From positions 1 to 45,564 of the forward strand of contig JAFGSQ010000008.1 of the NCBI GenBank assembly GCA_016934535.1: a stretch of 45,564 nt of DNA. Direction: 5' to 3'. Below the pieces are notes generated by a model. The model searched no databases, was not told where the DNA came from, and saw only the letters and a program-made list of their open reading frames with translations. Source of the stretch: a candidate division WOR-3 bacterium. GTDB lineage: Bacteria > SDB-A. The position numbers and the translations under genes were made by a program. Positions 1-45,564 of the stretch are shown here, piece after piece (within the stretch, counting starts at the first letter, position 1; each line of letters opens with the position of its first letter).

Positions 1-3
1 AAA

Positions 4-76
4 AGCGGGAGACGGGATTCGAACCCGCGACAATCGGCTTGGAAGGCCGAAGCTCTACCAACTGAGCTACTCCCGC
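4..76 (-). tRNA. tRNA-Gly (anticodon TCC)
   Basis: Reverse complement reads GCGGGAGTAGCTCAGTTGGTAGAGC...CT-TCC-AA...GGTTCGAATCCCGTCTCCCGCT. It forms a cloverleaf with D and T loops. No CCA is encoded. Confidence 0.97.
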
Positions 77-82
77 AGAAAA

Positions 83-164
83 TGGCGAGGGTAGGATTCG
101 AACCTACGAAGCCACTGGCAACAGATTTACAGTCTGCTCCCTTTGACCACTCGGGAACCTCGCC
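83..164 (-). tRNA. tRNA-Tyr (anticodon GTA)
   Basis: Reverse complement reads GGCGAGGTTCCCGAGTGGTCAAAGGGAGCAGACT-GTA-AATCTG, then a long variable arm, then GGTTCGAATCCTACCCTCGCCA. Confidence 0.97.
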
Positions 165-181
165 TACATCTGCTTCGCGAT

Positions 182-254
182 AGCTGGCGAAGGGATTTGA
201 ACCCCCGACCTGCTGATTACAAATCAGCTGCTCTACCGGCTGAGCTACGCCAGC
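182..254 (-). tRNA. tRNA-Thr (anticodon TGT)
   Basis: Reverse complement reads GCTGGCGTAGCTCAGCCGGTAGAGCAGCTGATT-TGT-AATCAGC...GGTTCAAATCCCTTCGCCAGCT. Confidence 0.97.
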
Positions 255-312
255 GAAAATTAAGACGTTTAAGTTAACAATAATAGATAAAAAAGTCAAG
301 TTTTTTTGCATA

Positions 313-384
313 TGGCGGTACGGGGAATCGAACCCCGGTTTGATGGCTGAGAACCACCCGTCCTGACCCCTAGACGATACCGCC
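313..384 (-). tRNA. tRNA-Glu (anticodon CTC)
   Basis: Reverse complement reads GGCGGTATCGTCTAGGGGTCAGGACGGGTGGTT-CTC-AGCCATC...GGTTCGATTCCCCGTACCGCCA. Confidence 0.95.
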
Positions 385-396
385 TCGAAGTTCGAT

Positions 397-426
397 AATA
401 TAAATGTAAACGAATCCTCTTGTCAA
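397..426 (-). promoter_or_regulatory. Putative sigma70 promoter for tRNA-Glu
   Basis: Minus strand has TTGACA, 17-18 nt of spacer, then TTATAT/TATATT just upstream of the tRNA 5' end. Confidence 0.55.
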
Positions 427-512
427 CGGAAAAATCACTTAAAAACGTTTTCTTCTCATTTCCCGAAAAGAAAACTGTTGACACCATATAAAAAAACATA
501 TTCTATATTCAA

Positions 513-2243
513 ATGTCTTATTCTTCGGATAATAGCAGACGTCTGAAAATTTTTCTGGCGGTTTTTATCATAACCGCCATTTTTTTCACAACTCTCCTGT
601 CTAAACTTATTTACGATTTCTTTAAAAACATGGCATATCAAAGAGACACAAACGCCTCCTGCCTTTGTATAAGGCTTTCGGGAAATTACAGGGAAATACC
701 CGGCTTTTATCCGGCAGATCTTTTTTCAGGATATAATGACATCACCGTTGAAGATCTCATTCAAGCCATAAAGAAAGCACGCGGAGACGAGAACATACAT
801 TCTATTTTTCTCGAGATCCACGGAATTGAAAACGGATGGTCAAGTGTCTCCGACATTCGTAAAGAGCTCGAACATTTCAGACGCAACGGGAAAAAAGTTT
901 ACGTCTACATAAACGGAGCTACTGACAAAGAATACTTCCTCGCTTCCGTTGCTGATTCCATATACCTTTCTCCGACCGGTTCTCTCTTCATCGACGGCCT
1001 CTCTTCGACCGTATTGTTTTACGCAGGTCTTTCAGAAAAACTCGGCGTCCACTGGGAAGTTTTCAGCAAAGGAGACTACAAATCGGCGCCGAACGTTTTG
1101 ACGGATACTTCTCTTTCAACATCTTCCAGGGAAGATTTGACGAAGATACTTACTTCAATACATGAATTGTACGTACTGGAAGTTGAAAAATACAGAGACG
1201 ACCTCTTTATGCCTTACGACGTAATTCTCGACAGCGGACCATATCTTTCGGCCGCCAAAGCCTTGTCTCTTCATCTCGTCGACAGGCTGGAATCTTACGA
1301 AAACATATCCGCCCATTTCGGCATAGCCGACAGTTCGATAAACCCGAGAAAATACATCTCTCAAGACATAAATGCTTTTTCCAGAGAGAAATCCGTGTGC
1401 ATAATTTTCATTGAAGGGGAGATATCGTACGGAGACAATTCGCTGTTTGGCTCCGATGAATCCCAAGACGCCCGAGTCATAGCCGAATTCATAATGAAAG
1501 CCGCCGACAATGACGGATTCAAAGCGCTGGTGATAAGAGTAAACAGTCCCGGTGGAGACCTCGACGCCTCATTTGCCATTGGAAAAGCCGTCGAATACGC
1601 CGCAAGCAGAAAGCCGGTCGTCGCCTCGATGGGCGACATGGCGGCATCGGGCGGTTACTTCGTATCCATGTATTCGGACGTCATAGTTGCTTCCGAATTC
1701 ACCGTGACAGGATCGATAGGCGTTTTCATGCTGAAACCCGATGTTTCCGGTCTCCTGCTGAAAACCGGCCTGAGCGTGGACACGGTTAAAACGAATGTTT
1801 CCTCAGACTTCATGTCTATATACAGACCTTTGAGTCCGAGAGAAACCGAAATTCTTGAAAGTTATGCGAGCGAGGCGTATTCTCTTTTCACGTCTGAAGT
1901 CTCTCTGAACAGGGAACTCGATTCTGCTTTTGTCGAATCAGTCGCAGGCGGAAGAGTGTGGACAGGAAGAGAGGCGTACAAACTTGCTCTCATAGATACT
2001 CTTGGGGGACTTGATCTTGCAGTTGCAATAGCCAAAGAAATGGCCGAAATTTCAGTTGAAACAAGCATTGGCGTAGAAATATATCCGGAACCTTCATTCA
2101 GCATCAAGAACCTCAGGAAAAGGGCGTGGATGGCTATTGCCGGAAGAGTTTTTCCGGAAGCCTCGGGTATTCTTTTTCTCGGAGAAAAAAATTTCTCATT
2201 CAAGCCTTCTCTTATATTTCCGTACAAACTTGAAATTCACTGA
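513..2243 (+). CDS. sppA: Signal peptide peptidase SppA (protease IV, long two-domain S49 type)
   Basis: N-terminal TM segment, two S49 domains, and motifs GDYKSA (Lys), RVNSPGG, MAASGGY (Ser), TGSIGV and GGRVWTG. Confidence 0.93.
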   Translation: MSYSSDNSRRLKIFLAVFIITAIFFTTLLSKLIYDFFKNMAYQRDTNASCLCIRLSGNYREIPGFYPADLFSGYNDITVEDLIQAIKKARGDENIHSIFLEIHGIENGWSSVSDIRKELEHFRRNGKKVYVYINGATDKEYFLASVADSIYLSPTGSLFIDGLSSTVLFYAGLSEKLGVHWEVFSKGDYKSAPNVLTDTSLSTSSREDLTKILTSIHELYVLEVEKYRDDLFMPYDVILDSGPYLSAAKALSLHLVDRLESYENISAHFGIADSSINPRKYISQDINAFSREKSVCIIFIEGEISYGDNSLFGSDESQDARVIAEFIMKAADNDGFKALVIRVNSPGGDLDASFAIGKAVEYAASRKPVVASMGDMAASGGYFVSMYSDVIVASEFTVTGSIGVFMLKPDVSGLLLKTGLSVDTVKTNVSSDFMSIYRPLSPRETEILESYASEAYSLFTSEVSLNRELDSAFVESVAGGRVWTGREAYKLALIDTLGGLDLAVAIAKEMAEISVETSIGVEIYPEPSFSIKNLRKRAWMAIAGRVFPEASGILFLGEKNFSFKPSLIFPYKLEIH

Positions 2244-2245
2244 AA

Positions 2246-3562
2246 ATGTTTTCTCTTCTTTTAATAATTTCATTTCAAGCCGGAGAAATAGCTGAAAAAC
2301 TGAAATTATCTGCTTCCGATCTGGCGGTCACTGCCGGAATGGCAATTTCTCTGGCCGAATTTACCGGTCCTGACGGCAGAACTGCAGATTCGATTCTTTG
2401 CGACGCTTTTCAAACCTTGGGCGACAACTGTGTCGTTTTCCTTGAATACTCAGACAGATCGACCTCAAAGTTCAGAATAGTAGTCCTCGACCGTTCGGGG
2501 ACGCCGGTTTCACATAGTTGTCTTTTCCCCTCCACTACCGGCAGGTTCACGATTGAAACAGCCGGTGTCGTAAACGTGTTCACCGACAAAAAGGGAGTCT
2601 ATCTTAAAATGACACAGCAGAGCGAAACTGTTTCGAGAACTTACGACCTAATATTTTTACTTGAAGAAACAATTGCTCCTCTTTTTTACAATCTCTTGTC
2701 TAAAGAACAGTACCGCGACGGAGGGCGCGACATGAAAAGTCTTCTTTATCTATCCGGGGGTTGTCTTTGCCTTGCTCAATCACCGGAATACTGGGTGAAA
2801 ATAGATGAAACGGAAGCGTTTTACGGCATAGAGAGATCTGTTTGGTCAATACCCGGGACCATTTATTTCGAGCCGGACTTTTACGGATATTCTCCCAAAT
2901 CCTACATTGTCCGGCATGATTCTTTCGCGCTTCACGGCAAAGACCTGATTTTTCTGTTTGACCTGCCTTCTGACGAGAGATTTTTCCCTACGACATCATG
3001 GATCGGCATTTCCGATCAGGACATCTCCCGTTTTTTAAATATATGGTCTGCTTTTCTCGGATACAATTTCGCTGTCTCTTCTTCTTCTTACACCGGTTTT
3101 GATCCCTCATTCAAAATTGTCGGCGGATCGACGGAAGATTATCTCGAACTGATAATATATCTGCAGGACAGTGAGATATCCCACGGAAAAGATCTTTTTT
3201 CCATGTACTTTTCCAATCCTTCATTACCGGATTATAACTGCGAGATATCCCTCTTTCCTCATGATCAATCGAACACGGAACAGCTAATTTTAAAATTATC
3301 AAATTTTCAGGAAAGTTCTCATGTAAAAGCGAGGTCCGTTTCACAATCCGAAAACACGATCATATTTCTAGTCGAAATCCCTGTTTCAGATCTAAAAGAC
3401 GCCCTCAATCTTGAAGGTAAATTGAACATTGTCTCGGCATTTCTAAAATACAGAGACGTGGACGGAGAAACGGTCTCCTTTGTTTCTCTCCCATCAAATG
3501 CCGATCCTTCCCGGCGAGAAACCTGGGCGGACATAATATTCGGAGAACTCACTTTAAAATAG
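2246..3562 (+). CDS. Hypothetical exported protein, possibly with a C-terminal CBM9/DOMON-like beta domain
   Basis: 438-aa ORF packed between sppA and glgB with a short hydrophobic N-terminus. The C-terminal VEIP...YRDVD...WADIIF pattern is only loosely CBM9-like. Confidence 0.55.
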   Translation: MFSLLLIISFQAGEIAEKLKLSASDLAVTAGMAISLAEFTGPDGRTADSILCDAFQTLGDNCVVFLEYSDRSTSKFRIVVLDRSGTPVSHSCLFPSTTGRFTIETAGVVNVFTDKKGVYLKMTQQSETVSRTYDLIFLLEETIAPLFYNLLSKEQYRDGGRDMKSLLYLSGGCLCLAQSPEYWVKIDETEAFYGIERSVWSIPGTIYFEPDFYGYSPKSYIVRHDSFALHGKDLIFLFDLPSDERFFPTTSWIGISDQDISRFLNIWSAFLGYNFAVSSSSYTGFDPSFKIVGGSTEDYLELIIYLQDSEISHGKDLFSMYFSNPSLPDYNCEISLFPHDQSNTEQLILKLSNFQESSHVKARSVSQSENTIIFLVEIPVSDLKDALNLEGKLNIVSAFLKYRDVDGETVSFVSLPSNADPSRRETWADIIFGELTLK

Positions 3563-3572
3563 AGGAGACCAG

Positions 3573-5780
3573 ATGGCCGGCAGTACCACCCTAACTGAAT
3601 CGGAAATTAAAACCGTAATAGACTCTGACCTCTACGATCCCTTTTCAATACTGGGAATGCACAGGAAAGTAACAGAATCTTCAAACGTCCTCGCTGTCCG
3701 TGTTTTCACCCCCGACGCCAAATATGTAGAAATAATAGGAAACAGAGAAACCAGGAAAGCCGAGATGATACATTCGGCGGGTCTTTTCGAAGCGTTGTTT
3801 CCCGACGGAGAACATTTTTTCCCCTACAGAATAAAATGTTCCTGGAACGGCGACGAAAGCGTCATAATGGACGACCCCTACAGACTTCCTCCTGTCCTTT
3901 CCGATTATGACATTTATCTTTTTAACGAAGGCTCAAACACAATGGCTTACGAAAAACTCGGGGCTCACGTCATGGTTTTCGAATCTTTAAAGGGAACTGT
4001 TTTTTCAGTCTGGGCTCCAAACGCGAAAAGAGTCAGCGTCGTGGGAGATTTCAACCACTGGGACGGCAGGCGACACCCCATGCGGTCCCGCGGCAACAGC
4101 GGAATTTGGGAGCTTTTTATTCCCGGTATCGAAGAAGGGGTTTTGTATAAATATGAAATAAAAACAAAACAGAATCTAATATCCATTCGAACCGATCCGT
4201 ACGGTTTCTTTTTTGAGAAAAGGCCGCGAACTGCCTCGGCAGTATTCGACCTTACAAAGTACAAATGGAATGACTCGGAATGGATGCGCCGGAGAGTACT
4301 GCCTCTTGAAAAACCTGTTGCAATCTACGAAATGCACTTGTCGAGCTGGATGAAAAAATCCAAAGACGAAATTAATGGAAATCTGACGTACAGGGATATT
4401 CCTGATCTTCTGATCCCTTATCTTCTGGAAATGGGATTCAATTACGTCGAATTCCTGCCAATAGCAGAACACCCGCTCGACGATTCCTGGGGATATCAGG
4501 TGACGGGCTACTACGCACCTACAAGCAGATACGGCAACCCAGATGACTTCAGATATCTGGTCGACAGACTTCACGAAGCCGGAATAGGAGTCATTCTTGA
4601 CTGGGTTCCCGGGCACTTTCCGAGAGACACTCACGCCCTCGCCATGTTTGACGGCACTGCCCTTTACGAGCATCAGGATCCCAAACAGGGTCAAAATCCC
4701 GACTGGGGAACCCTTGTCTTCAACTACGAAAGGCGCGAGGTCAGATCTTTTCTCGTATCCAACGCAATTTTCTGGTTCGATAAATTTCACATTGACGGCC
4801 TTAGAGTGGACGCAGTCGCTTCCATGCTTTATCTTGACTACTCGAAAAAAGAAGGCGAGTGGATACCGAATAAATACGGAGGAAAAGAGAATCTCGAAGC
4901 CATCGATTTTCTAAAGACCCTGAATCTGAAGATTTACGAATTGTTCCCTTCCGCTCTGATGATAGCCGAAGAATCTACAAGCTGGCCGATGGTCTCAAAA
5001 CCTGTCTATCTGGGAGGTCTGGGTTTCGCGTTCAAGTGGAACATGGGATGGATGAACGATTTTTTCAGATACATGGGAAAAGATCCGATTTTCAGAAAAT
5101 TTCACAGAAACGACATAACTTTTTCGCTTCTTTACGCTTTCACGGAAAACTTTATTCTTCCGGTCTCTCACGATGAAGTCGTTCACGGAAAACGCTCACT
5201 GATTTCGAAAATGCCGGGAGATTACTGGCAGAAATTTGCAAACACACGCCTTTCACTCGGATACATGTTCGCTCATCCGGGCAAAAAACTGCTTTTCATG
5301 GGCTCTGAGATCGGCCAGTGGGAAGAATGGCAGTTCAACAAAAGTCTCGACTGGCATCTTTTGAACTACGAACCCCACGCAAAGCTCAAAAAATTCGTCG
5401 CCGATCTGATCGGCGTATATAATAATACCAAAGCTCTCTGGGAAGAAGACTTCAGCTTTCAGGGATTTTCATGGATCGACTTTTACGATTCCGACAGTTC
5501 TGTCATAGCTTTCGTCAGATGGAGTAAGAACAAAAATAACCACGTTGTTGTCGTCTGTAATTTTACACCGGTAGTCAGGCATAGTTACAGAATAGGCGTG
5601 CCTTCAGGAACTTACTACAGCGAGTTGATTAACAGTGATTCCGAATTTTACTACGGAAGCAATGTCGGCAATTACGGCAGGATTAAATCTGACGACAAGC
5701 CATGGCACTCTTACCCATATTCTGTTGAAATTACCCTTCCTCCTCTTTCCGTCCTATATCTTGCGCCTGATAACGGCTGA
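3573..5780 (+). CDS. glgB: 1,4-alpha-glucan branching enzyme (GH13)
   Basis: Motifs WAPNA, SWGYQVTGYYAPTSRYG, RVDAVASMLY, IAEES and SHDEVVHGK. RBS GAGGAG. Confidence 0.98.
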   Translation: MAGSTTLTESEIKTVIDSDLYDPFSILGMHRKVTESSNVLAVRVFTPDAKYVEIIGNRETRKAEMIHSAGLFEALFPDGEHFFPYRIKCSWNGDESVIMDDPYRLPPVLSDYDIYLFNEGSNTMAYEKLGAHVMVFESLKGTVFSVWAPNAKRVSVVGDFNHWDGRRHPMRSRGNSGIWELFIPGIEEGVLYKYEIKTKQNLISIRTDPYGFFFEKRPRTASAVFDLTKYKWNDSEWMRRRVLPLEKPVAIYEMHLSSWMKKSKDEINGNLTYRDIPDLLIPYLLEMGFNYVEFLPIAEHPLDDSWGYQVTGYYAPTSRYGNPDDFRYLVDRLHEAGIGVILDWVPGHFPRDTHALAMFDGTALYEHQDPKQGQNPDWGTLVFNYERREVRSFLVSNAIFWFDKFHIDGLRVDAVASMLYLDYSKKEGEWIPNKYGGKENLEAIDFLKTLNLKIYELFPSALMIAEESTSWPMVSKPVYLGGLGFAFKWNMGWMNDFFRYMGKDPIFRKFHRNDITFSLLYAFTENFILPVSHDEVVHGKRSLISKMPGDYWQKFANTRLSLGYMFAHPGKKLLFMGSEIGQWEEWQFNKSLDWHLLNYEPHAKLKKFVADLIGVYNNTKALWEEDFSFQGFSWIDFYDSDSSVIAFVRWSKNKNNHVVVVCNFTPVVRHSYRIGVPSGTYYSELINSDSEFYYGSNVGNYGRIKSDDKPWHSYPYSVEITLPPLSVLYLAPDNG

Positions 5781-5823
5781 AGAAAATAATAAAAAAAAGA
5801 ACATAATTTTCCGTCTTAATGTT

Positions 5824-8178
5824 TCAGCCGCCCAAAATGTCAAGCAAATCCTTTGTCGAATAAGGTTTTTGAAGAAACCTGACATTCTTGTCAAGAACTC
5901 CTTTCTGTACTATTGTGTTTTCAGTATACCCTGAAAAGAAAACTACCTTCAGTTGTTTTTTCTTTTTTAACAGGTTTTGAGCCAGTTCCTTTCCGCTCAT
6001 GTTAGGCATGACTACGTCCGTGAGTAATATGCTGATTTCTTCCGAATTCGTATTAAACGTCTCAATTGCTTCTTTGCCGTTGTCGGCTGTAAACACTCTG
6101 TATCCGAAACTGGCTAGCGTCTCTTTTGTGACATTTCTTACTCCCGGATCGTCTTCAACAAGAAGAACCGTCTCATTTATTCTCACTTCGGGCATAGGGT
6201 GGTTTTTATCGGATTCTGTTTCGCCTTCATCTTCAACTTTCGGAAAATAGCATTTAAATGTCGAGCCCTTTCCCAACTCGCTGTAAACATAAACGTAACT
6301 GTGATTCTGCTTAATAATTCCGTAAACCGTAGATAATCCCAATCCCGTTCCCTTGTCTTTTTCTTTCGTCGTAAAAAAAGGTTCGAATATCAGGCTTTTA
6401 ACTGTTTCGTCCATACCTGTTCCGTTGTCGCTTATTGACACGAGGACATATTTACCCGGTTCCACCCATGCTTTGCTTTTTGAGGATGAGAAATCAAACT
6501 CCGCGTTTGACGTCTCAATCGTCAAAATTCCTCCGTCGGGCATCGCGTCGCGGGCGTTTACGACAATGTTTATTATCACCTGTTCTATCTGGCCGGGATC
6601 CATTCTTATTTTCCACAGGTTTTCTTGAAGAAACAGTTTTGTCTCTATGTCTTCGCCGAGAATTCGGCGGAACATATCGTGTTGTCTTGTTATAAGTCCG
6701 TTGAGATCAATCGTCCTGGGTTTGATTATTTGTTTTCTGCTGAAAGCGAGCAGTTGACCGGTGAGCCGTTGCCCTCTTTCTCCCCCCGCCATCATTTGTT
6801 CCAAAGCACTTTTTGTACTTTCCGCCGGATTCTCCCTCAATAATAGATCGCAGTAACCGATAATGATTGTCAGAATATTGTTGAAATCGTGCGCTATCCC
6901 TCCGGCAAGTCTTCCTATGGCTTCCATTTTCTGAGACTGAGAAAGCTGATCAAAAAGCTTTTTACGTTCCGTTATGTCCGAAACAAATCCTTCGAGATAA
7001 AAAGGATTCCCTTCATCATCATAAACAAGACGCGTACTTATAGAAACCCATATTTTCTGCGCGTTTTTTCTGAATAACTGGATCTCTCTGTCAACTACTT
7101 TTCCGTTTTGTAAAATGTCAGAAATATATTTTTTCCTGTCTTCCGACGCAACGTAGAGTTGTTTTTCAATGTTTTTGCAGTTTTCAATTAAATCTTTCCT
7201 GGAATCGTAACCTAGAATGTTTATAAGAGCCGGATTGGCATCAATAAAACGGCCTTCAACTGTCGACTGGAATATCCCCTCAATCGCATTTTCATAGATG
7301 TCCCTGTATCTTTTTTCGCTTTCGATCAAAGCGATTTCGGCTCGATTTTTTTCGGCGATTTCCTGTTCAAGAGTGTGTATAAGATCCTGGAATCGCGTTG
7401 TCATGTCGTTAAAAGCTTTCGCCAAAATGTCAAATTCGTTTCCCCTCGACATTTTGACTCTAAACGAAAAATCTCCTCCCTCTATTGCTTTTGAAGCATC
7501 TACAAGCTTGGATATCGGCGACACTATGCTTCTCGAAGTAACAAAGTCCCCCATGATTCCGACAAAAAGAGCCATCAAAGCGGTAATAACCCAGAAAATC
7601 CTCATCGTCTTCATCGTCTGCACGGCATTGTTCATCGAGGCTTCGATTTCACTGTGAAGATTTGAATGAAGACGATTCATTTTAAAATCGAATCTTCTTT
7701 GCAAAGACGCCAAATCGTTGTGCCTCAAGTATTGAGCGCTGGCCCATTTTCCCTGTTCTATGTCTTTTGAAACCCTGTCTATGGCATCGTCAAGTTTAAC
7801 TGACAGCTCAGTAATTTCATCAATTGTTGTCAGGTAATTTTTTGCAGACTCATTTTTGCTGAACAAAAACGAATTTCTCATTAATTGTATTTCCGACAGC
7901 AAATTCTCCATCGCCAGTTTCAGTCTTCCTTCAATTAAGACGCTTTGACGCGTCAGCAGGACGTTATCCACTTCCGTTGATATTTCCAGCCACTTTTGAT
8001 CAACTCTGATTAATGTTTCATGCCGAGCGGAATTTTGGATGACATTGTCGACAACTCTCTCGACCGAGATCGTATAGGCAAATCCCAAGACGCATGAAAG
8101 AACGACGAAAATCACTATTATGGAAAAACCAGCAACGGTCCTCTGTCTTATTGACATTTTAGGCTTTGTTAACTTCAT
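5824..8178 (-). CDS. Hybrid sensor histidine kinase (TM-periplasmic-TM-HAMP-PAS-HisKA-HATPase-REC)
   Basis: Two TM segments, a HAMP domain (NEFDILAKAFNDM) and a PAS domain. H-box AHDFNNIL, N-box NARDAM, G-boxes DNGTGM and GTGLGL. Receiver motifs LLVEDD, LTDVVMP and FLQKPY. Confidence 0.93.
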   Translation of the reverse strand: MKLTKPKMSIRQRTVAGFSIIVIFVVLSCVLGFAYTISVERVVDNVIQNSARHETLIRVDQKWLEISTEVDNVLLTRQSVLIEGRLKLAMENLLSEIQLMRNSFLFSKNESAKNYLTTIDEITELSVKLDDAIDRVSKDIEQGKWASAQYLRHNDLASLQRRFDFKMNRLHSNLHSEIEASMNNAVQTMKTMRIFWVITALMALFVGIMGDFVTSRSIVSPISKLVDASKAIEGGDFSFRVKMSRGNEFDILAKAFNDMTTRFQDLIHTLEQEIAEKNRAEIALIESEKRYRDIYENAIEGIFQSTVEGRFIDANPALINILGYDSRKDLIENCKNIEKQLYVASEDRKKYISDILQNGKVVDREIQLFRKNAQKIWVSISTRLVYDDEGNPFYLEGFVSDITERKKLFDQLSQSQKMEAIGRLAGGIAHDFNNILTIIIGYCDLLLRENPAESTKSALEQMMAGGERGQRLTGQLLAFSRKQIIKPRTIDLNGLITRQHDMFRRILGEDIETKLFLQENLWKIRMDPGQIEQVIINIVVNARDAMPDGGILTIETSNAEFDFSSSKSKAWVEPGKYVLVSISDNGTGMDETVKSLIFEPFFTTKEKDKGTGLGLSTVYGIIKQNHSYVYVYSELGKGSTFKCYFPKVEDEGETESDKNHPMPEVRINETVLLVEDDPGVRNVTKETLASFGYRVFTADNGKEAIETFNTNSEEISILLTDVVMPNMSGKELAQNLLKKKKQLKVVFFSGYTENTIVQKGVLDKNVRFLQKPYSTKDLLDILGG

Positions 8179-8198
8179 TTTATTCTGACTGTCGCCGT

Positions 8199-9140
8199 TT
8201 ATCTTGTTATGAGCGCCAGCTCGATGAATATCGTGTCAGGAATATCTTTGCCGGAAAGAAATTCCATGATAGTCTCGATTCCTATGCGCCCCATTTCCTC
8301 GGGTCTTTGCGCTATTGTAGCTGACATTTCATTTTTTTCGAGCGAAACGATCGCTTCTTCAATTCCGTCAAATCCTATAAAAACAATTCCGTTCAACCTT
8401 CCGGCTTTTTTAGCCGCTTCGATCGCACCGAGTATCATGTCGTCGTTGTGGGCAAATACACCGTTTATTTCCGGGAATTCGTTCAATATATCCGAGAACA
8501 CTTTTTCTCCGTCAGCCTTGTTGAAGCAGGCAGTTGCAGAAACGACAATTTCGATCTGGGGATAGTTTGAAACGGCACGATTGAAACCCAGTCCGCGTTC
8601 TGTTGCCGCCGAAGAGCCCGGAGTGCCGATCAACTCAACTACTTTTCCTTTTCGGTTGAGCGTTTCAGCAAGATAAACACCCGCCATCATCCCGCCTTCT
8701 ATATTGTTCGACGCGATATGACAAACGACGGAGTCGCAGGAGATGCTTCTGTCAATCGTGAATACGGGAACTCCCGAAGACGAAGCTGATCTGATCGCAG
8801 GGCATAACATATCGCTGACCGGATTCAGCAGTATTGCGGCCGCTCCTCTTTCGACGAGTTCGCCGATCTGTCTGAACTGGAGGTCTTCATCATCGTTCGC
8901 ATATAAAACGACCAGTTCGACGCCGTGTTCTTCAGCGGACTCATTAGCGCCCTTAACAAGAGATACAAAAAAAGGAGTCTCTTCCGACATGCTTATAAGC
9001 AAACCGACAATAACTGTATCGTTGTCTCCGTTTTTAGTGTCATCCTCTTTACCAGAACAGTTCGGTACGGTTACTGCCAATATAATTAACGATGAAATTT
9101 TAAACAACACGCAAAAAAAATGACTTAACAATTTCGGCAT
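8199..9140 (-). CDS. RbsB-like periplasmic sugar-binding protein (probable lipoprotein)
   Basis: Motifs PFFVSLVKGA, GVPVFTIDR, IASNNIEGG, FAHNDDMILGA, IGFDG and ATIAQRP. Signal peptide with Cys. RBS AAAGGAGG. Confidence 0.88.
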   Translation of the reverse strand: MPKLLSHFFCVLFKISSLIILAVTVPNCSGKEDDTKNGDNDTVIVGLLISMSEETPFFVSLVKGANESAEEHGVELVVLYANDDEDLQFRQIGELVERGAAAILLNPVSDMLCPAIRSASSSGVPVFTIDRSISCDSVVCHIASNNIEGGMMAGVYLAETLNRKGKVVELIGTPGSSAATERGLGFNRAVSNYPQIEIVVSATACFNKADGEKVFSDILNEFPEINGVFAHNDDMILGAIEAAKKAGRLNGIVFIGFDGIEEAIVSLEKNEMSATIAQRPEEMGRIGIETIMEFLSGKDIPDTIFIELALITR

Positions 9141-9422
9141 TAGAAACCTCCTTTATAAGCGGTAAGTTTCCGATCCGGCTATCCGGTTAAATTATAGAAT
9201 AAATCGGGAATATAAAACACAAAAAATATTACTGCTGAAAATAATCCAAAATATCCAAATCAGTACAATAAAGATTTCCAGGCCTTTTCTTCATACGGCT
9301 TAAAAAATTCGTTTTTTATATTAAGCGTCTCAGGTTTTTACCTGTATCTGACAGGGCAAATCAAAACAAACAGCGGTTGTATTTATTACAATACAATCAC
9401 GTCCTGTATTTTCAGAAAACAA

Positions 9423-9848
9423 TCAATTCTTGTGAATCTCCATGAATTTACTGTCAGCTACTGCAAAAAGTTTTCCTTCTGTAAGTATCTCGCCTTTCAG
9501 GCGGAACATTCCGTGAATCCTGTCTTTAAAGCATGCCCTTACTAAAAGTTTTGAATCGACCGGCACAGGTTTTAAAAATCGGACGTTCAGTTCAGCCGTG
9601 AATGCCGAAACATTTTTATTAAACAAACAATGAGTCATCGCGCAGTCGAGAAGACTGCATATAATTCCTCCGTGAAGGTATCCTTCATATCCCTGAAGCA
9701 GTTTTTCACATTCAAATTCAGTGTACACGCATCCGTCTTCTGCGGTTTTGAATTTAAGCCCGAGCGAAGCGGGATTTTCTTCTCCGCAAAATCTGCAGTG
9801 CCTGTGAGAAAGAGGGATACGGACGAAGGAAGAGCTTTCAGTGGTCAC
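9423..9848 (-). CDS. PaaI-family hot-dog thioesterase with N-terminal CxxC
   Basis: Motifs HCRFCG..N..SLGL, GYLHGGIICSLLD and TAELNVRFLKPVP. Confidence 0.85.
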   Translation of the reverse strand: MTTESSSFVRIPLSHRHCRFCGEENPASLGLKFKTAEDGCVYTEFECEKLLQGYEGYLHGGIICSLLDCAMTHCLFNKNVSAFTAELNVRFLKPVPVDSKLLVRACFKDRIHGMFRLKGEILTEGKLFAVADSKFMEIHKN

Positions 9849-11052
9849 AGACGTTTTCTCCCGTCTTCAGACTTCCTTCCAAATAACTCTCGACAAGTTT
9901 TTCAGGCGTTTCGATAGGAGCTCCGACGACTACTTCAATTTCCATTTCGACGAAAAGGGACCTAGCCTTGTTCCCCATTCCTCCGGTTATTATTGTTTCT
10001 ACGCCTTTTTCTCCAAGCCATTTCGGCAGAAGACCCGGTTCGTGAGGAGGCGCAGGAACATCTTCCCTGTTCGTTATTTTTTTGGAGGTCTTGTCTGCGG
10101 TGATTATGGCAAAAGTGTCGCAATGCCCGAAATGAGCGTTCAAAAGACCGTTGGCAACGGGAACGGCTATTTTCATAGTTTCCTCCGCGGTTGTTTGTAA
10201 TTTTTCTATACCGTTGGTCAAAGTATTATTTATTATAATTTTTTCAGCAATGGCCGAAAAAAGGATTGCCGACTGCGAATGTTCCAGTCTTTTGACGAGA
10301 GGAAGACCTTCGTCGCCTGAGTCCACAACAGCCGGATCGATTGGAATGCTCCCCAGATAAGGCACTTTAAATGCTCGCGCCGTTTTCTCTCCGCCTCCCG
10401 TTTTAAAAATGTCGGTTCTCCTGCCGCAATGAGGACACACAAAACCGCTCATGTTTTCTATGAGACCTGTGACAGGAAGTCCCAGTTTGACGCAGAAATT
10501 CAGAGATTTTCTTACATCGGCTGCGGCGACTTCCTGCGGAGTTGTCACGACAACAGCTTCGACACCCGCCCCGAGAAGCTGAACCGTCGAAAGAATTTCG
10601 TCTCCAGTTCCCGGAGGACAGTCTATTATTAGAAAATCGAGCTTTCCCCATTTTACGTCTTTGAGGAACTGTTTAATCATTCCCGCTTTCATCGGGCCTC
10701 TCCATATAACCGCGTCGTCAGGTTTTTCAAGAAGAAATCCTATCGAAATTACTTTTAAATTTTCGATGTCTCCTAATTCAACGGGCAGTATTTCATATCC
10801 GTCGCTGACTGCCCTCGTCTGGGTCATATCAAGCATTGTCGGAATACTCGGCCCGTGAATGTCGATGTCGAGAAGACCGACCTTTTTGCCGAGCAGAGCG
10901 AGTGACAAGGCTAAATTCACCGACACAGTGCTTTTCCCTACACCGCCCTTGCCCGATAAAACAACTATTTTTCTGTCAATTCCGGATATTTTGTCTCTGA
11001 GCGCTTTTTCTTCGTCGTTATTCACAGTATTTTTCTGCATAGCGTCTCCCAT
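9838..11052 (-). CDS. mrp: Mrp/NBP35 Fe-S carrier ATPase fused to a C-terminal NifB/NifX (MTH1175-like) domain (MrpORP-like)
   Basis: Motifs SGKGGVGKS, DIDIHGPSIP, WRGPM, DCPPGTGD and ENMSGFVCPHC, followed by a MKIAVP..HFGHC..GGMG..NVCDH domain. The start could be 11040. Confidence 0.92.
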   Translation of the reverse strand: MGDAMQKNTVNNDEEKALRDKISGIDRKIVVLSGKGGVGKSTVSVNLALSLALLGKKVGLLDIDIHGPSIPTMLDMTQTRAVSDGYEILPVELGDIENLKVISIGFLLEKPDDAVIWRGPMKAGMIKQFLKDVKWGKLDFLIIDCPPGTGDEILSTVQLLGAGVEAVVVTTPQEVAAADVRKSLNFCVKLGLPVTGLIENMSGFVCPHCGRRTDIFKTGGGEKTARAFKVPYLGSIPIDPAVVDSGDEGLPLVKRLEHSQSAILFSAIAEKIIINNTLTNGIEKLQTTAEETMKIAVPVANGLLNAHFGHCDTFAIITADKTSKKITNREDVPAPPHEPGLLPKWLGEKGVETIITGGMGNKARSLFVEMEIEVVVGAPIETPEKLVESYLEGSLKTGENVCDH

Positions 11053-11897
11053 AAATTAATTATTTCCCTGACACAGGCGCCTTCTCCGTATTCAACAACA
11101 GTCCTGCCGTTCACCTGAGCTTCCGTTACATTTTTGTCGTAATGTATTTTACCGCAAAAAAAGACCCCCGAGTCAACGCAATATTGTTCTATTCCGCGTG
11201 TCTTCTCAGGATTTATGTCCCATTTATTCACGCATACGTAAATAGGTATTCTGAAATGTTTCGCGAGGTCTGCCACCCTTTCCAGGTCATGTTCTCCGGA
11301 CAATGACGGCTCAGTCACAATGAGCGCCGCATCTGCGCCTGTGACAGAAGCTATTACGGGACATCCTATGCCGGGCGGCCCGTCCACTATTATCAGTTGC
11401 GCCTTTGATTTTTCAGCTTCCTCTTTCGCTTTTTTTCTGACCAGGCTGACAAGTTTGCCTGAATTTTCCGCTCCGCTGTCAAGTCTGGCGTGAACCATTT
11501 TTCCGCAAGACACTTCGGACACGAACCATTCTCCGCAATCTCTTTCGGGAAATCCGATCGCTTGAACCGGACAAAAACGGACGCAGACTCCGCATCCTTC
11601 GCAACCTGTTTCGGCGACACTGTATTTTCCGGTTTTTTTATTTAAAATGACGGCTTCGAATTTACACAGCAATTCACATTTCCCGCACGAAATACATTTC
11701 GCAGGGTCGATGACTGCCAGATTTCCGCTTTTGAACCGGCCCCGGGAGATCGTTTTCGGATTCAGCACAAGATGAAGATCGGCTGCGTCCACGTCGCAGT
11801 CGGCGACGACGACGTTTTTCGATAAAAATGCGAAGGAAGCCGTAAGGCTGGTTTTTCCTGTGCCGCCTTTTCCGCTTATTACAACTATTTCTTTCAA
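11022..11897 (-). CDS. MinD/ParA-like P-loop ATPase with inserted 2x[4Fe-4S] ferredoxin (ORP-complex ATPase type)
   Basis: Motifs SGKGGTGKT, DCDVDAADL, CISCGKCELLC, CEGCGVCVRFCP, ENSGKLV and DGPPGIGCPV. Confidence 0.92.
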   Translation of the reverse strand: MKEIVVISGKGGTGKTSLTASFAFLSKNVVVADCDVDAADLHLVLNPKTISRGRFKSGNLAVIDPAKCISCGKCELLCKFEAVILNKKTGKYSVAETGCEGCGVCVRFCPVQAIGFPERDCGEWFVSEVSCGKMVHARLDSGAENSGKLVSLVRKKAKEEAEKSKAQLIIVDGPPGIGCPVIASVTGADAALIVTEPSLSGEHDLERVADLAKHFRIPIYVCVNKWDINPEKTRGIEQYCVDSGVFFCGKIHYDKNVTEAQVNGRTVVEYGEGACVREIINLWETLCRKIL

Positions 11898-12742
11898 AAA
11901 TATTTCCCCTTGAAACGAGCCGCAATATCATCAATAATTTTTATAAATTCATTTTCAATTTCCGGAAGGGCGTCCAAAATGCTTTTTCCTCTTGAACAGG
12001 CTTCGGCTATTTTTCTGTCTTCCATTATTTTCATCAATATTTCGATTCCTTCTTTTTCACAGAACTCTTCGACCCCTTTATAGTTTGAACCCCAACGGTT
12101 GATTATGACTCCGAAGGGGATTTTCATTTTCCTGACTGTCTCAGCCGCGAGGACGAGGTCGTGTTTCCCAAAAGGCGTAGGTTCTGTCACAAGAATCGCG
12201 TAATCCGCTCCGCTGACTGCCGTTATCATGGGACAGGAAGTTCCTGGCGGACAATCTATTAGAGTCAGCCCCTTCGGATTCCCTCGCTTTTTTACCGCGC
12301 GAATGACGGGAGGGGACATTGCTTTTCCAACTTTCAATACTCCCTGTACAAAAAAAACACTTTCCTTGCAGGCGCTTTCCACTTGCCCAATGACCGCTTT
12401 TTTATATTTTATAGCGTTTTCAGGGCAGACGAGAGAGCACCCGCCGCAACTGTGGCACAAATCCTCGAAAACGAGCACTTCTTTTGCAGTGACTGCCAAT
12501 GCGTTGAAATTGCAGAAATCCGAGCACTCACCGCAGTGTGAGCATTTAGTTAAATCTATCGAAGGTACTGAAACAGCGACTTCTTCGCTTTTTAAAGCTC
12601 CTGTGTCTAAAAACAACCCGGCGTTAGGCTCTTCGACATCGCAATCCAAAAGAGTTATCTTTTTTCGGCAAGACAAAGCCAACGCTATGGCCACTGTTGT
12701 CTTTCCTGTGCCTCCTTTTCCCGAAGCAACGGCTATAGTCAT
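11894..12742 (-). CDS. MinD/ParA-like P-loop ATPase with inserted 2x[4Fe-4S] ferredoxin (partner subunit)
   Basis: Motifs ASGKGGTGKTT, DCDVEEPN, CSHCGECSDFC, CHSCGGCSLVCP, DCPPGTSCP and TEPTPFG. Confidence 0.92.
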   Translation of the reverse strand: MTIAVASGKGGTGKTTVAIALALSCRKKITLLDCDVEEPNAGLFLDTGALKSEEVAVSVPSIDLTKCSHCGECSDFCNFNALAVTAKEVLVFEDLCHSCGGCSLVCPENAIKYKKAVIGQVESACKESVFFVQGVLKVGKAMSPPVIRAVKKRGNPKGLTLIDCPPGTSCPMITAVSGADYAILVTEPTPFGKHDLVLAAETVRKMKIPFGVIINRWGSNYKGVEEFCEKEGIEILMKIMEDRKIAEACSRGKSILDALPEIENEFIKIIDDIAARFKGKYF

Positions 12743-13101
12743 ACCCAGTGAGATTCTACGTCCGGATTGTCCGCGGCTCCGAGTTTTCCGTTTTTAAAAT
12801 CATCGAGCGCCTCTCTTACAGTCGGCGCGCTTGAGTGGTAAACGGCAATTCCGGCACTTTTGAGAACGGCGAAAGCTTTTGGACCGGTGTGCCCTGTAAT
12901 GAGTGCGGCGGCTCCTGATCCGGCTATTTTCTGAGCCGATTGAACTCCGGCCCCCTGAACCGCGTTTAGATTTTGTTCGTTATCGAGAACAGTAAAACTG
13001 CCGTCTTCAATGTTAAAAATAATGAAATTCGACGCTCTGCCGAAGCGACTGTCAAGCGGGGAATCAAGATCTTTCCCCGCACAAGTGACGGCGACTTTCA
13101 A
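12739..13101 (-). CDS. NifB/NifX-family (MTH1175/Orange protein-like) protein
   Basis: Motifs MKVAVT, DSRFGRA, QGAGVQSAQ, ITGHTGPKAF and C-terminal VESHW. Confidence 0.9.
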   Translation of the reverse strand: MKVAVTCAGKDLDSPLDSRFGRASNFIIFNIEDGSFTVLDNEQNLNAVQGAGVQSAQKIAGSGAAALITGHTGPKAFAVLKSAGIAVYHSSAPTVREALDDFKNGKLGAADNPDVESHWV

Positions 13102-13421
13102 TTATCGCCCGCCATTTCTTCAAGACGTTTGTTAATCTGGTCCAATTGTGATTTCAGGGCTTCAGCCGTCTGCTTCAGCGAATCTTTTTCGTTTACGGAT
13201 TCACTCGAAAAATTTGATCCGAATTGGCCAAATCTCTGCCATCCCCAAAACATTCTCCCGAAACCTCTTCCTCCGAATCTGCCTGTTCCAAAACCCCTAC
13301 CTTTGCCAAATCCCGCCGTCGTGTTCATGAATCCGGGAACAGAGTAACCCGGGCAAAAGCCCATTCCTCTTCCCGTCATGGGGCCGGCGCCCCAAGGTCC
13401 GGTTCCATTTCCACCTGGCAT
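13098..13421 (-). CDS. DUF5320-type Gly/Arg-rich protein with C-terminal coiled coil
   Basis: MPGGNGTGPWGAGPMTGRGMGFC signature, GRGFG repeats and LKSQLDQINKRLEEM. Confidence 0.85.
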   Translation of the reverse strand: MPGGNGTGPWGAGPMTGRGMGFCPGYSVPGFMNTTAGFGKGRGFGTGRFGGRGFGRMFWGWQRFGQFGSNFSSESVNEKDSLKQTAEALKSQLDQINKRLEEMAGDN

Positions 13422-13450
13422 AAAATCCTCCTTTTTTATTGTTTTTTATA

Positions 13451-13843
13451 TTAACGGCCAAATTTTCTTCTGCCGCCGCACCTGCGCTGTTTCCTGTTGC
13501 GGTTTCCGGCAAATCTGCACCCCGGCATTGAATATTCTATCTTTGACGACCTGTTTGTCCACGCATTGAGTACATCCGTAATGTCTCCGGCGACAAAAGG
13601 AATCAGTTCAATACCTTTGCTTAAAACCTCGCGTGAGCCTTTTTCGGATATCGCACCACATATAAGAGCTGTGACTCCTTTTTCGTATAAAAATCCGACT
13701 TTTTCCTGTACCGTTTCCTGAGACAATGAAAAAAAAATTTTCTCCACGGATCCGTCTGTTTGAAAACTGTACACGACTGCACTTTCGGAAGCGTCAAAAA
13801 CCGGGGCAATCCTGTCATTCCATACTGATATAGCAAGTTTCAT
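13451..13843 (-). CDS. NifB/NifX-family protein with basic C-terminal tail
   Basis: Motifs MKLAISVWNDRIAPVFD, LICGAIS, PFVAGD and MPGC...RRCGGRR. Confidence 0.85.
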   Translation of the reverse strand: MKLAISVWNDRIAPVFDASESAVVYSFQTDGSVEKIFFSLSQETVQEKVGFLYEKGVTALICGAISEKGSREVLSKGIELIPFVAGDITDVLNAWTNRSSKIEYSMPGCRFAGNRNRKQRRCGGRRKFGR

Positions 13844-13854
13844 AAAATTAAATA

Positions 13855-13870
13855 AGCAACACCTATGCCA
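13855..13870 (-). promoter_or_regulatory. Sigma54 (-24/-12) promoter of the ORP-like operon
   Basis: Minus strand reads TGGCATAGGTGTTGCT, an exact GG-N10-GC spacing, directly upstream of the operon and next to a sigma54 activator gene. Confidence 0.88.
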
Positions 13871-13899
13871 ATAACAATTCTTTTCAAATATATTGACAT

Positions 13900-14003
13900 G
13901 TCGCTAATGTGCGATATTTATGAAAGAGCCCCTTCAGGCGCAAAAAGATGGCCGGTGCAACAATGAAACACAATCTGTTTTATTACCGTTGCATTTATGC
14001 AAC
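13900..14003. promoter_or_regulatory. Candidate enhancer (UAS) palindromes for the sigma54 activator
   Basis: GTTGCA-TTTA-TGCAAC at 13988-14003, with related GGTGCA-ACAA-TGAAAC at 13954-13969 and GTCGCT-AATG-TGCGAT at 13900-13915, all upstream of the -24/-12 site. Confidence 0.6.
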
Positions 14004-15349
14004 TAAATTTCCTGTCGCCGCAACTTCTTTTTTGAGGGGAGTATAATGCCGTAATTTTTTACTTTTCTGTAGAAGGTAGTTTTATCTATTCCGAGTTCTC
14101 TTGCCGCGGCGCTTCTGTTGTTTTTGTTTCTTTCGAGTGCACGCATTATAGCCTGTTCCTCTACCATTATTTTCGCCGTCCTTATATCGCCCGATTCCAC
14201 CTGAGGCAATTTGAATTTTGTCAATTCCTGAGGCAGGCATTCAATGCCAATTATTTTCTTGGAACACAGCACGTAAGCTCTCTCGACGACATTTTCGAGT
14301 TCTCTTATATTTCCGGGCCAGTCATAGGTATAAAAAAACGAAAAAACTTCAGGCTTAAATGCTGATATGTTTTTTTTCTGCACTACATTCAATCTGTCCA
14401 AAAATTTCTCGGCGAGATGAGGTATGTCCTCTTTTCTTTTTCTCAATGGAGGCAGTGTCAGCGATATGATGTTCAAGCGGTAAAAAAGATCCTGTCGAAA
14501 TTCGTTTTTCTGCGTCATCAAATACAGGTCACGGTTTGTAGCGGTTATTATACGCGCGCCAGTCTTTACGACAACGTTTGAACCCAGCGGTTCAAACTCC
14601 CTCTCCTGAAGTACCCTGAGCAGTTTAACCGCCAGAGACTGCGATATTTCGCCGATTTCATCGAGAAATAAAGTGCCGTCGGAGGCCTCGGTAATTTTAC
14701 CTGTTCTGTCATTATCTGCGCCGGTGAAAGCCCCTTTTTTATAACCGAAAAGTTCCGATTCGAGAAGCGTGTCCGGTAGGGCGGCGCAATTTATTGCTAC
14801 AAAAGGTTTTTTGGAACGAGGTCCCAAATTGTGTATGGTTTTGGCGAGCACTTCTTTACCGGTTCCTGTTTCACCTTGAATGAGAACCGTGCTTGGACTT
14901 TCCGATATAGCCGGAATGACATCGAAGATGCGCCTCATTTCGGCGTTTTCGCTTATCATCTCTCCGAAAGCCGTTTTTTCACTCAGTTCTTTTTTCAATT
15001 CCGATATTTCGCTCAGATCTCTGAAAGTTTCTGCTCCTCCTATTATCTCGCCTTTTTCGTCATGTAAAAGAGCCGTTGAAACGCTTATTGGAATTTCTCT
15101 GCCATTAAGATCTATAAGGTATCCGGCAATATCTATCAGAGGCTTGCCGTTTTTTATAGTTTTCCTCAACGGGCATTTCGTCTCGCACATGTTGGATTTG
15201 AATACCTCGCAACAATTTTTACCCAAGGCATCGCTCCTTTTTACGCCCGTGATCTTTTCGGCTGCTTTGTTGAAAAATGTAATTTTCCAGTTCAAATCAA
15301 CTGTGAAAACTCCGTCGGATATGCTTTCTAAAATTATTTCATTCATCAT
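14003..15349 (-). CDS. Sigma54-dependent activator, PAS-AAA+-HTH (OrpR-like, Cys-rich PAS)
   Basis: PAS domain with C-x8-C-x3-C (CCEVFKSNMCETKC). Motifs GETGTGKE, ESELFGY..GAFTGA, FLDEIG and WPGNIRELEN. Fis-type HTH. Confidence 0.93.
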   Translation of the reverse strand: MMNEIILESISDGVFTVDLNWKITFFNKAAEKITGVKRSDALGKNCCEVFKSNMCETKCPLRKTIKNGKPLIDIAGYLIDLNGREIPISVSTALLHDEKGEIIGGAETFRDLSEISELKKELSEKTAFGEMISENAEMRRIFDVIPAISESPSTVLIQGETGTGKEVLAKTIHNLGPRSKKPFVAINCAALPDTLLESELFGYKKGAFTGADNDRTGKITEASDGTLFLDEIGEISQSLAVKLLRVLQEREFEPLGSNVVVKTGARIITATNRDLYLMTQKNEFRQDLFYRLNIISLTLPPLRKRKEDIPHLAEKFLDRLNVVQKKNISAFKPEVFSFFYTYDWPGNIRELENVVERAYVLCSKKIIGIECLPQELTKFKLPQVESGDIRTAKIMVEEQAIMRALERNKNNRSAAARELGIDKTTFYRKVKNYGIILPSKKKLRRQEI

Positions 15350-15368
15350 TACTAATACAATATAGAGG

Positions 15369-16958
15369 TTAATTCACTGTTTGAAAAGAGCGGACAAATT
15401 TATTTCCCTCGCATTTCAAGACCGCGAAATAGTGCCCCGGTTTTAAAACACATTCAAACATCAATTCCGTCTCTGTTGTATTCTCGCCCGTAAAACAATT
15501 GACGGCACGGCCTGTCAAATCGTAAACAGACAGTTCATAATCACCCGCATGAGAAACTATGAAAAAAACCTTTCCCCCGTAAACGGTCACATAAAAATCC
15601 GCTTGAACGATATCGCTTCCGAGATTTGTATTTTCCTCAACTGGAGTTGAGCCGTATTCGTATGCTCCTATGTCAATCTGGCCGTCAGCCGGTCTTTCGA
15701 CCGGATTCAAAACCAATTCATGAAGAGGGGGGTGAAACAAAGGGGGAAATAAAGGATTCGGAAACTGAAATCCCTGAGGGCTTGAAGGCGTTTGATTTCC
15801 CTCTCCGACGAGGGGGCTTCCGGGTATAATTCTCAGGTCCAATTCGGAAAAGTTGACAAATCCAGGGTCGCTTCCCTCAATAGTGCCAGTCCACTGGTAA
15901 GGTATGTTCGCGGCGCCTTGACAGACCCAATTGTCACTGCCTGTGATGACGGCTGTATCGTGAACCCACACGGCATCGACTGTCCGAATTATGTCTATGT
16001 TTCCTCCGGGTCTGTAAAACACATTGTTGTGCATTTCAAGGGTTTCAAGCGTGTCGAAGCACCTGATAACGGCGCTTGTTCCGCATATAATTGTGTTGTT
16101 TACGAACCTGTATCTTCCGTGGGTCATCCCCGTTCCGTCACCGCCTATCCTGACGACGTAGAATTCCGGACTGTTGCCGGCTGACGTGGCTTTTTTGACA
16201 AGGACGTTTCCAACGACGTCCGAATCCTCTCTTTTCAGATGAATGTTGCCGGTGTCTCCTCCGTCACAACCGATGAGTTCGAGTTCGTGATAGTATCCTC
16301 CCTCGACCCAGTTGTAGTATATTTCGTTTCGCTCCGCTCTCGATTTGACGTTGTTGCCTCCGTCAGCGTCGTGTATGTAGCAAAACTGCATTCTGAACAC
16401 GCTGCCGGGGTGATGGACTTCGTCCGTAGCCATGTAAATCTGGTGCTGATAGGATCCGTTGCCGCAATTCCTCACTTCTACATATTCCATTGTGCATGAA
16501 CCGGATCCTTGATCGGCCCCGAGAATACCGTGTGCGGGACAATCTCTTACGAGGACATCCCTTATGGTGAGGTCGTCTGACTGGTGATAAATACCTCTCG
16601 ACGAACCGCCTGTCACTTCAAAACCCTGAAAAATGTAATGGTCGGCACCACTTTCATAAGGCCACGGGGAAATAAACGCGACAGTGTTGGTGCCGCCGGA
16701 AACTGTAGGCCTGTTTCCGTTTATCCTGACTCCTATTATGGCTATTTTTTGATCCTGCGTCCCAGGTTCAGTAAAAGAAACGTCTCCCTGATAGGTGTGA
16801 TCGCCGTCGACGAACACTGTATCCCCCGGGCCGAGGATTCCGGTCACCTGAAAGATTTCTGTGTAAGGTCTTGAAGGGCCGACATATATGATTCCTGAAT
16901 ATGCAATGTTCTGTTCAAGGCAAAAGAAAAAAATAAAAATGAATGATTTTAAAGTCAT
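15369..16958 (-). CDS. Secreted right-handed beta-helix (pectin-lyase-like) protein with T9SS/FlgD-like C-terminal domain
   Basis: Start moved to ATG 16958 (RBS AAAGGAGG, then a signal peptide). Beta-helix-like repeats, DPGFV..DLR..SPL..DIGAYE, and C-terminal LSVYDLTGR..GHYFAVL. Confidence 0.75.
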   Translation of the reverse strand: MTLKSFIFIFFFCLEQNIAYSGIIYVGPSRPYTEIFQVTGILGPGDTVFVDGDHTYQGDVSFTEPGTQDQKIAIIGVRINGNRPTVSGGTNTVAFISPWPYESGADHYIFQGFEVTGGSSRGIYHQSDDLTIRDVLVRDCPAHGILGADQGSGSCTMEYVEVRNCGNGSYQHQIYMATDEVHHPGSVFRMQFCYIHDADGGNNVKSRAERNEIYYNWVEGGYYHELELIGCDGGDTGNIHLKREDSDVVGNVLVKKATSAGNSPEFYVVRIGGDGTGMTHGRYRFVNNTIICGTSAVIRCFDTLETLEMHNNVFYRPGGNIDIIRTVDAVWVHDTAVITGSDNWVCQGAANIPYQWTGTIEGSDPGFVNFSELDLRIIPGSPLVGEGNQTPSSPQGFQFPNPLFPPLFHPPLHELVLNPVERPADGQIDIGAYEYGSTPVEENTNLGSDIVQADFYVTVYGGKVFFIVSHAGDYELSVYDLTGRAVNCFTGENTTETELMFECVLKPGHYFAVLKCEGNKFVRSFQTVN

Positions 16959-16986
16959 GTGTCCTCCTTTCAAAAATCTGATCGCA

Positions 16987-17475
16987 TTAAAGTAATATTT
17001 TTTCAAATTTAATTTCGTGAAGCAATGGTATTCCGTCATTTCCTGTCAGCGGTATTTCAGGTTTAAGTTTTCTTGATTCATTAAGTGCATTTTTGTAAAA
17101 AGCAGACATGATAAAGCCGATTTTTTGATAAAATCTCATCGCTTTCGTGTTGTCGTTCGTCGTTATAAGCCACACCATACTGCATTTTTCTTTCGCTGCC
17201 TTGTCAATGATTTTCTCAACGAGAGCTTTTCCTATCCCGCGTCCTTTATCCATGCTGTCAAGAGAAACGATCTCGCATACTTTTCCAACTATTTCGAATG
17301 TCGCTATTCCTTTTATGACGCCTTTTTCGATCGCGACGAAACCTTGGAGGTTTTCAGAGTCGTGAATTTTTCCACATGATACTAAAATCGAAGAGCCCCA
17401 GTTGTCTGAAATGTATTTGACTACAAATTTTCTGTATTTCTCTGATATTTCTATTATTTCAAAAGAGTCTTTCAT
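16987..17475 (-). CDS. GNAT family N-acetyltransferase
   Basis: Motifs KGRGIGKALV and WLITTNDNTKAMRFYQKIGF. ATGA overlap with the upstream gene. Confidence 0.9.
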   Translation of the reverse strand: MKDSFEIIEISEKYRKFVVKYISDNWGSSILVSCGKIHDSENLQGFVAIEKGVIKGIATFEIVGKVCEIVSLDSMDKGRGIGKALVEKIIDKAAKEKCSMVWLITTNDNTKAMRFYQKIGFIMSAFYKNALNESRKLKPEIPLTGNDGIPLLHEIKFEKILL

Positions 17476-20400
17476 TTCTTCTCCTCGCTTGCAAATCCGT
17501 TCAATTGATAACCGTCTTGATTTCTCAATTCGTCCAGTCTTCTTTTATATATAAATTTTGGTGATTTTTCAGAGATTTTAACGTAAATCATTATTGTTTC
17601 GTCTCTGTATTTTTCTGCTTTCTCCCTGTGTGAATGGATTTTTACGCTCATTTTCCACAGATTGAACAGAAGTTCCGCTTTCAACTCGTCTGATTCCGTC
17701 TTCGGCAGTAATTTTTCCAAAAGCTCTATGCATTCTTTCTTTTGTTTAATATCTGTGCTCAACTCAAACACGATCCTCGGGCGCTTGATATTCGCGCGTA
17801 TTATCTCTATGAAATTCCCCAGTCGCTTCTCGTAACTCAAAATCTCGTCAGTGAGACGGAGGCTTTCCTTCAACTTACCTGAATCAAAGAGATATCCCGC
17901 TTTTATTTCAAGTGTGTCAACTAAAGTGATGAAGTCCTTGAACCTTCTCGAAACCTCCAAAGATTTTTCTATGTATTCAAAGGCTTTGTCTTCGTCTTTG
18001 AAATGATAATGATTTATCTGACTCATCAAATTGTAGGCGTGGGCAAACTCTGACGGAGCGTTGATTTCTTTAAGAACAATTAGTCCCTTTTCGCAAAAAC
18101 ACATGCTCTTTTCATATTCACCCAAATCGTAATAGTGTGAACTCAGGTTATTGAATATGGAATGAAGGACGTTTCTGTTTCCGGTTTCTTCAGCCAATTT
18201 CAGAGATTTTATGTAATATTTTTCCGCTCTATTGAAATCTCCGCTTACGTCGTATAAAACCGCAAGATGTTCGTAGGAATAAAGAAGCATGTTTTTATTA
18301 TTTTCTCTTCTTGCAATCCTCAGGCTTTTTCTGTTCATTTCAATGGCTTTTTCAAACTTCATCTGCATATAGTAGATGCCGCCGAGATTAGTCAGTATCT
18401 TTTGAATCTCTTTTTCAAAATTATTTTTTTCGGCGATTTTCAAAGCTTTTTTGAAAAATTTCTCCGAAGTTTTTACTTTACCGAAATTCAACATGTGGCA
18501 TCCGAGTGAATGAAGACTTTCAGCCTGTATTTTATCATTTGAATATTTTTTGCCAATCCTGTATGCTTCAATGAATTTTTCCAAGGGAGGCATTTTTTCA
18601 CCGTCTTTCATTTCGCCCCAACCTGACTTGTCTATAATCTGCGTTTTCAGGAGTATGTCTCCCGCGTATTTTAGGACTTTCATGGCTTCACCTAGGACAT
18701 TTTTTTGTTCTTTCCTTTTCGCCATTAAATTCAGAACCCGCTCTGTTTTCAAAGACAACTCGAGAAATTTTTCCGCCTTGTCTTTCGTTTTCAGTGTGTA
18801 TCTGTTTTTCATGTAAGCGAGAATTTTACCGTAATACTCAACGCAATCGGCGTTTTCAAATCTTTCAGCGGCTCTCATCGCCGCTTTTTTATAAAATTCA
18901 CCGGCCTTTTCAGGTTTTTCAGCTTTTTCATAGTGATAAGCTATATCTTTGAAATAAGGCGCAATGTCTGTTCCAAAAAAATCCTGCAATCTGTCGGCAA
19001 TTTTCCCGTGAGTTCTTCTCAAGACAGTTTTCGATTGCATTTCATACAGGACTTTATAAGTGACAAGATCGGAAAACCTGAAAGAATGCGCATCAGAAAC
19101 TTCTATAATCCTGCTGTTGATTGATTCCTTGAGCACTTTTTCTGAAAATTCGACTCCCAATAAAAACTTGAGGGTTCCCGGTGAAAACTCGGTTCCGAAA
19201 ATCGCTGCTTTTTCGAGGGCGGTTTTTACATCCTGTCTCAAGGCGTCAATTTTTGAAGTCGTAAGAGAATAAAGATCCGAAGGCATCCTGTCGTCAAGAA
19301 ACGGATCGTAAAGAGGATTTTTTGAAATTTTTTCCTTAACGTAATCACAATAGTTTATAACAAACAGAGGTTTCCCAATGCTTTTATTCAATATGTATTT
19401 CCTTACATTATCGACAGCGTTTATTTCAGCCATTTTGCTGTCCATGAGCTCAGACGCTTTATTTTCATCGAGAGCTTCCAATTTCAAATGTAAAACCGCC
19501 TTTTCCTCGCAAGCCGTTTTTACATTTTCCAGACAGATGATTTTTTCGTCCGTAGAGGAAAGAATAATCGCGCATTTTTTTTCCGCCGAATCCAAAACGA
19601 TCAACCTGACAAGTTCTTCCGAAGCAGGATCCAGGTGTTCGATATCTTCGAAAACGAGAGCAGATTTACTTTCGTCCAGTATTTTTCCAAAAAACACTCT
19701 CACTGACCACACAATATTTTGAAACCGGGATTTCGGATCGAGATTTTCGTAGAGAGAATCCTTTATTTCGATTCCAAGAATTGAAGCGATGAAAGATTCC
19801 GTTCTGCTGAATTGTTCTTTTTCATTCTTTCCCTCTATTGAAGAGATTAATTTTCGGAATATTCTGAAAAATTTATCGCGGTTTTGTCCGGTCATTCCTT
19901 CTTCGTAATCGAAAACGTTCCTAAAAAACCTCTCAAACACCCCTAGACTTTTTTTGCGCGTTGAAACCGAGTTGACTAAATACCATTTGAAGTCGCCTCT
20001 CTTTCGGTACAATTCTTCAATTATTCTGGTTTTTCCTATACCGGTTTCTCCAGTCAGAAATATTATCTGACACGACTTTTCGGTCAATACAGCGTCCAAC
20101 TTTCTTTGTATTTCCAATATCTCGGTCTCTCTGCCGATAATTTTCCCGAATTCGGATACTTCTGAAATGCTTCTGATTTTTTTTTCCAGACAGAATACCT
20201 CTATCGGTTCATTAAATCCCTTCAGAACAGTTTTCCCTTTTGACGTGAATATATGAGACGATCTTTTTGCTTCGCGTATTTTTTCGTCTGTTATTATTTC
20301 TCCTGTTTTTGCTTTACTCATCAATCTTGCAGCCATATTGACATTTTCACCAATTGCGGTGTATTCACACCTGTTTCTGCTGCCTATGAAACCGGAGTAA

Positions 20401-21314
20401 GCCATGCCTGAAGAGACGCCGGCTTTGAATGTAAAACCTTCTATTCCCCTGAAATCTACGCACATATCGAGCGCTCTGTCGAGATCGTTGCCTTCGCTTT
20501 GAGGGGCGCCGAAAACAACAAGCATGAATCCACCTTTGTCTCCGAAACTTATTCTGTTTAAGTATCCTTTGTGGCTTTCGACAGAAGCGACAACGGACGG
20601 AAGAACATTGTCAAAGTCGTTTTCATCGAACGATATAAAGCAATTTATCGTCTCTCTGAATTCTCCCGGCGTTTTAAGCGAAATTACTTTTTTCGGATAA
20701 AACATCGAGTCTATGTTTTTCTCTCCCGTGAAAATCCGGACACCTGCTCGGGAAGTCTTTATTGAGTTCCGTGTTTTATTGGAAATCGCTTTAAATTTCC
20801 TGTCTTCCAGAGACTCGTTTTTTCCGCAGGATCCGGAAAGTTCTGCCGAGTCATAAAAAGGCTTTCCCTTTATGTAATAGGCTCCGATCCCGTCTCTTTT
20901 AAGAATTCGGTATTCTATGCCGCCGTATGATATCGCGACTTTTACGGAAAGTTCGAATTTGCCGAATCTGTTTTTCTTTTCTCCTCTCTCGGAAAAGTAT
21001 CTCTTTATTTCTTCGGCTGCTTTAACAGTTCTCTTACAAAAACCGGCGCTTTCCGGAAACACAGCATAAAAGGCGTCTCCACCGAAAGTCGAAACGAAAC
21101 CTCCGTTTATATAAACTGAGTCTATGCAACGCCCGAAAAGACCGTTTATGGAAATTGAAAGCACTTCCGCACCTTCGGGACCTTTTTCCATCAGGGTTTT
21201 TGTCATTTTCGTGAAACCTGAAATGTCAGCGAAAAGCACTGCGCCTTTCAGATAGCCTTTAAATTTTTTTTTGATTAAATTCTGTGAAATTAATTCAGGA
21301 ACCAGACATCTCAT
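17472..21314 (-). CDS. Tandem class III adenylyl cyclase domains + AAA/STAND NTPase + TPR repeats (soluble-AC-like)
   Basis: Domain 1 has LFADISGFT and FGGDA. Domain 2 has GDKG, FGAP and EYTAIGENVNMAARLM. Then IIGRETE, Walker A GETGIGKT, Walker B-like LVFEDIEH, and C-terminal TPRs. Confidence 0.9.
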   Translation of the reverse strand: MRCLVPELISQNLIKKKFKGYLKGAVLFADISGFTKMTKTLMEKGPEGAEVLSISINGLFGRCIDSVYINGGFVSTFGGDAFYAVFPESAGFCKRTVKAAEEIKRYFSERGEKKNRFGKFELSVKVAISYGGIEYRILKRDGIGAYYIKGKPFYDSAELSGSCGKNESLEDRKFKAISNKTRNSIKTSRAGVRIFTGEKNIDSMFYPKKVISLKTPGEFRETINCFISFDENDFDNVLPSVVASVESHKGYLNRISFGDKGGFMLVVFGAPQSEGNDLDRALDMCVDFRGIEGFTFKAGVSSGMAYSGFIGSRNRCEYTAIGENVNMAARLMSKAKTGEIITDEKIREAKRSSHIFTSKGKTVLKGFNEPIEVFCLEKKIRSISEVSEFGKIIGRETEILEIQRKLDAVLTEKSCQIIFLTGETGIGKTRIIEELYRKRGDFKWYLVNSVSTRKKSLGVFERFFRNVFDYEEGMTGQNRDKFFRIFRKLISSIEGKNEKEQFSRTESFIASILGIEIKDSLYENLDPKSRFQNIVWSVRVFFGKILDESKSALVFEDIEHLDPASEELVRLIVLDSAEKKCAIILSSTDEKIICLENVKTACEEKAVLHLKLEALDENKASELMDSKMAEINAVDNVRKYILNKSIGKPLFVINYCDYVKEKISKNPLYDPFLDDRMPSDLYSLTTSKIDALRQDVKTALEKAAIFGTEFSPGTLKFLLGVEFSEKVLKESINSRIIEVSDAHSFRFSDLVTYKVLYEMQSKTVLRRTHGKIADRLQDFFGTDIAPYFKDIAYHYEKAEKPEKAGEFYKKAAMRAAERFENADCVEYYGKILAYMKNRYTLKTKDKAEKFLELSLKTERVLNLMAKRKEQKNVLGEAMKVLKYAGDILLKTQIIDKSGWGEMKDGEKMPPLEKFIEAYRIGKKYSNDKIQAESLHSLGCHMLNFGKVKTSEKFFKKALKIAEKNNFEKEIQKILTNLGGIYYMQMKFEKAIEMNRKSLRIARRENNKNMLLYSYEHLAVLYDVSGDFNRAEKYYIKSLKLAEETGNRNVLHSIFNNLSSHYYDLGEYEKSMCFCEKGLIVLKEINAPSEFAHAYNLMSQINHYHFKDEDKAFEYIEKSLEVSRRFKDFITLVDTLEIKAGYLFDSGKLKESLRLTDEILSYEKRLGNFIEIIRANIKRPRIVFELSTDIKQKKECIELLEKLLPKTESDELKAELLFNLWKMSVKIHSHREKAEKYRDETIMIYVKISEKSPKFIYKRRLDELRNQDGYQLNGFASEEKK

Positions 21315-21587
21315 AAATTCAAAATACCTTCGTCCACACCCGGGACAAATTGACGGCTATTATAAGAAGTGTTTTCAGGGTTCTCGAGTTTATGCATTTG
21401 CATGGTCTCGATCCTGAATCAGAAGTTGTTTCAACTCCGTCAGCAAATCAAAGCTCGATCCGTCAAGAAAGCGCCTGTAAAACATTTAGAAAACAGAACG
21501 GCAAACATATTATCTTTTACACTCTACAAGACTGCATAAAGCATATCACTTCTTTGCCGTTCAGTCGGCAGTCGGCGTAAACTTTTT

Positions 21588-22307
21588 TCAGTCAAAAGCC
21601 ATGTCTGTTTTCCAAACCTCCCATACTTTACCGACGAGATCCGGATTCGGCTTCAGAGTCATTTTTCCGGGCTTCCAGCCCGAAGGAGTGGCCTCGGAGC
21701 CTTTACTATTTCTGACGAGTTGAAAAGCCTGAACCTGACGAAGAGTTTCGCTGACATTCCTTCCTACCGGAGGAGTCAAAACTTCAAATCCCTGAACTAC
21801 GCCGTCCGGGTCTATCAAGAATCTTCCTCTCGTCTCCACTCCGGCATCGGAATCATATATTCCGTATACAGCTCCGACTTTTCCGCCGGCGTCGGACAGC
21901 ATGTGGAAAGGAATGCCGCCTTTTACCATTTTTGACAGTTCGTTGTCATTCCACATTTTGTGAACAAACACGCTGTCAACGCTCATTGACAGGACTTCTA
22001 CTCCTAATTTCTGAAACTCGGGATATTTTTCTGCGACCGCAGAAACTTCGGTGGCTCAAACAAAAGTGAAATCGCCGGGATAAAAACAGAGCACGACCCA
22101 TTTTCCAAGGAAATCAGAAAGTTTTACTGAAGTGAATTTACCTTTGTAATACGCCGGCGACGAAAAATCAGGCGCTTTTTTTCCTACCATTATCATGGAT
22201 CTCTTCTCCTTTTCCAAAGGTTTTGCGTTCTTTTCATCCGGTGGAGGAGTTTCTCCTACCGGACCTCCCGTCGGTCTCGCACATCCGATTTTTTCTTCCT
22301 CAGCCAT
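21588..22307 (-). CDS. Selenocysteine-containing peroxiredoxin (AhpC/PrxU-like), 239 aa, Sec codon TGA at 22056-22058
   Basis: Track ORFs 22056..22307 and 21588..21986 are in one frame. The read-through sequence is [38 protein letters not shown], with UGA at the peroxidatic Cys position of the FTFVCPTE motif. A SECIS-like hairpin follows. RBS AAGGAGG. Confidence 0.93.
22028..22045 (-). promoter_or_regulatory. Bacterial SECIS element
   Basis: mRNA reads UGA-gccaccgaag-UUUCUGC-GGUC-GCAGAAA: a perfect 7-bp stem starting 11 nt after UGA, with a G/GU apical loop. Confidence 0.85.
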
Positions 22308-22334
22308 GGGCTCCTCCTTTTCTTGTTATTTTTT

Positions 22335-22365
22335 AAATAAAAAGGCAGGAATTTACCTCCTGCCT
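22335..22365 (-). terminator. Intrinsic terminator-like hairpin in the peroxiredoxin leader
   Basis: Minus strand reads AGGCAGGA-ggtaaat-TCCTGCCT-TTTTATTT, shortly upstream of the RBS. Confidence 0.65.
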
Positions 22366-22423
22366 GCTTTTAATATTTGGGATGCAAAATACATAAAATT
22401 TTTATCAGATCTTCACCCCTTTT

Positions 22424-22472
22424 TGATAATGATTATTATAATTATTTTATCATAGCTAATTCATTTTTTCAA
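22424..22472 (-). promoter_or_regulatory. Sigma70 promoter overlapped by Fur/PerR-like boxes
   Basis: TTGAAA (22467-72), N17, TAAAAT (22444-49), with an extended TG. GATAATGATTATTATAATT matches the Fur consensus at 15/19. Two overlapping 12/14 matches to the PerR box TTATAATnATTATAA. Confidence 0.65.
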
Positions 22473-22655
22473 GTTAACTCAATCCAAAATAAAAAATTTT
22501 ACAAAAATCTCATTGCTTTGAAACAATATTATCTGATTTTTTTCCATGCCTAAATGTACCGGTTCACGGAATTTGTTGTTATAAGTCATTTTATACCTTA
22601 CTGCTAATATTCACGCATCTTACATTTTTTTCACGGTTTGTTTCAATGAAGTAAA

Positions 22656-23117
22656 TTAAAGATGGCGTAATTCCATTTTTATAAAGTTTTTTATCGTGTC
22701 GACCCTCAGAGTGAAAGGTTCTGCTTGTTGCGACATCGAATGAAAAAACTCGTAACCGTAATTTCTTGAAACCCAAACCCCCGGCAATCCGTCCTCATCA
22801 ATTTTCTTCCACATTGGTTCAGCGTAATTTGCGTTTAATACCTGATCATAATATTTTGAATTCTCTATCCAGGATATTATTTCATTTTCCGATCCATTTT
22901 CGTAAGATAAAATAAGGTTTCTCGTATAATCCGAATCGAAAGCGCCCTCGGTGTAGGTGACGCTGTCTTCTACTATTTCAATCGTTGTGTCGATTTTCAT
23001 ACCGGTTTTACGAAATATTAGATCTGAAATTTCTTTTTCAGGATTTTTTGTGACAGGAAAACAGTTTGAAAGGATCAGAATTGACGACAACAGCGCAAGA
23101 AAAATACGATGAATCAT
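22656..23117 (-). CDS. Hypothetical exported protein or lipoprotein
   Basis: Signal peptide ending ILSNC. ATGA overlap with the upstream nitroreductase gene. Confidence 0.65.
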   Translation of the reverse strand: MIHRIFLALLSSILILSNCFPVTKNPEKEISDLIFRKTGMKIDTTIEIVEDSVTYTEGAFDSDYTRNLILSYENGSENEIISWIENSKYYDQVLNANYAEPMWKKIDEDGLPGVWVSRNYGYEFFHSMSQQAEPFTLRVDTIKNFIKMELRHL

Positions 23118-23860
23118 ATTTTCCCCACCGGAGCGATATATATTACGAATTCATTTTTTCCGTCCAAACTCAGCATTTCATCGGCGTATTCCTGATCGTA
23201 CGCGGCAATAGCACATGTGCCTGCCCCGATGGCAGAACATGCCGTGTAAAGATTTTGACAAACGTGACCGGCATCCAAAGCAATGACCTTGTAAGATGCG
23301 TCTGAATATCTCCACTCCATCCTCGCCGGAAGCGCCGTCCAATAAAAAACTACTGCTCCTTTTCCGCAGAAGCTCTGGCCCAGAGTCGAAAGAGCAACTT
23401 CTTTTTCAAGGTTTTCTAATTTTTTTTCAAAAACCAGCTGGTGACTCAACGGCAAATATCTGTATATAGCGCTGCTTTCAAGATTTTCAACCCTGAAAAC
23501 AGCCAAATAAGTTTCAAAAGCGTGACGGCATCCTGCCGAAGGGACCGTTCTGTAACATCTTTTGTCCGATTCTTTTTTTCTCACTCCCTGAGTGGCCCAC
23601 AAAAGAAAAGAGAGCTCGTCCAGTTTCAATCCGTCATTCAAAAACACCCTTTGCGACTTCCTTGCGGCTATGGCTTCTTCGACGCTTACTGCTTTTATTG
23701 ACTTCCATTTTCCGGGAGCGACCATGTCAATTTTCACGGCGTCTGCCGGGCAAGGTTTTTCTAACGGAGGCGGATTAATTCCTCTGTTCTGTTCGGTTTT
23801 CGAAAAATCGGTTTTTTTCCTTATTGTGTCTTTCAAAAAATCCCTGTAATCTTCGTACAT
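23114..23860 (-). CDS. SagB/ThcOx-family nitroreductase-like FMN oxidoreductase
   Basis: Motifs RKSQR, LLWATQG, RTVPSAGCRH, EWRY, LDAGHVCQNLY and CAIAAYDQ. Confidence 0.88.
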   Translation of the reverse strand: MYEDYRDFLKDTIRKKTDFSKTEQNRGINPPPLEKPCPADAVKIDMVAPGKWKSIKAVSVEEAIAARKSQRVFLNDGLKLDELSFLLWATQGVRKKESDKRCYRTVPSAGCRHAFETYLAVFRVENLESSAIYRYLPLSHQLVFEKKLENLEKEVALSTLGQSFCGKGAVVFYWTALPARMEWRYSDASYKVIALDAGHVCQNLYTACSAIGAGTCAIAAYDQEYADEMLSLDGKNEFVIYIAPVGKI

Positions 23861-23872
23861 ATTTACCTCGTT

Positions 23873-24607
23873 TTAAGGCTTGATAATCTCTGTTGTTTCT
23901 TCATGGATGTCTTCGTCAGCTCTGTACGCGAACAAAAGAGCGTATTTGACGTTTTCGTCTTTTCCCCTGACGGGGATAAAATGAAACATCAGTTTTCTGG
24001 TTTCTTCCCTTACCGGTAGCTGAAGCAAAGCCGTGAATTCCTTCTCCACTTTATCTCTCAGCGTTAACAGCAAAAGGGACCTCGTGAACTTCGTATTCAT
24101 ATCCCGATTTTCGATTGAGGCAAAACTGAACCTGTTCTGAGAAACGCCGAAAAGAGCCTGCATGGATTTATTTAAATAAAAAACACTCTGCTCTGAATCC
24201 AACAGCATACATGGCTCTGAAATCCAGTTGAATATTATTTCAAGAACGGTAAAGTTGAGCCGGACCGCTTCAGCTCTCAATTTGTCGTACTTGCAGAGCC
24301 TTTCGCTTGCTTTATTCGACAGGTCTGCAATGTCCGTCAATTCGTCGCGGACTGAGCTGTTTTTTCTTATACCGGCTTTGTATTCACCCTTATAAATGGA
24401 ATTAAGAAACACAGTGATCTTCTTCCCGTATAAAAATAATCTGACTGCAAGGTAAGCACAGAGAAAGACGAACAGAAGCAGATAAGCCGTTAAATACCAT
24501 CTGTTCAGGATACCGCCAGCGAATAAACTGATTGTCGAAAACGCTCCGAGCAGAAAAACAGAAAAAAAGACCACTTTTAAAGACATTTTGAAAGATACGG
24601 TTTTCAT
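23873..24607 (-). CDS. Membrane protein with 2 TM + HAMP-like + PAS-like regions and no output domain
   Basis: Two TM segments, RDELTDIADLSNKASERL (HAMP-like) and EPCMLLDSEQSVFYLNKSMQALFG (PAS-like). ATGA overlap with trkA. Confidence 0.6.
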   Translation of the reverse strand: MKTVSFKMSLKVVFFSVFLLGAFSTISLFAGGILNRWYLTAYLLLFVFLCAYLAVRLFLYGKKITVFLNSIYKGEYKAGIRKNSSVRDELTDIADLSNKASERLCKYDKLRAEAVRLNFTVLEIIFNWISEPCMLLDSEQSVFYLNKSMQALFGVSQNRFSFASIENRDMNTKFTRSLLLLTLRDKVEKEFTALLQLPVREETRKLMFHFIPVRGKDENVKYALLFAYRADEDIHEETTEIIKP

Positions 24608-25296
24608 TTTCCCTTCGCAAATCTTTCTATGTTCTTGTCCAAACCGGCTACAAGCAGAAAAATGTCCTCTTTCAGCTCCTGGTCAGGGGAAGGAATATCG
24701 TCGAAAACCTCCTTGAACTCTCTCTTCCCCGAGGAATTTACCGCCGGAAGGAGATACTTAATGCCGACGATGTTGACTTTGTATTCCTTTCTCGGTTCGA
24801 TCACCCTCAGAGTCTTCCCGATAAAAGCCTCGGGTATTTTTATCTCGGCTATACTGTGCCCTTCGGAAAGAGGTATTCTCTTTGAGACATCGCTGGAGAC
24901 CAGGCTTCTCGCGACCGTCAGACCCATTTCTTCTTCGAGGCTGACTATCTGGTCAACGTCGAGAGTTTTCAAAATTTCCTTCTGCAATCCGTTGATCGCC
25001 CTAGACCATATTCTTCTTACGCCGATTTTTTTCAAAAGGAGCGTAGTCAGAAGATTGGCTTCGACATCATCTCCTATGCACACTACGGCTACGTCGACAT
25101 CCTGTACAGAGGCCGATATCAATGCGTTTTTGTCCATAGAGTTCAGTGTCACTGCGTACGTCACCGACTCCTTCACTGCTTCCACTTTGTTCTTGTCGCT
25201 GTCAACTGCTATCACCTGCGCTCCTTTGTCGGTCAATTCTCTGGCAAGAGTGCTGCCGAAAATTCCCAGACCTATTACAGCGATGCTTCTCATCAT
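24604..25296 (-). CDS. trkA: Trk/Ktr potassium uptake regulatory subunit (RCK_N + RCK_C)
   Basis: Motifs AVIGLGIFG, VIAVD, VAVVCIGDDVEANLL, EEEMG, and an RCK_C domain (IGKTL..VNIVGIK). Confidence 0.92.
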   Translation of the reverse strand: MMRSIAVIGLGIFGSTLARELTDKGAQVIAVDSDKNKVEAVKESVTYAVTLNSMDKNALISASVQDVDVAVVCIGDDVEANLLTTLLLKKIGVRRIWSRAINGLQKEILKTLDVDQIVSLEEEMGLTVARSLVSSDVSKRIPLSEGHSIAEIKIPEAFIGKTLRVIEPRKEYKVNIVGIKYLLPAVNSSGKREFKEVFDDIPSPDQELKEDIFLLVAGLDKNIERFAKGK

Positions 25297-25304
25297 ACCT
25301 ACTT

Positions 25305-26987
25305 TCAGCCGATCATAACTTTTTCTTCGGCATAAGCATAACCGGTTTTTTTATTGTGTGCTATCAGTGAATATCCGATTGTGAGAGGTCCGAGTCTCCC
25401 GAAAAACATGAGTATTATTACAAGAATTTTTCCCACCGGGGAAAGCTGGGGAGTTATGCCTTTTGAAAGACCGACCGTTCCGACGGCGCTGACAGCTTCA
25501 AATAAAATCTCCGACAATGAAAAATTTTCGTACGTCAGCAAAAGCAGAACAATCACGAAAAGCGTTATCATATAAAACAGAAGGACGGTCACTGCTTTTG
25601 AAATCGTCTCTTCAGGAATCGTTCTTTTGTATATTTCGACGTTTCTGTTTTTTGTGAAACCGTTGGTCATGCACGCCCACAATACTGCGAATGTTGTCGT
25701 TTTTAAACCGCCGCCGGTAGAGCCGGGTGATGCTCCTATGAACATCAGAATTATCATCAGAAATATCGTGGCTGGGGCTAAAGAGGCTATGTCGCAGGTG
25801 TTAAAACCTGCGGTTCTCGTGCTGACCGATTGAAAAAAAGCGGTCAGGAGTTTTGTCCTGACGTCCGGGGTTTGGGAATTAGAAAGTTCGAAAAATAATA
25901 TTGCGGCGGTTCCCGTAAATATTAAAACAGCGGAAACCGCGATGACGATTTTCGACTGGACTTTTAAACGCGGTTTTTTTCTCTTCCTTCCAAACTGATG
26001 CTTTATTTTCTCCACCGAATCTTTTATAGTCGCAAAACCCAGCCCGCCGAATATTATCAATCCGGAAATTATCAGAACTGTCGCCGTGTCTGAAGCAAAA
26101 TTCATGAGGCTGTTGCTGAAGGTTGAAAATCCGGCGTTGCAGAACGCTGAAACGGAATGAAAAACGCTGTGGTAAATTGCTTCTGCAGGAGAATCGAATC
26201 TGCCGAACCAGAATAAGAAAAGAGCCGCAGCGCCTGCCGCCTCGAAAAACAGCGTCATTTTAAAAATAAACTTTATGAGCTGTGCGACTCCCGAGAGTTC
26301 GTTCTGATCCAGTACATCCTGCATGGCCGCCTTCTGACTCAAGTTCATCTTTTTGCCGGTCATTATCGCCAGCAAAACCGAAAACGACATAATGCCAAGT
26401 CCTCCGAGCTGGATCAAACATAAGATTATGACTTGTCCCCACCTGCTGAAATACACTGCCGTATCCTTGACGATGAGTCCTGTCACGCAGACGGCCGAAG
26501 TCGAAGTGAAAAAGGCATCTACGAGTGAAGTTTGGCTTCCCCCAGAAGTAGCTATGGGCAAAGTGAGAAGAACCGCACCGGAGCAGATGAGAAAGATAAA
26601 TGAAATTGTCATCACCTGCGCGGATCTCAATCCGATGCTTTCGACGAAGCCTTTGGCTTTTTTAAATCTCGACAGCACCGACACGACTATCGCGGCTTGC
26701 CAGAAAAAAACGCTCAGCGAAATATTTTCTTTGGGGAAAAAAAAATACACCAGCGGTATAAAGACTATTGAATCGTACCAGTGTGTTAAAAGATGTCTTA
26801 ACTTTTTCCTCGCCGCCATTAAAGACAGAATAATATCTGCGATAAAAACGAGAACGACAACTAGATTTATCCATCTCAGAAAAGGATATGCTTTTGCGGC
26901 AACGGCGGTTTGCGATCTCTCGAACAATAACAGAGCCAGCGCGAGAAGTGCAACGAAACCCGATATTCTATCAATTGCCTTTTTCAT
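25305..26987 (-). CDS. trkH: Trk/Ktr potassium uptake membrane subunit (KtrB/TrkH) with extra N-terminal TM domain
   Basis: Four pore motifs (SAVCVTGL, SAFCNAGFS, STRTAGFN, SAVGTVGLS), plus GASPGSTGGGLKTTT and MFFGRLGPLT. Confidence 0.93.
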   Translation of the reverse strand: MKKAIDRISGFVALLALALLLFERSQTAVAAKAYPFLRWINLVVVLVFIADIILSLMAARKKLRHLLTHWYDSIVFIPLVYFFFPKENISLSVFFWQAAIVVSVLSRFKKAKGFVESIGLRSAQVMTISFIFLICSGAVLLTLPIATSGGSQTSLVDAFFTSTSAVCVTGLIVKDTAVYFSRWGQVIILCLIQLGGLGIMSFSVLLAIMTGKKMNLSQKAAMQDVLDQNELSGVAQLIKFIFKMTLFFEAAGAAALFLFWFGRFDSPAEAIYHSVFHSVSAFCNAGFSTFSNSLMNFASDTATVLIISGLIIFGGLGFATIKDSVEKIKHQFGRKRKKPRLKVQSKIVIAVSAVLIFTGTAAILFFELSNSQTPDVRTKLLTAFFQSVSTRTAGFNTCDIASLAPATIFLMIILMFIGASPGSTGGGLKTTTFAVLWACMTNGFTKNRNVEIYKRTIPEETISKAVTVLLFYMITLFVIVLLLLTYENFSLSEILFEAVSAVGTVGLSKGITPQLSPVGKILVIILMFFGRLGPLTIGYSLIAHNKKTGYAYAEEKVMIG

Positions 26988-27057
26988 TTTTAGTGAATAT
27001 TATGAAATTTCCGTACTTTAAGCAACAACAAAAGTTCGTTGACGATTGAACCGGCGA

Positions 27058-27086
27058 TTGCTTTTGAGATTATTAAGATATATAAT
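27058..27086 (+). promoter_or_regulatory. Putative sigma70 promoter
   Basis: TTGCTT-N17-TATAAT upstream of RBS GAGGAGG and ATG 27119. Confidence 0.55.
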
Positions 27087-27118
27087 AACATAGATCTTTA
27101 AGCCTAGAGGAGGCTTCC

Positions 27119-27730
27119 ATGAAAAAGCTTTGTTTCGCTTTTCTGGTTGTTGTATTGACGACCTCGCCGCTGGTTTCCTCTAACAGAAAAGGTTTCATCG
27201 CCGGTTTTACTCTTGGACCTGCTCTTTCATTCGTTCACGCTGAAGACAGTCGGGGTATGGAATACGACAAAACGCATTTCGGGATGGGATTTGATTTAAG
27301 AATAGGATGGGCGTTCACGAACCAGTTCAGTGTCCAATACGACCACAAAAGCGCGATATTTTTCAGTGACGTACTTGACAGGGAGCTGTCGGATGAACAA
27401 AAAATATTCGCTACAATCTTTTTTCCTTTCTACCCAATGACTTTCAGCCAGAACAACGCCGGCTTGGGTATGACTTATTATTTCAACCCTAAAGTTCCTT
27501 CACCTTACATAGACGGAAACGTCGGCTTTTCAATTTACCCTGTCGGCGACTGGTTCGACGACCTGACGGGCGGTTTTGGATTTTCCCTCGGAGGCGGCTA
27601 CGAATTTTCCGAACACTGGCATTTTCACGGAGCCCTGATGTTCGGTTTTTCCTCAGGCGATGAAACTCATTCCGACAGAACTTCAAACGCCGTTTCAACA
27701 ATTTTGACTGTTGGTTATCTTTTCTACTGA
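27119..27730 (+). CDS. Outer-membrane beta-barrel protein (small, OmpA-barrel-like)
   Basis: Signal peptide, Gly/aromatic-rich alternating strands and C-terminal VGYLFY. Confidence 0.75.
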   Translation: MKKLCFAFLVVVLTTSPLVSSNRKGFIAGFTLGPALSFVHAEDSRGMEYDKTHFGMGFDLRIGWAFTNQFSVQYDHKSAIFFSDVLDRELSDEQKIFATIFFPFYPMTFSQNNAGLGMTYYFNPKVPSPYIDGNVGFSIYPVGDWFDDLTGGFGFSLGGGYEFSEHWHFHGALMFGFSSGDETHSDRTSNAVSTILTVGYLFY

Positions 27731-27742
27731 CAGAATCAAGAA

Positions 27743-29989
27743 TTAGATTACGAAAGAATAACCTATTTTAGCGAAAAAGGTCCTGTCCCTTTGTGCTATC
27801 GGCGTGATTTCGTCGCCGTCGTAATTGTCCGAATATCCCAAGTAAAGCACCGTCTGCGGATTTACCTTGTATGAGAAAAGAAGCTGTGTGAATATTGCTT
27901 TTATTTCATTGCTTACCGGATAAGGGTAAAGATTCTGTGAGAATTCGTAGTTTCGATACTGCAGAATACCCCTTATAAAACATCTGTGAGTGAAATGATA
28001 TTTGCCTGTCAAGTTTGTTACATTGGCTGTGTAAAGTCTTCCCCTGTCGATATTCATATATTCATATTCGTGAGACATCTCTATATAAAGATTCCTTCCG
28101 AGATTAATTTCGGCGTAGGGTTCCAAGTGAAGGCATTTTCCCTGTTCTACGTTCGTGTAGTCTATGTCGTCTCCGTATGAGGAAAATAACGACAAAAAGA
28201 TCATCGCGGAAGGTCTGATCTGAAAATAAAGATTGACGCGATTGTTGTCGAACACTTCACCCAAAAATCCTTTTTCTCCTATGAACGCGTGAATTTCCGC
28301 GTAAATCATCCGCGCTCCTGAATAATCAAAACTGAAACCATGTTCTTTATATACAAGTGTGTCGCCGAAATTTTCTTCGTACGTGTATGAATAACCGGCA
28401 GACAATTCCCTGTACCATTTTCCGGGTGAGCCGATCCAGGAGTAGTCGGCACCCATACTGGTGTTTTTATAATTGTCCTGGTAGACGTGACCCATGTCCC
28501 CTCTGAAAAACGGGTCCATGAGATAAAAGTTCCAGTACCAGCTCAGCTTTCTTGTGTTGTGATAATATCCGCCGAGGGCCGACCATCCGTCAAATACAGT
28601 GTCCGGTTGATTATATCTGCCGGATATTTCTTCGGGATATTTCGTCCTCGAAAGTGCTCCCGCAAAATTTATTCTGTCGTTTCTGGCGAAATTGAAACTT
28701 CCGCTGACACCGCCGGTCCTGTTGTAATAATCCTCACCTTCCCTGTCGGTCAATATCAGTCCCACGTTTGCCGAAATTCCAAAATCCCTGAAGTACCTGA
28801 TAGCTCCCCCGATATTTTCCTTCTCGAGACTGGCAGTTCTCGAATAAAAACTGTTGGGTATGGTGAAATTTGATATGCTGTCTCTGACCACGACAAACCC
28901 TATCGAATTTGCTCCCTCCTTACCCGTAATTTTCACTCCCCATTCCGGATCGGCAAAAGTTCTGAATCTGAATACAGGAATGCTGAATCCGAACAATTCG
29001 GACCCTTCTAGAAAAAAAGGTCTCTTTTCCGGATAGTATATTGAATACTGCTCATTTACGTCCAACTCTGCCGCGTCGGCTTCAATTTGAGAAAAATCCG
29101 GGTTCACGGTCGCAGATAACTTCATGTTAGAAGTAAATCCCCAGTACATGGTCAAGCCGGGATCGTATTTTTCGGAAGTGTTCCTGAAACCGCCGTTTTC
29201 CCTCTCCTGTGAAAGAATGGTCACAAAAGTCGGATCTATTTCAATATTCCTGCCCGGTTTAACTCCGACAAAACCTATAATTTTATTAGCTTGGCTCATG
29301 TAGCTGTTTATGTTCGGATCCCTTGGAAAAAGACCTATTTGATGCCTGACATTTCTCGGGTAACTTCTAACCACATCGAGTCCCCAGATTCTCGCCCCCT
29401 CAGAACGATGAAAATTGAGCGCTCTGAATGGAATGCACATTTCGACGGCATATCCGCTGTCATTTATTCTCCCTGCCGAATTCCACACCGCGTCCCAGCT
29501 CTGCAAAGTTCCGCTGTATGAACTTTCAATCTGATCAATCTGCACTCCCAAAGGATTTGATATGAAATCGTAAGTCCTTCGTTCATCGTTGAAAGTGTCC
29601 AATATTAGACCGATCCAGTCGTCATTCCATGCGTTATCTCTGTCTGAGATCCTGGCCCTTATTTCTGAAGGATTCGGGTCGTTCGCCATAAAAGCTGCGT
29701 AGAGATTGTTTTCATCGTATGCAAGGTAGACCTTCGTCGAAACAGGAGGAGGAACATTTTCCCCCGGGCTGACTTCATAGTCCAGAGTGAGAACAAGAGC
29801 CTGGTCCCACTCATTTTGCTCAATTATTCCGTCAATTCTTATATTTCTTTCAATTTTAGGTATCAAGTGATAGTTGTCCAGAGAATCCGCCAGATAAAGA
29901 AGATTGCTGCCTATCTCATTATCATAGGCAGATAATCCAATCGAGAAAAACAGGGAAACTGAAAGAAAAAAAAAGCACTTCATAACCAC
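27743..29989 (-). CDS. CBM9-like domain + DUF5916-type outer-membrane barrel protein
   Basis: Motifs IDG..EW, YDENNLY, DTFNDERR..NPLGVQ, EMCIPF, NPDFSQIEAD and PEKRPFFLEG. C-terminal KIGYSF. Confidence 0.82.
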   Translation of the reverse strand: MVMKCFFFLSVSLFFSIGLSAYDNEIGSNLLYLADSLDNYHLIPKIERNIRIDGIIEQNEWDQALVLTLDYEVSPGENVPPPVSTKVYLAYDENNLYAAFMANDPNPSEIRARISDRDNAWNDDWIGLILDTFNDERRTYDFISNPLGVQIDQIESSYSGTLQSWDAVWNSAGRINDSGYAVEMCIPFRALNFHRSEGARIWGLDVVRSYPRNVRHQIGLFPRDPNINSYMSQANKIIGFVGVKPGRNIEIDPTFVTILSQERENGGFRNTSEKYDPGLTMYWGFTSNMKLSATVNPDFSQIEADAAELDVNEQYSIYYPEKRPFFLEGSELFGFSIPVFRFRTFADPEWGVKITGKEGANSIGFVVVRDSISNFTIPNSFYSRTASLEKENIGGAIRYFRDFGISANVGLILTDREGEDYYNRTGGVSGSFNFARNDRINFAGALSRTKYPEEISGRYNQPDTVFDGWSALGGYYHNTRKLSWYWNFYLMDPFFRGDMGHVYQDNYKNTSMGADYSWIGSPGKWYRELSAGYSYTYEENFGDTLVYKEHGFSFDYSGARMIYAEIHAFIGEKGFLGEVFDNNRVNLYFQIRPSAMIFLSLFSSYGDDIDYTNVEQGKCLHLEPYAEINLGRNLYIEMSHEYEYMNIDRGRLYTANVTNLTGKYHFTHRCFIRGILQYRNYEFSQNLYPYPVSNEIKAIFTQLLFSYKVNPQTVLYLGYSDNYDGDEITPIAQRDRTFFAKIGYSFVI

Positions 29990-30006
29990 CCCGCCCGTAA
30001 AAAGTT

Positions 30007-30110
30007 TATGTTTTCAGTTACGTATAATATCAAATATTTCATTTATGTCAAGTTATAATTCATAAAATTGACTATTGACAAAAATATGATAATATGTTAC
30101 CGTTTACGTA
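30007..30110. promoter_or_regulatory. Two related 18-bp palindromic operators in the divergent promoter region
   Basis: TATGTTT-TCAG-TTACGTA at 30007-30024 and TATGTTA-CCGT-TTACGTA at 30093-30110. Each lies downstream of a TTGACA -35 (30046-51 on minus, 30075-80 on plus). Confidence 0.6.
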
Positions 30111-30133
30111 TATGGATACAAAAAGGAGTACAC

Positions 30134-31462
30134 ATGAGTTTCAGCAAGACATTGATTGTTCTTTTTGCCGTTATTGTTCTTTGTAAAAACATCGCGGCTC
30201 AAAACTTCGGTACAAATGACCGTCCGATAAATAAAGACGACAAAGCAGAAATTATTGACAGCGTCTGCGGCCTATTGATCTCAACTTACGTATATCCCGA
30301 AGTAGCGCAGAAAATGGACAGTGTCGCAAGGTATAATTTATTAACCGGATCATACGATCACTTAACCGGTTTGGTCGATTTCACTGAAGTTTTAAACGAA
30401 GACCTATTTTTGGTCTGCCGTGACAAACATTTCAGAATATTGCCATTTATAGATGAAAGAATGAAACAAGAAAACGGTGACGAAGAAGACAAAAAGAGAG
30501 CTCTTGAACAGATGAGACGGAATAATTTCGGTTTCAAAAAAATCGAGATTCTGCCCGGCAACATAGGATACCTGAAATTCGACGAATTTGTCGACGCCAG
30601 ATATGCCGGCAACACTGCTGTCGCCGCAATGAATTTCCTGTCCAACTGCGACGCTTTGATAATCGACCTCAGGGACAACGGAGGCGGTGAAGCGAGTATG
30701 ATTCAGCTGCTGACAAGTTACTTTTTTGACGAACAACAGCACATAAATGATTTTTATTACAGGATTGACAATGTGTACGAACAATCCTGGACTTATTCAT
30801 TCGTTCCGGGAAATAAAATTCCTGAAACGCCTGTTTACATACTGACAAGCAGTTACACATTTTCCGCAGCAGAAGAATTCACGTACAATCTGCAAAAACT
30901 CGAAAGGGCATCAATTGTAGGGGACACAACGGGAGGCGGGGCTCATCCTATAATTATGCAAATCTGGGATAATCTGGGAATTACAATTGTATGCCCTTTC
31001 GCCAGAGCCTGCAACCCGGTTTCGAACGATAATTGGGAAGGCGTAGGGATAATCCCCGACTTTCCTATAGAGTCCCAAATGGCTCTTGAAAAGTCTCAAC
31101 TTCTGGCTCTTAACGAGATTCTCGAAAAAAACGAAGATCCGGCGAAAGAAACTGAAATTATATGGCACATAGAATATATTGAAGGCATAATAGACCCGAT
31201 GTTTTTAGCCGAAACCGAGCTTGAAAAATACGCAGGATTGTACGAAACGAGAGAGATTTTTATTGAAAACGGAGAGCTTAATTATCTGAGACAGGGAAGA
31301 GACCCTTATCCGATGATTTATATCGGCGACGACACCTTTTTGATAAAAGATCTGATTTCTCTGAGATTGAAATTCGAAAAGGATGAAACAAATCACTTCT
31401 GCAGACTCATCGCAATCTATCAAAGCGGACGGCGAGAAATCAATCCGAGGTCGACGAGATGA
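30134..31462 (+). CDS. S41-family (IRBP-like) peptidase
   Basis: Start moved to ATG 30134 (RBS AAAAGGAG, then a signal peptide). Motifs DKH, NIGYLK, LIIDLRDNGGG, TFSAAEEF, GDTTGGGA and WEGVGIIPD. Confidence 0.9.
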   Translation: MSFSKTLIVLFAVIVLCKNIAAQNFGTNDRPINKDDKAEIIDSVCGLLISTYVYPEVAQKMDSVARYNLLTGSYDHLTGLVDFTEVLNEDLFLVCRDKHFRILPFIDERMKQENGDEEDKKRALEQMRRNNFGFKKIEILPGNIGYLKFDEFVDARYAGNTAVAAMNFLSNCDALIIDLRDNGGGEASMIQLLTSYFFDEQQHINDFYYRIDNVYEQSWTYSFVPGNKIPETPVYILTSSYTFSAAEEFTYNLQKLERASIVGDTTGGGAHPIIMQIWDNLGITIVCPFARACNPVSNDNWEGVGIIPDFPIESQMALEKSQLLALNEILEKNEDPAKETEIIWHIEYIEGIIDPMFLAETELEKYAGLYETREIFIENGELNYLRQGRDPYPMIYIGDDTFLIKDLISLRLKFEKDETNHFCRLIAIYQSGRREINPRSTR

Positions 31463-31526
31463 ACAGAAAGATCGAACTTAATTGCCTGACAATGAAAAAT
31501 GATAGATAATCAGAACAGGTAAACGG

Positions 31527-32492
31527 ATGGACATATTCGACACATTAGGACCGGTTGCTATTGCAAGCAGGACGAAGAGGTTTCTCGACACACTCGTAAA
31601 AGACGGTGAAACTGTATATAAAAATCAGAACATTCCGTTCAAAACCAAATGGTTCCCTGTATTTTTTGCTCTTTACAAAAGCCAGGAGCCGCTTTCCATA
31701 ACAGATTTGTCGAACATCCTTCACATGACTCACCCGAACGTAATAAAAATTGTCAGCTCAATGTCGAGAAAAGACATCGTCGTCTCCTTGAAAGACGAAT
31801 ACGACGCCAGAAAACATTTGATAAAACTTTCCGAAAAAGGCACCCAGTTGATCCCCTTGCTTGAACCTGTATGGAAAGCATTCGAAAGAGCTGTTTACGG
31901 TCTTTTCAACGAAGTTGATTGTAATTTCATAGAAGTTCTTTCAAAAATGGAGAAATCGCTGTACCGAAAAGGGATGGCGGAAAGGGTTATTTCAAACATA
32001 AAAGAATCTCAGTATGAGGCCATAGCAATAATTGAATACACGCCTCAGTTAAAAAAATATTTCAAAAATCTCAATTATGAATGGCTAGAAAAATTTTTTT
32101 CAGTCGAAAATTATGACGAAGAAGTATTAAACAATCCTGAAAAATATATTTTTTCAAAAAACGGATTCATACTTTTTGCACTCATAAACGGAGAGATAGT
32201 CGGTACTTGTGCGGTTTCGGAGATGGATCCCGGTGAATATGAACTGTCAAAACTGGCAGTTACAGAAAGCAAGCAGAACAGAGGAGCCGGGAAAAAACTC
32301 GTTACGGAAGCCATCAAGCGAGCCAAAGATAAAAACGGCAGAAAGATTTTCCTTTTGACGGATGAAAAACTTACAAAAGCATTCAATCTCTACAGAAGCA
32401 TGGGTTTCAAAACCGAAACAGTAAACAAATTCCCCGAAAAATTTCTTTCAAGATCAAAAACTTCCATTACCATGAGCTTGAGAATCGAATAG
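31527..32492 (+). CDS. Bifunctional MarR-type HTH regulator / GNAT acetyltransferase
   Basis: Winged HTH (SITDLS..THPNV..DARK..LSEKG) followed by a GNAT domain (NYEWLEKFF, ELSKLAV, QNRGAGKKL, LYRSMGF). Confidence 0.88.
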   Translation: MDIFDTLGPVAIASRTKRFLDTLVKDGETVYKNQNIPFKTKWFPVFFALYKSQEPLSITDLSNILHMTHPNVIKIVSSMSRKDIVVSLKDEYDARKHLIKLSEKGTQLIPLLEPVWKAFERAVYGLFNEVDCNFIEVLSKMEKSLYRKGMAERVISNIKESQYEAIAIIEYTPQLKKYFKNLNYEWLEKFFSVENYDEEVLNNPEKYIFSKNGFILFALINGEIVGTCAVSEMDPGEYELSKLAVTESKQNRGAGKKLVTEAIKRAKDKNGRKIFLLTDEKLTKAFNLYRSMGFKTETVNKFPEKFLSRSKTSITMSLRIE

Positions 32493-32557
32493 TATTATTT
32501 CAGCTTTGTATTTTTTCACAAGAATGATAAAATACCTTTTACCCTTTTATCACTAAA

Positions 32558-33211
32558 ATGAAAAAAGTTTTAATAATATTGTCTTTATTTTATTTGTCCG
32601 TTGGCTTCCTTAACGCTGAAGCCCTCGTTGGCATAAAGACCGGCCTCAACGTTTCGAGTTTTTACGGAGGACAGATGAACGATGACGGCACGAGAAGAGG
32701 CTTCTACGTCGGTTCGTTTGTCAACTTGCCGGTGACAAATTTTCTGTCTGTTCAGCCTGAATTTTATTTTACGTCAAAGGGCAAAGAAAACACCTACATG
32801 ATAGGATTCACAAAATACAAAAAATCAATCTGCATTTACTACCTCGAATGCCCCGTTCTATTTAAATTAAAAGTTCTCGACAGAGGGACTCTCAGATACA
32901 ATTTATTAGCGGGTCCATACTACTCTTTCTTCGCGGGCGGAATCAGCAATTTTCCGGTCGGATCGGACCCAGTCACGGAAGACATAGAATATCTTTTAAA
33001 CGGCAAAGTCAGGGAATCCGATTTCGGTTTCACAATAGGAGCTCAATTGGACATAGTGGTTCTCGATTTCAAAAGTTGGATCGTCTCTATCGACATCAGG
33101 CACACTTTGGGACTAAATCCCGTCCACACCCGCGAAGATGAACTGCTTTTTCTCATAGACCAGAAAAACAAGACGACTTCCATGATGGTCGGTCTTGCCT
33201 ACGTCATCTGA
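32558..33211 (+). CDS. Porin-family outer-membrane beta-barrel protein (PorT-like)
   Basis: Signal peptide and motifs GIKTGLNVS, VQPEFYFTSKG, YLECPVL, GPY and DFG. C-terminal GLAYVI. Confidence 0.8.
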   Translation: MKKVLIILSLFYLSVGFLNAEALVGIKTGLNVSSFYGGQMNDDGTRRGFYVGSFVNLPVTNFLSVQPEFYFTSKGKENTYMIGFTKYKKSICIYYLECPVLFKLKVLDRGTLRYNLLAGPYYSFFAGGISNFPVGSDPVTEDIEYLLNGKVRESDFGFTIGAQLDIVVLDFKSWIVSIDIRHTLGLNPVHTREDELLFLIDQKNKTTSMMVGLAYVI

Positions 33212-34290
33212 TTTTTTATCTTAATATATTTTTTGTAATTCTCAAGCGATCTGCCGAAGTCGTGTTTCTTTTCATAAACGAGGGAAAGAGTTCTGTAAAG
33301 ATTCATAATGAGAGGTTTTTCATCTATTTTTTCAGCAATGCTGAGTGATTCAGTCAGAAATCTGACTGCAGAGTCGTAATCATTCTCCTGTATTTTTATT
33401 GCGCCGTATTCATGTTTGATGTTCGCTATCGCCTGCAGGTCTCCCAATTCCTCATTTATTGCCAGCGACAATTCAAAACACTCAAGAGCTTTGCCTTTTT
33501 CACCTATTTCGATGAATGTGTTTGCGAGATTAAACAGGATATTTGCTTCGAATTCCCTGTGTCTGATCTCTTTTGCCAATGCGAGCGAATTTTTGAAATA
33601 CGTCATGGCTTCCTTGCTTTTATTAAGCTTTTTGTAAATTATTCCTATATTGCAAAGCTGACCTGCAATCCCTGAAAGGTTATTGTTTTTTTTGTATAAT
33701 TTTAAAGCTTTCTCATGAAAATCAAGGCTCAAATAGACGTCTCCTTTTTTTTCGTACAGATCACCCATACTCGACAGTGTGTTCGCTATGCTGTTTTCAG
33801 AATAGTTTTCTATACTCTCTTTGATTTTTAAAGATTCTTCAAAAACGCCTAAAGCTTCAGAATAAGCGCCTCTGGCTGAAAAAACAAGACCCATGTTGTT
33901 GAGGCATTGAGCTTTTAATTCAAAACAGTTCAATTCTTCAGACAAATTTAACGATTCGTGAAGGATTGAAAGAGCCGCTTCATACTCGCACATGTAGTAT
34001 TTTACAAGTCCGAGGTCTTTTAACAGTTCTGCCTTGGTTTTTTTGTCTTCTCCGCTGATTCCAATCGCCTCAGAAAAAACATCTTCGGATCTTTTATATT
34101 CTCCCAATCTCGCGAGCGATCTGGCTATGATTTTTTTAGCCTTAAAAAACAGATCAATTTCACTTGTCTGCGCGATCAATGAAAGAGCTCTTGTCGCGCT
34201 TTCAAGGGCTTTTTTCGGGTCTTTATCTTTGGAAAGTGAAGCTTCATTCAGCAGATTTTCAGCTTCGCACGTCGGATTTGTTTTACCCAT
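33199..34290 (-). CDS. TPR-repeat protein; cyclase-less paralog of the TPR array of 35203..37101
   Basis: Tandem repeats of about 40 aa, collinear with the N-terminal part of the 632-aa protein. Likely ATG at 34290, 7 nt after the upstream stop. Confidence 0.85.
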   Translation of the reverse strand: MGKTNPTCEAENLLNEASLSKDKDPKKALESATRALSLIAQTSEIDLFFKAKKIIARSLARLGEYKRSEDVFSEAIGISGEDKKTKAELLKDLGLVKYYMCEYEAALSILHESLNLSEELNCFELKAQCLNNMGLVFSARGAYSEALGVFEESLKIKESIENYSENSIANTLSSMGDLYEKKGDVYLSLDFHEKALKLYKKNNNLSGIAGQLCNIGIIYKKLNKSKEAMTYFKNSLALAKEIRHREFEANILFNLANTFIEIGEKGKALECFELSLAINEELGDLQAIANIKHEYGAIKIQENDYDSAVRFLTESLSIAEKIDEKPLIMNLYRTLSLVYEKKHDFGRSLENYKKYIKIKNQMT

Positions 34291-34297
34291 GTTTTTA

Positions 34298-35206
34298 TCA
34301 TATCCAAGCGCTGTAGTCAAAAGCGTACATTTCCGTTTTACCTACGCCCTTCAAATTAACAACAGACCTTTCAGCATTTTTAATTTTATCCTTCACCAAA
34401 TCGTAAGTATCTGCAGAAACGTAAATTTTTCCCGCTTCCGACCGGTCGTATATTCTCGACGCGGTATTTATAGTGTCTCCAAAAATGTCAAAAAGAAATT
34501 TTTTTTCTCCCACGACACCTCCTATGACGCATCCGGAATGCACAGATACTTTCAAAGACCAATCATCTGAATTGTTTTTTTTAATCTCCTTTACAAGACG
34601 TGCGTTTTCAACGGTGGCAGCAATAATGTTTTCTGCATGATTTTCAAAGGCCACGGGAAGTCCGCAAACCGCGAGATACTTTTCTTCGAATGTTTTTATT
34701 TTTTCACAATTCATTTTTTCGAATGTCTCATCAAAGAAAGTGTAAATTTTACTCAACTCTTCGAGCGTTTCTAGGTTTATTTCCATTCTCAACAATTTTT
34801 TAATACATGGAAACCCGATTATACATACGGTGACGTTGTCGTACAATCTCGCCGAGACCTTTCCGTTTTCCTTCATTTCTCGGGCGACAGACGGAGGGAG
34901 AATGCTCAGAAGGAGTGAATCGGATTTCAACTTTTCCTCTTCAAGGCTGTTTTTTGCTCTTTCGAGTCTTTCATTTTCTGTTTTCATGATTTCCGCTTCA
35001 TTGCGGATAATTTCAAGTTCATGCTCAATCCCTTCAACCTCTTGCTTCAACTTCAGTTTTCTTTCTTCCGACTCCATTTGTGCCGCGAAATAAACTTCTT
35101 TCAATCTCAGATACTCATTAAAATGCCCGTACGCCTTTTCAAAATCTCCGTTTGAAAAGAATTTCTCGCTCAACAGCTTTTCTTTTTCTACTTCTTCTCT
35201 CTTCAT
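34298..35206 (-). CDS. Class III nucleotidyl cyclase, C2-like half-enzyme (coiled coil + CTE + cyclase; lacks both metal Asp)
   Basis: Motifs SDSLLLSILPPSVA, VTVCIIGFP, EKIKTFEEKY, HSGCVIGGVVG and FDIFGDTINTASR. ATG 35206 overlaps the upstream TGA (ATGA). Confidence 0.88.
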   Translation of the reverse strand: MKREEVEKEKLLSEKFFSNGDFEKAYGHFNEYLRLKEVYFAAQMESEERKLKLKQEVEGIEHELEIIRNEAEIMKTENERLERAKNSLEEEKLKSDSLLLSILPPSVAREMKENGKVSARLYDNVTVCIIGFPCIKKLLRMEINLETLEELSKIYTFFDETFEKMNCEKIKTFEEKYLAVCGLPVAFENHAENIIAATVENARLVKEIKKNNSDDWSLKVSVHSGCVIGGVVGEKKFLFDIFGDTINTASRIYDRSEAGKIYVSADTYDLVKDKIKNAERSVVNLKGVGKTEMYAFDYSAWI

Positions 35207-37101
35207 CTTTTCACCGATTTGTACACTTTTATCTGACCGCAATCCTCCGATTCAAAAATACCCATCCTTTCAATTTTAGAATTGAAAGAAAGCATTTCAA
35301 ATGTTCTCGACGATATGCCCAAAATCATCGGAGGCATTATCGATTGAATATATTTAGCTATGTCCACGGCTTCCCCCGTTACCTCGTACAAAAACTTTTT
35401 TTTACCCATGACACCGCACGTAACGTTTCCAGTGTGTATACCCGCCCTTATCATCCATTTGAAATTTCTTTTTTTGTTTCTTTCACACAAATAATCAAGG
35501 CACTCGTTTGATGCTGAAACCATGCCTTCAGGTGTTTTTTTATCAAACAGACCGGAAACAGCAAGATAGGCGTCGCCTATTGTCATTATTCTTTCGCACT
35601 CCCATTTTTCAAAAATTTCATCAAAAGACGAAAAAATTTCATTCAGCTCTCCTATCAAACTTTCCGGGTTTATGCCGCGCGCATTCGACGTAAAATCAGC
35701 TATGTCGGAATAAAAAACGGTGACGTTCCTGAAGTTTTCAAAACCTGTAGGCTTTCCCTGCTTCAGGCGTTCTCTAACTTTTTCCGGGAAAATCGCCTTC
35801 AGAACCGAATCCGTCTTTATCTTTTCCTCTGTAAGTTCGGCAAGGGTTTCATTAAGTTCATCGTTTTTCAATCTAAAGAACTCTGCCCTGGTTTGAATGT
35901 TTATTTCGTCTCTTTTCTTTTTTTCAATTTCAAATCGTGTCTCCAGCTCAGAAATCTTCCCGGACAGATCTTCGCTGAAAATCAGATCGTTCAAATTGTC
36001 TGCTTTGTGTAAATATTCGAGCGCTGTTATAAAATCATTTTGCCGTGCGAATAGATACGCATGTTTGAAGAGAGATTCCGCTTCGAGGTTTAAAGCGCCT
36101 ATTTCACGAGAAATTGAACAGGATTTCTCCAGACATTCACGGGCTCTGCCGTAATCTTTTATGAATGTATAGACGTCTGCTATATTGTTCAAATTGTTGG
36201 CTGTTGATTTCTTGTCATATAAAATCTCGTTTATGCGCAGTGATCCGTTAAAATACTCAAGAGCTTTGGTGTGATTTTTCTTTCTGAGATAAACCAATCC
36301 GATATTGTTCAGTATATTAGCGCAGAACTCTTTGTTTTTTACATCTTCGGCGAATTTCAGCGCTTTCATGTAGTATTTAAGAGCCAAGTCTTCCTGATCA
36401 TTGTCCTTCAGTATATTTGCTACGTTTGAAATTGCGCCGGCCAAACCTTTTTTATTTCTCGTTTTAAAATACATTGACAAACTTTTTTTGTAGTATTCGA
36501 GCGCTTTTCCATTGTCGTAAATGCTTTCATAAACCGATCCGATGTTTCCGAGAGTGTCTGCCATTTTGTCAAGCGGCACCCCTTCATTCTCTTCAATTTC
36601 AAGACATTCAAAATATGATTCGAGAGCTTTATCCTTTTCCTGTAGTGCTTCCAATACGAGACCTCTGTTGCTAAGAGCCGGCGCCAACACTTCGTTTGCG
36701 CCTATCTCCCTCGATATTTCTATGGCTTTTTCGAGATTAAACATGGCCCCTTTAAAATTACCCAGATAATAGTGATTAAGCCCTATGCTGTTTAAAGACG
36801 TACAAACGAGTTTATTATCCTGAATTTTTTCCTGAATAGACAAAGCTTTTTCAAAAAGTGTCAAAGATTCCTTTAAATGACCGCCTATTACCTTGATTTT
36901 CCCTTTTTTATTGTACGCCCTCGATAAATTTAACTGATCATTTGTTTTTTCAGCCAACTTGATGGCTTCGTCGGCATATTCTGTCGAAATCTCACTATTT
37001 CGATTCAAATACATTTCGGCAAGTTTAAATAGTAGGAGAATTTTGTCTTTTTCGCTTTTTGTTTTTTTGAGTTTTTTTTTGAGTTCTTCTGTTTCGTCCA
37101 T
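35203..37101 (-). CDS. TPR-coiled coil-class III nucleotidyl cyclase, C1-like half-enzyme (both metal Asp kept; K/D/N/R lost)
   Basis: TPR array and coiled coil, then VTVFYSDIADFT, ERIMTIGDAYL, GIHTGNVTCGVMG and YEVTGEAVDIAKY. Confidence 0.9.
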   Translation of the reverse strand: MDETEELKKKLKKTKSEKDKILLLFKLAEMYLNRNSEISTEYADEAIKLAEKTNDQLNLSRAYNKKGKIKVIGGHLKESLTLFEKALSIQEKIQDNKLVCTSLNSIGLNHYYLGNFKGAMFNLEKAIEISREIGANEVLAPALSNRGLVLEALQEKDKALESYFECLEIEENEGVPLDKMADTLGNIGSVYESIYDNGKALEYYKKSLSMYFKTRNKKGLAGAISNVANILKDNDQEDLALKYYMKALKFAEDVKNKEFCANILNNIGLVYLRKKNHTKALEYFNGSLRINEILYDKKSTANNLNNIADVYTFIKDYGRARECLEKSCSISREIGALNLEAESLFKHAYLFARQNDFITALEYLHKADNLNDLIFSEDLSGKISELETRFEIEKKKRDEINIQTRAEFFRLKNDELNETLAELTEEKIKTDSVLKAIFPEKVRERLKQGKPTGFENFRNVTVFYSDIADFTSNARGINPESLIGELNEIFSSFDEIFEKWECERIMTIGDAYLAVSGLFDKKTPEGMVSASNECLDYLCERNKKRNFKWMIRAGIHTGNVTCGVMGKKKFLYEVTGEAVDIAKYIQSIMPPMILGISSRTFEMLSFNSKIERMGIFESEDCGQIKVYKSVKR

Positions 37102-37177
37102 TATCTAATAATATCACGATAAAACAATAAAAACGTAGACTCTTTATGAGATGGTATCCTACAAATTTTTTATAAAT

Positions 37178-37208
37178 AAAAAAGGCGGCTCATTTGGCCG
37201 CCTTTTTT
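37178..37208. terminator. Bidirectional intrinsic terminator
   Basis: AAAAAAGGCGGC-tcatttg-GCCGCCTTTTTT, 20 nt past the VIT-vWA stop codon. Confidence 0.88.
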
Positions 37209-37228
37209 CCGGTTCTGATAAAAGGTTA

Positions 37229-39343
37229 TCAGCGCGTCAATTCGTACCAGGTGTCGCCCACCTTGAATATCACATCGCCCAAAGCCATGAAGTCCCCTGC
37301 TTCGGGATTGTCAGCGAGCAATTTAAAGAATTCAGCGCTTCCGAAAGTTATTTTTTCAGTTGTCTGGTTTTCGTATCCGTTTTGTTTCCAGACGCTTCCT
37401 TCTTTGACAAAGCTTGTGCCGTTTATGTAGTTTATGACAGGATTGTGCGAAACCTCCTGGACGTTTCCTCTGGCCATTCTGTCAATTGTGCTCGAAACAT
37501 CTACCGCGAACCCGCCGGAGGCTTCTTTTTCGCCCATTGCCGGAGCGAGAGCGCCGTCCATCATCAGCATCTCGGACGACATCGTCCTTATGTCGTCAAA
37601 TTCAGTCCCGGCAAGCATTTCCTCGTTTTCCGTGACAAGGTATGAAGTGTACGGAGTGACAATTCCGAACTCGAGGGCGAGGGCTTTTATGTCGTTGACG
37701 AGTTCGGGATTTTCACCGTTCAGTCTTATGTCCCTGAGAAGAGTGCCGACCTGTCTCATTGCCCAGTATCTTCCTATGAAATCCAATTCCCTGTCGTATT
37801 CAGTGAAATCGGCCGTGAAGGTGAATTCCTGTTTGGAACCGCCTCTGAGACCGGTCAGATAGACCCTGGAACTGCCGCCGTTTCTGTACCTGCCTGTTAT
37901 TACCAGCTGTTGGCCTTCAAAAATATCAGGCAAAGACCTCGGCACAACATCATACACGTTGGCTGTCCCGAAGTTGACTGCAATGTCTGTCAGAACGGGA
38001 TGTGAAATCTTGTCGTAAAAAGAGCTAATCACCACTTCGAGAGTATCACCGTCCTTTACATATTCGACGAGCCCTCTTCCCGCTTCCGACATCGCATCGA
38101 GCAGTATGGCGTTTATCTCGTCTTTTCCAATACCAAATACGAACATTTTTGCTTCGTCGAAATCTTCCACCATGTCGACGATTTTACCTGGATCCATTTC
38201 ACCTACGGTCGGATAACCGTCTGTGAGAAAGACTATGAAAGAAGGTCTCGTTGCCGAATAATTCTGATCAAACGCGAGGTCGAGGGCGTCTCCTATGTTT
38301 GTGCCCCCTCTGGCGACTATGTCTTCTATAAAATCTTCCGCGTCGCTGATGTTGACTCTCGAAGCCCTCGACAGGTCGTCAAACAGAGTTTCCGTGCTCG
38401 AAGAAAAAGTTACAATGTTGAATCTGTCTTCGGGATTGAGGTTGTCTACGCAGTAATTCAGGGCATCTATTACCATCTCCATTCTTTCGCCCCTCATCGA
38501 GCCGGATCGGTCAACTACGAAGACTATGTCTTTGGGAGTAGATTCGACTTCACCGCTTCCGACGGAGCCCAAAAGAATGAAATATCCGTCGTCGCCCCTT
38601 TTAGGCTTGTATGTGATGACTGAAAGATCCACTTCATCTTCGTTGAGTGAGTAATACAGTATAAAATCTTTGTCGGGTTTTACGTTTCTTTCTTCCCAAG
38701 TTATCTCGGCGTGCCTTGAATCAATGTATCTCACTTCAATTACGTGAGATGGCGAGTATACGTTTTTGATGGGTTTGTCGGTTTTAAGGTCGATCCTGAT
38801 GACGGCGCTCTCGAGATCTTTCGACGAAAACCTTTCTGTGGAAAGAGGATATATAAATCTGTAAAGATTTTTATCTTTTCTGACGAGTTGTTGATAATCG
38901 AGTTCAACCTGTCTGTTTCCTTTAGCCGGAAACGGGAAAATCCTGGCCTCAAACATGTCCTGACCTGCGTATCTTAAAATGGCGGGATCAATCATCCTCG
39001 AAACTATTTCCTGATAAATTTCCAGCGCTTCATCTGCGTCTTTGATCTCACCGTGCACTTTTTCGCCCTCTATCCACAGTACAAAATCCGATATGGCGGC
39101 CTCTTCAGGTATGGGGAAAATGTATCTTCCTTCCACCTGGTGATTGTTCGGATTGTAAAATTCCTGGTCTATGTGGACCTGGGCGAACTGATGGGTCAAT
39201 TCAATGTCTACGTGGTGGTATTTGACTTCCACCTGTACAGGATTCGGCAAAAAAGGTGTCGGAGGGACGATTATAAATCCGTCAGCCGACACGCCCGACG
39301 CAAAAGCGGCGAGCACGATCGAAATCAGCGTGAATTTTTTCAT
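37229..39343 (-). CDS. Secreted VIT + vWA domain protein (inter-alpha-trypsin inhibitor heavy chain-like)
   Basis: Signal peptide, VIT domain (QEFYNP..EGRYIFPIP), MIDAS DRSGS, GGTNI, FLTDGYPT and GIVTPYTSYLV. Confidence 0.9.
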   Translation of the reverse strand: MKKFTLISIVLAAFASGVSADGFIIVPPTPFLPNPVQVEVKYHHVDIELTHQFAQVHIDQEFYNPNNHQVEGRYIFPIPEEAAISDFVLWIEGEKVHGEIKDADEALEIYQEIVSRMIDPAILRYAGQDMFEARIFPFPAKGNRQVELDYQQLVRKDKNLYRFIYPLSTERFSSKDLESAVIRIDLKTDKPIKNVYSPSHVIEVRYIDSRHAEITWEERNVKPDKDFILYYSLNEDEVDLSVITYKPKRGDDGYFILLGSVGSGEVESTPKDIVFVVDRSGSMRGERMEMVIDALNYCVDNLNPEDRFNIVTFSSSTETLFDDLSRASRVNISDAEDFIEDIVARGGTNIGDALDLAFDQNYSATRPSFIVFLTDGYPTVGEMDPGKIVDMVEDFDEAKMFVFGIGKDEINAILLDAMSEAGRGLVEYVKDGDTLEVVISSFYDKISHPVLTDIAVNFGTANVYDVVPRSLPDIFEGQQLVITGRYRNGGSSRVYLTGLRGGSKQEFTFTADFTEYDRELDFIGRYWAMRQVGTLLRDIRLNGENPELVNDIKALALEFGIVTPYTSYLVTENEEMLAGTEFDDIRTMSSEMLMMDGALAPAMGEKEASGGFAVDVSSTIDRMARGNVQEVSHNPVINYINGTSFVKEGSVWKQNGYENQTTEKITFGSAEFFKLLADNPEAGDFMALGDVIFKVGDTWYELTR

Positions 39344-39352
39344 CTTTCCCCC

Positions 39353-40477
39353 TCAATAGGTCACACCGATTATTTCGGCTTGCTCTTTAAGGGTTTCTAC
39401 GACGAAAATGTCGAAAGCATCTCTTTCTTCTCCGGTGTTATCCCTGATGTACTGGTCCCTCATTCTTGTAAGTTCCGCCATTTTGCCTGTGATGACTTCT
39501 CTTTCCGATCTCAGGCTGTCTATGTATGCCGTTCTCTCGTCATCAGTCATGTCTTTGAAAATTTCGGGCATTTCGTCGTCTTCCACGTCTTTCAGTTCTA
39601 TTTTACCTTCAATGATCTCGCTTACCAGGTCTCTCGAAACAAATCCGTATCCTGCGGCTGATTTAGCATAAGCGTACGTAGCTCTGTCTGCGGCCGTCGA
39701 AGGAGCTTCGGCGGCTAATTCACCGCTCGCTCCCATGGTCGCATCCGCCATAATCACTTCTTCTTCGCTTCCGTAAAGAAGTACTGTTCCGTAGAGTTCT
39801 CTGCTCAGAGAAGCGATTTCTTCGTCGTACGGAGTCGCTACTACCTGTGAAGCTTCGTATCCTATTGAAGTGTAAGTCCCTTCGGCGAGATGGGCAATTT
39901 CCATCCAAACTTCCTGCGTGCTGTTGTCCGTGCCGCATCTGACAGTGTTTATTATTATTTCTTTCTTCAGCGCGTCCCTGCACACGGTTATATAGTCGTT
40001 CTGATCGTTGTAATCCATGTGAGGAGGAGCGTCGCCTACGAGAAAGACGAGTTTTAAGACGTTTTCGGAATCAGTCCATGACATGCTGTCGACGGCCCAG
40101 GTGAGAGCCTGGTTGACGTCTTCCTGAAAATCTCCGCCTCCGTCGGCCGTGACTGATGTCAAATCGACGTATATTTGGTCTATGTCGTCAGTTATGTCGT
40201 ATTTTTTTACGACGAATACATCCCCTCTGTCTCTGTATATGACCAGTCCAATTCTGACATCGGGAACTGGATCTCCGGTGAGGATTTCGTTGGCAATGGA
40301 CCATATTTTCATTTTCGCGCCTTCGATCAACCCCGACATGCTTCCCGTGGCGTCGAGGACGAAAACGACTTCGATTGTAGGGTTATCCACTCTGACGGTT
40401 CTGTGTCCGGCTAATTCGGGATTTTTACACGACATTACCGCGAGTAACAGGATTGTTGCGGCGATCAGTCTTTTCAC
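39353..40477 (-). CDS. vWA-domain lipoprotein
   Basis: GTG start at 40477 after AAAGGAGG. Lipobox VMSC, MIDAS-like DATGSM, YRDRGD, GGGDFQEDV and GDAPPH. Confidence 0.87.
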   Translation of the reverse strand: MKRLIAATILLLAVMSCKNPELAGHRTVRVDNPTIEVVFVLDATGSMSGLIEGAKMKIWSIANEILTGDPVPDVRIGLVIYRDRGDVFVVKKYDITDDIDQIYVDLTSVTADGGGDFQEDVNQALTWAVDSMSWTDSENVLKLVFLVGDAPPHMDYNDQNDYITVCRDALKKEIIINTVRCGTDNSTQEVWMEIAHLAEGTYTSIGYEASQVVATPYDEEIASLSRELYGTVLLYGSEEEVIMADATMGASGELAAEAPSTAADRATYAYAKSAAGYGFVSRDLVSEIIEGKIELKDVEDDEMPEIFKDMTDDERTAYIDSLRSEREVITGKMAELTRMRDQYIRDNTGEERDAFDIFVVETLKEQAEIIGVTY

Positions 40478-40746
40478 TTTTCCTCCTTTTTCATTCTTTT
40501 TTTCTTTCGTCTCATGTTCCATTTTTGCATAGTACTACTTTGAAAGTAACATTATTATTTCAAAAATTTTGGATATTCCATTAACTCGTTTTGTTTGAAC
40601 TGCGATTGCCGGTATAAATTAAATCTTAAATAAGTAGAACTCTTCCCGTTATTGTATTAAAATGAAATCCAGGAAGAGTTGCCCGAACATATCAAGCACC
40701 GGAGAGAACTATTTTAAAGTTCGAAATCGCTCTCGAGCCGAATCTT

Positions 40747-41517
40747 TTGTATGAAGAGTTTTTAGCCGTCGACAGAGCCTGTTTTCCAAACGAACCTTTG
40801 ACAAACCGGGAAACTTTCAAGGAATGTCTCAAAGACAAATTTTGGACCGTGAGATTCAGCGGAAAGCTGGTCGCCTATTCTCACGTCAGTTTCAAAGACA
40901 CCGCCCACATACACAGGATCGCCGTGCTCGATCAGTTCAGGCGTAAAGGAATCGCGGGCAGGCTTATTGAGATAGCCGTCGACATGTGCAAAAAGTATTC
41001 ATTAGATACAGTCACCCTCGCAGTTCAGAAAGACAACGAAGACGCGATAAAACTTTACAAGAGTTATGACTTCGAAGAAATTGGCGACCTGTACCAGTTC
41101 ATAGCTCCTATTCACCGCAGATCAGCCGGATCGGCTGGTAAAATCAGATGTCAAACGAGAGCTCTTTCAATAGGAGACCTCAACGAAACGCTCAGGTCTA
41201 TTCTGCCTTCTGAATGGGATTACATTGTAGAACAGCACGCTCCTCCCCACAAATTCGCTCTGCTGTTCGTCGAAGGAGAATCTACTGTCAAAGGAATCTG
41301 CAGACTCGTCGCCGACATGCCTGGTTGCAAGCCCTTCATATTGCTCGAACCTCATCTTCATCTTCCAGCTGTCGTAGACTCGATAGGCGCATTTTTAAAA
41401 CCCGCTCAGGACCAGCTTCTGCTCACTTTTCCTGACGAAGGTTTGGCAAGAGCCTGCCAGAAAGCCGGCTTCAAGCTTCAGTACGAACTCGTGAGAATGG
41501 AAAAAGATATACAATAA
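40747..41517 (+). CDS. GNAT (RimI-like) acetyltransferase with C-terminal extension; start uncertain
   Basis: Motifs IHRIAV, FRRKGIAGRL and LAVQKDNEDAIKLYKSYDF. The frame stays open upstream to 40666. Confidence 0.8.
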   Translation: MYEEFLAVDRACFPNEPLTNRETFKECLKDKFWTVRFSGKLVAYSHVSFKDTAHIHRIAVLDQFRRKGIAGRLIEIAVDMCKKYSLDTVTLAVQKDNEDAIKLYKSYDFEEIGDLYQFIAPIHRRSAGSAGKIRCQTRALSIGDLNETLRSILPSEWDYIVEQHAPPHKFALLFVEGESTVKGICRLVADMPGCKPFILLEPHLHLPAVVDSIGAFLKPAQDQLLLTFPDEGLARACQKAGFKLQYELVRMEKDIQ

Positions 41518-41570
41518 AAGACTACAGTGATTCTGTTTCATCCGTACCACACTTATCAGAACTGCCATTG

Positions 41571-41884
41571 GATCCCTACGAAACTATAAACAAACATTAC
41601 GAAGCAATTGACGAACTCCAAAACATCAAGAAGGAAAAGACGAATTATATCGAGGGAAACATAACAATATATATAATGCTACTGTATAACCAGTTGAACG
41701 ATGCATCGTAAACGCAGATCGGGCTAAAGAAAGATGGTGAATGTTGTTTGAACAGCTCAAAGTCAAATACGACGACGGATACATCAACGCTGAACATAAA
41801 ATGTTTCAGGAGGTCGGCTACCCCGAATGGCGGCTGGATTCTGTCGGTTGGAAAAACAAACCGACGCGTTACAAATGTCATTAG
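41571..41884 (+). pseudogene. Probable gene remnants (two unrelated coding fragments)
   Basis: Startless protein-like stretches DPYETINKHYEAIDELQNIKKEKTNYIEGNI and ERW*MLFEQLKVKYDDGYIN..EVGYPEWRLDSVGW, the second with an internal stop. Confidence 0.4.
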
Positions 41885-42090
41885 ACTACTCCGGGATGAA
41901 ACAGCTGATTGATACGGATGTCAAAAAGTATTGTCTCGTAAGGAGTTTTAATTACAGTACTGAATCCCCAGCCGGCTTTCAATTCCGGATCATATAAATA
42001 ATTGTCATAGACAGAAATAATCATGATTCCTTCATCAGATCCGATCTGCATGTTCTGTAAATTCAGAATTATACTCTGCAGTCCGTCCAT
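41881..42090 (-). pseudogene. Truncated MBL-fold metallo-hydrolase (N-terminal fragment)
   Basis: ISVYDN..LKAGWGFSTVI..ILFD, then divergence and a stop before the HxHxDH motif. Confidence 0.7.
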
Positions 42091-42144
42091 TCCCCCAAGG
42101 AATAGATAAAAAATGAAGAACAGAATTGTATCTCCTCTCGATTA

Positions 42145-42381
42145 TTATCTTAAATTTTCGTCTGTACTGCCGTCCGGAAGCATCGAGTCAGGGTGGTATT
42201 CTCCCTTTTCTTCCATGCGAAAACGGACGCAGTTCCGCCAGTTCCCTTTGCAATACGATTTTATCCACTTGGCTTCAAGTTTTCCTTTTTCGAAAAATCT
42301 CTTCATTGGACACACATTATACCATCTGCAAGGGTCGTCCTTTGAATTTTGATCCCGTTTGATATCATCCTTTTTTTTCAT
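42145..42381 (-). CDS. Small four-Cys protein (possible metal binding)
   Basis: CRWYNVCP...YCKGNWRNCVR...HPDSMLPDG. Confidence 0.75.
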   Translation of the reverse strand: MKKKDDIKRDQNSKDDPCRWYNVCPMKRFFEKGKLEAKWIKSYCKGNWRNCVRFRMEEKGEYHPDSMLPDGSTDENLR

Positions 42382-42559
42382 TTCAATCTGTACGCGATTT
42401 TACAAACAATTTCTTGTCTTATCCACGGAATTTCTCGTTTGTAAAAAACATGATTTAAAAAAACGGCTTCAAAAACGTTGTTTATAAGCATATATTGGCA
42501 ACAGAGAATTTACTGCTGGTCCCCGTTTGTATTTTTCTGTTTAATTCGAACGTGACATT

Positions 42560-42865
42560 TCATTTCAGCAACTGCATCGGCTTCAGACTCACAGGAAACG
42601 ACAGATACAACACCAGGATCGCAGCGATTAAGACGGCCATTACCATTCCCGATTTTCCTGCCTGTGATCTCCTGCCCGCGAATCCGAAAATAAGGGACAG
42701 AAGCTGAAAAGCCCAGACGATGTAAGCTCCGTTGCTCCACAAGAAGTCTTTTAGGCTTACTGCGTATCTCATGACGATAAAAGGAAGCAATAATCCTGTT
42801 ATGGATATAAATATTGACAACCAGCCTATTAAGTCACTGTTCCTTGTTTTCACTTTTACCTCCAT
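42560..42865 (-). CDS. Small membrane protein (3 TM)
   Basis: Three hydrophobic segments in a 101-aa ORF. Confidence 0.65.
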   Translation of the reverse strand: MEVKVKTRNSDLIGWLSIFISITGLLLPFIVMRYAVSLKDFLWSNGAYIVWAFQLLSLIFGFAGRRSQAGKSGMVMAVLIAAILVLYLSFPVSLKPMQLLK

Positions 42866-43075
42866 CTAAAAAATATTAAATGATGATTTTTCCAAAATGC
42901 CAGACATATATTTTTATAATTATTCCACAGAATTATAACAACGAATTATTATGCCTGTCTCAAGACTGATAAAACAATTTACAGCACTGGTTTTTGTTGT
43001 ATAATAATTAATAATGGAAAAAAATTTCTCTATCTTTCATATTCCCTCAAAATAATTAAAAAGAAAGGATCCCTA

Positions 43076-43588
43076 ATGAAACAGGTTATCGCAGGATTTT
43101 TGATTATAATCTCACTTACGGGTGTTTTGACTTCCCAAGTCACAAAACCTTTTTCGAAAAACGCGGTTTATTGCGAAATGTTCGGTCCCGGAATCATATA
43201 TTCATTGAATTATGAATTCAGACCTATTCGTCAGTTTTCCCTGAGGGCCGGATATTCTTCCTGGAGTATGTCAACTTTCTTTCTTTTCGTAGACGGATGG
43301 TTTAAATTCCAGGCTTTTCCAATCACAGCGAGCTATCTGACCGGCCAGGGAAGCCACAGTTTCGAAGTTGGAGGAGGAGTTGTACCCATGCATATCGAAA
43401 TCGAGGGCACCGACTTTTTCTTCGGCGAAGAGATCGACGCGTCAAAAACTATATTTTTAGGAACCGGAATTTTTGGTTATCGTTATCAGCCTTATAAAGG
43501 TGCTTTTTTGAAAGCCGCAGTTACACCCTTATTCAATTCCAACAATCTTCTTTTTTACTGTGGAGTGAGCATAGGTTACAGTTTTTGA
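43076..43588 (+). CDS. Small outer-membrane beta-barrel protein
   Basis: Signal peptide, YSLNYE, GYRYQP and C-terminal GVSIGYSF. Confidence 0.75.
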   Translation: MKQVIAGFLIIISLTGVLTSQVTKPFSKNAVYCEMFGPGIIYSLNYEFRPIRQFSLRAGYSSWSMSTFFLFVDGWFKFQAFPITASYLTGQGSHSFEVGGGVVPMHIEIEGTDFFFGEEIDASKTIFLGTGIFGYRYQPYKGAFLKAAVTPLFNSNNLLFYCGVSIGYSF

Positions 43589-43649
43589 AACACAAATAGT
43601 CAAAAATTATTTATTAGCCACACAGAACTTTAAATCTACAAAAATACTA

Positions 43650-44696
43650 TCAGTGATTGGTTTTGGAAATAGTCTCAAGCTCATATTCTCTTTTTCCAAG
43701 TCCTATTCCCTCTGCGTATTTGAGAACATGCCTTCCTCTGCGGAACACCTTTCTTCCCTTTCTCTTGTCCAAAAGGTCGAGACAAGCCTGATCGATTGCA
43801 ACAGGATCCGTCGACGCTAAAACCCCCAAGTTGTCGATAAATATTTTTTGAGATTTACCGACACAGTCGCAAAGTTTTGTCATATTGACTGCGTAATTGA
43901 TATATATCATTTTTTTACCGAGCTGGGCGGCAAAAGCGTATTCGGCAAGATTTTCCGCGAATTTTCTGCCCATTGAACCGAACCAGTTTATTTTCATTGC
44001 GCCCGTGGGGCAGACAGCTATGCAAGACGCACAGCCCACGCATTTTTTTCTCATAACCCTCGGATAAGCACCCATAACTATTGCGTCTGCAAGACAATTC
44101 TCGGCGCAGATTCCGCATTTTCTGCACTCGAAAAAGTTGAGCCAGGGAACGGAGCCCGAATGTTGGGCGAGTTTACCTTCCCGGGACGCAAATCCCATGC
44201 CCAGGTTTTTTAAGGCTCCTCCAAACCCTGCCAAGAGATGTCCCTTAAAATGACTCATGACTATAAATTGGTCAAACTTTGAAAATTCTTTTCCTATTTT
44301 ACATACACTGAATCTTTTTTTATCTATTTGTATTTCTGAAGAATATTTCCCCGAATCGCCGTCGGCGATAACAACGGGTATTTGATTGAATCCGTGATCC
44401 AGGGCGACTTTTATGTGGCTTGCCTTCGTCGTTCTTTCTCCTCTGTACAGGACGTTTGTCTCTATGTAGCAGGTTTCGACTCCTTGTGACTTTAAAAAAT
44501 CTATAATTCCATCGTAGTATCCGGGCTTGTTGTAAGTGACGTTTCCCTTTTCACCGAAATGAACTTTTATGGGCACTGTTTTTTCAAAACTTATTTTTTC
44601 TTCGGTTATCAGCTTCTCAAATAAAATTGAGGAATAAACGGATATCGTCTCATCTGAAGCGCCTTTTTCAATATGACTAAAATAAACTTTTGACAT
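43650..44696 (-). CDS. DUF362-family Fe-S protein with 2x[4Fe-4S] ferredoxin insert
   Basis: Motifs IKVHFGEKGN, NVLYRGER, SHFKGH..GFGGALKNLGMG, CRKCGICAENC, CVGCASCIAVCP, CDC and ASTDPVAIDQAC. Confidence 0.9.
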   Translation of the reverse strand: MSKVYFSHIEKGASDETISVYSSILFEKLITEEKISFEKTVPIKVHFGEKGNVTYNKPGYYDGIIDFLKSQGVETCYIETNVLYRGERTTKASHIKVALDHGFNQIPVVIADGDSGKYSSEIQIDKKRFSVCKIGKEFSKFDQFIVMSHFKGHLLAGFGGALKNLGMGFASREGKLAQHSGSVPWLNFFECRKCGICAENCLADAIVMGAYPRVMRKKCVGCASCIAVCPTGAMKINWFGSMGRKFAENLAEYAFAAQLGKKMIYINYAVNMTKLCDCVGKSQKIFIDNLGVLASTDPVAIDQACLDLLDKRKGRKVFRRGRHVLKYAEGIGLGKREYELETISKTNH

Positions 44697-44726
44697 TATT
44701 TTCTGAATTTATGTTTTCGCTTTTTA

Positions 44727-45563
44727 TCAAATCATTAAAACCATTTTTTTTGTTATACTGAATTCACCTGAGCTCAGGTTTACAAAATACACCCCTGATC
44801 TTACAATGTTTTCGTTTTCGTCCATAAAATTCCAAACAAGATGTCTTTCGCCGTTTTCAAAACTTTCTGATGCCAGCTCTTTGACGAGAGCGCCGGTTAT
44901 GTTGAAAACTTCGACGTCGACAAACATCGATCGCTGAAGAAAAAATATGATATCACACGTCCTGCAGAGATAATTCGGTTTAACAGACAAGAGCAATGAT
45001 TTCTCAAATTCAGTTTCTCCGGATTCTTCGACATAAGTCAGGTTCGGCCAGTCGTCGGGCATCAAGAGCTCCATCAGAAAAATTCTTTCCTGACCGACAT
45101 CCTGGCTCCAATTGTCCGCCCAAACGATTTTGGAGCCGTCGTCCGTTATGGCAGCGTGCGTCTCCTCCCAGTATTCCTGAGTAGTGTTGTAGAGCTTGGA
45201 CAGATAAAATACCCTCGGATTTTGCCTGTCGAGTCTGACCAGTGTCAACGTCCTGTCCAACCAGTTCTGTTCCGGAAAAGAAGGCTCTATAGTTGTTGAT
45301 ACAACAGCGAAACCCGGATAATTGCACGAAATGTGGACACCTGAATTCAGGCCAAAAGGAGACCCGCTGTTGTAATATAGTATCATAATCGGAGTCCTGT
45401 TCGTGCCCGCGTAACTTCCTCCGGCGACAAGAATCGGCTGAGTGAGAGTGTCTATCGGAATGAGGTCAATGTAATCAGTTCTGTTGTTCTGCATTACCAG
45501 GACTTCATTTCCTTCCACGTCAAGGCCGATATCGGCATGAGACGTAGTGTAGTCAAGTCTGTG
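44727..45563 (-). CDS. Secreted protein with FlgD/T9SS-like C-terminal domain; 5' end lies beyond the window
   Basis: The frame is open to the window edge (HRLDYTTSHADIGLDVEGNEV...). C-terminal VFNITGALVKEL..G..WNFMD..SGVYFV..KKMVL. Confidence 0.8.
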   Translation of the reverse strand, partial: HRLDYTTSHADIGLDVEGNEVLVMQNNRTDYIDLIPIDTLTQPILVAGGSYAGTNRTPIMILYYNSGSPFGLNSGVHISCNYPGFAVVSTTIEPSFPEQNWLDRTLTLVRLDRQNPRVFYLSKLYNTTQEYWEETHAAITDDGSKIVWADNWSQDVGQERIFLMELLMPDDWPNLTYVEESGETEFEKSLLLSVKPNYLCRTCDIIFFLQRSMFVDVEVFNITGALVKELASESFENGERHLVWNFMDENENIVRSGVYFVNLSSGEFSITKKMVLMI

Positions 45564-45564
45564 A

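Follow-up and report, generated by a model that had tools for sequence, protein, structure and literature searches.

Complementary half-cyclases encoded by two overlapping genes of a candidate division WOR-3 bacterium: a probable heterodimeric adenylyl cyclase

Composite active sites in described class III cyclases

The catalytic core of the mammalian membrane adenylyl cyclases is made of two homologous domains, C1 and C2 (PDB 1azs and 1cjk; full-length AC9, AC8 and AC5): C1 provides the metal-binding aspartate pair and C2 the Lys, Asp, Asn and Arg residues, a division of labour described in the accessible text of PMC4174876. This core has a single active site next to a pseudo-site, and each domain follows a helical coiled coil. 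The same features are predicted for the two proteins described here, CycA and CycB. However, the mammalian halves are joined in one polypeptide with 12 transmembrane helices, whereas CycA and CycB are two soluble proteins encoded by overlapping genes and equipped with presumed TPR sensors, and trees suggest that they arose by a duplication inside this bacterial lineage and not by the animal one. Soluble guanylyl cyclase (sGC) alpha/beta resembles the predicted CycA/CycB dimer in being a two-gene heterodimer, in its case an obligate one, that has a single active site and in which a coiled coil leads into the catalytic domains; sGC chains are found among the PDB matches of CycA and CycB, and an HNOBA helix match is present in CycB. 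In contrast to CycA/CycB, sGC is a eukaryotic, GTP-specific enzyme whose sensors are H-NOX and PAS domains. The fungal rhodopsin-guanylyl cyclases RGC1/2 and NeoR come from separate genes, need co-expression as heterodimers for activity and, as proposed for CycA/CycB, carry two different sensor modules on one catalytic dimer (PMC7655827, accessible text). They differ from CycA/CycB by their rhodopsin sensors, their cGMP product and their eukaryotic origin, and no complementarity of their residues was seen in the same text of PMC7655827.

The mycobacterial enzyme Rv1625c/Cya has the fold, the IIIa-type sequence and the helical domain before the catalytic domain in common with CycA/CycB, and both proteins give strong matches to its chains 4p2f, 5o5k and 7yz9. 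Complementing Rv1625c point mutants, reportedly described by Guo et al. in 2001, are engineered heterodimers. Unlike in Rv1625c/Cya, the six catalytic residues of CycA/CycB are spread over two chains. In the characterised bacterial class III cyclases these residues are carried by one chain and the enzymes are homodimers with two sites (accessible text of PMC4174876 and PMC9433096); the one-site heterodimer is treated as a feature of the animal enzymes, the bacterial ones being presented as homodimers with two equal sites (PMC4174876, same text). The bacterial sAC-like tandem cyclase-STAND-TPR proteins, many of which are encoded in the genome studied here, share with CycA/CycB a C1/C2-like asymmetry and a TPR module. 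However, these are fusions of the two domains of ~1300 aa, with a STAND ATPase and K/T-type (IIIb-like) residues, whereas CycA/CycB are encoded by two genes, lack an ATPase and are of the K/D type.

No description of a natural two-gene bacterial class III heterodimer was found in the literature. GcyB/GcyC of Rhodospirillum centenum were considered as a precedent and set aside: in the accessible text they are guanylyl cyclase subunits described as putative or non-catalytic, with no mention of a heterodimer. A heterodimer is also unmentioned in the accessible text of a survey of actinobacterial cyclases (PMC2447327).

The cycA-cycB locus and its residue split

The window, by which we mean the whole stretch of 45,564 nucleotides that was analysed, comes from an uncultured sediment bacterium, and both genes are present on its minus strand as overlapping open reading frames. 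On the basis of the ORF, Pfam and PDB alignments, cycA (35203..37101) encodes a C1-like half-cyclase of 632 aa composed of a presumed TPR sensor, a coiled coil and a cyclase homology domain. The cycB gene (34298..35206) encodes a C2-like half-cyclase with one TPR-like helix pair, a coiled coil and a cyclase domain, as delineated by Pfam, by PDB alignments and by alignment to full-length orthologues. The claimed 4-nt ATGA overlap is present at 35203..35206: the end of cycA, AAA AGA TGA, is read as ATG AAG by cycB, and the TGA stop codon of the former shares bases with the ATG start codon of the latter, which couples their translation. As this overlap is real, the likely start of CycB is the ATG at 35206, yielding a protein of 302 aa and not of 314 aa as in the original prediction. 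The 314-aa numbering, used below for single CycB residues, counts from an upstream TTG at 35242 and is converted to the 302-aa numbering by subtracting 12.

A third gene, overlooked by the original prediction, starts 10 nt past the cycB stop codon (T; 33199..34290, minus strand, 363 aa from ATG 34290). It encodes a TPR-only protein paralogous to the TPR domains of CycA and CycB: in BLASTP comparisons T is 36-48% identical to its orthologues and ~30% identical to the CycA N-terminus. The genomic context upstream of cycA, on the same strand, consists of genes for a VIT+VWA protein of 704 aa (37229-39343) and a VWA protein of 389 aa (39353-40522); this pair (37229..40522) is syntenic in three genomes of the same genus, and not in the phylum genome G005. 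A scan of positions 32400-41000 for promoters and terminators was uninformative: it gave 18 promoter-like sites where 13.6 were expected and 5 terminator-like sites where 8.2 were expected. Reads of sequencing run X6 cover only positions 34623-34881.

The TPR repeat region of CycA extends from about residue 25 to 370 (35992..37029, minus strand; approximate boundaries), with Pfam matches to TPR_12 (5 stretches), TPR_1, TPR_2, TPR_8, TPR_10 and TPR_MalT, and is presumed to be a sensor or protein-interaction module. A coiled coil and transducer helix including KTDSVLKAIFPEKV occupies residues ~385-450 (35752..35949, minus strand; boundaries again approximate), and the PDB matches of CycA reach into the helical domains of Cya, sGC and the ANP receptor. 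The cyclase homology domain (residues 455-619; 35245..35739, minus strand) matches PF00211 with 101 bits (E 7.7e-29; cut-off 21.9). HMMER alignments against the mammalian AC8, AC9 and AC5 chains showed that CycA retains both metal-binding aspartates, D466 (FYSDIAD; codon 35704-35706, minus strand) and D510 (TIGDAYL; 35572-35574), which align with the C1 FADI and GDCY aspartates. At the positions of the C2 lysine, aspartate, asparagine and arginine, CycA carries M506 (35584-35586), E573 (35383-35385), D580 (35362-35364) and Y584 (35350-35352), the four substitutions that had been claimed. CycA scores higher against the C1 than against the C2 domain of AC9 (65.9 versus 42.7 bits).

In CycB, the coiled coil and transducer helix, which includes KSDSLLLSILPPSVA, lies at residues ~40-115 of 302 (34862..35089, minus strand; approximate boundaries), and the cyclase homology domain at residues 119-295 of 302 (34322..34852, minus strand), with a PF00211 match of 115 bits (E 3.7e-33; cut-off 21.9). 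As foreseen, the metal positions are substituted by G143 (34814-34816, minus strand) and E187 (34682-34684), which align with the C1 aspartates of the same mammalian chains, and K183 (34694-34696), D252 (34487-34489), N259 (34466-34468) and R263 (34454-34456) are intact. CycB scores higher against the C2 than against the C1 domain of AC8 (68.4 versus 55.2 bits). The spacing of 44 residues between the two metal positions is found in both proteins. The helix announced ahead of each cyclase domain is supported by a match of the Pfam HNOBA C-terminal helix to CycB residues 73-110 and by the parallel coiled coil of the complex model described below; a published motif of 19 residues for such transducer elements goes by the name CTE. 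In agreement with the original prediction, no transmembrane segment is predicted in CycA or in CycB, the maximal Kyte-Doolittle means over 19 residues being 1.12 and 1.33 respectively.

Both proteins belong to the class III nucleotidyl cyclases according to PF00211 (cut-off 21.9 bits), and their top PDB matches are AC9, AC8, AC5, the ANP receptor, sGC and Cya. With the transmembrane adenylyl cyclases, guanylyl cyclases and Cya as nearest solved relatives, K183 and D252 in CycB and the HNOBA helix, the pair appears to be of the IIIa type. When the six positions are written in the order first metal, second metal, Lys, Asp, Asn and Arg, the signature is DDMEDY for CycA and GEKDNR for CycB. Neither chain carries the six residues that characterise homodimeric bacterial class III enzymes. 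The catalytic residues are instead complementary on two homologous domains, CycA aligning as C1 and CycB as C2 with the solved adenylyl cyclases, which bears out the proposed C1/C2-like split. The pair is also distinct from the sAC-like tandem proteins, as there is one PF00211 stretch per protein and a stop codon separates the two genes. Since each protein holds only half of the catalytic residues, they are most likely functional only as a mixed pair.

Complementary pairs in the phylum and in Treponemataceae

The small phylum comprises six genomes, the window genome and G001 to G005. The syntenic cycA-cycB-T triple was found in 5 of the 6, with intact reading frames in all five; T lies downstream of cycB in every genome having the pair, and the 4-nt ATGA coupling is present in 4 of the 5 pairs (window, G001, G002 and G003). 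The losses are complementary in 5/5 orthologous pairs, and the same side is lost each time. The CycA signatures are DDMEDY, DDMDDF (two genomes), DDMDDK and DDMDDY, and those of CycB are GEKDNR, ENKDNR (three genomes) and EDKDNR. Lys, Asn and Arg are missing from CycA in every orthologue, with Met at the Lys position in 5/5, and the position of window E573 is an Asp in the orthologues. The sixth genome, G004 (88% complete), showed only a 305-aa domain at a contig start, with the signature DNNDKL, in which both halves are degenerate.

The CycB orthologues are 625-639 aa long and carry an N-terminal TPR domain, which is deleted from the window CycB, shorter by ~320 residues. This short form, also found on contigs from an independent study, is a derived state. 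Both proteins are fast-evolving, the window copies being 40-51% identical to their same-genus orthologues. The dN/dS ratios that had been called for were calculated by the Nei-Gojobori method for the single pair G002-G003, synonymous sites being saturated in the other comparisons: values of 0.28 for CycA (cyclase domain 0.27), 0.17 for CycB (0.14) and 0.28 for T were obtained, which for the two cyclase domains indicates purifying selection. CycA and CycB form separate clades (SH-aLRT 98-99) with an identical branching order, G005,(window,(G001,(G002,G003))).

A full cyclase pair was also found in 4 genomes of a 201-genome sample of Treponemataceae. In these pairs the first gene has the signature DDKD(D/E)(A/K) and the second (E/Q/S)(E/N)KDNR, the losses being again complementary, whereas the single genes of this family are DDKDNR in 26/26 cases. 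Two of the Treponema pairs also show the 4-nt ATGA overlap, and in both lineages every CycA-type subunit carries an Asp or Glu in place of the Asn. Among the 94 cyclase-domain ORFs of the survey loci and the window, 73 are DDKDNR, all of them unpaired, and every adjacent pair is complementary. As complementarity is seen in every orthologous pair and is absent from nearly all unpaired relatives, this pattern is not due to chance.

A metagenome scan with an alignment of the CycA-type domain returned 59 loci, together holding 60 cyclase-domain ORFs, and no additional gene of the CycA type; the phylum pair sample thus consists of five genomes and wastewater contigs. These 60 ORFs comprise 46 DDKDNR signatures, 9 fragments and 5 other signatures (DDKDNL once, DDRDNR twice and DDENNR twice, the latter from two records). 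One metagenome contig, L200, carries two adjacent TPR-cyclase genes that are both DDKDNR, and adjacency by itself is therefore no proof of complementarity. When the CycB-type subunits of the two lineages, a group chosen after inspection of the tree, were forced into one clade, the AU test gave a cost of 27 log-likelihood units and a p-AU of 0.063, a value at which a single origin is not formally rejected.

A candidate heterodimeric adenylyl cyclase and its alternatives

Taken together, the complementary residues in 5/5 pairs, the purifying selection, the congruent clades, the Treponemataceae pattern and the complex model support the original prediction of a soluble two-gene heterodimer with one ATP-type site and one degenerate site. 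We therefore consider it likely that the products of cycA and cycB are the non-identical subunits of a single soluble adenylyl cyclase of class III (IIIa type), with one composite active site. In line with this, five cNMP-binding proteins are encoded in the window genome. The subunits would be held together by a parallel coiled coil and by head-to-tail packing of their cyclase domains. CycA, like mammalian C1, would give the metal-binding D466 and D510 to the composite site, and CycB, like C2, the adenine-selecting K183 and D252 and the transition-state residues N259 and R263. The symmetry-related site, with G143 and E187 of CycB opposite M506, E573, D580 and Y584 of CycA, would be dead; whether it has become allosteric is a matter of speculation. 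A CycA homodimer is expected to be inactive for want of Lys, Asn and Arg, and a CycB homodimer for want of metal ligands. The pair would have arisen from a TPR-cyclase gene that was duplicated in tandem, the two copies then undergoing complementary losses, and control of the enzyme presumably lies with the TPR domains and the co-conserved T.

The complex of CycA 400-632 and CycB 60-302 was modelled as a heterodimer only, with our own alignments. The model scored 0.66, against 0.00 for the best of 3 controls, a result that may be due to the predictor having memorised solved dimers of class III cyclases; the mark that it passed is also reached by 58 of 80 solved complexes and by 2 of 110 mismatched pairs. 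The runs agreed in at least 84% of contacts, and the pLDDT of the partner was 82 or higher. The model contains a parallel coiled coil in which CycA 402-437 (interface residues 3-38 of chain 1) pairs with the CycB helix, and the catalytic segments lie within the interface.

The heterodimer might form and yet be a pseudo-enzyme, serving in signalling as a nucleotide-binding or scaffolding module without synthesising a cyclic nucleotide, as suggested by the many cyclase-STAND-TPR paralogues with degenerate domains in the same genome and by the Glu at position 573 of window CycA. However, a scaffold does not need to retain D, D, K, D, N and R, and exactly one full six-residue set is present across the two chains in 5/5 pairs and in the Treponemataceae pairs, which is what selection for one working site predicts; we hold this reading to be improbable. 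Somewhat less probable still is that the subunits are independent, as two co-regulated enzymes, CycB being a weak homodimer with Glu metal ligands, or either subunit partnering with another cyclase of the cell. CycB has a Glu at the second metal position in the window and a Glu and an Asp in G005; as Glu is able to bind metals, residual activity of a CycB homodimer is possible in some species. The genome also contains 22 PF00211 matches. Against this reading, the first metal position of window CycB is a Gly, CycA lacks Lys, Asn and Arg throughout, the CycA and CycB trees are congruent and the genes translationally coupled. A census was made with an HMM built from IIIa-type domains, which aligns only in part to distant domains. 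By this census the remaining cyclase domains of the genome are K/T-type or sAC-like tandem domains without the matching coiled coil, and a canonical K/D-type partner scoring similarly did not turn up.

The chance that an active heterodimer makes cGMP or another cyclic nucleotide rather than cAMP appears slim. CycA residues near the site depart from the canonical ones, and the Lys/Asp pair does not fully predict which substrate a class III cyclase uses; however, CycB keeps the adenine-specifying Lys and Asp in 5/5 orthologues, and GTP-specific cyclases normally have Glu and Cys, Ser or Gly at these two positions. That the genes are decaying duplicates whose complementarity is accidental is very unlikely, and in our estimate the least credible of these explanations: the fast evolution and the loss of ~320 residues from window CycB would fit decay, but not the intact frames in five genomes, the dN/dS values of 0.14-0.28, the loss of the same side in every orthologue and the repetition of the pattern in a separate lineage.

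Returning to the single composite cyclase, a conserved, selected and translationally coupled natural pair suggests that the asymmetric design evolves in bacteria too, apparently more than once. CycA/CycB would offer a small soluble two-protein model for studying what favours a single active site next to a pseudo-site, how a catalytic dimer combines the inputs of two unlike sensor domains and by what route duplicated enzymes come to depend on each other. In annotation each gene would singly be counted as a cyclase, though neither is likely to work alone. A broader scenario, which we regard as rather unlikely as a whole, would have the C1/C2 solution evolve as two separate genes at least twice in bacteria (in the six-genome phylum and in Treponemataceae) by tandem duplication and complementary loss, the dead site being a regulatory ligand pocket like the forskolin site, formed by its conserved residues, and the two unlike TPR sensors together with T acting as a coincidence detector.

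Organisation and catalytic residues of the cycA-cycB pair

Three closely packed genes lie on the minus strand at 33199-37101. The first, cycA (35203-37101), encodes a 632-aa protein in which a TPR region and a coiled coil precede a PF00211 cyclase domain (residues 455-619). The start codon of cycB (ATG 35206 to 34298) lies inside the cycA stop (AGATGAAG), giving the ATGA overlap described in the original prediction; its 302-aa product has a helical N-terminus followed by PF00211 at residues 119-295. The cycB reading frame had been identified correctly, but its length of 314 aa does not hold: that count begins at an upstream TTG, and 12 must therefore be subtracted from the 314-aa numbering, which is used for CycB residues in the following paragraph. 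Residues 73-110 of the 302-aa protein match the C-terminal helix of Pfam HNOBA. Ten bases past the cycB stop starts the third gene, T (ATG 34290 to 33199; 363 aa, TPR repeats only), which the original prediction did not mention. As had been said of the two cyclases, no TM-like segment was seen in CycA, CycB or T (Kyte-Doolittle 19-residue maxima of 1.12, 1.33 and 0.70, respectively). Directly upstream, 127 bases from cycA and on the same strand (37229-40522), are genes for a VIT+VWA protein and for a VWA protein whose N-terminus resembles that of lipoproteins; these are syntenic in three same-genus genomes and not in G005, another genome of the phylum.

At the active site of class III cyclases, it is established that one protomer provides the metal-binding Asp residues and the other the Lys, Asp, Asn and Arg residues (PMC4174876; PMC2576301). 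All twelve residues named in advance were found at their positions, and HMMER alignment to solved mammalian cyclases placed them at the canonical sites. CycA retains both metal-binding Asp (D466 and D510), and M506, E573, D580 and Y584 occupy the Lys, Asp, Asn and Arg positions of C2 domains. In CycB, G143 and E187 take the place of the two metal-binding Asp, and K183, D252, N259 and R263 are intact. In HMMER comparisons, CycA scored higher against C1 than against C2 of AC9 (65.9 versus 42.7 bits) and CycB higher against C2 than against C1 of AC8 (68.4 versus 55.2 bits); CycB scored about equally against C1 and C2 of AC5 and AC9. As the catalytic residues are split between the protomers, neither a CycA nor a CycB homodimer should have a complete site. 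The best reading of cycA and cycB is that they encode an obligate heterodimer in which one site is a composite ATP site and the other is dead.

Conservation and recurrence of complementary losses

For comparison between genomes, the residues at the two metal Asp, the substrate Lys and Asp, and the transition-state Asn and Arg positions were written as six-letter signatures, DDKDNR being canonical. The phylum comprises six genomes in the GTDB set used, that of the window (2.23 Mb, 76 contigs) included; public records name two of the relatives Desulfuromonas or Desulfuromonadaceae, NCBI labels that probably do not match their true placement. The syntenic triple cycA, cycB and T is present in five of the six (window, G001, G002, G003 and G005). 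CycA reads DDMEDY in the window, DDMDDF in G001 and G003, DDMDDK in G002 and DDMDDY in G005, and CycB reads GEKDNR in the window, ENKDNR in G001, G002 and G003, and EDKDNR in G005. The loss is therefore on the same half in every orthologue, that is, complementary and not random, as had been proposed. In the sixth genome, G004 (88% complete, 440 contigs), the sole domain seen (305 aa, DNNDKL; L047 1-951) is degenerate on both halves. It lies at a contig start, is non-syntenic, has no TPR gene downstream and sits on a very long tree branch; it stands as an exception. The dN/dS ratios called for in the original prediction were estimated by the Nei-Gojobori method on G002-G003, the only genome pair free of synonymous saturation, and were 0.28 for cycA (0.27 for its cyclase domain), 0.17 for cycB (0.14 for its domain) and 0.28 for T.

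The search was extended outside the phylum with a CycB alignment, using one genome per species. The 76 loci recovered, together with earlier fetched loci and the window, gave 94 cyclase-domain ORFs. DDKDNR was found in 73 of these, all unpaired; the others were two fragments, the G004 domain and 18 ORFs in adjacent pairs. Once two duplicated loci were removed, the paired ORFs represented seven distinct pairs, every one with complementary losses (7/7). Two come from Treponema genomes (DDKDDA then EEKDNR). Of 201 Treponemataceae genomes sampled, four carried the full pair, with DDKD(D/E)(A/K) in the first gene and (E/Q/S)(E/N)KDNR in the second, and the single genes at fetched Treponemataceae loci were DDKDNR in 26 of 26 cases. 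Adjacency by itself does not create the complementary pattern, since two adjacent TPR-cyclase genes on a metagenome contig (L200 1-4016; 670 aa for one and 632 aa for the other, which the contig end truncates) are both DDKDNR; this arrangement may represent the state preceding complementary loss. The metagenome scan that gave this contig yielded no further CycA-type genes. The two-gene complementary design is apparently recurrent in bacteria, as judged from these sequences.

Two trees were built. In an 85-row tree the CycA and CycB clades each had SH-aLRT support of 98 and an identical internal branching order, and the sister relation of the phylum's CycA and CycB was left unresolved. In a 68-row tree from a thinned set, with 50 of the canonical rows retained and with G004 and the near-identical L095 pair omitted, each clade had support of 99, the phylum's CycA was sister to CycB (84), and the Treponemataceae subunits were sisters (87) nested among canonical Treponema cyclases. 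This placement of the paired subunits favours two independent duplications, one in the phylum and one in Treponemataceae. The AU test did not formally reject the view that all CycB-type subunits share one origin (delta lnL 27, p 0.063); the group tested was named only after the tree had been seen.

The Treponemataceae pairs (about 400 and 405 aa; loci L088, L095 and L137-L140 in genomes G041, G042, G236, G233 and G122) form a second family of overlapping cyclase genes with complementary losses. The N-terminal ~190 residues of paired Treponemataceae cyclases have no Pfam family match. Two metagenome records (L211 and L212, 3024-4127) encode a 367-aa cyclase reading DDENNR, with Glu and Asn at the substrate positions, which may have a different nucleotide specificity.

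Predicted complex and proposed mechanism

A complex was predicted for CycA 400-632 with CycB 60-302, from a 45-row alignment for each and in the heterodimer combination only. The score was 0.66, the best of three controls reaching 0.00; 58 of 80 solved complexes attain this mark, as do 2 of 110 mismatched pairs, a calibration that is only rough with custom alignments. Contact agreement between runs was at least 84% and partner pLDDT at least 82. In the modelled interface, CycA 402-437 and CycB 64-103 form a parallel coiled coil, and the segments bearing the catalytic residues also take part. Because class III cyclase dimers are abundant among solved structures, the score shows likeness and not binding.

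The pairing, product and regulation of CycA-CycB are inferences. The two proteins would associate obligately, giving a single composite site for ATP beside a dead one, the TPR module(s) would set activity via the coiled coil, and T would be a likely trans-acting partner. The comparative evidence supports the heterodimeric adenylyl cyclase originally proposed, and the observation behind it is confirmed. Bacterial enzymes are presented in the introduction of PMC4174876 as homodimers with all residues in one domain, and the nearest two-gene case found is that of the fungal RGC/NeoR heterodimers (PMC7655827). The full-text literature searched, which mostly excludes subscription journals, yielded no bacterial class III cyclase described as a natural heterodimer of two gene products; an older mention, for example in the reviews by Linder and Schultz or Shenoy and Visweswariah, is conceivable. 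On its sequence, CycA-CycB would be a new version, bacterial and encoded by two genes, of a design familiar from eukaryotic cyclases.

The short CycB, TPR variation and other cyclases of the genome

CycB orthologues are 625-639 aa long with an N-terminal TPR domain, and alignment with the window's CycB is limited to their final ~300 residues. This deletion did not arise from misassembly of the window's bin: contigs X2 (36.7 kb) and X3 span 33900-36267 at ~94% identity (147 differences), and the match is gap-free over the cycA-cycB junction. Both come from one wastewater study that has no connection with the probable source sample, and count as a single independent study. Along its full length T is paralogous to the TPR domains (~30% identity to the CycA N-terminus), with orthologues in all five genomes carrying the triple. 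X2 lacks 81 bases (36268-36348), 27 codons in frame, in the CycA TPR region, and the X3 contigs are interrupted at this point; the difference resembles strain-level polymorphism in repeat content.

PF00211 matches number 22 in the window's genome and lie mostly in ~1300-aa frames, some with two cyclase hits each; five cNMP-binding proteins are encoded as well. In a census by an HMM built from IIIa-type domains, to which distant domains aligned only in part, the other cyclase domains were K/T-type, or tandem in ~1300-aa proteins that also carry TPR repeats and a STAND ATPase, and no canonical K/D-type partner was seen among them. One such frame in the window (17472-21314, minus strand; 1280 aa) carries a partial cyclase domain at 291-377, an AAA_16/NB-ARC STAND ATPase and TPR repeats. 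These sAC-like proteins are a large expansion for so small a genome. Elsewhere in it (G000:C23:19794-23163; L010 and L021), a low-scoring 221-aa cyclase frame reading DDKDNK shares its strand with a 1142-aa frame that has a cyclase hit and lies ~2.7 kb away, and the two may form another split arrangement.
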